DNA of 64,000 nucleotides from positions 13,698-77,697 of the forward strand of contig CAWIYM010000006.1 in the NCBI GenBank assembly GCA_963840325.1. The letters run 5' to 3'. Position 1 is the stretch's first letter. Each line of letters opens with the position of its first letter. Below, in pieces: positions 1 to 64,000 of the stretch. The notes below the pieces were generated by a model that was not told where the DNA came from, did not search any database, and saw only the letters and a list, made by a program, of their open reading frames with translations. The position numbers and the translations under genes were made by a program. The DNA comes from Candidatus Bathyarchaeota archaeon. Its GTDB lineage: Archaea; Thermoproteota; Bathyarchaeia; Bathyarchaeales; Bathycorpusculaceae.

Positions 1-1
1 A

Positions 2-409
2 CCTGGCACAGGGGATGAACCTTTAAGTATCGCTCAGCTCCTGCCAGACATCGATGGCGTAGTAATCGTAACCATGCCCTCAGAACTGTCAAGCTCCATT
101 GTTAAGAAAGCAATAACATTCGCTGAGAGACTGAAAATGCCAATCATCGGAGTGGTGGAGAATATGAGCGGCTTTATTTGTCCACATTGTGGGAAAAAAA
201 CAGAGATTTTCCAGTCAGGCGGAGGCAAAAAAATGGCTCAAGAAATGGGCGTAGCATTTCTCGGAAGCATCCCCATTGACCCCAAAGTAGGTTTAGATTC
301 TGACAAGGGAACACCCTTTGTGGTTTCAAACAAGGATTTGGCAGCAACCAAAGCCTTCATGGAAATTGTAAAAAACGTTGATGAATACGTAAAAAAGAAA
401 CAAAAGTAA
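2..409 (+). CDS. mrp: Mrp/NBP35 (ApbC) ATP-binding Fe-S cluster carrier, 5'-truncated by window edge
   Basis: Frame from nt 2 reads PGTGDEPLSIAQLLPDIDGVVIVT..., then GVVENMSGFICPHCG and FLGSIPIDP family motifs. Confidence 0.93.
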   Translation, partial: PGTGDEPLSIAQLLPDIDGVVIVTMPSELSSSIVKKAITFAERLKMPIIGVVENMSGFICPHCGKKTEIFQSGGGKKMAQEMGVAFLGSIPIDPKVGLDSDKGTPFVVSNKDLAATKAFMEIVKNVDEYVKKKQK

Positions 410-457
410 AAAATTGGAGAGCTTAAAAACTCCCAGGTTTAATTTTTTTTGATTAAA

Positions 458-748
458 CTACTCTTTTGTAAGAGTAATTTCTATCGTTGAAACCATCCTG
501 GATCTATTCTCGCCTTCGCGTGGTGGCATCTCGGCAGTACCGATTGCAATCTTTGTCACTTTGAGATCTTTTATGAATCGGCTTCTTGTGATTTCTGCAA
601 CGTCAACTGCTGTGGTGATTGCTTGTCCTCGGGCTTTTAGGGTAATTTCTTTACCTGCACCTGAAGAGAATGCGGTTATGATTGCGAGTACATAGCTCAT
701 TGGTGGTTTATTTCCGACGAATATAACGTCACTAGCTTTTTCTGTCAT
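458..748 (-). CDS. albA: Alba DNA/RNA-binding chromatin protein
   Basis: IFVGNKPPMSYVLA, LKARGQAITTAVDVAE, VSTIEITL motifs; 96 aa. Confidence 0.95.
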   Translation of the reverse strand: MTEKASDVIFVGNKPPMSYVLAIITAFSSGAGKEITLKARGQAITTAVDVAEITRSRFIKDLKVTKIAIGTAEMPPREGENRSRMVSTIEITLTKE

Positions 749-1033
749 TTCATATCACACTCCTTTTTATGTTGTTTCTTGCCTTGCAACTACATTCAGT
801 TGTCTTTTCAGACAAAGAACGTAAACTCATATAACTCAAAACTTCCTAATAAACAAAATTCAGCAATTCGATACGCGATTAAGCCCCAATTGCGACTTGC
901 ATGCATGTTTGTTCATAAATTTACTTTTCAACTTATGGCAAACAGGATATTTGACGGTTGTTACCAAGCAAAAAGCGCTATAGTTTTATACAGCCACTTT
1001 GAAGGGAGAGTACAAGCAGAGAGGAATTATTCC

Positions 1034-1804
1034 ATGTCTGTGTCACCTGGTCTAAGAGAAGTTTTAGCTAGAAGAATCGCTGGAGAAATAATTCTTTCAG
1101 GCAAACCAGGCTCAACTATGCGTAAATGGCGTGAACTTTTCGCTGTTTCACAAATCAGCCTTTCCGAAGCAATGGGTTTGTCCTCCTCAGTTGTAAGTGA
1201 TTACGAAAGCGGAAGAAGAAAAAGCCCAGGCGCCAAATTCATCCGAAAGTTCGTACTTTCACTTTTACAGATTGATGAGGGTAAAGGCAGCCGTTTTATT
1301 CGAGAGTTTGCTAAATTGACCAGTTCACCAAGTATGGCTGTTGTTGACTTACGCGAGTTTCCTATACCAGTCAGGGTAGAGTACTTGTGCAAAGCGATAG
1401 GAGGCGAAATCATTGCTTGCAAGGAAAAATACGTTAAAGAAGTTACTGGCTACACGGTCATTGACAGCAGAAAAGCAGTTGAAGCATATTCAGGTTCAGA
1501 ATATGCGCAGCTCTTTGGTGCCTCAACGGAACGGGCTTTAATTTTCACTAATGTAGAAATCGGATGTTTACCAATGATGATTGTTCGTGTTAGCAGTCTC
1601 AAACCGAGAATCGTAGTATTTCACAAAACAATGCCTGATGAAGAAGCAATAAAGATAGCAGAGTACGAACAGATACCTCTGATTTATTCAACTTCACCCA
1701 GTCTTGAGCAGTTGGTAAAGTCGCTCCGTAAACTGTACCGTATAGCTTTGCGAGTTAAGCTTGGAAGAAGAAAGGTGCGTCCTCCACCAAAAATAAGCGT
1801 CTAA
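1034..1804 (+). CDS. Archaeal HTH (Xre-like, COG1709-type) transcriptional regulator
   Basis: IAGEIILS..PGSTMRKWRELF..SVVSDYESGRRKSPG signature; ATG at 1034 after GAGG; upstream extension in ORF track is probably non-coding. Confidence 0.85.
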   Translation: MSVSPGLREVLARRIAGEIILSGKPGSTMRKWRELFAVSQISLSEAMGLSSSVVSDYESGRRKSPGAKFIRKFVLSLLQIDEGKGSRFIREFAKLTSSPSMAVVDLREFPIPVRVEYLCKAIGGEIIACKEKYVKEVTGYTVIDSRKAVEAYSGSEYAQLFGASTERALIFTNVEIGCLPMMIVRVSSLKPRIVVFHKTMPDEEAIKIAEYEQIPLIYSTSPSLEQLVKSLRKLYRIALRVKLGRRKVRPPPKISV

Positions 1805-1997
1805 AAATAATGCATATGTTGATTTAGATTTTGAAGGGTTCTTTTTTAGCACTGTTTCTCAGCAAACTATAGCCTAACAAAGCACGCCAATTATTCCTAC
1901 TCTTAGTAGTGAAACGCGCCAATTCGCGAGTTTCCGCAAATTAGATAGCAAAATGCAGTGACAATAGGATCCAAATAACGTGATGTGTTGATATCTT

Positions 1998-2408
1998 TTA
2001 TGAACTGCGAAGAACTATCATTGTGTTAGTTTTCATAATGCCTTCAACTCGCCGGATTTTCTCAATGCACTCGTTAACTTCTGTAACATTCATTCCGCTA
2101 ATAACTGATACGATGTCATACTCACCTGTGACCTCATAAACGGTTTCAACGTTAGGGATAGCTTGGATTTTTTTTGAGACTTCTTGGGTTGGGTAAGCTG
2201 GGTTGGTAGCGAGTAGTGTTATCGCTTGGGCACCTTCTGCTAGACCGATTTTAACGGTGAATTTCTTGATGACGCTTTCGTCGGTTAATATCTTAATTCT
2301 TTTACGGACTGCGCCTTCTGATAAGTTTACTTTGGCACCTATTTCGCCGTAACCTGCTCTTGCGTCGTCTTTTAGAATTTTTATGATTTGTTTGTCCTTT
2401 TCATCCAT
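1998..2408 (-). CDS. Lrp/AsnC family regulator (LysM-like), divergent from lysW
   Basis: MDEKDKQII..LSEGAVRKRI HTH and YEVTGEYDI RAM motif; start taken at ATG 2408. Confidence 0.9.
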   Translation of the reverse strand: MDEKDKQIIKILKDDARAGYGEIGAKVNLSEGAVRKRIKILTDESVIKKFTVKIGLAEGAQAITLLATNPAYPTQEVSKKIQAIPNVETVYEVTGEYDIVSVISGMNVTEVNECIEKIRRVEGIMKTNTMIVLRSS

Positions 2409-2552
2409 TTTTTCAGCCGATTCACTAGTCGTTTGCAAAAATTTAACGCTTTCCATCTTTAACATCGGAGATTAGAACGTATTTCGTTATGCTGGAGCGT
2501 TTATAGTCCGTTTTTTCATAACAAAAGAAACAAAAAAACTGCACCAAATAGA

Positions 2553-2597
2553 ACATTAAGAGTCCAAGTTGTAACAAATAAGTCAAAATGTTTAAAA
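2553..2597 (+). promoter_or_regulatory. Promoter of lysW operon: semi-palindromic operator-like box abutting TATA box TTTAAAA
   Basis: GTAACAAATAAGTCAAAATGTTTAAAA (2571-2597) matches 30222-30248 at 24/27 positions. Confidence 0.7.
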
Positions 2598-2655
2598 GAA
2601 ACCCGAAATATATCTGAATGACATTTCCGAATAAAAAAAAAGTGACGAATAAAAA

Positions 2656-2862
2656 ATGATTAAACCCGTAAACTCAAACCAATCGAACGTAAAGGCAAAA
2701 TGCCCCGACTGCGACGCAGAACTTGACGTTCCAGCAGACACAGAGAAAGGCGAAATCGTAAGTTGCCCTGGCTGTGGACTTGAACTCGAAGTTAAACAGA
2801 TGAAATGCGGCTGCGTTGACCTTCAAGAGTTAACAATTGAAGGGGAAGACTGGGGCGAATAA
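2656..2862 (+). CDS. lysW: LysW amino-group carrier protein
   Basis: CPDC/CPGC zinc ribbon and diagnostic C-terminal EDWGE. Confidence 0.97.
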   Translation: MIKPVNSNQSNVKAKCPDCDAELDVPADTEKGEIVSCPGCGLELEVKQMKCGCVDLQELTIEGEDWGE

Positions 2863-2937
2863 ACAGTATCGAACAACCCACTTTCTAACAGAAAATCACC
2901 TTTTTAAGGCATCATTTTTTAATGGGAGCGTAAAGCG

Positions 2938-4122
2938 ATGAGCATTGCACTTTTGTATGAGCGCTCGGAAAACGACGAAAACGGCATAAAGCTCACCGCC
3001 AAACAGCTCGATATAGATTTAACATTCATTCCATTCCGAAAAATTGCCTTGTCTATTTCCAAAGAGGGTTTCAGCGCCAAAACAAAAGGCAAAGACTACA
3101 CAGGCATCCTCGAAAACACAAAGGTTGTGATTAACCGCGCTCAAAGCAAAAATCGGCGCCTCCAAGCCTCATACATCATGGAGATGCTCGGCAAAAAAAC
3201 CCTCAACTCCTCCCAAATCGAATTCGTGTGTTACAGCAAACTACGTACCCTTTTAAATCTGCACAAAGAGGGCATCCCAATTCCCAAAACCATCTTTGTC
3301 CCATGCGACGCAACGGACACGATGAAGAATGGACGGGAAATCCACAACGAAAAAGATATAGCTGACCTATTCGAGGCAGAAATTCCCATAGCGGAAGGCA
3401 TCGTGATCAAAGCTGACGCTGGAACCCATGGCAAAATGATTATGCTCTCCCAAAACCGCGAGGAACTGGAAGCCAGCATTAAAGAAACCAAACCTTCAAT
3501 AATCAACCCCATCGGAGTGGTCGCTCAGGAACTTGTCCAGAAATGGTTCTACGATCTACGCATCATAGTTTCAAAAGAGAAAGGAAAACAACCCGTTTGC
3601 TACCACACCTCAATGGCGCGTGCAGGCTTCAAAGATTTCCGGACCAACACTTTCCTTGGCAACCTTGTTTTCCACGCTAAACTTCCACTGAGCATTCAGG
3701 AGTTAGCGGTTAAATGCGGCAAAACCCTGGGAAAAGGTAGTGAAGCTTGGATTTTCGCTTTAGATGCTATGGTGAACGTTGGCGACAACAAGAACGCTAA
3801 CGACGCTTATCTGAAAAGCCAGCTGGATTCAGCTGCACATGCCTTTGTTTCTGTCCAAAATGTTAAGGCAGATGAGACGCGTCTAACAGATTTCGAGTCT
3901 TGGACCAGCAAGTTAGAGAAAGCCTTCAGTTCCTACAAGAATAGTGCTGCTTACGAAAACATTAAGAATATAATTGAAGAAAATGTAGAAAAAAATAAGA
4001 GCGCCTTGGTGTTTCACGAGTCAAATTCTTGCCCAGAATTCTGGGAGAACACGCGGCTCGCAACGGGACTCAACGTGGCTATCCCCCTACTAAAGGGCGC
4101 TCAAAGCCTAATCGACCATTAA
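2938..4122 (+). CDS. lysX: Divergent ATP-grasp LysW ligase (LysX/ArgX family) with ~70-aa insertion
   Basis: Directly after lysW; GIPIPKT, VAQELV..YDLRII, FRTN and HESNSCPEF..TGLNVA ATP-grasp motifs. Confidence 0.8.
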   Translation: MSIALLYERSENDENGIKLTAKQLDIDLTFIPFRKIALSISKEGFSAKTKGKDYTGILENTKVVINRAQSKNRRLQASYIMEMLGKKTLNSSQIEFVCYSKLRTLLNLHKEGIPIPKTIFVPCDATDTMKNGREIHNEKDIADLFEAEIPIAEGIVIKADAGTHGKMIMLSQNREELEASIKETKPSIINPIGVVAQELVQKWFYDLRIIVSKEKGKQPVCYHTSMARAGFKDFRTNTFLGNLVFHAKLPLSIQELAVKCGKTLGKGSEAWIFALDAMVNVGDNKNANDAYLKSQLDSAAHAFVSVQNVKADETRLTDFESWTSKLEKAFSSYKNSAAYENIKNIIEENVEKNKSALVFHESNSCPEFWENTRLATGLNVAIPLLKGAQSLIDH

Positions 4123-4144
4123 TCAAAACATAGAGGAAAAAGAA

Positions 4145-5197
4145 ATGCGAATTGGAATAATCGGCGGTTCAGGATACGTTGGCAGTGAACTACTAAGACT
4201 GCTGCTTTTGCACCCAGAAGTAGAGGTAACTATGGTTACTTCACGCCAAAGTGCAGGAGAATACGTCTTCAACGTGCACCCAAACCTAAGAGGCTTAACT
4301 CAACTAAAATTCGTGCCCCAAGACACGGCTGAACTCCAGAAGAACTGCGACTTAATATTCACAGCCACCCCACACGGCGGCTCAGTGAACCTTGTCCCCA
4401 AACTCCTTGAAACAGGCCTAAAAGTAATCGACATGAGCGCTGATTTTCGCCTCAAAAACCCAGCTGACTACGACTCTTACTATGGCTGGAAACATGCTCA
4501 TCCAGAAATGCTCAAAGAAGCAGCCTACGGCTTACCTGAACTTCATCGGGAAGAAATCAAAAAAGCCAAACTCGTTGCCTGCCCTGGCTGCATGGCAACA
4601 TCTGCAATCCTCGGCTTAGCACCAATCGTGAAAGCTGGCTTAGTTGATAACAGCAAAATCATAGTTGACCTCAAAGTGGGCTCTTCGGGCGGCGGCAGCA
4701 AACCAAACCTCGCCTCACATCATCCTGAACGTTTCAGCGGCGTCCGCCCCTACCAAGTCACTGGGCACCGGCACACTGCCGAAGTAGAACAGGAACTAAC
4801 AGTATTAGCCAATGAACCAGTAAAAATCGGCTTCACCCCGCACGCAGTTAACATGGTACGAGGCATCCTTGCAACCATCTACGCCTTCCCCAAGCAACCC
4901 ATAACCAGCAAAGATCTCTGGAAAGCACTCCGAGGAATGTATGGCACCGAACCCTTCGTTCGTTTAGTGAAGTACCAGAAAGGACCCTACCAGTTACCAG
5001 ACCCCAAAATTGTCATGGGTACAAACTTCTGCGACGTCGGCTTCGAAATCGACGAACACGCAAACCGACTCATCTTATTCTCAGCTATAGACAACATGAC
5101 TAAGGGTGCCGCAGGACAAGGCGTTCAATGCCTCAACCTACTCATGGGAATAGACGAGACCACAGGCCTTAAGAGCACTGGGTTCCATCCAGCGTGA
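4145..5197 (+). CDS. argC: [LysW]-glutamyl/aminoadipyl-phosphate reductase (ArgC/LysY)
   Basis: GGSGYVGSEL, IDMSADFR, ACPGC catalytic Cys, DNMTKGAAGQ. Confidence 0.95.
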   Translation: MRIGIIGGSGYVGSELLRLLLLHPEVEVTMVTSRQSAGEYVFNVHPNLRGLTQLKFVPQDTAELQKNCDLIFTATPHGGSVNLVPKLLETGLKVIDMSADFRLKNPADYDSYYGWKHAHPEMLKEAAYGLPELHREEIKKAKLVACPGCMATSAILGLAPIVKAGLVDNSKIIVDLKVGSSGGGSKPNLASHHPERFSGVRPYQVTGHRHTAEVEQELTVLANEPVKIGFTPHAVNMVRGILATIYAFPKQPITSKDLWKALRGMYGTEPFVRLVKYQKGPYQLPDPKIVMGTNFCDVGFEIDEHANRLILFSAIDNMTKGAAGQGVQCLNLLMGIDETTGLKSTGFHPA

Positions 5198-5203
5198 TTT
5201 GTC

Positions 5204-6013
5204 ATGTTGCTTGTTATTAAGATGGGTGGAAGCATCCTAAAAGAAGGCGCCTCCACAGATCTAATCGCCGACCTCAAAGAAGTTGCCAAACAAAACAAAA
5301 TTATCCTTGTCCACGGCGGAGGAGTAGAAGTCACCGAAATCGCCTCAAAACTGGGCAAAGAACAAAAATTCATAATCTCACCCGAAGGTTTCCGCAGCCG
5401 CTACACCGACAAAGAAACAATCGAAATCTACACCATGGTTATGGCTGGAAAAATCAACAAGCAAATCGTGTTAGCCCTGCAAAGCCAAGGAATCCCTGCT
5501 GTCGGTTTGAGTGGACTTGACGCTGGAATATTGAAGGCTGAACGAAAAACCAAACTGATCGCAGTGGATGAACGTGGCAGAAAGAAAGTAATGGATGGCG
5601 GCTACACGGGCAAAATTACTCAAGTCAACACTCAACTACTGAATTTGTTACTTGCGAACGGTTACATGCCAATCGTGACCCCTATAGCGTTAAGCCAAGA
5701 CTTTGAGCCGCTAAACGTGGATGGTGACCGAACCGCAGCCATAATTGCAGGCGCACTCAAAGCAGACAAACTAATTCTACTCACTGACGTTGAAGGCTTA
5801 ATGCTCAAGGGCGAACGGGTTCCTAAAATCGCCGCAACCGAAGTCAAAGAAGTGCTTTCCAAAATCGGCGGCGGCATGAGCACCAAAGTCCACGCTGGCT
5901 TGGAAGCGTTAAACCAAGGCGTAAAAGAAGTCCTAGTTACTTCCGGAAAAGTTAAGCAGCCTATTACTTCAGCTCTCAATCATCAGGTTGGTACAGTGAT
6001 AACTAGTGAATGA
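5204..6013 (+). CDS. lysZ: [LysW]-glutamate/aminoadipate kinase (LysZ/ArgB)
   Basis: VIKMGGS, VHGGG, SRYTD, LNVDGDR motifs. Confidence 0.93.
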   Translation: MLLVIKMGGSILKEGASTDLIADLKEVAKQNKIILVHGGGVEVTEIASKLGKEQKFIISPEGFRSRYTDKETIEIYTMVMAGKINKQIVLALQSQGIPAVGLSGLDAGILKAERKTKLIAVDERGRKKVMDGGYTGKITQVNTQLLNLLLANGYMPIVTPIALSQDFEPLNVDGDRTAAIIAGALKADKLILLTDVEGLMLKGERVPKIAATEVKEVLSKIGGGMSTKVHAGLEALNQGVKEVLVTSGKVKQPITSALNHQVGTVITSE

Positions 6014-7217
6014 AAAAACCATAATGGAAACTGAAAACCGCTACTTAGCCAACGTCTTCTCCAAAAAACCAGTCGTGATCACACGCGGAAAAGGCGCGCT
6101 TCTATGGGACATTAATGGACAGGAATATGTTGATTGTGCAAGCAGCTACGGAGTGGCAGCTCTGGGTCATTGTCACCCAAAAGTTGTAGCGGCAATAAAA
6201 GCTCAAGCCGAACAGCTCATCACCTGCCATAGCTGCTACTACAACGATAAACGAGCCGAATTCATAGAAAAACTAGTCAAGATAACACCTAAAGGTTTGG
6301 ACAAAGCGTTCCTCTCCAACAGTGGAGCAGAATCCGTTGAATGCGCCATTAAGCTCGCCCGAAAATTCACAGGCAAACCTGAAATCATCGCGCTAATGGG
6401 TGCGTTCCATGGCAAAACCATGGGTGCGCTTTCAGCGACGTGGGATAAAAAGTACCGCGAACCATTCATGCCACTTATCCCAGAGTTCAAGCATGTTGCT
6501 CCCGACAATGCAGACAAAATTCGTGAAGCCATAACGGACAAAACAGCTGCTGTCCTCATGGAACCGATTCGAGGAGAAGGTGGAGTCCGAGTTCCACAGG
6601 ACGGTTACTTGCAGGCAGTGCGGGAAATCTGCGACGAAAAAGGTGCTCTACTAATTTTCGATGAAGTCCAAACAAGCTTTGGGCGCACAGGTAAGCTGTT
6701 CGGCTGCCAAAACTGGAACGTTACTCCAGATGTTTTGTGTTTAGCGAAACCTTTTGCAGGTGGGTTGCCCATCGGCATAACTGTTGCAAAAGAAAACATT
6801 ATGTCCTCACTTAAAGTCGGCGAACACTCAACTACTTTCAGCGGAAGCCCCCTGGTTTGCGCCGCAGGATGCGCTGCAATCGATGCTCTATTGGAAGAGA
6901 AGCTTGCGGACAAAGCAGAAGTCAATGGCAAATACTTCAAGTCACAGCTTGAAGGGCTGCAGGCGAAACATAAAATCATTAAGGAAGTCCGCGGATTAGG
7001 GTTAATGTTGGGCATGGAATTGCGGTATGATGTACATAACGTAATTTTGAAGACACAAGCAAAGGGCGTTTTAGTGCTGGATGCAGGTAGAACCGTCGTT
7101 CGTTTACTTCCGCCACTTGTTATAGAGAAAGCACAAATCGACAAAGCAATCGCGGTTTTAGACGCAGTTTTGGGAGAAGAAGAGAATGAACGAGCAAGCA
7201 GTACGGTTCCTAACTAA
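6006..7217 (+). CDS. lysJ: [LysW]-semialdehyde aminotransferase (LysJ/ArgD), class III PLP
   Basis: NSGAES, FHGKT, DEVQTSFGRTG, LAKPFAGG (PLP Lys); GTG start overlaps lysZ end. Confidence 0.93.
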   Translation: MNEKTIMETENRYLANVFSKKPVVITRGKGALLWDINGQEYVDCASSYGVAALGHCHPKVVAAIKAQAEQLITCHSCYYNDKRAEFIEKLVKITPKGLDKAFLSNSGAESVECAIKLARKFTGKPEIIALMGAFHGKTMGALSATWDKKYREPFMPLIPEFKHVAPDNADKIREAITDKTAAVLMEPIRGEGGVRVPQDGYLQAVREICDEKGALLIFDEVQTSFGRTGKLFGCQNWNVTPDVLCLAKPFAGGLPIGITVAKENIMSSLKVGEHSTTFSGSPLVCAAGCAAIDALLEEKLADKAEVNGKYFKSQLEGLQAKHKIIKEVRGLGLMLGMELRYDVHNVILKTQAKGVLVLDAGRTVVRLLPPLVIEKAQIDKAIAVLDAVLGEEENERASSTVPN

Positions 7218-8322
7218 CCTCTTAGGCATCTATAGCCCCTCAGGAAAAGAAGAGGACGCAGCCAACTTCTTAGACCTTGAAATGAACAAGATGGGTTTTG
7301 AGGTAGGCAAAGACGCCATAGGAAACGTAATCGGCGTCGTCGGCGAAGGCGACCCAGTCATACTATTGTGCGGTCATATGGATACTGTGGCTGGTCATCT
7401 GCCGCTTCGGATAGAAGAAGGCAAAATTTTCGCCCGTGGCGCCGTAGATGCGAAGGGTCCGCTAGCAGCGATGATTATGGCTGCCGTTGCCGCTGCTAAG
7501 GAGCATGGATTTAAAGGAAAAATCCTTGTTGCAGCAGTCGTTGAAGAAGAAGCTACCAGCCGAGGCGTCAAACACCTAATCACTCAAGGGATAACAGCTG
7601 ACTACGCCGTTTTCGGTGAACCTAGCGGAGTTGAGAACGTGACTATTGGCTACAAAGGACAAATTCAACTTAAAATCGTCCTCAAAACCGAGACTGGACA
7701 TGCCTCTACACCCTGGCTCTACGACAACTCTTTGGAGAAAGCATATGAACTTTGGGAACAAATCAAAAATGCTTCGTCCTATCCTTCACTGGATCCTTCA
7801 GCAAGCCCATATAACGCGGTCACAGCCTGCTTGGTTAAACTTGTGGGCGGCAGAGCCACGTCGGTAGTTCCCTTTGAAGCTGAAATGAACCTTGACATCC
7901 GAGTGCCCATCCAGTTCTCGACAGCTCAAGTTTATGAGCAGATCACAAAGATAATTACAAAATACCAAACTGCCAACCCAAAGACGTCTTTGAAAGCAAC
8001 AGTTCTTGACACGGTCGAACCGTTCGAAGTTAACAAGTCTTCACCACTAGTCCATGTGCTCTCGTCATCTGTCCGTAAAGTGCTAAATAAACCAGCAAAA
8101 CTGCTGCACAAAACAGGAACTGGCGACATGAACATTCTAGGCAAAGCCATGAACCTGCCAATCGTAACTTACGGTCCAGGAGACTCGCATCTCGACCACA
8201 CGTTGGATGAGCATATTGTTATAAGCGAATACTTGGACGCAATTACAGTTTACAAAGAGACGCTCATTAAACTATCAGAGTTGCATAACAACAAAAATAG
8301 CGGCGGTAATCACCCAGCATAA
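7186..8322 (+). CDS. lysK: [LysW]-ornithine/lysine hydrolase (LysK/ArgE), M20 peptidase
   Basis: GHMDTV, RGAVDAKG, EEE, GTGDMN, YGPGD..HT.DEHI. Confidence 0.92.
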   Translation: MNEQAVRFLTNLLGIYSPSGKEEDAANFLDLEMNKMGFEVGKDAIGNVIGVVGEGDPVILLCGHMDTVAGHLPLRIEEGKIFARGAVDAKGPLAAMIMAAVAAAKEHGFKGKILVAAVVEEEATSRGVKHLITQGITADYAVFGEPSGVENVTIGYKGQIQLKIVLKTETGHASTPWLYDNSLEKAYELWEQIKNASSYPSLDPSASPYNAVTACLVKLVGGRATSVVPFEAEMNLDIRVPIQFSTAQVYEQITKIITKYQTANPKTSLKATVLDTVEPFEVNKSSPLVHVLSSSVRKVLNKPAKLLHKTGTGDMNILGKAMNLPIVTYGPGDSHLDHTLDEHIVISEYLDAITVYKETLIKLSELHNNKNSGGNHPA

Positions 8323-8367
8323 TAGGTTTTAGAAATTAAACGCCATATAGAATTGTGAAGCGTAAAG

Positions 8368-8691
8368 ATGAACAAAGACGTTTTTGTCTCATCCGTAAAA
8401 GAAAGCGAAATCAAAGAGGGTCAAATGAGAGCTGTGCGAGTTAAGGGCAAGCCGATTTTGCTTGTTCGGAAGGGCGGCAAAGTTTTTGGTGTTTCAAACT
8501 ACTGTCCCCACATGGGCTGCACATTTGAAAGGGGAATTTTGAGAGATTACATGGTTATGTGTCCTTGCCACGGATGGAAATTTGACGTACGAACAGGAGA
8601 ATACATTGAAAACAAGGGGGCCACCTTGCAAACTTATCGATGCAAAGTTGAAGACGGGAAAATATACGTCGAAATCGAGAGACAAAAATAA
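8368..8691 (+). CDS. Rieske [2Fe-2S] ferredoxin
   Basis: CPHMG and CPCHGWKFD Rieske boxes. Confidence 0.92.
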   Translation: MNKDVFVSSVKESEIKEGQMRAVRVKGKPILLVRKGGKVFGVSNYCPHMGCTFERGILRDYMVMCPCHGWKFDVRTGEYIENKGATLQTYRCKVEDGKIYVEIERQK

Positions 8692-8732
8692 CCGAATTTT
8701 AATGGTGTGTGAGCTTAATTTTTAGGGCAATT

Positions 8733-9983
8733 TCAAGATAAAACATTTTTTCCATTTATCCACTTAACGCCTGTAACTTCAGAGAGTTCTTTTTTTAGAG
8801 CAACTATGTCTTCCACCCCCAGCTTCTTGATATCATCTTTTCCAATAATTCTCAATAGATTCGCAACTTCCAAATTTGAAACATTAATGAAATTTGTCAG
8901 CCTACGAACCCCCTCCTCGACATCTAGTCGTTGAACTAAGACAGGGTCATTTGTAGTCACTCCAGTCGGGCAACGTCCTGTATGGCAGACACGGTATTGC
9001 TGACAGTTTATGGCTATCAAAGCAGAAGTCCCGATGTAAATTGCGTCTGCACCAAGGGCTAAGCACTTTGCGAAATCCGCCGAGGTTCTCAATCCACCGC
9101 CAGCTATCAAGCTTATTTTACTCCTTAGACCAATCTTTTTCAAATGCCTGTCTGCTCTTGGTAGAGCCACAACAATGGGAATTCCAACGTTCTCTCTGAC
9201 AAAAAATTCAGTAGCTCCCGTTCCCCCGCCAAATCCATCAAGAGAAATGAAGTCTACACCGCTGTTTGCTAGAATTTCAATGTCATTCTCGACATTTCCA
9301 CAACCGATCTTAGCGCCTATAGGACTTCCACCGGTTGACTCTCTCAACCATCTTATTTTTTCTTTAAGCTCAACTTCATTTCTTATGTCAGAGTGATGTG
9401 CAGGAGTGTGCATAGCTTCTCCTTCTTTTAGCGCCATCAACTTTGCTACTTCCGGCGGCACTTTTTCTGCAGGCAATAGACTCTCCCAACCGGGATATGC
9501 TCCTTGGCCAAACCTGATTTCAACCGATGCAATCTTTTTAAGAATCTCATCACTTACTCTCAATTTCCCTGTAGAGTACTGTACAATCAAATTTTTCGAT
9601 GCAATATCCAGCTCTTCTGGCAGAACAATATCTTCCCCCGAGTTTAACCCAAGATCCAGTTTCGAAGCAACTTTCGCTAGAACCAACCTCACATTTCGAG
9701 ATACAGCTCCATAGCTCATTCCACTGAACATAATTGGAGAAGAAACTTTCAGAGGCTTTTTTGCTCCGGGTCCAATAACAGCCTCTATGCTCACCTCTTC
9801 GTCTGTATTGAGTGGAATTTTGGAAACTTGCGCAGGCACAAAATGAAGGTCATCAAGAGAAAACGGCATTTTTTTAAGAGATCCCATAGAACATAGCATG
9901 CTGGTTCTTTTGTCGGCCAAGTATCTTATTTCATTTGTTTTAGAATAAATTTCTTCTCTCTCATCTAAACCCTTGTTAATCAT
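8733..9983 (-). CDS. FMN-binding glutamate synthase-related protein (stand-alone GltB2-like)
   Basis: GMSYGA, NSGE, DGFGGGTGA, GGLRT..D..K.LALGADA, CQQYRVCHTGRCPTGV [3Fe-4S] motif. Confidence 0.88.
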   Translation of the reverse strand: MINKGLDEREEIYSKTNEIRYLADKRTSMLCSMGSLKKMPFSLDDLHFVPAQVSKIPLNTDEEVSIEAVIGPGAKKPLKVSSPIMFSGMSYGAVSRNVRLVLAKVASKLDLGLNSGEDIVLPEELDIASKNLIVQYSTGKLRVSDEILKKIASVEIRFGQGAYPGWESLLPAEKVPPEVAKLMALKEGEAMHTPAHHSDIRNEVELKEKIRWLRESTGGSPIGAKIGCGNVENDIEILANSGVDFISLDGFGGGTGATEFFVRENVGIPIVVALPRADRHLKKIGLRSKISLIAGGGLRTSADFAKCLALGADAIYIGTSALIAINCQQYRVCHTGRCPTGVTTNDPVLVQRLDVEEGVRRLTNFINVSNLEVANLLRIIGKDDIKKLGVEDIVALKKELSEVTGVKWINGKNVLS

Positions 9984-10181
9984 GAGATTTAGCCTTCACA
10001 GACTTATTTATTTAGCTAACTATATTGAAGGTTAGCTGCCTAACTGTAAAATGTTCGCGTTCTTGGTTGAACTCAAAACATTTATTCCGAATGATATCAA
10101 ACAAAAAACATTCAGCAATGAATCACCGTGACTTTGATTTCCAATCTATATTTATACCGCTTTAGTTTATAGGAAAAGCTG

Positions 10182-10556
10182 GTGCTTGACTTGAAAACCT
10201 TTGAATTAACAATCCCCAAACAGTACTTAGACCTCATCAACAAAGAAATTAAAAAACCAAAACGACCCAACACTGAACTCTTAGAACTCTGGCTAGAACG
10301 AGAATTAAGCGTCGAAAACAAAGGCACCTACGGGAACCTCCCAATAGACGAAAGTCACGTAACAGTGCAGCTTCTACCAAACGGAAATTACAAAATAACA
10401 ATTTCAGATGTAGTCTTTGGCATGATAAAATCCCACGTGCAACCCGAACCACACAGCCACAAAATCCACAACGAAGACACATTCCACTGCTGGCTTGACC
10501 TAAAAACAGACAAAGTCCACGCAGAAGAACACATAAAAGTCAAAGAAACAGCCTAA
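10182..10556 (+). CDS. Hypothetical protein
   Basis: 124-aa ORF, GTG start, upstream TATA-like TATATTTATA; no recognisable motif. Confidence 0.6.
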   Translation: MLDLKTFELTIPKQYLDLINKEIKKPKRPNTELLELWLERELSVENKGTYGNLPIDESHVTVQLLPNGNYKITISDVVFGMIKSHVQPEPHSHKIHNEDTFHCWLDLKTDKVHAEEHIKVKETA

Positions 10557-11042
10557 ACCTTTAGTTACCAAATTTAGTTTAAGTTTCTATTTTCTATAAA
10601 ACTCCACCACACGTTTTATCTGAAGCCTTTAGGGTAAACATTGGGTAAAAAGTCGACAAAATCTGTTTTTTGCACATTTTCGTGTTTAGGCAATCGAGAA
10701 AAAATCAAACTCCACCTGCAGAAAATGCTGTCGCACAGTTGACATTGCCTATAAGCGGGTTGTTCTCTATTTGTGGCTTCCCGAGATTGAGAAAATATGT
10801 TCGCACAAATAGTAATGGATTGCCAAACCAAAAAAGAAACAGTGAGCTGTGAATACTGTATTGTAAAAGAAACTTGTCATCTCCGTTTAGAATTAGGCGA
10901 TATAGAAAAGAAAGAGCCGCCAAGATTTTTGGTTCCTCTTTTACTTATAGCCTAAGTTTTGGGTAATATCTTTAAGCATTAATCAACGGTACATACAATA
11001 ATCTATGGTTAATTTAGATTAAGAATGTTTAATTGAAGAGAG

Positions 11043-14000
11043 ATGGGCAATCGGTTGAGCGACGACTCAAATTTAGAGCATTCACACAAAAAGAAGCGAA
11101 AAGATTCCTTAACTGCTTCAGGAATAGCAGAGTATATCCGCTTTAACTGTTGCCCCCGCTTCTTTAAGCTGAGACTCCAAGACGATGATGAAGCAGAAAG
11201 CCGCAAATGGCCTACATTTAAACCCATCAGCCCTCTGCTCTACGGCGTGGGGAAAGCGCTTGAGGAAAAAAAAATATCCGAACTCAAAATCAAAGCAGCC
11301 GAATACCACGATTTTAACCAATATGTTGAAAACGAGAGGGCTTCCTTCGATAATCTGCGGGAAGTCATAGAGCACCAGATTTCTACCGAAGAAAGGGCTG
11401 ACGGTAAGCCTGTTCTGCTCTATCAGGTTCCAATGTTGGGAAAGATTGGAGTGTGGAAAGTTAAAGGCATCGCCGACTTGATTGCTCTTTGGCGTTGTAA
11501 AGACGGAAAAGTGAAGGTAAGAATTTTTGAACTCAAATCTTCTTGGCTGGAGCAGACTGCTCACCGAATACAAGTAGCCATCTATGTACTGCTACTATCA
11601 AAAGAATTAGAGAACCTATTGCCCAAAATCGACATTGAAGGCGGAGTAATCAATAGGGAAACGAATTTGGAAAATCTCTATCCAGAAACTCTCCCCAAAT
11701 TCAAACTCAGTCCATTAATTCAGGATGTTGAACGCCTACTATCTGAAAATGGCGAGCTAAATCGGATTCACAAAACGCCTCTGCCAGAGGTTGAGTATCA
11801 GCTTTGCTCAAGATGCGACAACTGCGGGTTCAACGAATATTGCATTGTTTACTCTGTAGAAAATGAAAGTATTGCGTTGCTTAATTTGAGTAGGGGCGAA
11901 CAGAGAGCCCTGGGGAAATACGGAGTTAAACGACTTGAAGATCTGGCAAGATTAAAGGTAATGTTGGAATTCAGCGATTTGCGACCCTACGATTTCAAAG
12001 GCATCCCAGCAAGAGAACCGGAAAAGGTACGTGAAATCGCCACTGACCGTGTTATAGGGGCAAAGTTGGATTGGTTGGTTCAACGTGCCCAGTACATGCT
12101 GGGTGGAATTCGACCCAGCAGCGCCTACGCAAGCAAAAGCAAATGGATGCCTTGGCTAACAGGAACCGGCTACGGTGGACTTCCCGAGGATAGCCCTTCA
12201 AACGGCATGGATTCAGCGCTTCTCTTTAGTCCAGACGGCATGATACGCGTTTACCTCTTCGTTGAACGCGACTATATGTTAGATGTTATTTCGATAATTA
12301 GCGCTAGAGTGGATTGCACACGCTATAAGGGCGAACCTTTGGCAATATCAAATGTCATCGCCAGTCTCCCAGATGACCGAAAAGAATGTTTAGACGAAGA
12401 AAAGAAACTGCTGGAAGCATTCTTCCAAGACCTCACACAAGCCATTACAAAAATAGCAATCGAAGTAGGCAGCCCCCATGAAGCCCCGATCCATCTTTAC
12501 TTCTTCAGTCGAAGTGAACGCGACATACTGATGGAAGCAGTACGCCGCCAGCCAACCCTGCTAAGTGCAATGGCTATCAGAGACCTTTTAGGCTTAAGAC
12601 AAGCCATCGATCAACCGATGTTTTCAGTTCTCCAAGATGAAGTAGTGCATAGAAAAGCTCTAAAGTTTCACAGTACTGGGCTTTTACCAATTCTTGAGCA
12701 ATCAAGTTTTTTTGAAAATAAGGCGTGGTCGGCAACCCGCAAAGACGGCTCAACGGTTGACTTACGTTTAGTTTTTCGTGATGGACTGTTTAATTATTCA
12801 CTTCCCTACAAAAGAAATCCTGATGGATCAATCAATTTTCTTGAAGATGGATATGGACACAAAGATGGATATTACCCCGCTCGCGCTCGATTCGGCAACC
12901 AAATACCCATTGAATACCTGTGGGCTGCCAAAGGACGTTTAGATAATTATACGACTAAAGTTTTGCTCGAGAAGCATAAATGGTGCGATTATGTACAAAA
13001 GACAAGGCGAATTACTGACGAAGAACTAAACCTCATGGGCCTAAAGCTCTGCATGGCTCTTGAACATATTGAACGATCATTAACGATTCGTAACAGGCGG
13101 TTGGGCAAGAAACCGATTCCTGTCCCCACAATTGCAACATTTTCATTGGGCACTTCAACACTTGAGCGTGGTTGTAGAGAATTCTTAGATTTAGAGTATT
13201 TTTCTAAGCGACAAGAAATGTATCAACACTACGCTTTGCTTCCCTACCAGCGCGTGGCTTCCGGCAGGTCTCTGATTTTTGAATGCACATGCATCACTGA
13301 ATCTGAGAAAGATTTTGTAGTTCGCGGAAAACTTGTCTATGAAGGTATTGGACTGCCCAAGGCTGATTGTGTAGCTAACGCTTGCAGAGTTAAGGGCGGG
13401 GATGGGTCAAGTTCGGGCGATTGGATGGTTGTCACCGAACTTAGACGCAATGAGCAGGGGCAGTTTGAGGAATCTCAGAAACGCTCTCCGTCCGAAGTAG
13501 AAAAATCTGCCCGAGCTATAGTCGAAAATGTTGACGTTCGAAAAGGTGAGTTAGTCATTAATGTGGTTAGTTGGCCCAGCGGCAAAGGCAGAAAATACAG
13601 TGCCTGGCATAATCTCCCAACTACTGACCCTGAGAAGACAAAAAACAAGTACATGCAGATCTTCGAAGTTGGAAGGATATACATATTAGATGAGTTGGCA
13701 GATGACATTATTTCCGATAGAGCTGCTAAGTGCCTTGATTATGCCGGCAACAATGTGCTTTACGGTTTGTTGGCAGGCTTTTTAGCTGGCAAATCGGAGG
13801 CTTCTTTACACAAAGCTTTGGATAGGGATACAGCTTTGCCGTTTTTCCGTTGGGTTGAAGGCAGAAGGTTTTCGCCTAAAGCTGAGCAGCAACGATTCAT
13901 TGAACGGGTTTTTGGGAAAGAACAGATTGTTATGTTGCAGGGTCCGCCTGGAACCGGAAAGACTGAGACCTTGCAACTGGCGGTTTTAGCTCATGTCGCT

Positions 14001-15362
14001 GCACACAGAGCCAATGGCAGGTGCCGAGTTTTGATGGTTGCACCAACCCACAAAGCAATCCAAGAGTTCGTTAGCAAACTCGCACGCTGCTGGCAAGAAT
14101 ACTGCAAAGAAGGCGGCAAAGACCTAAAAGACCTACATATTTACAGGGTTTTGAGCAGCTCCACTTCTTCCGCCAAGCCCATCGACGGCGTGACCTACGT
14201 TAACTACAACGAGGACGAAGCAACCGTTCAGGAACTCACGGATAGCTTAATGAACCAAGCAACATTAACTCCCGCAGCTTCGGGTTCAGATCCTTTGATT
14301 TTATGCGTCACTCCTCCAGGCTTGTACGGGTTAATGAAGAAAATCGGCGATTCAGAACCTCCTTGGGGGGAAGGCTTCTTTGACTTACTCGTAGTAGATG
14401 AGGCTAGCACGATGCGTCTCCCCGAACTCATTCTTTCAGGCTCATTCCTAACTAAAGGCTCACAGATTCTCGTGGCGGGAGATCATCGCCAGTTGCCACC
14501 AATTCAAGCACACAACTGGGAAAAAGAAGACCGCCGAACACTCGAAGAAATGGCATCCTTCCTCTCAGCTATGGATTTCCTTCGCCTATTGCGCCAAGAA
14601 GACCTCGGAATTGAACGAATAAGCTGCAAACATCCCGCAGATATACCGGCAGAGCGATTGTGCGAAAGCCACAGGTGCCACTCGGTTGTAGCTGAGTTTT
14701 TGCGGGAATGGGTGTATGAAAAAGACAAGATTGATTTTCGATCAGACCAGAAACACAAGTTAGCAACATTGAAACCTAAGACTGATGGTTTAGGAGTTGT
14801 TTTGGAGCCAGAAAACGTCTTTGTGCTGATTGTGCATGATGAAGCGGAGAGTTTCCAGTCAAACCTTGTTGAGGCGTCTATTGTTGAGGCGTTGGTTCGT
14901 AACGTGAAATCTGAGGGTATAGGTGTTATAACTCCGCATAATGCCCAGAAAGGCTTGCTGAAGAACATGTTGTCGGAGGGCTGCGAAAACGCCCGAATTG
15001 ACACCGTTGAACGCTACCAAGGCGGCGAAGCAGACTTGATCATAATTTCCACTACAGTGAGCGACCCCGACTATGTTCGTAGCGAAAGCGACTTTCTGCT
15101 TAACTTGAACCGAATTAACGTTGCCATTTCGCGAATGAAGAAAAAAATAGTTATCGTTGCGAGCAGATCGATTTTTGAGTTCATGCCACAAGACGCCAAA
15201 GACTACGATAAAGCACTGCTATGGCGAGGCATTTCACAGACCGTTGGTTTTACGGCTGACTCAAAAGCACAGTGGACCGGGGCTTTATCAGAGTTACTTG
15301 GACATGCGGCTTCTCCAATAAAAGTTGAAGTCTACGTTAAGTCTGAGAAGCCTAAAGGTTAG
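11043..15362 (+). CDS. Cas4/RecB-like PD-(D/E)XK nuclease fused to SF1B (Dna2/Upf1-like) helicase
   Basis: N-term CCPR, GIADLI, FELKSS, HRIQVAIY, CDNCGFNEYC; C-term QGPPGTGKT, VVDEAS, GDHRQLPP, VITPHNAQ, TVERYQG, NRINVAISR. Confidence 0.9.
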   Translation: MGNRLSDDSNLEHSHKKKRKDSLTASGIAEYIRFNCCPRFFKLRLQDDDEAESRKWPTFKPISPLLYGVGKALEEKKISELKIKAAEYHDFNQYVENERASFDNLREVIEHQISTEERADGKPVLLYQVPMLGKIGVWKVKGIADLIALWRCKDGKVKVRIFELKSSWLEQTAHRIQVAIYVLLLSKELENLLPKIDIEGGVINRETNLENLYPETLPKFKLSPLIQDVERLLSENGELNRIHKTPLPEVEYQLCSRCDNCGFNEYCIVYSVENESIALLNLSRGEQRALGKYGVKRLEDLARLKVMLEFSDLRPYDFKGIPAREPEKVREIATDRVIGAKLDWLVQRAQYMLGGIRPSSAYASKSKWMPWLTGTGYGGLPEDSPSNGMDSALLFSPDGMIRVYLFVERDYMLDVISIISARVDCTRYKGEPLAISNVIASLPDDRKECLDEEKKLLEAFFQDLTQAITKIAIEVGSPHEAPIHLYFFSRSERDILMEAVRRQPTLLSAMAIRDLLGLRQAIDQPMFSVLQDEVVHRKALKFHSTGLLPILEQSSFFENKAWSATRKDGSTVDLRLVFRDGLFNYSLPYKRNPDGSINFLEDGYGHKDGYYPARARFGNQIPIEYLWAAKGRLDNYTTKVLLEKHKWCDYVQKTRRITDEELNLMGLKLCMALEHIERSLTIRNRRLGKKPIPVPTIATFSLGTSTLERGCREFLDLEYFSKRQEMYQHYALLPYQRVASGRSLIFECTCITESEKDFVVRGKLVYEGIGLPKADCVANACRVKGGDGSSSGDWMVVTELRRNEQGQFEESQKRSPSEVEKSARAIVENVDVRKGELVINVVSWPSGKGRKYSAWHNLPTTDPEKTKNKYMQIFEVGRIYILDELADDIISDRAAKCLDYAGNNVLYGLLAGFLAGKSEASLHKALDRDTALPFFRWVEGRRFSPKAEQQRFIERVFGKEQIVMLQGPPGTGKTETLQLAVLAHVAAHRANGRCRVLMVAPTHKAIQEFVSKLARCWQEYCKEGGKDLKDLHIYRVLSSSTSSAKPIDGVTYVNYNEDEATVQELTDSLMNQATLTPAASGSDPLILCVTPPGLYGLMKKIGDSEPPWGEGFFDLLVVDEASTMRLPELILSGSFLTKGSQILVAGDHRQLPPIQAHNWEKEDRRTLEEMASFLSAMDFLRLLRQEDLGIERISCKHPADIPAERLCESHRCHSVVAEFLREWVYEKDKIDFRSDQKHKLATLKPKTDGLGVVLEPENVFVLIVHDEAESFQSNLVEASIVEALVRNVKSEGIGVITPHNAQKGLLKNMLSEGCENARIDTVERYQGGEADLIIISTTVSDPDYVRSESDFLLNLNRINVAISRMKKKIVIVASRSIFEFMPQDAKDYDKALLWRGISQTVGFTADSKAQWTGALSELLGHAASPIKVEVYVKSEKPKG

Positions 15363-15598
15363 TAAATTAAACTACTTCTTTTAGAAGTGGAGCGTCTGGA
15401 TATTTTTACTATTGTCCATGACACTATGTTGCGGTTTATTGGTTGTCGTTGTGACTAACAGTTTGGTTTGAATAAGAGGCACCAGTGGTTGGTTTATTTT
15501 TTTCTTCTGGAACAACAACTGGAAGAATAATTGACTCGCTATTAATTGAATCTGTCGAACTAAAATCTTAAACTGAGGAAAATTGCTTTGTACGATAC

Positions 15599-15982
15599 TT
15601 AGCTTTCCTGTTCTTTTATAACTAACCTGTCGCGCACCGTAGCAATGAGCTCTTCAGCTTTGACTGGTTTAACCAAAAAGTCGTCTGCTCCATAATCGGC
15701 GGCTTTTTTGCCAACTTCATCAGTGGAGAAACCTGTGATGATAATTTTAATTGTCCGAGAATCATTTGTCATATTCAGAAGAAGATCAGTTCCATCCATG
15801 TCGGGAAGCCTTACATCAACTAGACAAACATCAAATTTTTCGTTATTAATTTTTTCCAAGGCATCTTTGCCAGTTTCCGCTGTCTCGACTAAGTATCCTT
15901 CTTTCTCTAAAATATTTTTAAAAACCCTCAGGATACTTACGTCGTCATCTATTACAAGAATTCGCTTTTTGTCTTCATTCAT
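15599..15982 (-). CDS. Stand-alone response regulator receiver protein
   Basis: ILVIDDD, LVDVRLPD (phospho-Asp), ITG, FLVKP. Confidence 0.93.
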   Translation of the reverse strand: MNEDKKRILVIDDDVSILRVFKNILEKEGYLVETAETGKDALEKINNEKFDVCLVDVRLPDMDGTDLLLNMTNDSRTIKIIITGFSTDEVGKKAADYGADDFLVKPVKAEELIATVRDRLVIKEQES

Positions 15983-16092
15983 CTAAATCCCTCTTATCAT
16001 GAATTCCAAGATACCACAAGAGTTTTTTCTCGAAACCTAATGAAAGCACGGTAACATGGGAAGTACAACTTGAAGTTTAAAAGGAAGCTGGT

Positions 16093-16371
16093 TTAACTCC
16101 AACTTCTAAGAGGAGCAATTGGAATTGTCCTCATAGCTACCACGCCTTCGATAGGCCTCACAATGTCACCAACGAAATGCAGTGCATTCTCGTTTGTATC
16201 TGCCTCAAACAGAACAGCAAAGTCCCATTTGCCAAACACCTGATACGCTTCCTCAAGCTTAATGCCGCCAATCGGTTTTTCTTTCCACTTCATTATTTCA
16301 GCATACAACTTTCCTGACCCAGCAGAACCCAACTTTATGAAAGAAAGGTACTTCTGTTTAGACTTCTCCAA
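16093..16371 (-). CDS. GYD / Lrp ligand-binding-like dimeric alpha-beta barrel protein
   Basis: YQVFGKWDFAVLFEA resembles the G(Y/W)D motif; TTG start with GGTG SD. Confidence 0.7.
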   Translation of the reverse strand: MEKSKQKYLSFIKLGSAGSGKLYAEIMKWKEKPIGGIKLEEAYQVFGKWDFAVLFEADTNENALHFVGDIVRPIEGVVAMRTIPIAPLRSWS

Positions 16372-17270
16372 TTAGAACACCAATAAAGAAAACTATCCTA
16401 GTTACCGCTTTAAGGGTATGTGGATGGCTTAACACAACAACAAACTGTGATCATTAAAACTTTGTTAAATCGATTCCCAATCGTTGGAAAGTTGGGTAAT
16501 TCGTTTAAGATGTAGATTGACGCAAGATCTCTTCTATTTCTCCATCTTTTTTCCGCAACTATTTTAAGGGCAGGAAGGCTCCTCGAGGATTTTTCAGGTA
16601 CTTTATCGTTGAATAGTGCATTGAAGATTTTAGCGCTGAAATTTAAAATTCGCAGTAATCAAAAAGGAAACATTCCAAATTGCAAAAGAAAAATTTGATG
16701 AGATATTTAAGGTGCATTCATGCAATGAGGAGAAGTTGCTGCTGCTGTTGCTGCTGCAACTGTACAATGCACTATAGTTGCAACAATCACACCAAAATCT
16801 GCTTTTCTTTTATTAGATAACCAATTGCTTCCGCTAACATCGTACAATAGAATTGATCTACAACACATGTTTTTTAAAGATTTTCGCTATTGCTGACTTT
16901 ATGAAAGACCTTGCCTAAACTTGTACTGGCTGGTTAACCCAAGAAAAACGTGGTCTTGATCACAACGTGCCAGAAAGTAACGGTTCACTAAGAGGTTGTG
17001 GCTACAATTCAACAAATACAACCAACAAAGTCTCCAAACCAACCCAACTCAAAAATCCAACCCAAAAAACAACCCCACAAAAAAATTCCGTAGAAAAACC
17101 CACAACAACAATCAATTCAAGACTCTAAAATCAACAAAATTATTATGGAAAAACGATTTTCTTCTTCTAAAGAAAGATTAATTCACTATCTTTGTAAAGA
17201 TTGAAGGTTTATTCACAAATCTTAAAAGCGCGAATTCAAATAAACACGTTATCAATGCAAGGTGTTACTG

Positions 17271-17873
17271 ATGGGGTTTCTAAAAAAATTCACAAACAAA
17301 TTAACTGCTCCTGACGCCATTGTCCAATTAAGAGTTAACAACTACTCGGTTGCGTTAGGAGATAATCTTCAAGGAAGCCTCAACATTAATTCCAAAGAGG
17401 ATTTTGAAACCACAGAAATTCGATGCGAAATTACTTGTGTTGAACAAGCTAAGGTCATTAAACTGGTCTATGATGCCGCCCTCAAAAGATCGATTCCTCG
17501 AGTCGTGGATGAGTCGATCGTTATTTACAGCGCAAAACCAGCACTTAGTGGACCAACACACTTCACCAACGGCGAAAATCGAAGCGTACCAATCAGCATT
17601 AACATTCCAGCAGGTGTAAGACCAACGTATGCGGGTGTGGATCGACGAGTGACATGGACCATAAAAGGTGTCCTATCCGTAGATGGCAGACCCGACAGGA
17701 CAACGGAAACGTATGAAATCCAAGTTATAACGCCAACAGTGCAAGCTCAAGTGGCGACAGTACAAAAAGAGGTAATTCGCACTGTAGTTATGATTCCTTG
17801 TAAGTACTGCCAAGGACTCATGGACCAAACCTTAACTATCTGCCCTAACTGTGGTGCAAAAAGAACAATTTAG
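17271..17873 (+). CDS. Arrestin/Spo0M-like protein with C-terminal zinc ribbon
   Basis: GDNLQGSLNI..EIRCEI..ISINIP..PTY.G...VTWTIKG beta-sandwich pattern; CKYC..CPNCG terminus. Confidence 0.7.
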   Translation: MGFLKKFTNKLTAPDAIVQLRVNNYSVALGDNLQGSLNINSKEDFETTEIRCEITCVEQAKVIKLVYDAALKRSIPRVVDESIVIYSAKPALSGPTHFTNGENRSVPISINIPAGVRPTYAGVDRRVTWTIKGVLSVDGRPDRTTETYEIQVITPTVQAQVATVQKEVIRTVVMIPCKYCQGLMDQTLTICPNCGAKRTI

Positions 17874-17943
17874 ACTGAAGAAAAAAGAAGTTTATAGTTC
17901 GATGTTGACAGGACTACACAGATAGCTTTCTTCTTGAGAGTAC

Positions 17944-18027
17944 CTATTCTTCTTCGTCTTCGCAATCGTCGCAATCGCAGTCGCAATCTTCATCTTCTTC
18001 TTCGAAACCAAAAACAATTTTTTGCAT
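17944..18027 (-). CDS. Putative 27-aa acidic Cys-rich micro-protein MQKIVFGFEEEDEDCDCDCDDCEDEEE
   Basis: Hand translation of minus strand, ATG 18027 to TAG 17944; strongly codon-periodic; TATA-like CTATATTTAG about 60 nt upstream. Confidence 0.6.
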   Translation of the reverse strand: MQKIVFGFEEEDEDCDCDCDDCEDEEE

Positions 18028-18163
18028 TTCTTAAAACCAAACAAGTTTAGGTAAAAGAAACTAAATAAACCCTCTTGTTCAATTCTAAATATAGCCAATA
18101 TGTTTCTTTGAGCTAATTATTCTGAAAAAACAATTAAAGCAATAATCAACCAACCACTTAACC

Positions 18164-18588
18164 ATGGTTTACAATTACAACAGAGTCGGCGAACGTATCG
18201 ATCCTGGAGTCTTCTCAGCGCTAGAACTCGACGTCTGTGACTTTCTGTACCATAAACAGGTAATTTTCAATTATGAGTTCATGGAATTTTGCCTTTAAAA
18301 AGAAAATCCAATGTTACCTATAAACCAGATTTTCTTCTGCCTCAAATGACAAACAATAGGCGGAAAATAATGCTTGAACCCCACGGCATCAGAAACAACC
18401 TTATAGATTTCCTGGCTAAATTGGCGGTTTTCTGCAAACACTACTGCGATTACTTCTGTTTAATTCTTATAGTACACGACCATTACATCGAAGTAATCGA
18501 ACGATTCGATAGAAAGCAAACCTCTGACGATTTTTTGTGGAAACAAAGCAACTAGAAAACGCAATTTGAAAACTTCCACAGTTCTTAG
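18164..18588 (+). pseudogene. Disrupted small PD-(D/E)XK-type endonuclease
   Basis: ATG 18164 ORF (SALELDVCDFL..NYE) joins by a 1-nt shift at ~18289 to YKPDF..LEPHG; in-frame TAG at 18553-18555 followed by 10 more codons. Confidence 0.6.
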
Positions 18589-18726
18589 ATATCTGCATCA
18601 AAAAAAAAGTTTTAAGTCCCAATTTTTAGCTCATCTTATTAAACTGATTGATTTAGCTTTTAATACACAAACAATAAATTGCCTTCTTCACCATTTTATA
18701 TTATCTCTGAATAAGAATTTGGGAGA

Positions 18727-20649
18727 ATGGTCATGAAGATCATTGCTAAGTCTGATTTTGACGATTTCGTAAATAACTTGATCAAAGATGATTCTTTGAA
18801 TGTTATTGGAGTGAAATCCAAAGGCAACAAGTTTGCTTTTGCACCACTGGAAACAGCTGATGAACTACGACTGGAATACGATGTCACTTTGTTGCCTCCA
18901 AAAAAATATTTTTTCCCCCAGCGAGAAACATTATTCACCTACGCCTTATCGGGTGGATTTTCCGCTAAAAAACCAGACGAAACAAAACCTATGGTGATAA
19001 TAGGTGTCCACCCATACGACATCGTTGCATTGCTTCATATGGACGAAATCTTTAGGGAAACAAAATCAGACCCCTACTACTTCAAGAAACGTGAGTCATC
19101 AATAATTATTGGTGTTAACATCCAAAAACTGTCAAAATGGAATTTCTCTTCATTCATGGGCGCTTCTTCCGTTGACTACGGCTACGATCTTATGCTAACC
19201 GACTTAGGCAACAGATACGTAATAAACGTCGGATCCCAAAAAGGAGAAGAATTACTCTCCAAATACGCAAAAAACGTAACCACAGCATTGGCACGCGACA
19301 CACAAGTTGCAGGACAGAAAAAAAGGGAAATCATGAACCTCTCACAACAAAACCTCGATTTTTCCCCTGAACTAATTCCTGAACTTCTCAAAGATAGCTA
19401 TGTAAAAAGCGGATTTTGGGAAAAACACTCTGAAAAATGTCTCGCTTGCGGCTCATGCGTTCTTGTCTGTCCTACTTGCTACTGTTTTGACGTTAAAGAT
19501 AATCCAGACTTAACTTTAGAGGCAGGCGAAAGAATCCGCACTTGGGATGGCTGTTTACTCGAAGACTTCGCAAAGATTGCTTCAGGAGAAAACTTCCGTG
19601 CCACAAGACCAACTAGGTACCGCCATCGTTATTTCAAAAAAGGCAAATACCTTTTTGACCGCTTCGGCTTCGTCTCCTGTGTCGGCTGCGGCCGGTGCTC
19701 GTCTAACTGTCTCCCCAACATAGCCAACCCTGTCGATTTATTCAACGATATGTACCATGAAATGCAAAACAGCGGGGGCCAAATTACAGCCAGTGCTGCA
19801 CCAGACATAAACATCCAAACGGAAGAAAACATTAACTTCGTACCCAAACTTGCATCTATAGTCAAAAAGACTCCGATGACTGCCCTTGAAACTCTATTTG
19901 AAATCAAATTAGACGACGGCTCAGATCTCAATCATAAACCAGGCCAGTTTGTCGAAGTCTCAGCGTTCGGCATAGGAGAAGCGCCAATTTCGTTGTCTTC
20001 TTCACCAACAAAGAAGGGCACGTTTGAAATCTGCGTCCGCAAGCTTGGAAACGTCACTAATAGACTACACAAACTCAATGAAGGCGACAAAGTAGGAATC
20101 CGAGGACCATTTGGTAACGGCTTTGATGTTGATTCCTTGAAGAGTAAAGATCTCATGTTCATCGCAGGCGGTTTAGGAATTGCCCCGCTAAGATCGCTTT
20201 TCAATTATGTGCTTGATAACCGAAAGGACTACGGAAAAGTCTATCTGTTGTATGGATGCAAGGAACCAAAGGAGCTGCTTTTTAGCGAAGAAATGATTGC
20301 TTTAGCTTCCCGAGATGACGTCGAGTTTAGGTCAACCGTTAATTGGTGCCCTGAAAATGAGATTTGGACAGGCAATATTGGCGTGATAACAACCCTTATT
20401 CCTCAAATATCCTTCGACCCTGAACAAACCCTTGCCATACTCTGTGGGCCCCCTGTCATGTATAAATTCGTAATCGCCGACCTCAAGAAAAAAATGGTCC
20501 CCGATGACCACATTATAATGTCGCTTGAACGCCGAATGAAATGTGGAGTCGGAAAATGCGGACACTGCCAAATCAACCAAATATACGTCTGCAAAGACGG
20601 ACCTGTATTTAATTATGCAAAAATAAAAGGCGTGCCGGAGGCGCTATAA
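18727..20649 (+). CDS. Sulfhydrogenase (group 3b NiFe) beta+gamma subunit fusion (4Fe-4S dicluster + FAD/NAD-binding [2Fe-2S])
   Basis: CLACGSCVLVCPTCYC and CVGCGRCSSNC, then PGQFV, GEAPIS, RGPFGNGF, AGGLGIAP, CGPPVM, MKCGVGKCGHC. Confidence 0.9.
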   Translation: MVMKIIAKSDFDDFVNNLIKDDSLNVIGVKSKGNKFAFAPLETADELRLEYDVTLLPPKKYFFPQRETLFTYALSGGFSAKKPDETKPMVIIGVHPYDIVALLHMDEIFRETKSDPYYFKKRESSIIIGVNIQKLSKWNFSSFMGASSVDYGYDLMLTDLGNRYVINVGSQKGEELLSKYAKNVTTALARDTQVAGQKKREIMNLSQQNLDFSPELIPELLKDSYVKSGFWEKHSEKCLACGSCVLVCPTCYCFDVKDNPDLTLEAGERIRTWDGCLLEDFAKIASGENFRATRPTRYRHRYFKKGKYLFDRFGFVSCVGCGRCSSNCLPNIANPVDLFNDMYHEMQNSGGQITASAAPDINIQTEENINFVPKLASIVKKTPMTALETLFEIKLDDGSDLNHKPGQFVEVSAFGIGEAPISLSSSPTKKGTFEICVRKLGNVTNRLHKLNEGDKVGIRGPFGNGFDVDSLKSKDLMFIAGGLGIAPLRSLFNYVLDNRKDYGKVYLLYGCKEPKELLFSEEMIALASRDDVEFRSTVNWCPENEIWTGNIGVITTLIPQISFDPEQTLAILCGPPVMYKFVIADLKKKMVPDDHIIMSLERRMKCGVGKCGHCQINQIYVCKDGPVFNYAKIKGVPEAL

Positions 20650-20650
20650 T

Positions 20651-21388
20651 ATGAAACCTAAAGTAGCATTTTTCGATTTTGCTGGCTGTGAAGGAGACCA
20701 ACTACAAATCGCAAACCTTGAAGAGGACCTATTGGCTCTTCTGGGTCAAGTTGAAGTCGTAACATTCAGGGAAGTAATGAAAGAACAAAGTGACAAATAT
20801 GATATCGCGTTTGTTGAAGGCTCGTGCACCAGACTACAAGACGAGGATAGGCTTAAGCAAATAAGGAAAAACGCCAAAATCGTTGTCGCAATTGGCTCCT
20901 GCGCTGCAATCGGCGGTATCAATTCTCTAAGAAACTATAAGGATTTAGACGCAGTTAAACAAATGGTGTACGGTGAAAACGCGAGACTCTTTGACTCCTA
21001 TGCAGCAAGACCCATCGACGCTGTAATCCCTGTAGATGCATATGTTTATGGGTGTCCAATTGACCGAGAAGATTTCTTGCAAGTGGTCAAATCGCTCCTG
21101 TTGGGAAAGAAGCCTGAAACAGCCACCTATCCTGTTTGCGTTGAATGCAAGAAAAACGAGAATGTCTGCGCTTTTGAACGTGGCCAATACTGCGTTGGAA
21201 CAGTAACTAGAGCTGGCTGCAACTCGTGCTGCGTTAACGAAGGAACAATCTGTTGGGGTTGCCGTGGGTTAGTGGATAATCCAAACGAGAATTCCCAAAA
21301 GGAAGTTCTGATAAAGTACGGTCAAACAGTTGATGATGCAATAGCTAAGTTTAGGTTATATTTTGGTTGGCAGGAGGCAAAAAGATGA
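20651..21388 (+). CDS. hydD: Sulfhydrogenase delta (small) subunit
   Basis: AGCEG, FVEGS, IGSCA..GG, GCP, CVECK, CWGCRG. Confidence 0.9.
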   Translation: MKPKVAFFDFAGCEGDQLQIANLEEDLLALLGQVEVVTFREVMKEQSDKYDIAFVEGSCTRLQDEDRLKQIRKNAKIVVAIGSCAAIGGINSLRNYKDLDAVKQMVYGENARLFDSYAARPIDAVIPVDAYVYGCPIDREDFLQVVKSLLLGKKPETATYPVCVECKKNENVCAFERGQYCVGTVTRAGCNSCCVNEGTICWGCRGLVDNPNENSQKEVLIKYGQTVDDAIAKFRLYFGWQEAKR

Positions 21389-22698
21389 CTGAATCTAAAA
21401 ATGTCGATGTAAATGTCCATCACATAACAAGGGTTGAGGGGCACGGAAACATCAATGTATCCATTAGGAATGGTGCAATAGAAAAATGTGAGTGGAGCAT
21501 CCCTGAGGCACCACGATTCTTCGAAGCCATGGTTGTGGGAAGATCCTGGAACGAACTGCACCATATCACATCACGCATATGCGGTATCTGCTCAATAGGC
21601 CACACTCTTGCTTCATTGAAAGCCACCGAAGCAGCCTTAGGTATACCATTAAGTGAACAGGACCTAAAACTGCGAAAGTTAGCGCTACATGCGGAAAACA
21701 TGCAAAGCCACATCCTGCACTTGGGCTTTCTGGTTCTACCCGACTTAATGGGAGTAGGCTCAGTTATCCCCCTTGCCTCGACAAATCTGGCTGAAGTCAA
21801 AATTGTCCTCCAACTCCACCGAACCGCAAACGAAATGTCAAACCTTCTTTGCGGCAGAACCACCCATCCTCAAAGACTGATTCCAGGCGGTTTCTCAAAA
21901 ATCCCCTCAATGAGGGAATTAGCGGTTATGAGACGGAACCTTCAGGACTCTGTTCCGAACCTTCAAGCAGTTGCAGGTTTGTTTAAAAGTTTAGCAGGTA
22001 ATTTTCCAAGTTTCGAGAGAGAAACAGAATTCATAGCGTTAACAAATCCTAATGAATATGCGCTCTACGATGGCGAAATAGATTCAACTGACACTGGCGC
22101 AGCACCAGCCAAAGAATATCTCACATACACGAACGAATACGTTGTTCCCCAATCAACCGCTAAATGGGCAAAACACGCCCGCGACTCCTATATGGTGGGT
22201 GCCTTAGCTAGGCTAAACATCAATTACAACAAATTATCACCCTTGGCTCAAAAAGTTGCAGAAATGTTTGATCTCAAACCAATATGTTACAACCCATTCA
22301 TGAATAGTATTGCCCAGTTAGTTGAAACGGTTCATAGCGTTGAAGACTCGATACGCCTCATAAATGAACTTGAAGCGGCGGGACTTAAAACACAGCCAGA
22401 CTATAATAATCCAAACATAAAAGTGAAGGCAGGTAGCGGCGTTGGAGCAATCGAAGTGCCCAGAGGAATACTGTTCCATGATTACAGCTACAACGATAAA
22501 GGCGTATGCATCAAAGGTAATTGTGTAATCCCAACCAACCAAAACCACGGCAACATTTCACTGGACATGAAAGCGCTGCTACCACAGATTGTAAATAAAC
22601 CACAAAAAGAAATCGAGCTTGCACTGGAAATGCTCGTGCGCGCTTATGACCCATGCATCTCATGCTCAACCCACGTAGTGAAAGTAGATTTGACCTAA
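21385..22698 (+). CDS. hydA: Group 3b [NiFe]-hydrogenase large (alpha) subunit
   Basis: TRVEGHG, L1 RICGICSIGH, EVPRG, L2 RAYDPCISCSTH plus short C-terminal extension; ATG overlaps hydD stop. Confidence 0.95.
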   Translation: MTESKNVDVNVHHITRVEGHGNINVSIRNGAIEKCEWSIPEAPRFFEAMVVGRSWNELHHITSRICGICSIGHTLASLKATEAALGIPLSEQDLKLRKLALHAENMQSHILHLGFLVLPDLMGVGSVIPLASTNLAEVKIVLQLHRTANEMSNLLCGRTTHPQRLIPGGFSKIPSMRELAVMRRNLQDSVPNLQAVAGLFKSLAGNFPSFERETEFIALTNPNEYALYDGEIDSTDTGAAPAKEYLTYTNEYVVPQSTAKWAKHARDSYMVGALARLNINYNKLSPLAQKVAEMFDLKPICYNPFMNSIAQLVETVHSVEDSIRLINELEAAGLKTQPDYNNPNIKVKAGSGVGAIEVPRGILFHDYSYNDKGVCIKGNCVIPTNQNHGNISLDMKALLPQIVNKPQKEIELALEMLVRAYDPCISCSTHVVKVDLT

Positions 22699-22742
22699 CC
22701 TATTTCCCAAAATTTCCAACTAACTATTGGGATCAATGCGTT

Positions 22743-25397
22743 ATGGGAAATCTTAAAGCGTTTTTCTGCCCCCAAGCCATCGCTGTTATTGGGGCTAGCG
22801 AAAGAGTTGATTCTATAGGAAACAGAATTCTGCGCAACCTTATCGGAGATTATCAGGGAAAGATTTTTGCTGTCAACCCTTTTAGGCAAACCGTTCAGGG
22901 ACTCACCGCGTATCCAAGCATAGACCGCGTGCCCTCCAAAGTAGACCTTGCAATCATAGCAACCCCTGCCCACACGGTTCCCCAGATTTTGGAAGAATGC
23001 GGAATGACAGGCGTTTTAAACGCAGTCATTGTTTCAGCTGGGTTTAATGAATGTGACAAAATCGGCCAAGACCTCTCAAAGAGAATCCTTGACTGCAAAA
23101 AAACCTATAGCATGCGGATCATAGGACCAAACAGTTTTGGCATTATAAGACCAAATTCAAATCTATACGCAACCTTTGCAGAAAAGAAAGCAATGCCTGG
23201 AAAAATAGCCTTCATATCGCAAAGTGGAGCATTCTGCGGATCTGCCCTCGATTGGTCGCTGGAAACACAGGTGGGACTTAGCGCAATTGTCTCAATGGGC
23301 CAGACAATTGATGTTAACATCGGCGATCTGATCGAATACTTTGGAAATGACCCCCAAACACGCATTATAATGCTCTATGTTGAATCCATAAAAAACGCAC
23401 GAAACTTCATGAGTGCCGCTAGAGGTTTCGCAAAAACAAAACCCATCATCATAGTTAAGCCCAACAGGACTAATGAAAACCAAAATCTTTCAAATTCAGA
23501 TACCAGCCAACTCAAAGAAGCTATTTTTGACGCAGCCTTTAGAAGAAGTGGCGTAGTTCGGGTTGAAACCATTAACGGACTTTTTGATTGCGCTAAAACT
23601 CTTTCAATGCAGCCAAGCCCAACGGTCCCAGACTTAACCATAATAACAAACGCTGGGGGACCAGCTTTAATGGCTCTGGACCAAATAAACAGGCGGAGCG
23701 GAAAACTAGCAGAAATAACCGAATCTAATGTTCAAGCTCTGAAAACCATTTTACCTTACTATTGTGCCATAACGAACCCTATTGATCTTCTCGAAGAAGC
23801 AACCCCTGAAAGATATAGAAAAGTAATACAAACTTGCATTAACGACGAAGCAAACAGCAGCCTTCTTGTGATTTATGCATCCACAGGCTTAACAGACCCG
23901 CATACTTTAGCCAATTTAATTGTAGATTCAGCTAAACAAACAAGAAAAAATATCTTCGTTTGCTTAATGGGCGAAGACCCCCAATGCCAAGAAGCAAGAA
24001 GAACATTACATAGAAACGGTGTCCCAGCGTTCCGAAGCCCCCAAGAAGCTGTAAGAACATTCATGAACATCTATACACGTACACAAAACTTAGATCTGCT
24101 CTATCAAACACCTGAAGATATCCCCTTAGACCAAGCTAAACCAACACAACTTAGAGCAATATTGCGTCGTGCATTTTGTGAAGGCAGAAAAAGCCTAAAT
24201 TTATCTGAATCTTTTCAGTTTTTAGAAGCCTACAAGATACCTACCGTAAAAACGCTTATCGCTAAAACCGCCGAAGAAACAACAACTTTTGCGTCGCAAC
24301 TCGGTTACCCAGTAGTAATAAAAACCCTAAATCCACAGAATAGCAATAAAGGCGAAAACCAAAACGTTGCTTTTGACGCTTTTTCTTCTGACCAGCTATG
24401 CTTTCAGTTCAACCAGATGGTTAAAGACACCGATATACTCACTAAAACAACTGAATTTATAGGAGTAGCAATACAACCAAAAATTCACAATTCCCCTTGC
24501 CAACTGTTTTTAGGATCAAGAAAAGACCCCCAGTTTGGTCCAATAATATGCCTGGGAACAGGAGGAATTTTAATAGAAAAAGACAGAGAGCTAAGTGTTG
24601 GTTTTCCACCCCTAAATCAAGTTCTTGCAAGACAAATTATGCAAAACACCAAAGCACTTCAATATTGCAAAGACGCATGTGCTAACATTGAAACTGGGTC
24701 AATTGAAGAAATCATAATTAGATTTTCTCAGCTTATAAGTGATTTTCCAGAGATAAAAAAAATTGACATAAACCCCGTAGTTATCAAGGACAGCAAAGCC
24801 TGTGCGGTTGATGCCCAAATAGTGTTGGATTTGACGAGGTTTTTACGCCAAGGGGCTGAACATCCCGAAAATCTTGTCATTGCACCCTACCCAATAAAAT
24901 ACGTTACAAAACGAACCCTGAAAAATGGAGTGAAAGTGACTCTTCGACCGATAAAGCCTGAGGATGAAAACCGCTTCAATGCCCTCTTCAAATCCTTATC
25001 CGTTCAGAGCGTTCGGTTCAGGTTTTTTGAGACTATCAAGGAAATGTCCCATGATACGTTGTCTAGGTACTGCAATCTTGATTATGACAGGGAAATTGCT
25101 ATAGTAGCCCAACTTGAGGATAGCAGTCTTATCGGTGTTGTGAGGTTGATTTTTGATGCTGATAGAAATAATGGGGAATTCGCAGTTATGGTGAGCGATT
25201 CGTGGCATGGTTTAGGGTTAGGTTCAAAGCTTGTGGACTACATCATCGACATTGGTAAGGACTTAAAATTAGAAACCATTTATAGTGATGTAAGTCCCGA
25301 AAATTCAAAGATGCTTAATCTGTGCGGTAACAAAGGATTTACGGTTAAATCATCCGATGAATATTCAGTAAACATGATTTTGACTTTGCCGCCTTAG
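22743..25397 (+). CDS. Acyl-CoA synthetase(NDP-forming)-like/GNAT fusion, Pat/PatZ-type lysine acetyltransferase
   Basis: IAVIGAS, RIIGPNSFG, SQSGA, TNAGG, NPIDL, ATP-grasp DINP, C-terminal GNAT (LRPIKPED, DYDREIA, WHGLGLGSKL). Confidence 0.88.
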   Translation: MGNLKAFFCPQAIAVIGASERVDSIGNRILRNLIGDYQGKIFAVNPFRQTVQGLTAYPSIDRVPSKVDLAIIATPAHTVPQILEECGMTGVLNAVIVSAGFNECDKIGQDLSKRILDCKKTYSMRIIGPNSFGIIRPNSNLYATFAEKKAMPGKIAFISQSGAFCGSALDWSLETQVGLSAIVSMGQTIDVNIGDLIEYFGNDPQTRIIMLYVESIKNARNFMSAARGFAKTKPIIIVKPNRTNENQNLSNSDTSQLKEAIFDAAFRRSGVVRVETINGLFDCAKTLSMQPSPTVPDLTIITNAGGPALMALDQINRRSGKLAEITESNVQALKTILPYYCAITNPIDLLEEATPERYRKVIQTCINDEANSSLLVIYASTGLTDPHTLANLIVDSAKQTRKNIFVCLMGEDPQCQEARRTLHRNGVPAFRSPQEAVRTFMNIYTRTQNLDLLYQTPEDIPLDQAKPTQLRAILRRAFCEGRKSLNLSESFQFLEAYKIPTVKTLIAKTAEETTTFASQLGYPVVIKTLNPQNSNKGENQNVAFDAFSSDQLCFQFNQMVKDTDILTKTTEFIGVAIQPKIHNSPCQLFLGSRKDPQFGPIICLGTGGILIEKDRELSVGFPPLNQVLARQIMQNTKALQYCKDACANIETGSIEEIIIRFSQLISDFPEIKKIDINPVVIKDSKACAVDAQIVLDLTRFLRQGAEHPENLVIAPYPIKYVTKRTLKNGVKVTLRPIKPEDENRFNALFKSLSVQSVRFRFFETIKEMSHDTLSRYCNLDYDREIAIVAQLEDSSLIGVVRLIFDADRNNGEFAVMVSDSWHGLGLGSKLVDYIIDIGKDLKLETIYSDVSPENSKMLNLCGNKGFTVKSSDEYSVNMILTLPP

Positions 25398-25711
25398 ATG
25401 TTCAGATCGTTCAGAAACTTCCAAAACTCCTCGATAGACCCGACGATTCTTAACTCCAAATAATTAGCTTCAAAATTGCCTTCTTTATCCACTGAGTCCC
25501 TAAAAAAACCAACTGTGTGAGGGTACCCATTTTCAAACATTGGGCTGTCTACAACATCTGCTAAAATGGCTTGTAGTTTAATCTGTCTATTTCTTCTATC
25601 AAAAAATTGCACGGTGTAGAAAAGGTATTTTCTTCCTTCATTTCCAGTGTTGGGAAAGCTGATTATCCAATCAATCTCTTGGAAATAAAATTTTTTGGAT
25701 TTTGTTTCCAT
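25394..25711 (-). CDS. Hypothetical protein
   Basis: 105-aa ORF with ATG and upstream AGGGG; no recognisable motif. Confidence 0.6.
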   Translation of the reverse strand: METKSKKFYFQEIDWIISFPNTGNEGRKYLFYTVQFFDRRNRQIKLQAILADVVDSPMFENGYPHTVGFFRDSVDKEGNFEANYLELRIVGSIEEFWKFLNDLNI

Positions 25712-25796
25712 AGAACCCCTGTTCTCTGGTTAGTTTGTTAATTCGTAACAGTTAATTAATCTTAACAAAAAAATGGAAACGATTTGAGATACAGAT

Positions 25797-27207
25797 TTAA
25801 TTTTTGTCTAAATTGAAGGCTTCGTGTATCGCTCTGACTACGGCTACTCCATCTTTCTCTTTGACTACGAATGAAATGTTTAGTTCTGAGCTGCCTTGTG
25901 CGATCATACGGATGTTTATGCCTTTCTTGGCTACGACTGAGAAGATCTTCGATGCAACGCCCAGAGTTCCTTTCATGTTTGCGCCCATAACCGCGATAAC
26001 TGCAACATCGTCTTCTGCCGAAACTTCGTTGACTATACCGCCTCGCTCCAATAAAGCGATTTTCTAGGTTGCTGATTGCTCTGCCTAACAAACCACGTTT
26101 AATTATCATAGAGATGTTTGCTTCTGAAGCTGCGGTTGATATCATCATGACGTTGATGTTGTTTTTTCCAAGGACGTCGAAGACTTTTGCGTAGCTACCT
26201 GGTGCACCTACCATGCCTGCACCGTTAACGTTTAGCATGGCCACGTCTTTAATCATTGCAACTGCCTTTACTGCTTCTGTAACTTCGGCGTTAGGTTCTT
26301 TAGTTATTAGTGTACCAGGATTTTCAGGGTGGAAGATACTGCGTATTCTCACGGGAATATTTTCTCTGATGGCTGGTCCTAATGCGCGGGGATGCATTGC
26401 TTTTGCCCCGAAAATGGCCATTTCCGCGGCTTCTTGATAACTGAGTTGCGGGAGCATCTTTGCAGAGGAAACGATTTTGGGATCGGTAGTCATTATTCCG
26501 TCGACGTCTGTCCATATCCAGACCTCATCAACTTTCAACGCCATACCTAATATGGCTGCAGTATAATCAGAGCCCCCTCGACCAACAGTTGTGACAATAC
26601 CATCCTGGTTTGCAGCAATAAAACCTGTAACAACAGGAATAACTTTCTTCTCAAGCAATGGTTCCAATCGTTCGCGAACTAAATGGGTGGTGAAGTTCAT
26701 GAGCGGGTCTGCTTCACCAAAATTTGAATCCGTTACAATTCCAGCTTCCTTGCCTGTGAAGCATTGAGACTCGGCTTTATGGTCTTTTATAGCTCCCCAA
26801 ATGATAGGTGCAGATAACCGCTCCCCAAAGGAAACAACAAAGTCTTTGGATTTTGGCGTCAACTCGCCAACGTAGCATATGCCTGTTAAGACTTTTTCAA
26901 GTTCCCCGATAGTTTTTTCGGTTATTTGTATAACGTCTTTTTGGATTTGCTTGCTAGTTATGGCTGTTGAAATAGCGTCTATATGTTTTTTAAGCAGTTC
27001 TTTGGTAAAGTCTTGGATGGCTTTTTCGTTGCTCTTTTTGGCTTGACAAGCAACTTCAATAAGGTTGTTTGTTACGCCTGCCAAAGCGGAAACAACAACC
27101 ACTACGCTGCAATCCTTCTTGGCGTACTTGGTAACTAAACCTGCAACATGGCGTATGTTTTCGCCTGTGCCAACGCTGGTGCCCCCGAACTTCATTACTA
27201 ACTTCAT
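25797..27207 (-). CDS. lysC: Aspartate kinase (one +1 frameshift at ~26060, probable sequence error)
   Basis: MKFGGTSV, VVSAL, SFGERLS, GRGGSDYT, WTDVDG; second ACT domain (MIAQGSSELNIS) in adjacent frame 25797-26051. Confidence 0.93.
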
Positions 27208-27209
27208 TT

Positions 27210-28253
27210 TTATGACTCCGAGTTATTATTTAGCATTCTGTTTGCTAACTTATGTCTTATGTCTAAGAGGTCTCTTAAAACTGCACTTGCAGTTTCAATA
27301 CCCCCTGCACCTCTGCCGACGAGTGTTTGTTCACCTGCAAATTCGGTTGAGAAGGTTATAGCGTTTAGGACTCCGCTGACACATAAAGGATTGTTTTTCG
27401 GTATTTCCGTTGGCTTCACTGTTGCTTTGTCGCCGTCTATGGAGCCGATGAGCTTTATTGTGTTGCCTCTCTTTGAAGCTTCATCAAGCGCCTCCAAAGA
27501 TACTTCTCGAATACCATTTCTATCTACATCTTTTAGGGTTATTTTCTTGTTCAATATCCAATTTCCTAGGATAACTACTTTGCATGCTGTATCAAATCCG
27601 TCAATGTCCATAGATGGCTCTCTTTCGGCATAACCAAGCTTCTGGGCATTCATAAGGGCATCTTGGAAGGTAACGCGGTTTTGAGCCATTTCAGTTAAGA
27701 TATAGTTAGTTGTGCCGTTTAGTATTCCTCGAATGGCAAGGATTTTGTCTCCTGCGAGGCATCGTTTGGCGAACTCTAACATGGGTGTTCCACCACCGAC
27801 TGTGCCGCTAAAACGCAGGTAAACATTGTTGTACTCAGCGAGTTCTGTAAGTGCTGGCATGGCTAAGGCTAATGGTCCCTTGTTGGTTGTTACAACGTGT
27901 TTACCTGTTTTGAACGCTTTAGTAATGTGGGATATTGCTGGCTCAGCGTTTTTTATGTTAACCGGCGTGACTTCAACGACCACTTCTGCTTCAACCGACT
28001 CGATAACATCCAACGCTGGTATTCCTGGGCGCCCAAAATCTGGGTCTGCAGATATCGGGTAACCCCGTTGCTTAATCACTTCGAGTTTTTCAGGGCTTAG
28101 ACCTCTTGGGTTAATGACTGCGCCGTCTATGTCGGCGATGGCAACAATTTTTGGGTTAAATCCATAATCTTTAACTTTTTCGACATATCTGCGAGCAAGT
28201 ATAGTAGTTACGCCCTTTCCGACTACGCCATAACCAACTAAAATAATCCTCAT
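27210..28253 (-). CDS. hom: Homoserine dehydrogenase
   Basis: GYGVVG, VVTTNKGP, GILNGTTNYIL, GYAE.EP..DIDG.D, GRGAGG. Confidence 0.95.
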   Translation of the reverse strand: MRIILVGYGVVGKGVTTILARRYVEKVKDYGFNPKIVAIADIDGAVINPRGLSPEKLEVIKQRGYPISADPDFGRPGIPALDVIESVEAEVVVEVTPVNIKNAEPAISHITKAFKTGKHVVTTNKGPLALAMPALTELAEYNNVYLRFSGTVGGGTPMLEFAKRCLAGDKILAIRGILNGTTNYILTEMAQNRVTFQDALMNAQKLGYAEREPSMDIDGFDTACKVVILGNWILNKKITLKDVDRNGIREVSLEALDEASKRGNTIKLIGSIDGDKATVKPTEIPKNNPLCVSGVLNAITFSTEFAGEQTLVGRGAGGIETASAVLRDLLDIRHKLANRMLNNNSES

Positions 28254-28259
28254 ATCAGA

Positions 28260-29531
28260 TCACCGTGCAAGAATTACTTGTTTTTTTAAGCCCAAAGCAT
28301 CTTCGATTGATGAGATATCTGCGTCAACTTCAATTGGTTTCTCACTCATCTTAACCGCAGTATCAGGGTCCTTGAGTCCATGCCCAGTGGTAACGCAGAC
28401 AACCCGCTCATCCTTGCAGATAACCCCGTTTTTAACTAGTTTCTTTAAGCCAGCGATGGATGAGGCACTTGCTGGCTCGACAAAGATCCCTTCGATTCGC
28501 GCGAGGATTTTTTGAGCATCCAAGATTTCCTCGTCGGTAACAGTTTCTGCTGTACCCTGAGATTCATGGATGGCGTTGACAGCTTTCTTCCAGCTTACTG
28601 GTGCACCAATTCTAATAGCAGTTGCTACTGTTTCTGGGTTTGCGACTGGGATGATTTTGTCGCTGTTGGTTTTAATCGCTTGAACAATGGGGGCAGAGCC
28701 CGCTGCTTGAATACCCGTCATTTTGGGCAGCGTTTTTATGTAGCCGAGTTGGTAGAATTCAGTTAAACCTTTCCAGATAGCGCTTATGTTTCCAGCGTTA
28801 CCAACTGGGACGATTATACGATCTGGAGCATCATTGTTTAGTTGCTCACAAATTTCATAGCCTAATGACTTTTGCCCTTCAATACGGAAAGGATTAATTG
28901 AGTTTAACAGGTAGATGCTTTTGTGTTTCTCGGCAAGCTTCAAAACAAACTCTAAGGCTTCATCAAAGTTACCTCTGACTTGGAGGACTTTGGCGCCATG
29001 AATCATTGCTTGTGAGAGTTTGCCATACGCAATTTTTCCGGAGGGAATCAAAACTGTGCATTTTATGCCTGCTCTTGCAGCGTAGGCGGCTAAGCTGGCT
29101 GAGGTGTTGCCTGTTGAAGCACAAATGACGTGCCTTGCCCCAAGCTCAACGGCTTTTGTTACGCCAACCGTCATACCTCTGTCTTTGAAGCTGCCTGTGG
29201 GGTTTTCACCCTCATTTTTAACATAGAGATTTTTAAGTCCAAGTTCTGCACCCAAGCGTTCCGAGCGATGCAACCCTGTACCGCCTTCGTTTAGAGTGAC
29301 AACTTTTGTGGTTTCGTGAATAGGCATGAAATCTCGGTAACGCCACACTGAGAGCGGTTTGCTCATCCAGCCGCTTTCTTTGAGTTTTTCGGTTAACTCT
29401 TTGAAATCAAACTTTATCTCTAAAATATCTCCGCATTTTTTGCAGAAGTAAACTATCTCATCAATATCGTACGTTGTTTTGCAGTTTATGCATTCTTGAT
29501 GTGACATGTCTTTTTGCGTCTCCACTTGCAA
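28260..29531 (-). CDS. thrC: Threonine synthase
   Basis: NPTGSFKDRG, CASTGNTSAS, PVGNAGN, EPASA, TGHGLKD; exact start uncertain. Confidence 0.95.
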   Translation of the reverse strand: MQVETQKDMSHQECINCKTTYDIDEIVYFCKKCGDILEIKFDFKELTEKLKESGWMSKPLSVWRYRDFMPIHETTKVVTLNEGGTGLHRSERLGAELGLKNLYVKNEGENPTGSFKDRGMTVGVTKAVELGARHVICASTGNTSASLAAYAARAGIKCTVLIPSGKIAYGKLSQAMIHGAKVLQVRGNFDEALEFVLKLAEKHKSIYLLNSINPFRIEGQKSLGYEICEQLNNDAPDRIIVPVGNAGNISAIWKGLTEFYQLGYIKTLPKMTGIQAAGSAPIVQAIKTNSDKIIPVANPETVATAIRIGAPVSWKKAVNAIHESQGTAETVTDEEILDAQKILARIEGIFVEPASASSIAGLKKLVKNGVICKDERVVCVTTGHGLKDPDTAVKMSEKPIEVDADISSIEDALGLKKQVILAR

Positions 29532-29598
29532 GTGCCTTTCCAGATTACACGAAATACTGACTATAACATTATTAATTTTACTGCGTCTAAACTTCCTC

Positions 29599-30177
29599 TT
29601 AACCCACCAAGTTCGACAGAACCTCGTATGTTTTGAGGCTATCTTTTTTCTCGACCACCATGATGGTTTCTGTCCAACAGGAAATGAATTCGATAATGTT
29701 TACGTTTTGCTCAGCTAACAGGGTTGCTAGGAACGCGACAACTCCAGGAGTAGCTTCCAATTCCTCAGGTGAGTGAACAACAATCATAGTGCAATTGTCA
29801 TGTTTGACTAGTGTTGATATGCGTTCCGGCAAGTCGCTCCGGTCAAGCAAGTAAACAAATTTGCCCATTAAGTCAACCTTCATGCCTGTTTGTGAGGGCA
29901 ATTCTTTGCTTGTTATAATGACAGATTTTCGGTCGTAAACAGCTATGTTACTGCGTTTGAGGAGTTGGAGAACTTTTTCCTCCCTTTTCTGCTTATGCTT
30001 TTGCAGTTCTTCTGAGTATCGACGCAGAGCAGCTTTTATGGCGCTGGTATCGCTGGTTTTTAGTTCCTTCTGGATTTGCCTCGATAGCTCGCTTAGATTA
30101 ACAATGCCCTTTTCCAGGGCTTCGAGTAGGTAGGGTTTATTTCGCAGGTGACTTCTGACGTTTTGAGCTACAGTCAT
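29599..30177 (-). CDS. Archaeal ACT-domain protein with N-terminal helical/HTH-like region
   Basis: GIVNLSELSRQI N-terminus; TPGVVAFLATLLAEQNVNIIEFISCWTET ACT-like C-terminus. Confidence 0.8.
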   Translation of the reverse strand: MTVAQNVRSHLRNKPYLLEALEKGIVNLSELSRQIQKELKTSDTSAIKAALRRYSEELQKHKQKREEKVLQLLKRSNIAVYDRKSVIITSKELPSQTGMKVDLMGKFVYLLDRSDLPERISTLVKHDNCTMIVVHSPEELEATPGVVAFLATLLAEQNVNIIEFISCWTETIMVVEKKDSLKTYEVLSNLVG

Positions 30178-30203
30178 GGCGTTCTGTGAATGTATCAAAT
30201 GGG

Positions 30204-30248
30204 ACATTTAAAGCTTGTTAAGTAACAAAAAAGTCACAAGGTTTAAAA
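30204..30248 (+). promoter_or_regulatory. Bidirectional promoter between ACT gene and argG with the same operator-like box as the lysW promoter
   Basis: GTAACAAAAAAGTCACAAGGTTTAAAA at 30222-30248; reverse TATA CATTTAAAG at 30205; inverted repeat TTGTTA-AG-TAACAA at 30215-30228. Confidence 0.7.
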
Positions 30249-30304
30249 ATACAGCGCTCAAGGTAAGGGAAACAATTTATAATAAAAAATGGGGGAGCAA
30301 ACAA

Positions 30305-31522
30305 ATAAACGATAAATTTGTATTAGCGTACTCAGGCGGATTAGACACATCCGTGTTAATCAAATACCTCCAAGAAAAATGTAACGCACAAGTAATAACA
30401 GTAACCGTTGACGTTGGCCAACAAGAAGATATCCAAGCGGCTGAGGAAAAAGCCAAAAAACTCGGCGTCATCAAACATTTCTCAATCGACGCCAAAGACG
30501 AGTTCGCTAAAGAATACATTTTCCCAGCAATCAAAGCCAACGCACTCTACGAAGGCAAATACCCTATCAGTACAAGCCTATCCAGACCATTAATCGCCAA
30601 AAAGATGGTTGAAATCGCCGAAAAAGAAGGCGCAACAAGCTTAGTTCATGGTTGCACGGGAAGAGGAAACGACCAAGTCCGCTTCGACATTACACTCGGT
30701 GCATTAGCTCCAGATATGAAAATTATCGCTCCCGTACGTGAGTGGGGCTTGACTCGCGACGAGGAAATCGCCTATGCAAAAACCAAAGGCATCCCCGTTT
30801 CCAATGCAGCTAAAAAATATAGCATAGACGCAAGCGTTTGGGGACGAGCTATCGAATGTGGCTTACTTGAAGATGCTAGTCAAGCGCCTCCAGACGATGC
30901 TTACGAATGGACCATTGCTCCTGAAAAAGCCCCAGACAAGGCAGAGATAGTCACAATTCAGTTTGAAACTGGAGTTCCCGTTGCTGTAAATGGCAAAAAA
31001 ATGGCTCCGCTCGCATTAATTGAAGAAGTCAATAAAATTGCAGGAAGAAATGGCGTTGGCCGTATAGACCACATCGAAGACCGTATAGTTGGTTTGAAAT
31101 CTCGTGAAGTTTACGAGTGCCCCGCGGCAACAGTGATTTTGGAAGCGCACAAAGACCTTGAAAAAATGGTCATGACGCGACATGAGGTTCTCTTCAAGCA
31201 GCAAATCGATGCAGAATGGGTATTTTTAGCCTACGCTGGATTGTGGGTTGACCCCTTAAAAGATGACTTAGATGCCTTCATCAATAAATCCCAAGAAAAC
31301 GTCACAGGCGAAGTCAAACTAAAACTATACAAAGGCGGCCTCCAAGTCATCGGACGCAGCTCACCAAACTCACTCTACGACAAAAACCTAGCCAACTACA
31401 ACATTAAAACCAGCTTTAACCAATCCTATAGCAAAGGCTTCATCGAACTGTGGGGTTTACAAACAAGAATGTACAACTCGCTCAAGAAGGCGAGCAAGAA
31501 ACCCAAGGCAAAGAAAGAATAA
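30305..31522 (+). CDS. argG: Argininosuccinate synthase (start uncertain)
   Basis: VLAYSGGLDTS, HGCTGRGNDQVRF, KSREVYE; start placed at in-frame ATA 7 nt after SD GGGGGAG. Confidence 0.95.
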   Translation: MNDKFVLAYSGGLDTSVLIKYLQEKCNAQVITVTVDVGQQEDIQAAEEKAKKLGVIKHFSIDAKDEFAKEYIFPAIKANALYEGKYPISTSLSRPLIAKKMVEIAEKEGATSLVHGCTGRGNDQVRFDITLGALAPDMKIIAPVREWGLTRDEEIAYAKTKGIPVSNAAKKYSIDASVWGRAIECGLLEDASQAPPDDAYEWTIAPEKAPDKAEIVTIQFETGVPVAVNGKKMAPLALIEEVNKIAGRNGVGRIDHIEDRIVGLKSREVYECPAATVILEAHKDLEKMVMTRHEVLFKQQIDAEWVFLAYAGLWVDPLKDDLDAFINKSQENVTGEVKLKLYKGGLQVIGRSSPNSLYDKNLANYNIKTSFNQSYSKGFIELWGLQTRMYNSLKKASKKPKAKKE

Positions 31523-31571
31523 TTTTCCCTAAATAGAGATAAATGGATGGAGGACGAAAGAAACGTCAAAG

Positions 31572-33074
31572 ATGCTGCATGGAGGAAGATTGGGCAATGT
31601 CAGAGAAGACATTGCAAAGTTTACCTCCTCACGCAAAGATGATGCACGCTTAGCTGACGCTGTTTTAGCCATAAACAAAGCCCATGTCGTAATGCTCATG
31701 GAGCAGAAAATTATTCAGTGGCAAGATGGCACAAAAATTCTCTCGGCCCTCCAAAAACAAGACAGCCAAAAACTCGACCCCAACGCCGAAGACGTACACA
31801 TGGCGGTTGAGGAAGCGGTTTTGGCTGAAACAGGTCCTGATGTAGGCGGAAACCTGCATATTGCTAAAAGCAGAAACGACCAAGTCACGACCGCTATTCG
31901 TATGGCACTGCGCAAAGAACTGCTCAATATGATACAGCAAGTAATAGACATGCAGGAAAGTCTTCTATCAACCGCAAACAAACACACCAAAACCGTCATC
32001 TTAGCCTACACTCACTTGCAACCAGCCCAACCAGTCACCTTTGCACACTATTTGCTCTCACACGTCAACGGGTTAGGACGCGACTTGCAAAGATTGCGGA
32101 ATGTTTACGAACATGTTAATCTTTGCCCTCTTGGCGCTGGAGCATTGGCAACTACAAGTTTTCCCATAAACCGGAAAACAACCGCTGAACTCTTAGGCTT
32201 CGACGCAGTATTAGAGAATTCGATTGATGCAGTTGGCAGTCGAGACTTCATCCTTGAAACCCAATCCGCATTAACTTTGCTTGCAGTTAATTTGAGCCGT
32301 TTAGCTGAAGATCTAATAATCTGGAGTTCGCCAGAGTTTGGCACAGTTGAGTTGCCCGATGAATTCACCTCAACAAGTAGCATCATGCCTCAAAAGAAAA
32401 ATCCTGAAGTTCTCGAAGTTATCCGTGCAAGAGCAAGCTATGCTTTAGGAGATTTTGTAGCTTCAGCCGCCGCCCTCAAGAGCTTGCCATCAACCTATAA
32501 CCTTGATTTCCAAGAGATAACGCCAAAGCTTTGGGCATCAATCGACAACCTTGCTGCTTCTTTAACCATATTCATGAAACTCATTCCTAACCTGAAAGTT
32601 TCCTCAAACGTTGAAGGCAAAGCTGCAGCAGGATTCGTTGGGGCAACTGAACTAGCTAACATGCTCGTGCGCAAGTATAATGTTGCTTTCCGAACATCCC
32701 ACAAGATAGTAGGGGCTTTAGTCAAGGCGCTAATTGATTCAAAACAGACTCTACTCAATGCCACACCTGAATTGCTTAACAAAATAGGTCAGGAAGCGGC
32801 AGGAATCAAATTAACGGTCAAAAAAGCAGACATAGTTGAATGCACAAATCCAGGCAAACTAATCGAAACCTATAAAGTACAAGGCGGTCCATCACCCGCA
32901 GAGGTCGAAAGAGCAATCACATCAACAAACAAAACTCTGACACAGACAAAAACAAACATAACCCAGCTCAAAGCAAACCTTGCTAACGCAGAAAATACCC
33001 TTAACTCGACCGTGGAATCACACTCTCAATCAGAATCTTCCAGAAAAGGAAAACTTAAAAATTCAAAGTCATAG
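31572..33074 (+). CDS. argH: Argininosuccinate lyase (may start at ACG 31563)
   Basis: EDVH, SRNDQ, YTHLQPAQP, SSIMPQKKNP. Confidence 0.95.
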   Translation: MLHGGRLGNVREDIAKFTSSRKDDARLADAVLAINKAHVVMLMEQKIIQWQDGTKILSALQKQDSQKLDPNAEDVHMAVEEAVLAETGPDVGGNLHIAKSRNDQVTTAIRMALRKELLNMIQQVIDMQESLLSTANKHTKTVILAYTHLQPAQPVTFAHYLLSHVNGLGRDLQRLRNVYEHVNLCPLGAGALATTSFPINRKTTAELLGFDAVLENSIDAVGSRDFILETQSALTLLAVNLSRLAEDLIIWSSPEFGTVELPDEFTSTSSIMPQKKNPEVLEVIRARASYALGDFVASAAALKSLPSTYNLDFQEITPKLWASIDNLAASLTIFMKLIPNLKVSSNVEGKAAAGFVGATELANMLVRKYNVAFRTSHKIVGALVKALIDSKQTLLNATPELLNKIGQEAAGIKLTVKKADIVECTNPGKLIETYKVQGGPSPAEVERAITSTNKTLTQTKTNITQLKANLANAENTLNSTVESHSQSESSRKGKLKNSKS

Positions 33075-33087
33075 GTTGAATAGGGCT

Positions 33088-34236
33088 TTGGTCCCACAAT
33101 ATAGCACATCAAACAAAAATAAAAAAGCAATACTGCTTCTTGAAGACGGAACGTCATTTATTGGTAAAGGTTTTGGTGCAACAGGAAAAATCTCTGGGGA
33201 AGTGGTTTTTTCAACCCAGATGGTTGGTTACCCCGAAGCGCTGACCGACCCATCGTATAAAGGGCAAGTTTTAACTTTCACTTATCCAATGGTAGGAAAC
33301 TATGGAGTTCCATCCAACGAATTAAACCTTGGACTTCCACTTTACTTCGAATCCGACCATATCCAGGTCCAAGGGCTTGTCATCCATGAACTCTGTGATG
33401 AACCATTCCATTGGGCATCAACAAGAACCCTCGACAAATGGCTAGAAGACGAAGGCGTGCCAGGCATCTACGGCATAGACACAAGACGCCTAACAAAGAA
33501 ACTCCGAACCCACGGAGTCATGTTGGGTATCATCCAGGTTTTTGAAGCAGGTGAAGAACCCGATTTAGATGCAATTTTAAGAAACGGGAAAAACATCGCT
33601 GATCCTAACCAGACGGACCTAGTTAAGGAAGTCTCAGTCAAAAAGCCGTGTAAATACACCGTTGAAGATGCGAAAAAGAGCGTGGTCTTAATCGACTGCG
33701 GCGTTAAATACAGCATCATCCGCAACCTCCTCAAACGGGGCATCAACGTAACCCGAGTGCCCTATGACACTTCAGCCAGCGAAATTCTCTCTTACAACCC
33801 AGATGGGGTATTTCTGAGCAATGGTCCAGGCGACCCAAAGAAATGCACCAAAACAATCGAGGCAATCCGCGAGTTGTCAGAGAAAGTTCCTTTAATGGGT
33901 ATCTGCCTTGGCGCACAAATCCTGGCATTATCAATGGGCGGAGATACATACAAACTAAAGTTTGGTCACCGCGCCCAAAACCAACCAGCCCTTGACCTAA
34001 ACAATAACCGCTGTTACATCACCACCCAAAACCACGGCTACGCCATAAACTTAGACTCACTAAAGAAAACACCCCTCGAACCCTGGTTTATCAATCCCAA
34101 CGATAAAACCACTGAAGGCATCAAACACAAATGCAAACCTGTATTCGCCGTGCAGTGGCATCCTGAAGCTTCACCAGGACCATACGACACCGAACTGCTA
34201 TTTGATAAATTTGCCAAAACTTTGGAGGCTCCTTAA
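33088..34236 (+). CDS. carA: Carbamoyl-phosphate synthase small subunit
   Basis: LEDGT, GEVVFST, LSNGPGDP, GICLG, QNHGY, QWHPE; TTG start at 33088 or 33076. Confidence 0.96.
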   Translation: MVPQYSTSNKNKKAILLLEDGTSFIGKGFGATGKISGEVVFSTQMVGYPEALTDPSYKGQVLTFTYPMVGNYGVPSNELNLGLPLYFESDHIQVQGLVIHELCDEPFHWASTRTLDKWLEDEGVPGIYGIDTRRLTKKLRTHGVMLGIIQVFEAGEEPDLDAILRNGKNIADPNQTDLVKEVSVKKPCKYTVEDAKKSVVLIDCGVKYSIIRNLLKRGINVTRVPYDTSASEILSYNPDGVFLSNGPGDPKKCTKTIEAIRELSEKVPLMGICLGAQILALSMGGDTYKLKFGHRAQNQPALDLNNNRCYITTQNHGYAINLDSLKKTPLEPWFINPNDKTTEGIKHKCKPVFAVQWHPEASPGPYDTELLFDKFAKTLEAP

Positions 34237-34238
34237 GT

Positions 34239-37200
34239 ATGCCAAAGTTTGATTGGATAAAGAAAGTTCTGGTTCTCGGTAGTGGTGCAATTAAAATCGG
34301 TGAAGCGGCAGAATTTGACTACAGCGGCAGCCAATGCCTCAAAGCTCTTCGTGAAGAAGGCATAGAAACCGTTCTGATTAACCCTAACATTGCCACCATC
34401 CAAACTGACCCCCGCCTCTCAGGCAAAGTGTACCTTCTCCCAGTCACCCCAGAATTTGTGGAGAAAGTCATCGCGAAGGAACGCCCAGACGGTATCCTGC
34501 TGGGCTTTGGTGGACAAACCGCTCTTAACTGTGGCTTAGAACTTGAAAAGACAGGTATTCTGCAAAAGTATAATGTTAAAGTTTTAGGCACACCCGTCCA
34601 AGCCATTGAAGATACAGGCGACCGAGAAAGGTTCCGTCAAGCTATGGAAAAAGCAGGTGTACCATTCCTAAAAAGCCAAGCCGCTACCAGCGTAAAACAG
34701 GCGATGGAGATTGCTAACGATATCGGCTACCCCGTAATGGTTCGTGTAGCTTACACTTTGGGCGGTAAAGGTGCAGGCGTTGCTCACAACATCAAAGAAC
34801 TCAAAGAAATTGTAACCATTGGTATTGCGCAGAGCAGAATCAACCAGGTCCTTGTAGAAGAGTACGTTGGGCACTGGAAAGAAGTTGAGTATGAAGTTAT
34901 GCGTGACTACGCAGATAACTGCTTAACTGTGTGCAACATGGAAAACTTTGACCCCATGGGTATCCACACAGGCGATAGTATAGTTGTCGCACCTTCTCAA
35001 ACCATGACTAACCGCGAATACCACCAGATTCGCTCAATCTCCATAAACGCAATACGCAGCCTCGGCATCGTGGGCGAATGCAATATTCAATGGGCGCTTC
35101 ACCCCAAATCTGAGGAGTGCCGCGTCATCGAAGTAAATTCCCGTATGTCACGTAGCTCTGCGCTCGCTAGCAAAGTCACAGGTTACCCACTTGCTTACAT
35201 AGCTACAAAACTTACTTTGGGCTATACTCTTCCTGAATTAATCAATAAAGTCACCGAAGTCACAACCGCCTGCTTTGAACCAGCACTCGACTACATTACC
35301 GTTAAAATCCCCCGTTGGGATTTGCAGAAATTTAAGAATGCCGATCGACATGTAGGTCCGCAAATGCGTTCCGTTGGCGAGGTCATGGCTATTGGCCGCT
35401 GCTTCGAGGAAGCGCTCCAAAAAGCTGTTCGCATGCTTGATATCGGCAAGATAGGACTCGTCTGCAACCCCGAAGATTCAGAACCCGAGTCTGAAGAGCG
35501 CCTCAGAGATGAGATGGCACACCCCACTGACGAACGCCTCTACAAGATTGCCAAAGCCCTCAAAATCGGCATCCCAATAATGGAGATTTACCGCTTAAGC
35601 GGTGTCGATCCCTTCTTCCTCTACAAGATCCAAAACATCGTTGACATGGAAACAAAGCTTCGCAGCCTAAACCTTGCAGAGGAATCGGCTGTAGAAACCA
35701 TACGCGAAGCAAAACGTTTAGGCTTCTCTGATGAGCAAATTGCTGAATGCCAAAAAACAGATGAATTTACTATTAGAGCATTTAGAAAGAAGGCTAACAT
35801 TATCCCAGCAATCAAACAAATCGACACTTTGGCAGCCGAGTGGCCAGCTAAAACCAACTACCTCTACCTCACATACGGTGGAGACGAAGACGACATAGAA
35901 CTTTCAACAACCGAAAGCAAAGTAATCGTGCTGGGCGCCGGAGTCTTTCGAATCGGTTCAAGCGTAGAGTTCGACTGGTGCGGCGTTAACACCATCTGGG
36001 CACTCAAGAAGAACGGTATAAAAGAAGCCATAATGGTCAACTACAATCCCGAAACCGTCTCAACTGACTATGACGTCTCCGACAAACTCTACTTTGAAGA
36101 ATTAACAATCGAACGTATTTTAGACATCTACGAAAAAGAAAACCCCTTAGGCATAATCACAAGCGTGGGCGGACAAATCCCAAACAACCTATCCATGACG
36201 CTCTCAAAAGTAGGCGTTAAAATTTTGGGCACATCAGCGGAGAACGTGGATTTGGCGGAAGACCGCTCAAAATTCAGTGCACTCCTCGACCAGCTGGAAA
36301 TATGCCAGCCGAGCTGGAGCAAACTCCTCTCAATTGACGATGCGAAACGGTTTGCACAAAAAATCGGTTATCCAGTTTTAGTGCGACCCAGCTATGTCCT
36401 GTCGGGGTCAGCGATGCGTGTCGCCTACAACGAAACGTCACTGGAAAACTTCCTTAACTTAGCCGCAAAAGTCTCACGAGACCATCCAGTAGTAATTAGC
36501 AAATTCATAACTCAAGCCAAAGAAGTCGAAGTTGATGGTGTTTCCGATGGAGAAAACGTTTTTATCGGCGCCATAATGGAGCATGTTGAGAACGCGGGTG
36601 TCCACAGCGGCGACGCAACAATGACTATTCCACCTCAGGCACTCAAAATTGAGGTTCAAAAGAAAATAGAGGAATGCACACAGAGCATTGTGAAGGCCCT
36701 GCAAATTCACGGACCTTACAACATCCAGTATCTCGTAAAAGACGACGTAGTCAACGTCATCGAATGCAACCTAAGAGCCTCCCGTTCCATGCCCTTCGTT
36801 AGCAAGACTCGGGGCATAAACATGATTGAATTAGCAACTTTGGCGATGCTGGGAAAAAAAATTGACAGCATCAAACTTTCTCCCATGACTGTTGCGCCTC
36901 ACGTTGGAGTGAAGGTCCCGCAGTTTAGCTTCATGCGCCTTAGTGGTGCCGATCCAGTTCTGGGAGTAGAAATGCTCAGCACAGGTGAGGTAGCATGTTT
37001 AGGTGAAAACTTTTCCGATGCTTTCTCCAAGGCTTTGCAGTCTGCGGAATTCACTATTCCACCTAAAGATGGCAAAGTGTTCATCAGTGTCGGAGGCGAT
37101 GAGGCGCGCAAGACTAGAGTTGTGCCGATTGCCAAAGCGCTAGCTGAAATGGGCTTCAAAATCTATGCAACCCAACACACCGCTGACGTGCTCAATGCTC

Positions 37201-37514
37201 ATAGCGTCACTGCTATAGTTCTCTATAAGGTCAAAGACGCTCAAGTTAGCCCTAACATAATGGATTACTTGCAGGAACGCAAAATCGATTTAGTCATCAA
37301 CGTACCCATTGCCAATAGACGATCAAGCTTCTCTGACATCCTAACCGACGGCTATATCATAAGGCGCCAGGCAGTAGAATTCAACATACCAGTCATTACC
37401 AACCTACAACTTGCGGCTGCACTCGTCGAAGTTCTAAAGCAGAAAGGACAAAACGGCAACTCGGTTCGAAGCCTAAACGAATACATGGACGACTTACCCT
37501 GGAAACAGTGGTAA
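34239..37514 (+). CDS. carB: Carbamoyl-phosphate synthase large subunit
   Basis: GSGAIKIGEAAEFDYSG, duplicated ATP-grasp halves, C-terminal MGS-like domain. Confidence 0.97.
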   Translation: MPKFDWIKKVLVLGSGAIKIGEAAEFDYSGSQCLKALREEGIETVLINPNIATIQTDPRLSGKVYLLPVTPEFVEKVIAKERPDGILLGFGGQTALNCGLELEKTGILQKYNVKVLGTPVQAIEDTGDRERFRQAMEKAGVPFLKSQAATSVKQAMEIANDIGYPVMVRVAYTLGGKGAGVAHNIKELKEIVTIGIAQSRINQVLVEEYVGHWKEVEYEVMRDYADNCLTVCNMENFDPMGIHTGDSIVVAPSQTMTNREYHQIRSISINAIRSLGIVGECNIQWALHPKSEECRVIEVNSRMSRSSALASKVTGYPLAYIATKLTLGYTLPELINKVTEVTTACFEPALDYITVKIPRWDLQKFKNADRHVGPQMRSVGEVMAIGRCFEEALQKAVRMLDIGKIGLVCNPEDSEPESEERLRDEMAHPTDERLYKIAKALKIGIPIMEIYRLSGVDPFFLYKIQNIVDMETKLRSLNLAEESAVETIREAKRLGFSDEQIAECQKTDEFTIRAFRKKANIIPAIKQIDTLAAEWPAKTNYLYLTYGGDEDDIELSTTESKVIVLGAGVFRIGSSVEFDWCGVNTIWALKKNGIKEAIMVNYNPETVSTDYDVSDKLYFEELTIERILDIYEKENPLGIITSVGGQIPNNLSMTLSKVGVKILGTSAENVDLAEDRSKFSALLDQLEICQPSWSKLLSIDDAKRFAQKIGYPVLVRPSYVLSGSAMRVAYNETSLENFLNLAAKVSRDHPVVISKFITQAKEVEVDGVSDGENVFIGAIMEHVENAGVHSGDATMTIPPQALKIEVQKKIEECTQSIVKALQIHGPYNIQYLVKDDVVNVIECNLRASRSMPFVSKTRGINMIELATLAMLGKKIDSIKLSPMTVAPHVGVKVPQFSFMRLSGADPVLGVEMLSTGEVACLGENFSDAFSKALQSAEFTIPPKDGKVFISVGGDEARKTRVVPIAKALAEMGFKIYATQHTADVLNAHSVTAIVLYKVKDAQVSPNIMDYLQERKIDLVINVPIANRRSSFSDILTDGYIIRRQAVEFNIPVITNLQLAAALVEVLKQKGQNGNSVRSLNEYMDDLPWKQW

Positions 37515-37615
37515 ATCCAATAGTTCTTTGCATCTCCCAATTATAAATAATGAGTTTTTACGCAAAAAATATATTCTTGCCCCACCTTCTCGATTGAGCA
37601 TCAGGGTAACCTACT

Positions 37616-39118
37616 TTGTCTAACCAAGCTAAGACTCGGACAGTAGAAGAAATTAACCAGAAAATCCGCAAAGGCGACGCTCAAGTTTTAACCGCGGAAG
37701 AAATGAAAAAACTAGTCGAGAGCAGCGGTGTCGAAGTTGCATTCAAAGAAGTTGATGTTGTTACCACTGGCACTTTTGGAGCCATGTGCTCATCTGGCGC
37801 CGTAGTAAACCTTGGGCACTCAGACCCGCCTATAAAGATTGAGAAGGCATGGATAAACGACGTAGACGTCTGCCACCCAGGTGCAGCCGTGGACTTGTTC
37901 ATTGGAGCTACAAACATGTCTGAGAAACTGCCCTTCGAATACGGAGGAGGACATGTTATCCAAGACCTTGTAGCTGGGCAAGAGGTTGAACTTCGAGCAA
38001 CCTCATACGGAACCGATTGCTACCCAAGAACCTCGTTAAAGACAACTTTGACAAAAGACGATTTAAACCAGTTTTACCTGCTTAACTTCCGTAACTGTTA
38101 CCAGCGTTACAACTGTGCTGTGAACAGCAGTGACAAAACTATATACACTTACATGAGTAAACTTTTGCCCAGATTTCGAAATGCTACTTATTCGGGTGCA
38201 GGCGAACTGAATCCCCTCATGAATGACCCAGACTACGAAACAATGGGAATGGGAACCCGTATCTTCCTCGGCGGAGGTCAAGGCTACATTATTGGCGAGG
38301 GCACGCAGCATAGCCCCAAAAATCTTAATGGAACACTGATGGTTAAAGGTGATGCAAAAAAGATGTCGCCTGAATTCCTGCAAGGCGCCGCCTTCACTGG
38401 CTATGGCACTTCACTTTACGTAGGTTTAGGTATCCCGATTCCGATTCTAAATGAAGGTTTAGCTAAAAAAACTGCCATTCAAGACAAGGATATTTTAACA
38501 GACATCGTCGACTACAGCGTCCCACGCCGCGACCGACCAAAATTTGGGCAAGCCAGCTACAAGGAACTAAAATCAGGCTCTATAACCGTTAATGGCAAAA
38601 AAATCCGTGTAAGCTCCCTCTCAAGCCTAAAGATGGCAAAGAAAGTTTCTCAAACCCTAAAGTCATGGATTAACGAAGGCACATTTTTCTTAACCTCGCC
38701 CATCGAACGGTTGCCCACTAACACTGTCTTCAAGCCAATGAGGCAAACCGAGGAAATACCCTTCGTAGTCAGCGTCATGCATCAAGCTATCACATGCACC
38801 GAGGACGAAGAGATACAAGCGATTGCAAAACGCATAGTCACCAAATCAGTTAACCACATAGTCGTTGTGGATGAAGCGGGCAAATTACTTGGAATCGTAA
38901 CCTCGTGGGACGTCACTCGGGCTATGGCTGAAGGCAAAACAGCATTAGCAGACATTGAATCCCACAATGTAGTCACCGCCAAACCCGACGAGCCACTGGA
39001 GATTGCTTCTAGACGCATGGCACAAAACAACATCTCAGCATTGCCTGTTATTGATATTGAACGAAAAGTGCTCGGCATTATTACAGCCGAAGACGTATCT
39101 AAACTGTTAGGACGGTAA
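37616..39118 (+). CDS. DUF39-CBS homocysteine biosynthesis protein (aspartate-semialdehyde sulfurtransferase, MA1821/MJ0100-like)
   Basis: DVVTTGTFGAMCSSG, AAVDLFIGAT, RNCYQ.Y, IYTYM, C-terminal CBS pair. Confidence 0.92.
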   Translation: MSNQAKTRTVEEINQKIRKGDAQVLTAEEMKKLVESSGVEVAFKEVDVVTTGTFGAMCSSGAVVNLGHSDPPIKIEKAWINDVDVCHPGAAVDLFIGATNMSEKLPFEYGGGHVIQDLVAGQEVELRATSYGTDCYPRTSLKTTLTKDDLNQFYLLNFRNCYQRYNCAVNSSDKTIYTYMSKLLPRFRNATYSGAGELNPLMNDPDYETMGMGTRIFLGGGQGYIIGEGTQHSPKNLNGTLMVKGDAKKMSPEFLQGAAFTGYGTSLYVGLGIPIPILNEGLAKKTAIQDKDILTDIVDYSVPRRDRPKFGQASYKELKSGSITVNGKKIRVSSLSSLKMAKKVSQTLKSWINEGTFFLTSPIERLPTNTVFKPMRQTEEIPFVVSVMHQAITCTEDEEIQAIAKRIVTKSVNHIVVVDEAGKLLGIVTSWDVTRAMAEGKTALADIESHNVVTAKPDEPLEIASRRMAQNNISALPVIDIERKVLGIITAEDVSKLLGR

Positions 39119-39122
39119 AAGG

Positions 39123-39557
39123 ATGGCAAGAATTCTCATAAGGTTCGACGAAGACCAAGTTTCAGAACCAATAGCATCCCAAATAATCATAGAATACAAA
39201 GTTCCCATGGCGATTTTATCAGCGCATATTAACTCGAAAGGGGGAGAAATTCTCGCCGAAGTTCCCGACAATATACTTGAGAAAGTCGTTAACGCTTTCC
39301 GCCAAAGAGGCGTCTCAGTAAGTGTGCCCAAACTAATTGAGGTTGACAGCGAAAAATGCTTCAGTTGCGGCAGCTGTATTGCGCTTTGCCCTGTAGAAGC
39401 CATCAGCTTAGCTAATGACTCCACCGTGCAGTTTGACAAGGAGAGATGCGTTGGTAGCACCTGCAGCGTTTGCGTTGACGCTTGCCCAGCTCGAGCCATA
39501 AAATCAATCAAACAAAACAGCCTTGAGAATCCAGCTAATAGGAAAAAGAAAAGTTGA
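39123..39557 (+). CDS. NIL domain + 4Fe-4S ferredoxin (MA1822-like partner)
   Basis: N-terminal NIL-like domain; CFSCGSCIALCP and CVGSTCSVCVDACP. Confidence 0.88.
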   Translation: MARILIRFDEDQVSEPIASQIIIEYKVPMAILSAHINSKGGEILAEVPDNILEKVVNAFRQRGVSVSVPKLIEVDSEKCFSCGSCIALCPVEAISLANDSTVQFDKERCVGSTCSVCVDACPARAIKSIKQNSLENPANRKKKS

Positions 39558-40264
39558 CGGGAGAACTTTTCAAAAAACATTTTACGCATAAAGATTCGCA
39601 ATGCATAATAATTTCTGATAGCCAAAAAGCCATAAAATCTGGCATAGAATCTATTAAACACAACTACCAAGAACTTGAACTCTTTGTACGGGTTAATCCC
39701 AAGTTTTTGTATACGCTAACGCCGATTCCTGTACCAGAAAAGCCTATTGTAGCTAAATTAATGGCATTGGCTGCGCAAAAAGCGGATGTGGGTCCAATGG
39801 CGGCGGTTGCAGGAGCCATAGCTGACTTAGCTGTAGAAGATATGAAGCACGAAGGCTGCGAAGTCGCGGTTGTAGAGGATGGCGGCGAAATCTCGGCAGC
39901 CTCAAATAGACCCGTTGATGTGGCGGTTGCCGCTGGAGAAGAACCTCTTTCAAAACACTTCGGCTTCCGTCTCACAGAATTTCCAATCGGCGTCGCCACC
40001 AGCTCTGGACGCTTCAGCCACGCACTTAGTTTTGGGGATGCCGAAGCCGCAATTGTTTTCTGCAAAGATGCCACCTTAGCAGATGCGGCAGCTACAGCTG
40101 TTGGCAACGTGGTTAGAGGCCAAGATACACAGACCGGGCTTCAAGCAGGAATAACCAAAGGAATGTCAATTAAAGGGGTTGAGGGTGTACTCATAATCTA
40201 CAAAGGACAGGTAGGTACGGCTGGAAAGATACCGCAGATAATAAAAATAAAACCAGACAGATAA
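39554..40264 (+). CDS. UPF0280/COG2122 ApbE-like protein (sulfide assimilation)
   Basis: VGPMAAVAGAIA, EDGGEI, TSSG..SHALSFGDA, LADAAATAVGN. Confidence 0.92.
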   Translation: MTGELFKKHFTHKDSQCIIISDSQKAIKSGIESIKHNYQELELFVRVNPKFLYTLTPIPVPEKPIVAKLMALAAQKADVGPMAAVAGAIADLAVEDMKHEGCEVAVVEDGGEISAASNRPVDVAVAAGEEPLSKHFGFRLTEFPIGVATSSGRFSHALSFGDAEAAIVFCKDATLADAAATAVGNVVRGQDTQTGLQAGITKGMSIKGVEGVLIIYKGQVGTAGKIPQIIKIKPDR

Positions 40265-40286
40265 TGGTGGCTTAAAAATTTTGGTT

Positions 40287-41555
40287 TTATCCTTGCATCT
40301 TAAACCTTAGAATCGCCGCGATGCCGCCGAAAGCGTTCTTTAGCATCTGTCCTTCTTCGGTTTCGCCCGAAATAACTTCGACATCGGTATTTGCGAGCTC
40401 AGAAAGCTCAGCTAAATCGTCCACAACATCTTTCTTGTCCACTACTGTGAATGATGGCGCTTGACATTTTGCACAAGGTTTCCCAACCAAGCCTTTCTCG
40501 AAATCAGCCATTTCCTTGCCTTTAACAGTGTGCTGTTCTTCGTAGCCGCAAGCACTGCATTTGACAGTGACCCGGACCAAATCTATATCTTCCGACATCA
40601 ACACTGTTCGAACAGCTCCATTCTGCAGCAGACGCCGCACTTCGGCTTCACCATAGGTTATCAATCCTGTGTCGTGGCCAACTTCGTATAGGAACTTTTG
40701 CATAACTTCTTTTTCTTCGATGTAGCGGACTTTGCGCATTATTTCGGGCGCTTTATCTACTATTTCCTTAACACCTTGCTCCTCTACGTAGGCAGTGTCG
40801 ATTACGTCGAGAATTTTGTTCTTCAATTGGTAGTTAAGGTAGTCGCCTTTCTCAAAATCGTATTTTGTGGGACCCGGCCCTCCCAGGATAAGTCCTTTTA
40901 AATTTTCAATTGGCAAAAAAGTATCGTTGGCATGCGCGCCCACACGGGTAAAGTATTCATTGAGTTGCATATCCCTTAAGCGTTCATATCGCCTAGCTGA
41001 TTGCCCACCTGCCTTAGTTTTGCCTGAAACACCAGAATGCATCTGCCTCACAATTTGTAGACGCTTTCCTTGCAAGGTCGCAATCGTAGCATTGTTCGCA
41101 TCTACGAGCAAGATGCCGTAGCTTTCTTTCTCCCGAAGCATGTCCTGCAAATACTCAGTGTGAAAACGTGAGTCGCATCGGTAGAGGAAAATTTTGATGG
41201 GGTCAGGCGGAACGATAACATAGGCTTCCATGCGTTCGGTTCCCGGCGCGTCCCCTTCCCCCAGTAGGGCACCGGTAAAAATCACTATACCCTTTTCTCC
41301 AGGGTCTTTGAAGAGTTTAAGTTTCTGCTGAGCTTTAGTGATGGCGTCGAGGACATTTTTGCGTGTGACGTTTGATTTGATGTTACTTGCGGTTCCGTAT
41401 TCATTGCGCAGTAGGTTAAGGGCGTCGCTGATTTGTTTGCCTGGTGGAACGTAGACTGTGATGAGTTCAGTGTGGCTGCCCTCTTTGTTGGCTAGGGCGT
41501 TTAGTGTTTTTCTTAGCCTGAATAGTTCAAGGGAGCTCTTTTTTGCGGTACTCAA
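40287..41555 (-). CDS. prf1: Peptide chain release factor aRF1
   Basis: GTASNIKS (NIKS), YRCDSRF, GGQSARR. Confidence 0.97.
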   Translation of the reverse strand: MSTAKKSSLELFRLRKTLNALANKEGSHTELITVYVPPGKQISDALNLLRNEYGTASNIKSNVTRKNVLDAITKAQQKLKLFKDPGEKGIVIFTGALLGEGDAPGTERMEAYVIVPPDPIKIFLYRCDSRFHTEYLQDMLREKESYGILLVDANNATIATLQGKRLQIVRQMHSGVSGKTKAGGQSARRYERLRDMQLNEYFTRVGAHANDTFLPIENLKGLILGGPGPTKYDFEKGDYLNYQLKNKILDVIDTAYVEEQGVKEIVDKAPEIMRKVRYIEEKEVMQKFLYEVGHDTGLITYGEAEVRRLLQNGAVRTVLMSEDIDLVRVTVKCSACGYEEQHTVKGKEMADFEKGLVGKPCAKCQAPSFTVVDKKDVVDDLAELSELANTDVEVISGETEEGQMLKNAFGGIAAILRFKMQG

Positions 41556-41633
41556 ACAACTTCACGATTTCTTTAACTTTATAACTAACGTTAAAAGGAA
41601 TCAAATAAAAGTTCCGACTTAAAAAAAGGAAGT

Positions 41634-42639
41634 TTAGGCTTTTTGTTTAGATGGCGGGGCAGGCTCTGGAGGTGCACCTATGGCGTCTCTAAGATAGGCC
41701 TTGTAGGGACCGAGTTTTCCTCCGTAGTTGCCTGAAGAAATCTTTACAACTCCTGGAACATCAACTGCTGCTGTCACACCTAACTTGAGGGCGTTTTTAA
41801 CAGCGTCAAGAGTTAAACCGTTCACAACAATCTCGTAAACGCAGGTTACACCTTCTGGAACAACCGAGTCTGGTACAAGCGTGCGTAAAGTTGGGCAGTA
41901 CGGGTGGTTAGTTGACGCTTTTAATTTGTATTTGAGAGAGCCTGCTTTACTTCCGGCACGGCAAACGCCTCCAGGGAAAATCATTATCACATCAGGAGCG
42001 CCTGTTCGGATTGCTTCGGCTGCTAATTCACTAGTCTTTAAGCCCTGCTTCTTGAGTTGCTGCAAAAATCATAAAGTTACCGCCTGCAATTGCTTCCATG
42101 GCGCCAAACCCGTCTTCAACTATAAAGTTGCCTTCCATAACTGGTATTTTCCAGCATTTTCTTCCGCCAACCATGGCTTTTTTCTGGAAGCCGTCACCGA
42201 AGTATCGAAGGCTACTGCCAACGTTGAGGGTGCGTTTGCCGGTTAGTCCGTTGAAGGCTGCGGTTGTTGGGCAAGTTAGGGTGCATTGACCTATTCGTTC
42301 CATAAGTTGGTGTTTTAGTTCAAAACGGTCTCTATTGTAAATTTGAATAAGCACGCCTGGTCGTTTGTCGGGAGTTTGATCTGCTGGAACAGAACGTTCA
42401 ATTGATGCCTCTGCAGAAGCGGCAATTACGCTTGTGGCAAAACCTGTGGTTAAACTTGCAGCGATTTGCGCCCATTTCTCGTTTTGAGCGGTAATTAGAA
42501 CTCTTCCTGCCCAAAGCCCGAACATTTCAGCAAACGTGTCCTGAACCTTCACGACGTTGCCGGATGACGACTTAACAATGAACATTTTTGTGCTTTCATC
42601 ATAGCTTTGAATTTCAAGCTTGCTATTATTTGATGACAT
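41634..42639 (-). CDS. ftr: Formylmethanofuran-H4MPT formyltransferase (one +1 frameshift at ~42038)
   Basis: DTFAEMF, TGFATSVI, RIGQCTLTCPTT, YFGDG, GGNF; continues in next frame with FPGG, GSKAGS, STNHPYCPTL, YEIVVNG, GNYGGKLG. Confidence 0.93.
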
Positions 42640-42938
42640 TGAAGGACCTGCCTGTTCTGTTGGGATTTGTATAATTTAAGAGTTTTCATGTTTTTTCTAG
42701 GTTCAACTTGGCTACTTTTTGGTTATTTTGAACGATTTAAGTTCGGTTAAAATAGTCAATGCGCAAACAGGAATGTAACTATTTTGCTGGCTTGTATTTA
42801 ATTTTCAGTTAAGCCTTTTTAACGACAAGATTTTTCGCAAAAAAATTAAGTTCAGGGGAACCTTTGGGGCTGTTGTAGTCTCCGAACAATCACTTATACT
42901 TAATTCTTACTTGAGGGTTGAATATCTTGTGAGTTCAA

Positions 42939-43163
42939 ATGGCCGTTAGTGAGAGAATAGGTATTGTTCGTTTCTGCGAAAAACCAAAAGACAAGAGCAG
43001 AATTATGAACAAGTTAGGCTTGAATGATGTGCAAGCGGAATCCTACTTGACAATTCTCACAAGGCAAAGCATGCTAAGTCAAAACAAAGGCAAATATATT
43101 GTCACAACAAAAGGGCAGAGCTACATTTCTTCTTCTGAGAGAATTCGAAAAATCAAATCCTAA
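42939..43163 (+). CDS. Small winged-helix DNA-binding protein
   Basis: KSRIM..LGLN..Q..SYL..L...YIVTTKG pattern of archaeal wHTH proteins. Confidence 0.7.
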   Translation: MAVSERIGIVRFCEKPKDKSRIMNKLGLNDVQAESYLTILTRQSMLSQNKGKYIVTTKGQSYISSSERIRKIKS

Positions 43164-43440
43164 ACATTATTAGCAATAGTGATATTGTAGATGTTAGACA
43201 GGATTCAGTAAGATCTGCCAAATTCATATTTTAAAGACCAATCTCAAAAGACAGAATATGCTTTAGTTTTTTTCAAGGATCGGTTAACTTCACTTGATGG
43301 ATTTGCAAAATTAAATTTTTTCTTTGTAATGGTTTAACAGATAGGATTGCGTTGGGGTAATTGCTGCTATAAGAGGAAAACTGGAAATAAAAGTTTAGAT
43401 TAAAAGAGGGGGAGGACTTGCAATGCTACTCATCCAAACG

Positions 43441-43914
43441 TGTATTTCTAAATAGTCTGCAAAAGAAGAAGAAGACGCGCAGTGGAATTTTAGGTAAGCT
43501 TATTTTGGGTTGAATTAGCCGTTTGGGGCTTGGATCATTTACAGAATGTGGGTCTAAAAGGGTTGAAATGGGTTGGGAAGGGCAATTTTTCTTCTTCTTA
43601 AATGAACCCGAAGGAAAATCTTCATGAAAAACTGCACTGGGCTTCAGACTAAGATTAGAGAAATTGTTTTTTTAGTTGAGAAAATCTCGGCAAGCCCACA
43701 AGTCAGTAAATAAGGAAAATGCAAGAAGAATTGGCAAAATGCTGGCTGATTCAATCTGTATTTCCTAAATATTGTGCAAAAGAAGAAGAAGACTCGCAAA
43801 TGCATTTTTGATTGAGCTTGTTTTGGGTTGCTTTTTCAATTTAGGGCTTGTGGCGTTTGCAGGTTGAGTCGGCAGAAGTCGTAAAGTGTCGCAAAAAGTC
43901 CCATCTTCTTCTTC
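43441..43914 (+). repeat. Two diverged direct repeats (43441-43598, 43757-43914), each bounded by AGAAGAAGA...TCTTCTTC
   Basis: TGTATTTC(C)TAAATA..TGCAAAAGAAGAAGAAGAC.CGCA, AGCTT.TTTTGGGTTG and GGGCTTG are shared; both starts and ends are offset by ~316 nt. Confidence 0.7.
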
Positions 43915-44054
43915 CACCCGGCTATGACAAAGCGAATTAACTTAAAAAATGGAAATACCGAGAAATCGACAGCGGCGGTTCAAAATGATTGTTCAGGTTT
44001 GTTTTCGTTAGTCTTTATCAACTTGTCGCACAATATAGAAATGAAGGTTAAGCG

Positions 44055-44879
44055 ATGGAAACTCAAGTTGAATGGCAACGAATTCTATGCGAATGCAAAG
44101 GCAATGTACAACTAGCCATCAAACCATGCCTCAAAAGCCTGAAGGGAACTCAACCAACCTTAGGCATGGGAGCAGGCGGAGACATGATGAAGCCAGTGGA
44201 TTTAGCTGCAGAAACAGCAATCGTGCAAACCCTTCAAAAATACGGCGTTTCTTTTACTCTTATCAGCGAAGAATCAGGCATCAAAGAATACGGCTCCTCA
44301 CCCCAAGAGTGCTATTTGTGTGTTGACCCAATCGATGGCACCACCAATTTAACACATGGCTTGCCTTTCTACGCTTCATCAATTGCGGTTTCAAATAAAC
44401 CCGAACTCTCCGATGTCTACGCTGGCATGGTTGTTGACCTCGTGCATGATGAAACATTCATTGCGTTAAAAGGCGAGGGTGCATACCGCAACGGCAAGCG
44501 AATACACACGTCAGAAACTAAGTCGCTATATGAAGCAGTCGTAGGTTTGGACTTGAACGCTTTCAAAGGAAAATTGAACATGAAAATTGCAGCCGCGTTA
44601 ATCGAAAACATCAGGCACACACGTCACTTTGGCGCCAACGCCCTTGAAATCTGCCATGTTGCAGCTGGATTAACAGATGCCTTCATAGATCTGCGAAACA
44701 AGATTCGCACAACTGACGTCGCCGCAGGATTCCTCATAGTTAAAGAAGCAGGCGGAATCGTAACCAATCAAGAAAATGAGCCGATAAACGTAAAATTGGA
44801 TCCTAAACAAACATTGAGTTTTGTTGCTTCAGCCAATGTGAAGATTCATCAAGAAATTTTGAACCTGGTTAACCATTAA
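44055..44879 (+). CDS. suhB: Inositol monophosphatase / FBPase (SuhB family)
   Basis: ISEESG, VDPIDGTTN, GEGAYRNG, DVAAG..IVKEAGG. Confidence 0.92.
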   Translation: METQVEWQRILCECKGNVQLAIKPCLKSLKGTQPTLGMGAGGDMMKPVDLAAETAIVQTLQKYGVSFTLISEESGIKEYGSSPQECYLCVDPIDGTTNLTHGLPFYASSIAVSNKPELSDVYAGMVVDLVHDETFIALKGEGAYRNGKRIHTSETKSLYEAVVGLDLNAFKGKLNMKIAAALIENIRHTRHFGANALEICHVAAGLTDAFIDLRNKIRTTDVAAGFLIVKEAGGIVTNQENEPINVKLDPKQTLSFVASANVKIHQEILNLVNH

Positions 44880-45721
44880 TGTTAAATTTGCTCTTGCCCC
44901 ACCCGGCGGCACTTGTAAAAACCTCAAAAACCAAAACGCTTCTTATCTCCGACCCTCATCTTGGCTGGGAAATGCAACTACAAGAAAAAGGTATCCACAT
45001 ACCTAGTCAAACCATAAAGATTCTTAACAAATTAACCGCAATCATTACGGAGTATAAACCCAATCGGCTGATTATCCTTGGAGACGTGAAATACACAGTT
45101 GTTTCGCATCAATTTGGTGAGTGGCAGGACATCCCAGATTTTTTCAAAAGGCTCGAAAGTTTGATTGGAAGCATAGCTGTTGTTCGTGGTAACCATGATG
45201 CTAACTTGGAGCCATTGTTGCCGGAGAAAGTTGAATTTTTGCCGGCAACAGGAGCTGTAGTTAGTGATGTGGGGGTGTTTCATGGGCATAAGTGGCCCTC
45301 ACCCGCGCTGCTGGGGTGTAAGACATTGGTGATGGGACATCTGCATCCTGTCGTAGTTTTTCGTGACCCAACGGGATGTAAAATTACAAGGCAAATTTGG
45401 ATGAAAGCTAAATGCGACACCGAAGTCTTAGCGAAAATTCTCTTGCAAAAAAGTAAAGTGAGAATTGAGGGCTCGGTAACTGAAACATTAAAAAAACATT
45501 ACAATATAAAACTAAAAACTGAAGAAATTTTTATAATGCCAAGCTTTAACGATTTTTTAGGAGGCAGACCAGTAAACGAAACTCGACCACGGAAAGAAAT
45601 CGGTAGCGAAGCGTTGATTGGCCCTGTTTTGCGTTCAGTAGCGGTAGATGTCGATGAGGCTGAGCTATTTCTTTTGGATGGAACGTATTTGGGAACTTTG
45701 AATCAGCTTAGGCAGTTATGA
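44879..45721 (+). CDS. Calcineurin-like metallophosphoesterase (COG1407-type)
   Basis: SDPHLG, LGD, RGNHD, FHGH, MGHLHP, MPSFN. Confidence 0.9.
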   Translation: MLNLLLPHPAALVKTSKTKTLLISDPHLGWEMQLQEKGIHIPSQTIKILNKLTAIITEYKPNRLIILGDVKYTVVSHQFGEWQDIPDFFKRLESLIGSIAVVRGNHDANLEPLLPEKVEFLPATGAVVSDVGVFHGHKWPSPALLGCKTLVMGHLHPVVVFRDPTGCKITRQIWMKAKCDTEVLAKILLQKSKVRIEGSVTETLKKHYNIKLKTEEIFIMPSFNDFLGGRPVNETRPRKEIGSEALIGPVLRSVAVDVDEAELFLLDGTYLGTLNQLRQL

Positions 45722-45800
45722 TCAGACAGAGTTTGATACGCTAACTCTTATATTTGCCACATGTTATATGCATGATATAGTTTGAGGAGGATAAAACAAA

Positions 45801-45953
45801 ATGAAACTTGTAACAGTCTTACTTCCTGAAGCGTATTTGGAAGGTCTAGATGAATTAGTTCGAGCCAACATGTACCCAAGCCGAAGCAGCGTAATCCGCT
45901 CCTCGGTACGTGACTTGCTCAAAAAAGAACTTTGGGAAAACAAACGCAGATAA
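45801..45953 (+). CDS. Ribbon-helix-helix (CopG/CdrS-like) regulator, 50 aa, not in ORF track
   Basis: MKLVTVLLPEAYLEGLDELVRANMYPSRSSVIRSSVRDLLKKELWENKRR; SD GAGGAGG upstream. Confidence 0.9.
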   Translation: MKLVTVLLPEAYLEGLDELVRANMYPSRSSVIRSSVRDLLKKELWENKRR

Positions 45954-45961
45954 AACTGCGG

Positions 45962-46730
45962 CTAAACCCCTCTTATCGAAGCACAGAGCATATTTGCAGC
46001 TTTCGCTGGATCATCCGAGTTGGTTATTTCTCTTCCAACGATTAAGTAATTTGCACCTGCTCTAATCGCTGTTTCCGCAGCCCCGCCCTGAGCACCAACC
46101 CCAGGCGAGTAAATAGCAACATTTTGGCCTAGAATCTGCTTAATTTCTGCTATTTTTTGAGGAACGGTTGCTCCAACCACGACACCATCTGCGCCCCATT
46201 TCAACGCTTTTTTAGCAAATGAAGAATATTGGGGGGTCTGAAGACCCGTTTCAGGGTCAATTATTGTCTGCCCATAACCTTCGCTTGCACCTTTATGGCT
46301 CATGTAAGTGAGCAGTATAACGCCTCGAGTAAGTCGTTTTGAAACTTCAAAGAGTGGTTTTAAGCCTTCTTCCCAGCCAACGAACGGGTTAGCAATAATT
46401 GCGTCAAAACCTGCTGAAAAATAGTATTCTGCTATTATTTGGTTGGTGTTACCGATGTCGTTAACTTTTGCATCCATGATTGCGAGAATGCCTTGCATGT
46501 GGATTTGCTCGAACTAGCTGCTGCACACCATCGAAGGTTCCGAGTGGAAGTGTTAAATGATGATTAATCTTGACCGCGCAAATATGGGGATTAACGGCTT
46601 TCAGAATTTTTTGTGCTTTCATCAAAATTTTATGGCGGTTCTCAGCAACTTCGAAAGGGAAATCCAGTGCTAAAATAAGGCGTGAATCTTTGTTTTTTGC
46701 TGCTTCTTGCATTTTTAGTTTAAACGTCAA
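45962..46730 (-). CDS. pyrF: Orotidine-5'-phosphate decarboxylase (one +1 frameshift at ~46512)
   Basis: LILALD, AVKIN, DAKVNDIGNT, VVGAT, SPGVGAQGG, IVGR split over two frames. Confidence 0.93.
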
Positions 46731-46913
46731 TCGCTTTGCCTCTTGCTATAGGTGTTAGTGCTTGACTATTTCATTTTTTCCGTTAAAACAATGTTTTATC
46801 CTTCAAGTCAAATAGAGACTTTAGATTTCTCCGCATCCAATTTGGCACATAATTACCGGCAAATATGTTTTGACTAAATAAAGGTTGAGAGAGTTAAAGA
46901 AAAAGTATAGATT

Positions 46914-47612
46914 TTATTTTACTACCCAAACTGATGAGGAAGCAAGATTCCATGTGATGGTTTGTTTCATTGCTGGGTTGTTGTATTCTTGATAATTAGT
47001 AAGAGTTTCAAGCATGCCGGTAGATTTATCGAAAATGACGCCCGTATAGTCATATCTTTGCGTGCTTTGAGTGGGGTCATTTACGTTGAAGAACTGGTTA
47101 TCTATGAACCAGAAGTTCTCCCACCGTGTACTATCAGCAAATACTCTTGTTTCTGTTCGGTTAACCGTTAATCCATCAAATCCTTTTGGACGAAGCAAAT
47201 CACCTACATTGAGATCTGCTGGGTAAAGAGCCCAAAATCCGTTATCATCTACCTTTTTACCGTTTGCAATGTCAAGTAGTTGTGTCCCAATTACCTCTGT
47301 TCCATTTTTGAAGCGCCATAAGGTATTCATTGACACATTTGTTCCAGTGATATCTGTTATTGTAATCTTGTAGTATTCTGTTTGATTGTATTGGAAAAAG
47401 CCAGGTGGTTCCACTGCATCCAAACCAATTAAAGTTGATGTGCTAGTAATGTTATATGTGAAGTTGTCTCCAATGTGGACTCCTACCGTAACCACTTTTG
47501 GCGGAGGGTTTGCAACAACATAAATTATTGCTCCTGCCGAAACTATTAGTATAACTAAGAGAATTACTGCCGCGTAAATTGTTTTAGATGACCTTTTCCT
47601 TTTAAATGCCAT
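46914..47612 (-). CDS. Hypothetical membrane-anchored exported protein
   Basis: Basic N-terminus, single hydrophobic helix, T/N-rich beta domain with N-X-S/T sequons. Confidence 0.8.
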   Translation of the reverse strand: MAFKRKRSSKTIYAAVILLVILIVSAGAIIYVVANPPPKVVTVGVHIGDNFTYNITSTSTLIGLDAVEPPGFFQYNQTEYYKITITDITGTNVSMNTLWRFKNGTEVIGTQLLDIANGKKVDDNGFWALYPADLNVGDLLRPKGFDGLTVNRTETRVFADSTRWENFWFIDNQFFNVNDPTQSTQRYDYTGVIFDKSTGMLETLTNYQEYNNPAMKQTITWNLASSSVWVVK

Positions 47613-47732
47613 AGCTCTAACATTGCCATAGTCAAGTATTTAGTTGTTTTCCCAAAACCCGCTTAAAATTGGGCGTCAATCAACAAAGCTGAAATTGCCA
47701 TTTCTATTCTAAAATTAATTTTCTGGAGTTAA

Positions 47733-48107
47733 TTATGAAAATTTTATGTTGCTTTGACTTCTGTTTTTAGATTCGGTTGTTTCTGAGGGTGAACCTGGCT
47801 TTTCTTCAGATTGTTTTTTGTTCAAACTAATCGTTAGTTTGTGGTTTTTCTTGATAAGAACCACATCACTCTCTAGAACACCTTCGACAAGAACTTCTCC
47901 ATTGTATTTCATCCGACTATCATAGCCTAACTCTTTTAGTTCTTTCATTAAGAGTTCACGCGAAGCCCTCAACAACTCGCTAGAGGTATTTGGTCCTCGG
48001 TTAAAACAAAAAGTAAGTATTTTGGACTTTGAATCAAAGCTCGCTTTTGTCCCTTTACCGATGTTTTCCACTTGACCCCATTCTAATTTTTCAGTGGATT
48101 CACGCAT
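47733..48107 (-). CDS. Hypothetical protein
   Basis: ATG 10 nt after aIF2-alpha stop; 124 aa. Confidence 0.6.
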   Translation of the reverse strand: MRESTEKLEWGQVENIGKGTKASFDSKSKILTFCFNRGPNTSSELLRASRELLMKELKELGYDSRMKYNGEVLVEGVLESDVVLIKKNHKLTISLNKKQSEEKPGSPSETTESKNRSQSNIKFS

Positions 48108-48117
48108 TTTCTCACTC

Positions 48118-48906
48118 TTATTTTTCCCTTTTAAAAGATCCATGACCGCCCGCTTTAGTAACGTTATCGACTACGTTTTCACTAACCTTATCAAGCACTT
48201 CTTCTGCCCGTTTCCAATTATCTGCTGAAACTTCAACACTGTACTTTGGAGCAGCAATTACTCCAAATTCGATTTTGGCATCTTTGGCTTGTTGCGATTT
48301 TTTTGCGTCGCTGAATGCTTCTTGAATACATCTAACACCGTTAGGTTTCATACAGCGAACTTCAATAACTCCCTTAACTTGAACAGTTTTTATTTTTATG
48401 CGCTCTTCTGCAACTTGGGCAATTACTTTGGCTAGGTCTTCGGGGATTTGGAGTTTGGTTAAGATGTCTATGCCTTCCTTGACTACTTTTTCGAAGCCAT
48501 CGTATAAGCCATATTTTTCTTCAAGAATAACTCCTGCTTTCTGATAGACTTCGTGAATTGGCAAACCTGTTTTTTCTGCAACAGCATGAAGTAATGCGTC
48601 GCCTTTGCGGTCTTTTTTCCAAGATTTGATTTTTTCTATTCTTTCACGTTTCGTAACTCGGCGTAGCGAGAGATCAATATGTCCTTTTTCAATGTCAACT
48701 CGGAGGACTTTTAGGACCATTTTTTGGTTTTCACGAACAAAGTCTCGAACGTTTCTTATACGTGCGCTTGAGATTTCGGAGATATGAAGAAAACCACGTC
48801 TACTGTACTCGTCTAGGTTAGCGTATGCTCCGTAATCCATCACGCTTTCTATCGTAGCGATGACGAGGTCGCCCGATTCAGGCCATTCAGGTTTATGTTC
48901 AGACAT
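48118..48906 (-). CDS. eif2a: Translation initiation factor aIF2 alpha subunit
   Basis: PESGDLVIAT, YGAYANLDEY, LHISEIS, GHIDLSLRRV, AAPKY. Confidence 0.95.
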   Translation of the reverse strand: MSEHKPEWPESGDLVIATIESVMDYGAYANLDEYSRRGFLHISEISSARIRNVRDFVRENQKMVLKVLRVDIEKGHIDLSLRRVTKRERIEKIKSWKKDRKGDALLHAVAEKTGLPIHEVYQKAGVILEEKYGLYDGFEKVVKEGIDILTKLQIPEDLAKVIAQVAEERIKIKTVQVKGVIEVRCMKPNGVRCIQEAFSDAKKSQQAKDAKIEFGVIAAPKYSVEVSADNWKRAEEVLDKVSENVVDNVTKAGGHGSFKREK

Positions 48907-49378
48907 TATGTACATCCTGCTCAAGAAGACTTGTTTTTACTCGATTGATTGCGTAAAGGCAAATCTTCCTCATGATTATTAAAAACTCCTGAAATAAATC
49001 TTGTCGGGTTTAAGATAAGGTTTTCTACCAAAAGAAGCATCATTTTAAACTGAACCAAGCAGATTTGTTATAGTGAGTTAGAATTGTTTTTTTCGGGTTT
49101 CTTTCTGTCATTATTTATTAGAATTTTGGAATTTTGCAAACAATCACTTTCAATTCGGGTTTTTCAAAAACGAAAAGAAGCAACATCAAGGTCGTCTAAC
49201 GTTGCATAATTGTATTTAGATCATTGAGAGTCTGGAAGAATTAAATCATACTTTTAGAGATGCCAATCCATGAGTAAAACAATATCTGCACAGCCTTCAG
49301 AAAATTGGTCTTTAACGATTTTTGCGCAAACATTAAATCCCAATGCGAATAGGGGAAGTTAGGGAAGTTAGGGTCAAA

Positions 49379-50110
49379 ATGAAACTCTCTTTCTCAAGCC
49401 AATTGTCTAACGAAGCAAAAGGTAAAATCAAATTAGCAACTTTAGTTGTTGTTGTCACTTTAATTGTCGCTGTTTTCATGTATTACTTTACCTTCACTTC
49501 TGTCGGCTATGGAAACTGGATGTTCGTCGCAATAAATATCGTGCTGTTCAGCGTTTTCTTTTTGCTATCCTCTTTCCGAAAAAGACTCAACCGTCTCCCA
49601 AACAGCGTTTACGTAGCTTTCATCGTAGCTTTGTTCGCCGAAATGTATGGAATACCCTTAACAATGTATTTCTTTATGGGCGCCTTTGGCTACATTAAAA
49701 TCTTTAGCCTTGAATTTCTCCTCACACAAGTAATGGGGCAAAACGCGTTTTATGTGATATACCACTACTACGTTTTCCCTGCATCAAAATTTATAATCGG
49801 ATTCGGCATACTTTTAGTGATCTTTGGCTGGTATCAAATCTTTCAGGCAAAAGGCAAACTCGTTAAAACAGGACTCTACAAGTACACTCGCAATCCCCAA
49901 TACATAGGTTTTCTGTTGATAACCGGCGGCTTAAACGTTCAATGGCTAACACTCATTACGACTGCGATTTGGCCAGTCTTAGCGCTCCTGTATTGGAGAC
50001 TTTCAAAAATTGAGGAAAAAGAATCTGAATCGAGATATGGCGAAGAATTTCTCGAATACAAGCGGTCAACACCGAGATTTATTCCTCGCCTAAAAAGGAA
50101 AATGGATTAA
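49379..50110 (+). CDS. Isoprenylcysteine carboxylmethyltransferase/PEMT family membrane protein
   Basis: AFIVALFAEMYGIPLT, LVKTGLYKYTRNPQY, EE...YGEEF.EYK..TPRF. Confidence 0.88.
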   Translation: MKLSFSSQLSNEAKGKIKLATLVVVVTLIVAVFMYYFTFTSVGYGNWMFVAINIVLFSVFFLLSSFRKRLNRLPNSVYVAFIVALFAEMYGIPLTMYFFMGAFGYIKIFSLEFLLTQVMGQNAFYVIYHYYVFPASKFIIGFGILLVIFGWYQIFQAKGKLVKTGLYKYTRNPQYIGFLLITGGLNVQWLTLITTAIWPVLALLYWRLSKIEEKESESRYGEEFLEYKRSTPRFIPRLKRKMD

Positions 50111-50245
50111 AACATTTTTCTTTCTATCAGTTCTTGAAACGGAATTCGCTTTCTCCTCAAATCTCATTTATGTCATTTTGTTTTTTAAATAGTTTAATTT
50201 TATTAACATCAAATTATGTTTTATATTGAGGTTGATGAGGGGACC

Positions 50246-51166
50246 TTGCCAGATAATTTGAGAAAGGAGCCATCGCTAGCGTTTGGTGGACAAGCACTAA
50301 TTGAAGGTGTAATGATACGCTCTCGCAGACATATGGTATCATGCGTGAGAAATCCCAGAAAAGAAATCGTAGTAGATATAAAGCCGATAAATCCTTATTC
50401 TGAAAAACACAGAATTTTGGGCTGGCCTTTTTTCCGAGGCATAGTGAACATGGTTGAAAACTTTTACCTCGGTATGAAAGCCATATTGTCTTCTGCAACT
50501 ACGGCTTTTGAAATTGAAGGATCCGAAGGTAGAGAGCCAGAAAAGTTAGAGTTTGGTTATGCAGAAATCGGTTTGCTTGCAGCTGCCGTTGTGGGCATTA
50601 TGGCTGTTTTCTTTTTGGTGCCATTCCTTTTGTCCACTTGGCTAAACCTGAAGGGCTTTGTTTTCATCTTAGTCGAGGCTTTCATTCGGCTAACTATGTT
50701 TGTGGCTTATCTATCAGTGATTTCCCTTTGGGGTCAATACAAACGGGTGCTGATGTATCACGGTGCGGAACATAAAGCCATAAACGCCAATGAAGCAGGA
50801 GTTCCGATGGATGTTGAACATGTAAAACATTATTCGCGTCTACATCCTCGATGCGGAACTAGTTTTCTTTTTATTGTACTAATAATCAGCATTGTCCTGT
50901 TCACAATAATGCCGAACTTGGGTTTCGCAATCAACTTTGCCTACCGCCTGCTGTTTATTCCCGTCATCGCAGGAATCTCCTATGAACTTCTGCGATTAAG
51001 TGGCAAATACAAAGACTCTCCCATAACAAAAGTCCTAATCTCTCCGGGATTAGCATTTCAACGACTAACCACTAAAGAACCCACCGACGATATGCTGGAA
51101 GTCTCAATTAAAGCAGTTACCGAAGTTAACAAACTTATTTGCTCTACTCTACAAGACAACAAATGA
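50246..51166 (+). CDS. DUF1385 (YqhQ-like) membrane protein
   Basis: GGQALIEGVM, YHGAEHKAI, SRLHPRCGTSF, QRLTTKEP; start uncertain (50216-50258). Confidence 0.92.
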   Translation: MPDNLRKEPSLAFGGQALIEGVMIRSRRHMVSCVRNPRKEIVVDIKPINPYSEKHRILGWPFFRGIVNMVENFYLGMKAILSSATTAFEIEGSEGREPEKLEFGYAEIGLLAAAVVGIMAVFFLVPFLLSTWLNLKGFVFILVEAFIRLTMFVAYLSVISLWGQYKRVLMYHGAEHKAINANEAGVPMDVEHVKHYSRLHPRCGTSFLFIVLIISIVLFTIMPNLGFAINFAYRLLFIPVIAGISYELLRLSGKYKDSPITKVLISPGLAFQRLTTKEPTDDMLEVSIKAVTEVNKLICSTLQDNK

Positions 51167-51171
51167 TGTTT

Positions 51172-51198
51172 TTGGTGCAGGGGGTGGGATTCGAACCC
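51172..51198 (-). repeat. att site: 27-bp copy of tRNA-Leu 3' end
   Basis: TTGGTGCAGGGGGTGGGATTCGAACCC identical to 58514-58540. Confidence 0.95.
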
Positions 51199-51267
51199 TC
51201 TGTAAATGGAGAAATCACCCGCATCACCCCATTTTTGATTGTGCAGTTCAGCGTTTTCAGCATAGTG

Positions 51268-51981
51268 TTAGATTCCTTTTTGACCGTACAAGTTATGATG
51301 AGCAAAGTCCTCGATGTCTCTCCTGACACGTAAGCTTTTTGCTGGCATTTGTGGGTATCCCAGGCGGATTGTGTAAGCAATTTTTAGCGGTTCAGGGATA
51401 TCAAGAAGCTGCTTTAGTTCTTTCTCCACAGATACTGTTGCGGATAAACTTAGAATCTGCATGCTAATTCCAAGAGTCTGTGCAGTCAACCAGATGTTCT
51501 CCATAAGGCAGCCTAGACTTATGAAACCATAAACATCTACGGCAAGAGCAGGGGCTTTCTTTTCTGGATCGTACAAAACAATTAGAAGAGTTGGGCTGCC
51601 TCGAATGGAATTTTTTAACGGGACTGGAGGGGATTCATGTACGATTTGGCTGAATTTGGCTGGGTTAACCCAATCAGGCGGAAAACCAGTTGACAAAATC
51701 CCCGTCTTCTTCTGCTTGAGTTCCTCCTCTGAGAAAGATAGCTGCTCATAGTTGTCGCGCAGAAATTCCTCTAAGACTCTTGATTTAGTGTTGCCGATTT
51801 TTTCAAGCATCGCCTTGTCGTCAATGACTATGATTTCGTAATTTTGCATGTTATGCCCTGTAGGTGCCCATCGTGAAGATTCTAGTATCTCCCTGAGATT
51901 CTCTTTGGAAATTGGTCTGTCGGGGTCATATGGTACACGGGAAGATTGTCGTTCTTTGATAACCTTCAAGACTTCATTCAT
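51268..51981 (-). CDS. Nitroreductase family protein
   Basis: IKERQSSR, WAPTGHNMQ, ENIWLTAQTLGI, IRLGYP. Confidence 0.92.
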   Translation of the reverse strand: MNEVLKVIKERQSSRVPYDPDRPISKENLREILESSRWAPTGHNMQNYEIIVIDDKAMLEKIGNTKSRVLEEFLRDNYEQLSFSEEELKQKKTGILSTGFPPDWVNPAKFSQIVHESPPVPLKNSIRGSPTLLIVLYDPEKKAPALAVDVYGFISLGCLMENIWLTAQTLGISMQILSLSATVSVEKELKQLLDIPEPLKIAYTIRLGYPQMPAKSLRVRRDIEDFAHHNLYGQKGI

Positions 51982-52153
51982 AAAAACACCTTACCAGAAA
52001 CTTGGCATTTGCTTGAAATAAACGCTTTGGAGCTATTCCAATTAGATGTTTACACTATGTATCAGCGCGTGCTATGTCACTCCTATCTTGGATTTGATGC
52101 TTTCTGCAGGATATAGAAGCTACACCCCCCTGGCATTTTGAGCAGCCGTTGCA

Positions 52154-52186
52154 TCGAACCCTCTGTAAATGGAGATATCACCCGCA
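52154..52186. repeat. Second att-like copy (33 bp, 1 mismatch to 51191-51223)
   Basis: TCGAACCCTCTGTAAATGGAGA(A/T)ATCACCCGCA flanks the nitroreductase segment on both sides. Confidence 0.9.
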
Positions 52187-52299
52187 ATCTACTTTTTTCT
52201 TGATTATTCAAATTCTAAATTATGATTTGAAGTGCTTATGTTGAATGATTTTTATGGAATTGTAACACCTCAAATTGATCAAATAGAATAGAAAAAAAT

Positions 52300-52629
52300 A
52301 GGCGAAAAGAATGTTGCAGTGGTGTTAAACCAAGTAAAACAGTAAGTCGAAAGTTAGGAAAACCTGACCCGTCCCAGCCGCAATCTTTTTTCCCTCCCCA
52401 AGTAATTCAAAGAATTTTATTGTATGGAAGTTCGAATCGCGTCAGCATCTTCAACCACAAGCATTGTGGGGGATTTAAGTGCAGCAATTTGTTCAGAACA
52501 GTCAAAATTTTTCCAGAGCAACTCGCCCATTTTCTTTACAAGAATTGGCCAATCTTCGAGTCTGGGAACTATCTCTCTGTAAAGTTGGTAATTAGGCATC
52601 AGCTTCATCTTTCTGTGATGAAGACACAT
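52300..52629 (-). pseudogene. C-terminal remnant of an alpha/beta hydrolase
   Basis: PRLEDWPILVKKMG..PTMLVVEDADAIR, then across frameshifts FFELLG, GKKDCGWDGSG; N-terminus missing; bounds approximate. Confidence 0.7.
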
Positions 52630-52666
52630 CTGGTTAAACCCTACTCCAAAACCTTACTTAAAACAA

Positions 52667-53146
52667 TTAGAATCTGCCGCCGTACTGTACAATCTTGGTA
52701 CTCTTGCATAATCGCCTAAGATGCTTTACGACGTCTGGAGCATCCTCGAAAAATACGTCAATATCATTATCATTAAGAGCCTTAGCTTTTCTCTCAGCCT
52801 GAATTAAACTCCATTCCTTATTGCTGTCATTAACATAATTCTTTGTCATCAAATCGCTGTCTGAACTTGGAAGTATTGTTCGTGTTGCTATGACAGTTGC
52901 CATTGGGAAGTACTTCTTTGCCCATTTCTTTGTTAAATCTTCGACCAAAACTGACCGACCAGTAACAAAAAATAACTCGTCATCATCTGCGAGAAAATCG
53001 ACAGGGTTTAGCTGAATGCTCCTGTGTGAATAGTAGCACCTCATTAATTCTGATCTTTCTTGTTCATTTTTACAAGAGTCAATTGCTTTTAGACTATACA
53101 TTTCTTGATGCAAAACCACGCCATCAAGATCAAACGCTATTTTCAT
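52667..53146 (-). CDS. HAD-superfamily phosphatase-like protein
   Basis: IAFDLDGV (motif I), VTGR (II), K (III), FFEDAPD (IV). Confidence 0.8.
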   Translation of the reverse strand: MKIAFDLDGVVLHQEMYSLKAIDSCKNEQERSELMRCYYSHRSIQLNPVDFLADDDELFFVTGRSVLVEDLTKKWAKKYFPMATVIATRTILPSSDSDLMTKNYVNDSNKEWSLIQAERKAKALNDNDIDVFFEDAPDVVKHLRRLCKSTKIVQYGGRF

Positions 53147-53406
53147 TGTTAATTGATCCGTTCCTATTTACTTTCGTAGTTGGCTGATTTTAACAGTTTC
53201 TTCGTTTGAGAATATAAGGTTTCATGAACCATTGATTTCCAGTTGAACTCACCACGATAAAAAGATACAAGTAATCGTTCTCTTGGACAATTATCGTTTT
53301 CATAGCTCACTGAGAAATTTTAACGCTTGGGAAAATGTATCCTTCGACCTATTATCTGCCTATCCAACATAGTAGGCTTTTTATACTTTTCTTGTGAATT
53401 AGAGGC

Positions 53407-54264
53407 ATGGAAAAATTTCTATTAGTAAGTCCAAATTGTCTTGATCTCGCGGAGCCAAATATTGAGATAAAGAAATTCCATGACTGCGAGAATTATATTT
53501 ACATTCCTGAGATAGCAAAATTAAAGGATAAACATGTTGTGATTCTACATAGATGCTATCCAGACCAAGATTCGCGCGTTTTGCAGTTTTTTCAAATTCT
53601 AAGCGCAGTAAGACCAATTGCAACAAAGGTAACTGCAATTATTCCATATCTTCCCTACTCAAGGCAGGATGAGATTTTTAGACCAGGAGAAACTGATTCT
53701 GCGACTATGATCGTCAAATTACTGTCTTGTGCTGGGCTTGATGAGCTTATTACATTTAATTGTCATTTTTTAGAACCTGGCGATAGTAAAAAGAATATCT
53801 TCGGCTTAAATATCGAGAGTCGATCGATTGTTCCCGATTTGTTAGATTATGTTAGACCACGAGTATCAAATCCTGTTTTTATTGCACCAGATCAAGGTGC
53901 CGCTCACTTTGTTGAAAAATTGGGCGGGGTTAGTATGGAAAAAACCCTTGGTGAATATATCTATGGACCGCTTGCGTTTAGGCAAATTACTTCCGAAAAA
54001 CTCGATGCAGATATTGCTGGTCGAGACGTTATTTTAATTGATGATATGATTATTAGCGGAGAAACAATGGTTAAGGCTGTCCAAGTGTGTAAAAAGGGGG
54101 GAGCCAAACGAATTATTTGCGCTTCAGTTCATGGATTACTTGTGGGTTGCTCGTTTGATAGGATTAGAGCTGCAGGGGCAAAAGAAGTCGTTGTCAGTGA
54201 TAGTGTGCCAAGTCCTGCTGGAGTAGTAAGCATAAAAAAGCGGCTAAAAGACTTCTTACAATAG
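53407..54264 (+). CDS. prs: Ribose-phosphate pyrophosphokinase (divergent)
   Basis: IPYLPYSRQD, IAPDQGA, ILIDDMIISGETM, VHG, SDSVP. Confidence 0.9.
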   Translation: MEKFLLVSPNCLDLAEPNIEIKKFHDCENYIYIPEIAKLKDKHVVILHRCYPDQDSRVLQFFQILSAVRPIATKVTAIIPYLPYSRQDEIFRPGETDSATMIVKLLSCAGLDELITFNCHFLEPGDSKKNIFGLNIESRSIVPDLLDYVRPRVSNPVFIAPDQGAAHFVEKLGGVSMEKTLGEYIYGPLAFRQITSEKLDADIAGRDVILIDDMIISGETMVKAVQVCKKGGAKRIICASVHGLLVGCSFDRIRAAGAKEVVVSDSVPSPAGVVSIKKRLKDFLQ

Positions 54265-54800
54265 AGAAGAATAGCGATTTAATTTCGGCGGGTGGTACAA
54301 CCCCTTAAAAGGCAATAAAAAAATTTTAGTCACTAATTCTTTCTATTCGTTTATCTTGGGATGCGTTGTTATCAATTCGCTTATAATTTAATTTTTTAGG
54401 TAACACCTCAAGAATCGTGCGGTTAATCAATTAACCATTCTGTGTTTGTTAATACCTCAATTGAAATATTACGGCATACTAACAAACAATATCAAACCTA
54501 CTTCGCTAAAGTGACCGTTTAACGTAATTCTAAAGGGCAAATAATTCAACTTCTTAAATAAAGTATTGTTTATACAATATTTTTCGGTTCACAAAATGAA
54601 AGGAAGAAAAGACGAAAAAGATCTAGAACCTTAGCGAGCCCAAAGCATTCAAAACAACAATAACCATGGATAAAATTTGGTGGCTTCATTAATGAAGGCT
54701 TAATAGCTAGTGGCATACATTTTGTAACACGCGTGATCAAAAAATTAGCGAGCCCTATTGGCAAACAGTAAGAAAAAATCAGGTTTAACAGTTGATCCAG

Positions 54801-56411
54801 ATGGACGTAGAAGTAATACCAGCAATCTTAGTAAAAAGCCGAGAAGAATTGATAGCTCAGATTGAAAAAGTTAAGCCAAGCGTTACAACTGTTCATATAG
54901 ACATCATGGACAATATTTTTGTCCCAAATAATACCATCGGACTTGAAAGTCTAACAAATCTTCCCTCAGGAATCTCTTACGAATTCCACTGGATGGTTAA
55001 GGATCCTGAAAATTGGATTTCAAAAGTTCCGGGAAAACATAGGCACATAATTCATGTTGAGACTATTTTAGATTGGAGTAAAATTGAAAAAACACGCGCT
55101 TCCGGTGGAAAGATAAGTCTCGCCATCAACCCGCCGACACCAATCGAAAAACTTTATCCATATATCAATGATAAAGGCATCAAACAAGTTCTAATTATGA
55201 CCGTTAACCCTGGTTATAGCGGTCAAAAGTACATTGCTGAAGTCGAATCCAAAATTCAGGCTCTTCGAGCGAAATTCCCCGATCTCGAAATTGAAGTTGA
55301 TGGGGGAATAAATCCCGAAACTTCCGAGAGTGCTAGTGGAGCAGGAGCAAATATTCTTGCGGCATCGAGTGCAATTTTTATGGCAAAAAGTATTCCAGAT
55401 GCAGTTCAGAATATCTACGAGTCGGGAATACGAGGTCGAAATAAATGTCAAATTTGTTCCGAGAAAACAACCACGGAAATTGGAGCACCAAAACTTATTA
55501 CCGAACCTCCAAAACAAACGCTTCTTGCGGCAAGTCCATCGGTTGGAGTTGGAGCAACAAAAATTACCGACATAAAGAAACTCTATTTACTATCAAACAA
55601 TATTAGGCAAAGTATTGTTAAAATGCTTCACGCGGCAAAATCAGGTCACCCAGCAGGGGCAATGGGTTTAGCGGACGTTTTTGCGGCACTTTACTTTAAT
55701 GTTTTAAACCAGGACCCAAAAAATCCGAGTTGGGAAGGTCGGGATCGACTTGTATTATCAAACGGACACGTTTGTCCGGGATTATATGCTGCAATGTCTG
55801 AGGCAGGATATTTCCCAAAAGAAGAGTTAATGACACTTAGAAAAATGGGATCAAGGCTACAAGGGCATCCTCATAGAGAATCATTACCCGGAATTGAGAA
55901 TTGTTCAGGTCCTCTTGGCCAGGGACTGTCGATCGCGGTCGGAATGGCACTTGTTGCAAAGAGAGAAAAAAAGGGTTGGCGGGTTTACTGTGTCTGTTCA
56001 GATGGTGAGCATAACGAGGGACAAATGTGGGAAGCGGCACTTTTAGCCTCTAAATTTAAACTCGGAAATTTAGTTGCAATTATGGATCGAAATAATATTC
56101 AAATCGATGGATTTACTGAAGATGTTCTTCCACTTGAACCACTTGAAGAAAAATATAGAGCATTCGGATGGAATGTAATTAGTATCGATGGTCATAATAT
56201 TCAACAGATTATTTCAGCATGTAACGAAGCGAAAACAATAATCGATAAACCGACGATGATAATTGCACATACCGTACCTGGAAAAGATATCTCTTTTATG
56301 GAATTTATTACCGAGTGGCACGGAAAATCGCCGGGCGACAAAGAAGCAATAACCGCCTTAGAAGATCTTGAAAAGGAAAGAAAGTTCTACGGAAATGCAA
56401 AGAGGGATTAG
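54801..56411 (+). CDS. Ribulose-phosphate 3-epimerase fused to transketolase N-terminal (TPP-binding) subunit
   Basis: HIDIMD..FVPN, IMTVNPGYSGQ, EVDGGIN, then SGHP, DRLVLSNGH, LQGHP, GPLGQG, SDGEHNEG, WHGK. Confidence 0.9.
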   Translation: MDVEVIPAILVKSREELIAQIEKVKPSVTTVHIDIMDNIFVPNNTIGLESLTNLPSGISYEFHWMVKDPENWISKVPGKHRHIIHVETILDWSKIEKTRASGGKISLAINPPTPIEKLYPYINDKGIKQVLIMTVNPGYSGQKYIAEVESKIQALRAKFPDLEIEVDGGINPETSESASGAGANILAASSAIFMAKSIPDAVQNIYESGIRGRNKCQICSEKTTTEIGAPKLITEPPKQTLLAASPSVGVGATKITDIKKLYLLSNNIRQSIVKMLHAAKSGHPAGAMGLADVFAALYFNVLNQDPKNPSWEGRDRLVLSNGHVCPGLYAAMSEAGYFPKEELMTLRKMGSRLQGHPHRESLPGIENCSGPLGQGLSIAVGMALVAKREKKGWRVYCVCSDGEHNEGQMWEAALLASKFKLGNLVAIMDRNNIQIDGFTEDVLPLEPLEEKYRAFGWNVISIDGHNIQQIISACNEAKTIIDKPTMIIAHTVPGKDISFMEFITEWHGKSPGDKEAITALEDLEKERKFYGNAKRD

Positions 56412-56451
56412 ACAAGCACAAAAGTAAATTTAAATTTTTTATGGTGTTTAA

Positions 56452-57483
56452 ATGGTAAATTCATCAAAAATAAATAAGCAAATGGGTCTGATCGAAAATA
56501 TTGATGCTCCTCAGAATAAGAAACCAAGTCGGGATGGATTTGGGAAAGCATTAGTTGAGATTGGAGCTGAAAACCCAAATTTTTGGGTATTGACTGCCGA
56601 TGTTTCTGAAAGTTCGAGAACACATTGGTTTGCAGAAAAGTATCCAGATCGATTTGTTCAAGTTGGAGTATCTGAGCAGAATTTAGCAGGAGTTGCTGCA
56701 GGAATTGCTTCTTCGGGGAAAACAGCTTTTATCTCTGCGTATGCCGTTTTCTCGCCTGGAAGAAATTGGGATCAGATTCGTGTTTCACTTTGTTATAATA
56801 ATGTGCCAGTAAAATTACACGGTTCACATACAGGAGTTACAGTTGGACCCGATGGAGCATCTCACCAAGCATTAGAAGACATCGCAATTACTAGAGTTCT
56901 TCCCAATATGACAGTCATTGTTCCCGCAGATGTTGAAGAGGCAAGAAAAGCAACGATTGAAGCAAGCAAAACAAAAAATCCAGTTTACATTAGGTCATGT
57001 CGAGAGAAAATGCCTGCATTTACAACACATTTAACGCCATTCACAATTGGAAAGGCAAATATTTACAGGGACGGAGAAGATGTGGCAATTTTTGCATGCG
57101 GACCACAAGTATATGAATCAATAATTGCAGCAGAGAAACTCGAATCCGAAGGAATCTCATGTGCAGTAATTGATTGCCATACAATTAAGCCAATTGATGA
57201 AGACGCGATCAAATTTTGGGCAAAAAAAACCGGCCTGATAATTAGCGTTGAAGACCATCAAATAACAGGTGGACTCGGAGGAGCAATTGCAGAAATCGTA
57301 AGCGAATTGGGAAAGTCGACCCCATGCACATTAAAGCGGCATGGGATAAAAAATATATTCTGCGAATCAGGAGAACCCCTTGAACTTATGAAAAAATATG
57401 GGCTTGACTCAGAGGGAATTGCTAAATTTGTTCGAGAGAACTATAAAAGCGAATTGCAGGCTATTAGAGGGAAAGAGTTTTAA
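56452..57483 (+). CDS. Transketolase C-terminal subunit
   Basis: GVSEQN, GPDGASHQ, PVYIR, TIKPID, EDHQITGGLG. Confidence 0.93.
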   Translation: MVNSSKINKQMGLIENIDAPQNKKPSRDGFGKALVEIGAENPNFWVLTADVSESSRTHWFAEKYPDRFVQVGVSEQNLAGVAAGIASSGKTAFISAYAVFSPGRNWDQIRVSLCYNNVPVKLHGSHTGVTVGPDGASHQALEDIAITRVLPNMTVIVPADVEEARKATIEASKTKNPVYIRSCREKMPAFTTHLTPFTIGKANIYRDGEDVAIFACGPQVYESIIAAEKLESEGISCAVIDCHTIKPIDEDAIKFWAKKTGLIISVEDHQITGGLGGAIAEIVSELGKSTPCTLKRHGIKNIFCESGEPLELMKKYGLDSEGIAKFVRENYKSELQAIRGKEF

Positions 57484-57519
57484 TTGCTTAATTACGATAT
57501 CGATTTGGAGTGAAAAAGT

Positions 57520-58173
57520 ATGGAATTCTATTTAGATACTGCAAATATTGAACAGATCAAAAAAGCAGCCGCACTTGGAGTTGTCGATGGAGTTACAACG
57601 AATCCCACACTTATTGCAAGAGAAGGTGGAAAAAGTCAACAAGAGATAATTGCCGAGATTGCGCAAGTAATAACGGGACCTATTTCGGTTGAAGGCAATG
57701 CATGTACGTGTAATGAGATTGTTCGCGAGGCAGAAGCATATTCAAAATGGGCAAAAAATATTGTAATAAAAATTGCGTTTTCTCAGGAAGGAATTATGGC
57801 TGCAAGAATACTAGAAGAGAGGGGAATTAAAGTAAACGTAACATTAGTTTTTAGTGCAAGTCAAGCGTTAATTGCAGCAAAGGCAGGCGCAAGTTTCGTG
57901 TCGCCTTTTATCGGAAGACTGGATGATATATCTGAAGATGGAATGAATTTAGTTCGAGATATAATGCAAATTTACAAGAATTATGGATTTAAGACTAAAG
58001 TTATTGTTGCAAGCATTAGGCATCCGATTCATGTTTTAGAAGCAGCAAAGGCTGGAGCACATATTGCAACAATACCAGCCGATGTCTTAGCAAAGATGTG
58101 GAATCATCCGCTAACTGAAATTGGAATTAAGAAATTCAAAGAAGATTTCGCCAAATGCGAAGTGAAGAAATAG
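57520..58173 (+). CDS. fsa: Transaldolase (TalC/FSA family)
   Basis: FYLDTAN, GVTTNPTL, IVIKI, NVTLVFS, FVSPFIGRLDD, ASIRHP, HPLT. Confidence 0.93.
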   Translation: MEFYLDTANIEQIKKAAALGVVDGVTTNPTLIAREGGKSQQEIIAEIAQVITGPISVEGNACTCNEIVREAEAYSKWAKNIVIKIAFSQEGIMAARILEERGIKVNVTLVFSASQALIAAKAGASFVSPFIGRLDDISEDGMNLVRDIMQIYKNYGFKTKVIVASIRHPIHVLEAAKAGAHIATIPADVLAKMWNHPLTEIGIKKFKEDFAKCEVKK

Positions 58174-58270
58174 ATATTAAACTCCAAAAATTAGCAGGGA
58201 TCAGAATTTATCAAAAGTCAACTTTGTGTTCTGATTTGCCAAATTTTCCTTCCCATTGATACAAGTTGCT

Positions 58271-58468
58271 CTATTGGGGCATAAAAATGTCTTTTTAAGC
58301 ATTTTTTAAATCATTTACATCGGCTTGAAAAAACGCTTTTAATAGACGAAATCGACTATGTCTCAAAACTACTAAAACAAGAGCGGAAGCGTGCGTGTGA
58401 TAGAAGGAGGGTTTTCAGTTTATCGCGACTTTAACAGATACAAGGTCCTCCACAAGAGGAGATTCTAA
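58271..58468 (+). pseudogene. Degenerate C-terminal fragment of a tyrosine recombinase/integrase
   Basis: Stitching frames gives LLGHKNV...IYI..LEKTLLIDEIDYVSK..KTRAEAC..IEGGF..FI..DFNRYKVLHKRRF*; LGH..Y catalytic motif; converges on tRNA-Leu 3' end. Confidence 0.65.
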
Positions 58469-58514
58469 GTTCAAAAAAACCCTTTGGTGAACTCTCTGAT
58501 TATTTTACCATAGT

Positions 58515-58602
58515 TGGTGCAGGGGGTGGGATTCGAACCCACGAACGCCTACGCGATAGGGTCCTAAGCCCTACTCCGTTGACCTGGCTTGGAGACCCCT
58601 GC
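58515..58602 (-). tRNA. tRNA-Leu(TAG), CCA encoded, no intron
   Basis: GCAGGGG/CCCCTGC acceptor stem, TAGGG-CTTAGGA-CCCTA anticodon arm, long variable arm, TTCGAAT T-loop. Confidence 0.96.
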
Positions 58603-58754
58603 AAATCAAGCCGTGTAGTATAGATAATTTTACCTTAATATCTGTTAAGGATTTTTTTTATCTAAGCAAAACACTGCATTGATAAAATCGACCAACGCTT
58701 TGGCTACTGGAACTAACCACAACTTGACTGACAAAAGATAGTTCGCACAATAGT

Positions 58755-59399
58755 TCATTTTTTATTTCTTTTTTTAGTGTATGTTTGAGCAATAATAAGT
58801 AAGGTTGTTGTACCTACAATAATGAGAGCTATTGTTGTTGGTAACTCTGGAACGCTTGGGTTTACGCTAGGTGAGGGAGCGCTAAATGGTGTAGGGGTTG
58901 GTGTTGCTGTTAGCGTCGAGGTGGCTACGGTTGTTGGGGAAACAGTTGGTTCTTGTTTTGAAACGAACCAAGTCCAGGAAGCTCTGTTGAATTTAGTGTT
59001 GTTATCAATGCTTGGGGTTGCGTAATTATTTTGGAGCATTGCTTGGTTAATGTTTTCGTAGTAGGTGGCATTATAATTTATGTAAACTACGCAGAGTAGT
59101 CTTCCTTGGTCGGTTCTCGTTATGGTGTCAATATCTAGATAAACAGTTGTTCCGGGTGGTAATAGACCTGAGAGGTAAGTTTTTGATTCGCTATACCCTG
59201 TTTCTCCTGCTGCTGGGGTATCAATTAAAGCCAGCTTCACAGTCTCTCCAGAGGTAAGCATAAATGAACTGCCATCTAGTACTGACGAAACGGTACCGGT
59301 TTTGTTTATTTCAATGGTTGCCGCTAACGCGTCAGGAATCATAACAGAGAAAGTTATAAAATAAATCACAATTATTATTGAAAGTGATCGGTAGTGCAT
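58755..59399 (-). CDS. Secreted thermonuclease (SNase)-like protein with Thr/Pro linker and PEF-CTERM-like anchor
   Basis: V.DG..F, VKLALIDTP, GRLLCVVY, NINQAML; signal peptide; VPELP + TM helix + KKRNKK. Confidence 0.8.
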   Translation of the reverse strand: MHYRSLSIIIVIYFITFSVMIPDALAATIEINKTGTVSSVLDGSSFMLTSGETVKLALIDTPAAGETGYSESKTYLSGLLPPGTTVYLDIDTITRTDQGRLLCVVYINYNATYYENINQAMLQNNYATPSIDNNTKFNRASWTWFVSKQEPTVSPTTVATSTLTATPTPTPFSAPSPSVNPSVPELPTTIALIIVGTTTLLIIAQTYTKKRNKK

Positions 59400-59565
59400 T
59401 ATTAGTCATTGATAAGTACAGGGTGTTTCCTTTTATGGCTTGTTAGAGAACACAGAGTTTATTTTCTTTTAATTATCGGCAAATCATTTTGTTTATTGTT
59501 ATTTGAGGTTTGTTAACCGTAAGCGTTTTATTGACAGTCGCAATTCTTTCACGGGAACAGTGTAT

Positions 59566-59642
59566 GCCTTCGTAGCCTAGCCCGGTGGGGCGTTACCTTG
59601 GTAAGGTAATGGTCGCGGGTCCAAATCCCGCCGAAGGCTCCA
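59566..59642 (+). tRNA. tRNA-Thr(GGT), CCA encoded
   Basis: GCCTTCG/CGAAGGC acceptor stem, TTACC-TTGGTAA-GGTAA anticodon arm, U73; atypical T-loop TCCAAAT. Confidence 0.93.
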
Positions 59643-59647
59643 CATAA

Positions 59648-59872
59648 TTATTTTCTTGCAAGTTCAAGAAATTCTTCCTTTGTTAATCCTGCCTGTTGGA
59701 TGATGGAAAGAAGCGTGCCTTTCTTGATTGGATCATGCCTTGGAACAGTGAGTTTGTGTTTTCCATCGGTTAAAAATATGTGGCTGCCTTTCTGACTTAC
59801 GACTTTGAATCCTGCTTGGGTGAGAGCCTTAATGACTTTTTTCCAAGAAGTCGAAGGCAGTTTTTCAGACAG
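59648..59872 (-). CDS. hicA: HicA family mRNA interferase toxin, not in ORF track (CTG start)
   Basis: SEKLPSTSWKKVIKALTQAGFKVVSQKGSHIFLTDGKHKLTVPRHDPIKKGTLLSIIQQAG; GSH and VPxH motifs. Confidence 0.9.
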   Translation of the reverse strand: MSEKLPSTSWKKVIKALTQAGFKVVSQKGSHIFLTDGKHKLTVPRHDPIKKGTLLSIIQQAGLTKEEFLELARK

Positions 59873-60089
59873 TTATTTCCACCAGCTCTTTCTTTCGTTT
59901 AAGCTGGTCAACTTCCTCCGGGAAGGCTTCCAAGTAACCTTCTATGGCTTCTTTAATGTTGGCGAGGGTTTCCTTACGGTTTTCTCCTTGGCTGATTGCT
60001 CCAGGAAGCTCTACACATTGGGCAGAGTATCCACCTTCTGGTTCTTCCCTAAGAATTACTGTAAACTTTCTTCCCTTGATTTCTACCAT
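59865..60089 (-). CDS. hicB: HicB family antitoxin
   Basis: EEPEGGYSAQCVELPGAISQGE..KETLANIKEAIEGYLE. Confidence 0.92.
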   Translation of the reverse strand: MVEIKGRKFTVILREEPEGGYSAQCVELPGAISQGENRKETLANIKEAIEGYLEAFPEEVDQLKRKKELVEITV

Positions 60090-60190
60090 AAATTCCCCTC
60101 ATGCCATTAAAGAGATTGCATAAACGATATAAACTTTGATTCCAAAAAAATCAATTCTTGAAAAATTTTGAAATCGAAAAAATGTTGGAT

Positions 60191-60241
60191 GTTGCCTTGA
60201 TAATGTAATGGTCGCGGGTCCAAATCCCGCCGAAGGCTCCA
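60191..60241 (+). repeat. att site: copy of tRNA-Thr 3' portion (37 bp exact, 51 bp with 3 mismatches)
   Basis: 60205-60241 = 59606-59642; extends through a degenerate anticodon arm. Confidence 0.93.
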
Positions 60242-60376
60242 ATCTAACATCTTGACTTATTTCTGCTTTATTATGCCCAATGGAAGTATTATCAAAACCT
60301 TGACTTATGATCATGAATTAATAATTTGGCTTAAGTTTTTAAGTGGAAAAATGCAATAGTTAAGACGGTAATAAGA

Positions 60377-60502
60377 ATGAGAAAAGCAGATAAAAATGCG
60401 ATAACCATTTCTAAAACCACCCTAAAAGTACCCCCTACAAACGTAAAGATTCTACCTTTTGATGATGGAAGTAAGAAAAAAATAACAAGTAAGGAAGAAT
60501 AA
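60377..60502 (+). CDS. Putative 41-aa protein
   Basis: MRKADKNAITISKTTLKVPPTNVKILPFDDGSKKKITSKEE; TATA-like TTTTTAAG ~35 nt upstream. Confidence 0.4.
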   Translation: MRKADKNAITISKTTLKVPPTNVKILPFDDGSKKKITSKEE

Positions 60503-60627
60503 TTCATTAACTTCTCAGGTACCTAATTTTCAGTTTTAGCTTAAACTTTTAAGTTCTAAAATTGCAGATAAACTACTCTCTCATTATGCAAAAACTTAAA
60601 ACGTTATAACAGATAGCATATTGAGCA

Positions 60628-60819
60628 ATGGAATTAAACAAAATGATAAAGCAGATAGTCACTATAGGGTATATTGTTCTTGCTATTCTTTTAGCTGCAA
60701 TCGCATTTAGAAGCTTCATGAATGATCTTCTTGTTGCATCAGCAATAGGTGTTATTGTTTTCATAGTCGTTATTGTTTCTGGTTATTACTTAACTGAAAA
60801 ATTATTAGATATAAATTAA
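60628..60819 (+). CDS. Small two-TM membrane protein
   Basis: 63 aa with two hydrophobic helices; TATA-like TTTTAAG upstream. Confidence 0.6.
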   Translation: MELNKMIKQIVTIGYIVLAILLAAIAFRSFMNDLLVASAIGVIVFIVVIVSGYYLTEKLLDIN

Positions 60820-60905
60820 GACATCCCTTAAAGTTCCTAATATTTTTCAATTTTTCCATTTTTGTGGTACCAGTATTGTAGCTCCTTTAGCTTTTGCTAA
60901 AATAT

Positions 60906-60922
60906 CGCCGAAGGCTTCAATC
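60906..60922 (+). repeat. Third, shorter tRNA-Thr att remnant
   Basis: CGCCGAAGGCTTCAATC vs CGCCGAAGGCTCCAATC (60228-60244), 16/17. Confidence 0.6.
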
Positions 60923-61169
60923 ACCCTTTTTGTTCGGTACACTTGCGCTGGGTTCTTTATTTTCTCGTTATCTTTTTTCAGGTGTTTATTTCCTCCAGAG
61001 AATTATAATATTTTGATGTTACTTTTTCTCTTGGAGATTAGTTGTAAAACATTACAACGCTTACGCTTAATGTATATTAATACACAATATACTTAAACCT
61101 GCTTTTACTAAGCCTAAATTAACCCAGCAAGGGAAAACGAAAATTAATCAAGCGTAAAGGCGAGAAATA

Positions 61170-63368
61170 TTGCAAAAAAGAATTGTACAAGCAACACTAA
61201 TCCTAATTCTTCTGGCAACCACATTCATAATATTTAATCAAAACACTTCGCTTGCAGCCACAACTGACCCTGCAAAACTCAAAATATTCATAGGCCCAAC
61301 AAGCGTCCTTGCCGATAACAACACCTACAACTGTATTTTTGTACAATTACAAGATTCCAGTAATAAACCTGCGAGGGCATTGCAGGATACAACCATAAGC
61401 CTATCGTCCTCTCTCACGAACATAGGGACAGTAGATCCGTCAATAACTATAGTTAAGGACGAAACGTATGCCTCGGCAAATTTCTCATCTACATTTTCTC
61501 CAGGAACAACCGCTATTACCGCTTCTGCAACAGGTTACGCAACTGTACAATCCTCAATAATCACCATAGGACCAATTCCGTACGCGGTAGCGGTTTATGG
61601 CTTTCCATCTACACTGCCATCCGACGGAGGCTCGTATAATGCCATAATGGTTCAATTGCAAGACTCAAGCGGAACTCCTGCTAAAGCGCCAAAAGGAGGC
61701 GTATTGGTAAGCCTTTCTTGCTCAAACACAACAATCGGCACCGTTAGCCCGAACGTTACAATTCCTGAAGGCAAAACATATGCTGTAGCCGACTTCAACA
61801 CTACCACCGTTTCGCAACAAGAAGGAAAGCTAAAGTCAGTGATAGTGACGACTGTTGCCCAAGGGTATATTTCTAAACAAGTAACAATGACAATATCTCC
61901 AATAGATACAAATCCAAATCAGCTTAAAATTTTTTCAGGTCCAACTCAAATTCCAGCTGATCAAAGCTCGTATCAGCAGATTGCCATCGAACTGCAGAAT
62001 TCAGCGACAGGATTTGTCGGAGTCGTCACTTCAGATGTAGTGGTCTCGCTAGGATCAAATGATCCAAACATAGGTAAAATAGATTCACAACTAATCATTC
62101 CCCAAAATCAATCTTATGCATTAGCAACGTTAAATTCAACTTACAAAGCGGGAACTACAACCATAACAGCAGTAGCAACAGATTTACTGAGAAGCCAACA
62201 AGCAATTACAACGACCGGTTTTACTCCAACCAAACTAACAGTTTACTGCGCTCCGTCAACTATCCCATCTGACAAAGGTGAATATCAGTCAATTCAAGTA
62301 CAACTACAAGATTCGCAAGGAAGACCCGCAAAAGACCCACAAGCAGACGTAAATCTAAGCTTATTTTCCTCTCAACCAACCGTGGGTACTGTCAATTCAG
62401 CACTGACAATTCCTTTTGGTCAAACACAAGCTACCGGAACCATAACTGTATCAAATACGGCTGGGGCAACAACAATTACAGCTCAGGCTTCAAGCTACAC
62501 AACTGGACAAGGTACAGTAACAACCTACACCATCGATTTCTTACCTATCCAAATCTCAGCGACAGCCAACTCAACAAACATCAACAACGGACAAAAAACA
62601 GATGTAGTAGTTTACATAACGGCTGATCAAACACCGGTAGCAGGCGCCACAATTCAATTTACATCAGATAACCACGGAACATTTACAGCTACATCAGACC
62701 AAGGAAACGGATATTACAAAACAACTTTTACAGCCCCAAGCTTCACACAAGCCACGACTTGTACAATTACAGCAACCGCCGTAAAAATTGGGTACGTAAC
62801 TTCCCAAGCCACCTCACAAGTAACCGTCCAGCCGCCACCAGCAACTCCAACTTCAACACCTAGACCCACGGCAACAGCTACTCCAAGACCCACACCCACC
62901 GCAACCCCAGGAGCGAACAACCCCTCCAATAGCGACAGCACAGGGACCATCCAAATTCGAATCGAAGACTATGATGGTAATCCATTAAGCAATGCAACTA
63001 TCCTTTCAACAACCCAGCCTGCAGGTGCTCAAACTCTCACCGGTTTTACGAATTCAACGGGTTATATTACATTCACAAATGTGACCTCTGGAAAATACTC
63101 TTTCAATATATCAAGAGATGGTTATGAGCAAATGAGCACGCCAATCAACTTTAAAGGGCAATCAATAAAAACGGCATTGGCTCTTTCAACCGAAAGTGTA
63201 GCTTCCACCAATAACGACCCGTCAACACTGATAATAGTCGCAGTTATAGTCATAGTGGTTGTTTTAGTTATCGTTGTACTACTGGTAAAGCGTCGACGCT
63301 CCAATTCGAATAAACTCAAACCCTTCAGCTCAGCTAATTTCAAATTATCAAATTCAAGCAATTTTTAG
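61170..63368 (+). CDS. Membrane-anchored surface glycoprotein with tandem Ig-like repeats
   Basis: Signal peptide; four ~105-aa repeats (Y..I.VQLQDS...PA); Pro/Thr linker; C-terminal TM + KRRR. Confidence 0.85.
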   Translation: MQKRIVQATLILILLATTFIIFNQNTSLAATTDPAKLKIFIGPTSVLADNNTYNCIFVQLQDSSNKPARALQDTTISLSSSLTNIGTVDPSITIVKDETYASANFSSTFSPGTTAITASATGYATVQSSIITIGPIPYAVAVYGFPSTLPSDGGSYNAIMVQLQDSSGTPAKAPKGGVLVSLSCSNTTIGTVSPNVTIPEGKTYAVADFNTTTVSQQEGKLKSVIVTTVAQGYISKQVTMTISPIDTNPNQLKIFSGPTQIPADQSSYQQIAIELQNSATGFVGVVTSDVVVSLGSNDPNIGKIDSQLIIPQNQSYALATLNSTYKAGTTTITAVATDLLRSQQAITTTGFTPTKLTVYCAPSTIPSDKGEYQSIQVQLQDSQGRPAKDPQADVNLSLFSSQPTVGTVNSALTIPFGQTQATGTITVSNTAGATTITAQASSYTTGQGTVTTYTIDFLPIQISATANSTNINNGQKTDVVVYITADQTPVAGATIQFTSDNHGTFTATSDQGNGYYKTTFTAPSFTQATTCTITATAVKIGYVTSQATSQVTVQPPPATPTSTPRPTATATPRPTPTATPGANNPSNSDSTGTIQIRIEDYDGNPLSNATILSTTQPAGAQTLTGFTNSTGYITFTNVTSGKYSFNISRDGYEQMSTPINFKGQSIKTALALSTESVASTNNDPSTLIIVAVIVIVVVLVIVVLLVKRRRSNSNKLKPFSSANFKLSNSSNF

Positions 63369-63573
63369 AAACGGTTTGGACTTACTTTGATTAATAATTG
63401 ACTTATACAAAAAGTCCCAAAGGATTGCCACATCTTCAGTTTTTAAACCAAATATTTTCAAAATATCAATGACTTCTGAAAAACCAATAATATTTATCCC
63501 ATAAAGTCTGGAGGATATTTTTGGAAAAAGCTTCTTATTTGATGACAACAAATATCTCCCCAGAGGGGGAACA

Positions 63574-64000
63574 CTGGTTAAAATCTCCTTTGATAAGCGC
63601 GAGACAATTATTTTAGCCGTGGTGCTTGCTGTTTCCTTGGCAGTTAGGATTCTCCTGTTTCCCATTCAAGGCTACGAAAACGACACTAACGACTTACTTG
63701 TCGTGGTTTAACACAGCCGCCCAAAACGGTGTGCGACCCTTCTACAGTGTGGTAAGCTGGTGTGATTATCCACCCTTTAACATCTACCTTTTCTGGTCAT
63801 CGGGTCAATCATCAACGCTCTATCACTCGCGGCCAAGTGGCCGTAAACGTCTTAAAAATGGTGCCTACCGTCTTTGACTTAGCCACCACCGCCCTCATCT
63901 ACCTCTTCCTACGAAAACAATTAAGCTTCAAACAAACCCTCCATGGCACGGCACTCTACGCTTTCAACCCTGCAGTGATCTTTAACGTCGCAGTCTGGGG
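63574..64000 (+). CDS. GT-C-type membrane glycosyltransferase, frameshifted and 3'-truncated by window edge
   Basis: TM helix then GYEND; shifted frame SWF..GVRPFY..WCDYPPFNIYLFW; later FNPAVIFNVAVW; probable CTG start after GAGGGGG. Confidence 0.7.

Follow-up and report, generated by a model that had tools for sequence, protein, structure and literature searches.

A conserved, putative composite operator upstream of BRE/TATA links the lysW operon and argG-argH-carAB in a candidate arginine regulon of Bathyarchaeia

To our knowledge, the regulation of arginine synthesis in archaea is largely unknown: archaea are without ArgR, and the only well-studied neighbor we know of is LysM at the lysW operon of Sulfolobus. 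Sulfolobus LysM binds directly upstream of the BRE, responds to lysine and arginine, and recognizes sites that follow the 15-bp palindrome GTWCG-N5-CGWAC (PMC3597687). In Thermococcus kodakarensis, the regulator Tar (TK0271) acts on aromatic amino acid genes through the palindrome TGGACA-N8-TGTCCA, which lies upstream of BRE/TATA and is common to three operons; activation by Tar has been shown experimentally, and the tar gene is itself linked to an operon under Tar control (PMC6737238). TrpY of Methanothermobacter thermautotrophicus represses itself and, together with the end-product amino acid, its operon (summarised in PMC6737238). Here, we describe a locus of the same general kind in a 64,000-nucleotide window (the whole stretch of DNA that was analyzed) from a Candidatus Bathyarchaeota archaeon. 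As with Tar, the data point to a pathway-specific archaeal regulon with one palindrome upstream of BRE/TATA and a candidate regulator gene linked to a target; as with TrpY, that gene is divergent from a biosynthetic operon, with putative operators in overlapping promoters.

A preliminary description of this window reported that two 27-mers (2571-2597 and 30222-30248), 27 kb apart, match at 24 of 27 positions, that ACATT stands at the same offset upstream of each, and that both lie between divergent genes. All three statements hold. The two sequences read as quoted, with mismatches at positions 9, 16 and 19; ACATT is found 18 nt upstream in each case (at 2553 and 30204); and the flanking genes are Lrp (-)/lysW (+) at one site and DUF7523/ACT protein (-)/argG (+) at the other. 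With up to three mismatches allowed, the 27-mer pattern is found at these two places only, both in the window and across all 17 contigs of the 2.59-Mb genome. When all 27-mers of the window were compared with one another, five direct pairs had at least 24 of 27 identities, one of them the lysW/argG pair; another is a local tandem duplication of ~317 bp near 43.4 kb, and the remaining three resemble what we take to be tRNA-type sequence. No pair at this level arose in 12 windows simulated with a first-order Markov model. Because the match is unique in the genome and the 12 simulations yielded no such pair, it is real, and chance is ruled out.

The genes on either side of the two sites are listed in Table 1. 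Of these, lysW (2656-2862, plus strand) has its ATG 59 nt downstream of TTTAAAA. For argG, reading of the frame and comparison of the start region across species indicate that the start is probably the ATA at 30305; an ATG at 30289 is out of the argG frame. On the same strand after the ACT gene follow thrC, hom (homoserine dehydrogenase) and an aspartokinase gene. As a side observation, this thrC-hom-aspartokinase cluster, headed by the ACT gene in the genus, would also suit a role in the threonine pathway.

Table 1. Positions of genes, predicted operator boxes and promoter elements in the window.
Feature	Position	Strand	Basis or remark
LysM-like Lrp/AsnC regulator, divergent from lysW	1998..2408	-	NF040947
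LysM-type palindrome GAACGTATTTCGTTA, core ACG-N5-CGT	2475..2489	.	conserved in genus
Box 1, 16-bp imperfect palindrome TGYAYCAAATRGNACA, arms TGTNC-N6-GNACA	2540-2555 and 30191-30206		alignment of orthologous promoters
Box 1 at lysW promoter, TGCACCAAATAGAACA	2540..2555	+	PWM 27.3, second best in genome
Box 2 at lysW promoter, GTAACAAATAAGTCAA, imperfect inverted repeat GTRAC-N6-GTCAC	2571..2586	+	
Predicted TATA box TTTAAAA of lysW operon	2591..2597	+	invariant in 24 species; promoter role by archaeal consensus
lysW, atypical long lysX-like ligase, argC/lysY, argB/lysZ, argD/lysJ, argE/lysK	2656..8322	+	Pfam, NCBIfam
DUF7523 + ACT_7 protein, 192 aa, candidate regulator	29599..30177	-	Pfam
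Box 1 in ACT/argG intergenic region, TGTATCAAATGGGACA	30191..30206	+	PWM 30.3, top of genome
Box 2 at argG promoter, GTAACAAAAAAGTCAC	30222..30237	+	
Predicted TATA box TTTAAAA of argG-argH-carAB	30242..30248	+	invariant in 21 species
argG, argH, carA, carB	30305..37514	+	Pfam

A further early proposal, that the LysW cluster makes ornithine for arginine, agrees with the gene content of the genome. A profile search found lysA above its cut-off and no homocitrate synthase above cut-off; ArgJ was not found in the genome, which is 89.7% complete; and the sole ArgB/LysZ-type kinase sits in the lysW cluster. On these four grounds the LysW cluster is the only visible route to ornithine, which it very probably makes by the carrier-protein route.

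To define the shared element, we aligned the orthologous promoters within the genus (24 species for lysW, 21 for argG). The operator and TATA box originally described as a 27-bp unit are indeed shared, but the real element is longer: a composite of ~58 bp in which Box 1, a 15-nt variable spacer and Box 2 are followed by the TATA box TTTAAAA. The ACATT noted earlier is the 3' end of Box 1. At lysW, Box 1 is kept in 24 species and the sequence 5' of it is unconserved, so that its footprint stands out; at argG, Box 1 is kept also in L017 and L023. Box 2 had been read as the semi-palindrome GTAAC-N6-GTCA(C), and this description stands in part: the box is an imperfect inverted repeat here, and in some sister species of the genus it is a perfect GTGAC-N6-GTCAC. 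The centers of the two boxes lie 31 bp apart, and the spacer between them differs between the lysW and argG promoters and drifts among species. An attempt to read every box as repeated copies of a single half-site, GNNACA or TGT, gave a suggestive fit, but the scheme is too flexible to serve as evidence.

Box 2 ends 4 nt before TTTAAAA, directly upstream of the BRE/TATA of a promoter assigned by consensus. Judged by that archaeal consensus, the 4-nt gap and the 3' arm of Box 2 would occupy the BRE position. On the minus strand at argG, the 3' end of Box 1 (ACA) joined to TTTAAAG reads CTTTAAATGT, which from its sequence and position is the predicted TATA box of the ACT gene (30206-30212, minus strand), ~27 nt from the ACT start codon. 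Since the ACT gene starts at 30177, Box 1 would lie between this TATA box and the start.

We scanned the whole genome with a PWM and found four composite sites far above background. Two are those at lysW and argG; the third belongs to a stand-alone second lysW gene (lysW2, 72 aa) on contig C9, and the fourth is an orphan on contig C3 with no ORF of at least 60 residues for about 500 nt. The lysW2 and orphan promoters look like mutual copies. The same palindrome thus stands upstream of a TATA box at several operons of one pathway, with three arginine/ornithine sites and one orphan in 2.59 Mb. The promoter of a nearby gltB-like gene has no box, and of the three promoters initially put forward for a motif search, those of lysW and argG carry the box and that of argF does not. 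Two Box 1-only PWM matches on contig C4 (22.4 and 19.9) lie within coding regions, and we treated them as chance.

Conservation of the element follows the same pattern. In 21-24 species the lysW and argG promoters retain the two boxes, with varying spacer and distal sequence; for 23 species of the genus, and also for other genera of the family, the whole composite is present at these two promoters. The genomes of one lineage are non-independent. In ten related genomes, the Box 2-TATA pattern occurs two to three times per genome, and the reversed-pattern control gave no hits. The ten include five other genomes of the genus, which have two to three sites each and no reversed-control matches. The third site in the genus is once more that of lysW2, which is intact in one species and disrupted in another; the extra sites that we examined are lysW2, and four further genera of the family have the same argG, lysW, lysW2 pattern.

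These data support a model in which a single conserved box ties the lysW operon to argG-argH-carAB, the two forming a small and specific arginine regulon. As predicted from the distribution of the composite, the members of this regulon are the lysW operon (ornithine), the stand-alone lysW2 and argG-argH-carAB. Co-regulation of lysW and argG through one box was the central claim of the preliminary description, which had named in advance findings that would speak against it, among them a motif common upstream of unrelated genes and orthologous promoters without it. We found the motif to be rare, at two to three sites per genome, conserved in orthologous promoters and absent upstream of unrelated genes.

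Two proteins had been proposed to read this box, the adjacent Lrp and the protein encoded next to argG, then called an HTH-ACT protein. The comparative evidence favors the ACT protein and argues against the Lrp. Among 201 sampled Bathyarchaeia genomes, 111 have an ACT homolog and 151 have argG. By hand comparison of coordinates, the ACT gene is adjacent to and divergent from argG in ~72 of the ~92 genomes with a strong hit, spread over at least ten families, with a gap of ~95-135 bp. A regulator-like gene divergent from an operon, with conserved boxes in the shared intergenic region, is thus an arrangement matched across lineages.

We next compared operator types with the phylogeny of the protein. 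In a maximum-likelihood tree, the 16 ACT proteins that we compared separate into two clades, both supported at 100/100. In clade I, which comprises this genome and members of families f24, f33, f21 and f15, a Box 2-like element occurs in the same place, 2 nt from the TATA box, in 8 of 8 cases. Agreement with the motif TGTAACA-N5-GTCRYAA upstream of argG is close for this genome and f24 and looser for f33, f21 and f15; the motif pattern gave no match in one f33 genome. All eight members of clade II (f7, f11, f5, f12 and three other genera of f1) have TGACCA-N4-TGGTCA over the ACT start and, additionally, TTGACCAAAAA abutting the TATA box. Operator type matches ACT clade in 16 of 16 cases, a concordance that is partly inheritance, as related genomes are non-independent. 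Family f1, to which this genome belongs, has members in both clades. The ACT protein of this genome, which sits on a long branch (2.62), is 36% identical to an f24 protein over its full length, whereas it aligns with an f7 protein, from the same order, over 64 C-terminal residues only; ArgG similarity ranks the opposite way. Because f1 is split and the two proteins rank the families in opposite order, the operator follows the ACT protein rather than taxonomy or argG similarity. The ArgG proteins of families that share the element are only ~55% identical.

Genomes with other arrangements of the two genes are informative as well. Where the ACT gene has split from argG within the genus, it keeps Box 1 and its own TATA box, and argG keeps Box 1 and Box 2. 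In genus g46 of f24, the argG promoters that stand apart from the ACT gene have Box 2 together with an almost perfect Box 1, TGTTCTAAATAGAACA. Elsewhere in f24, Box 2 lies between a shared TATA box and the ACT start codon, with 3-6 nt separating the start codon from the box. From this layout, one TATA box seems to serve both directions. In four f24 genomes the motif occurs at argG only, including both argG copies of one genome (G203), and the control had no matches. Given the composite element, how conserved and specific it is, and how its occurrence goes with the ACT gene across lineages, we infer that the DUF7523+ACT protein binds DNA and, with moderate confidence, that it is the reader of the composite.

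Members of this protein family also occur in other settings. In f24, the ACT gene is followed by SUI1/aIF1, and the same pairing is found for one distant homolog. Four distant homologs (P0122, P0129, P0132 and P0145) have a context that is short or unrelated to argG, one of them adjoining a DDAH/ADI-like gene. Unrelated contexts of this kind, Hjc with SUI1 or a DDAH-like gene, suggest that the family may have another role. The DUF7523 family is also present in Haloferax volcanii.

The domain content of the ACT protein is compatible with an amino acid sensor. The Pfam profile ACT_7 matches at 33.5 bits, above its cut-off of 27. DUF7523 (PF24367) scores 44 bits against a cut-off of 27 over profile positions 1-68 of 158 only, and a whole-genome search agrees. 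Neither Pfam nor NCBIfam gave an ArgR hit for this protein. A single-sequence AF2 model was poor in the C-terminal part (pLDDT 52), so we used a model based on a 63-sequence alignment (pLDDT 96, pTM 0.85). In this model, residues 67-192 resemble VC0802 (Z 13.1, rmsd 2.7, 123 aligned residues) and the regulatory domains of aspartokinases (Z 11-12.7), with weaker similarity of the C-terminal part to CASTOR1/2 (Z 6.6-7.0) and weak similarity to the C-terminal oligomerisation domain of ArgR (Z 5.9-7.6).

For residues 1-75 the model has, with high confidence, three short helices and one long helix. N27 and R53 are invariant in the 63-sequence alignment and S29 and R33 nearly so, and these residues fall in the second and third helices. 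For this part of the protein, a structure search gave no confident HTH match and Pfam no HTH profile hit; the best partial matches, from a search with the whole model, were FF domains and a ribosomal protein at Z ~6. A feature search of the ESM Atlas returned no usable match to the N-terminal domain and sequence searches no solved relative, neither of which is evidence of a new fold. The putative recognition helix, NYSxxAR, hardly differs between the two clades, although their operators do. This could fit a TGAC/GTCA core that is shared by the operators and differently spaced, or the helix could read no DNA.

We also predicted the protein as a homodimer. The prediction scored 0.61 against 0.00 for the best control; of proteins solved as pairs, 20 of 30 attain this mark, and of those solved as single chains, 1 of 23. 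Contacts agreed between runs at 73% or more with a partner pLDDT of at least 81, and the predicted interface is formed by the ACT module and the long helix. Dimers of ACT domains are frequent in known structures, and this pass may reflect likeness to them.

The two boxes could instead be read by different factors, either with the ACT protein on one and Lrp or an unlinked regulator on the other, or, at the extreme, with an unlinked regulator on both and the ACT protein serving only as a co-regulated metabolic sensor. The boxes do differ in arms and spacing (TGTNC-N6-GNACA versus GTRAC-N6-GTCAC), and they occur apart, with only Box 2 present where the ACT gene abuts argG in f24 and only Box 1 kept by the ACT gene on its own in the genus. 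The want of a confident HTH match in the N-terminal domain and the conserved ACT-SUI1 pairing, with its hint at another role, would also fit such a division. We nonetheless consider this reading unlikely, as the 31-bp distance between centers is fixed at four promoters, the boxes have TGT...ACA-type ends in common, and no other regulator gene is consistently linked. In clade II, the palindrome and the TATA-proximal element share a TGACCA half-site, which likewise suggests a single reader.

We find it still less probable that the two boxes are read by a multimer of the LysM-like Lrp encoded next to lysW, which would activate lysW, lysW2 and argG when lysine or arginine is low. The 31-bp phasing suits Lrp multimers, and by its profile match the protein is a near-orthologue of LysM, just under the threshold: it scores 166.6 bits with the NF040947 LysM equivalog against a cut-off of 180, in a full-length alignment (1-135 of 136). 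Its gene is divergent from lysW in 24 of 24 species. The Lrp-lysW pairing is widely conserved, and in two other families of the order (genomes G033 and G027) an Lrp gene is divergent from argG or argG-lysW. The placement of the Sulfolobus LysM operator next to the BRE and its response to Lys/Arg are in keeping with such a role (PMC3597687).

The boxes themselves argue against it. Boxes 1 and 2, which are 16 bp long and have other arms, fail the LysM consensus, whereas the separate palindrome at 2475-2489 fits its ACG-N5-CGT core. That palindrome lies ~25 nt upstream of a conserved lrp promoter block at 2435-2454, and a genome of the same order (G040) has CTACGGATTTCGTAG at the equivalent place. 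On these sequence grounds we regard it as the probable site of the neighboring Lrp, separate from the two boxes, and through it Lrp would probably add a separate LysM-type input at lysW and at its own promoter. Phyletic evidence points the same way. In four of five f24 genomes no Lrp is more than 33% identical to the one in the window (33% being the best), yet Box 2 persists at argG, and in f24 genus g46 Box 1 is kept there as well. The lrp-lysW and lrp-argG intergenic regions of other families have neither box, and Box 1 travels with the ACT gene rather than with lrp.

That no dedicated regulator exists, and that the composite is a strong core promoter (BRE/TATA plus upstream element) copied and kept for basal strength, we judge very improbable: the likeness of the lysW2 and orphan promoters does show that promoter DNA has been duplicated in this genome, but the composite is found at arginine-pathway genes and at no other promoter in 2.6 Mb, its palindromic arms are kept while spacers drift, it is conserved across families with such divergent ArgG proteins, and one box lies downstream of the ACT gene's TATA box, where basal elements are unexpected.

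With the DUF7523+ACT protein as the preferred reader, we propose the following scheme, in which effector, sign of regulation and transcription starts are predictions. The protein would bind as an ACT-mediated dimer, and probably as two dimers, on boxes whose centers are 31 bp, or three helical turns, apart. Its aspartokinase/CASTOR-like ACT module would sense an amino acid, probably arginine or a pathway intermediate. Occupancy of Box 2 would reach the BRE position and in this way control the use of TFB/TBP at the arg promoters, and binding at Box 1, between the TATA box and start of the ACT gene, would shut off the regulator's own gene. A site between TATA box and start is a classic position for repression in archaea. 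For the arginine operons, we lean slightly toward arginine-dependent repression over activation by the ligand-free form because of the logic of ArgR and TrpY; the upstream position would be just as compatible with the latter mode, which is that of Tar and LysM.

These findings provide a testable pair: a DNA module that is delimited to the base pair and conserved in many Bathyarchaeia, and a candidate regulator from a family that has so far been without a known function. They also add genomic support for a LysW carrier pathway that makes ornithine in these organisms, and they illustrate how copying of an operator-promoter module to further genes may enlarge a regulon. A search of the literature returned nothing relevant on DUF7523 or on an arginine regulon in Bathyarchaeia.

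Set against the described systems, the locus has several features of its own. Tar is thought to be MarR-like and the candidate here is a DUF7523+ACT protein; motif, spacing and pathway differ as well, and here the box overlaps the predicted BRE position and is joined by a second box 31 bp upstream, in a mechanism that we propose by analogy where that of Tar rests on experiment. The resemblance to Sulfolobus LysM lies in the predicted control of a lysW operon that feeds Lys/Arg synthesis, in a putative operator directly upstream of the BRE and in the near-orthologue that adjoins lysW here. Unlike LysM sites, however, Boxes 1 and 2 miss the consensus and persist where no LysM-like Lrp is found, and argG is not mentioned in the paper on LysM targets (PMC3597687). 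TrpY differs in pathway, box (TGTACA) and protein family.

Under the proposed scheme, the likeness to bacterial ArgR is one of logic, that of an arginine-sensing oligomer acting on paired palindromic boxes that overlap arg/car promoters, with autoregulation. The two have no sequence relationship, the transcription machinery here is archaeal, and the ARG-box consensus is, as we understand it, unlike Box 1 or Box 2. With VC0802, the regulatory domains of aspartokinases and CASTOR1, the protein shares the amino-acid-sensing fold that its C-terminal 125 residues are predicted to adopt. Those proteins are enzyme modules or signaling sensors without a DNA-binding part, whereas here a small, conserved domain of helices (DUF7523) stands N-terminal to the ACT module in one fused protein, whose gene is paired with argG.

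Pathway regulons whose operons have an operator in common close to BRE/TATA are a known kind of system, while this operator, the candidate regulator family and the target set appear to be undescribed. More tentatively, and with somewhat less than even confidence, we suggest that DUF7523+ACT proteins are an unrecognised family of archaeal amino-acid-sensing transcription factors in which an aspartokinase/CASTOR-like ACT sensor is combined with a small new DNA-binding domain. In many lineages such a protein would sit on one TATA box common to two divergent genes and could set the direction of firing, toward its own leaderless gene or toward argG, and in this family the regulon may have expanded by copying of the operator onto lysW promoters. 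The DUF7523+ACT protein would then be the functional counterpart of ArgR in Bathyarchaeia.

The ATG at 30289 is not in the argG reading frame (window 30289-30313). At 30305 there is an in-frame ATA codon, which most species of the genus retain and which lies 8-12 nt downstream of the sequence GGGGGAG. Together these features suggest that argG may start at this non-canonical ATA codon. Two species of the genus have ATG or TTG at the equivalent position.

The spacer between lysW and the divergent LysM-like gene lrp contains two conserved blocks, one at the lrp promoter and the other a LysM-type palindrome. Two further conserved elements are found in the lysW leader: the first is similar to the right-hand half of Box 1, the 16-bp palindrome of the composite element shared by the lysW and argG promoters, and the second may be a ribosome-binding site. 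The only LysW ligase of the cluster scores weakly against both LysX and RimK models (85 bits for TIGR02144, against a cut-off of 276). Separately, the window carries a non-coding tandem duplication of about 317 bp, at 43447-43473 and 43764-43790, that includes GTATTTCYTAAATA..TGCAAAAGAAGAAGAAGAC.

Features of the lysW region and of the composite promoters elsewhere in the source genome (G000)
Feature	Location	Strand	Description
Sole LysW ligase in lysW cluster	window 2938-4122		394 aa, unusually long
lrp promoter block	window 2435-2454		GCAAAAATTTAACGCTTTCC; in sister species, palindromic GGAAAA...TTTTCC
LysM-type palindrome	window 2475-2489		core ACG-N5-CGT
Conserved lysW leader element 1	window 2620-2628		GACATTTCC; between lysW TATA box and ATG
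Conserved lysW leader element 2	window 2640-2649		AAGTGACGAA; between lysW TATA box and ATG
lysW2, stand-alone lysW paralogue	contig C9, locus L064 4713-4931	-	72 aa, C-terminal EGEDWGE
lysW2 promoter	locus L064 about 4985-5045		Box 1 + Box 2 + TATA, same as composite element
Orphan composite promoter copy	contig C3 188833-188890; locus L063 about 4834-4890	-	

The composite element also recurs outside the window, at the promoter of a second lysW gene (lysW2) and in an orphan copy. The lysW2 gene is intact in two related genomes (G002 and G121) and broken in a third (G012). The orphan copy closely resembles the lysW2 promoter, and no ORF of at least 60 residues was found within about 500 nt downstream of it. 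It may be what remains of a lysW2 copy since lost, or the promoter of an RNA that is not annotated.

Two further families of the order have an Lrp gene divergent from argG (loci L031/L061 of G033; L032 of G027), and at L032 argG and lysW are neighbors on one strand. These loci showed no ACT homologue. In f24, another Bathyarchaeia family, SUI1/aIF1 comes after the ACT gene on the same strand (L192-L195). The same pairing occurs at L165, where a 36%-identical ACT homologue is not adjacent to argG, hinting that the ACT protein family has a second conserved association, with SUI1/aIF1.
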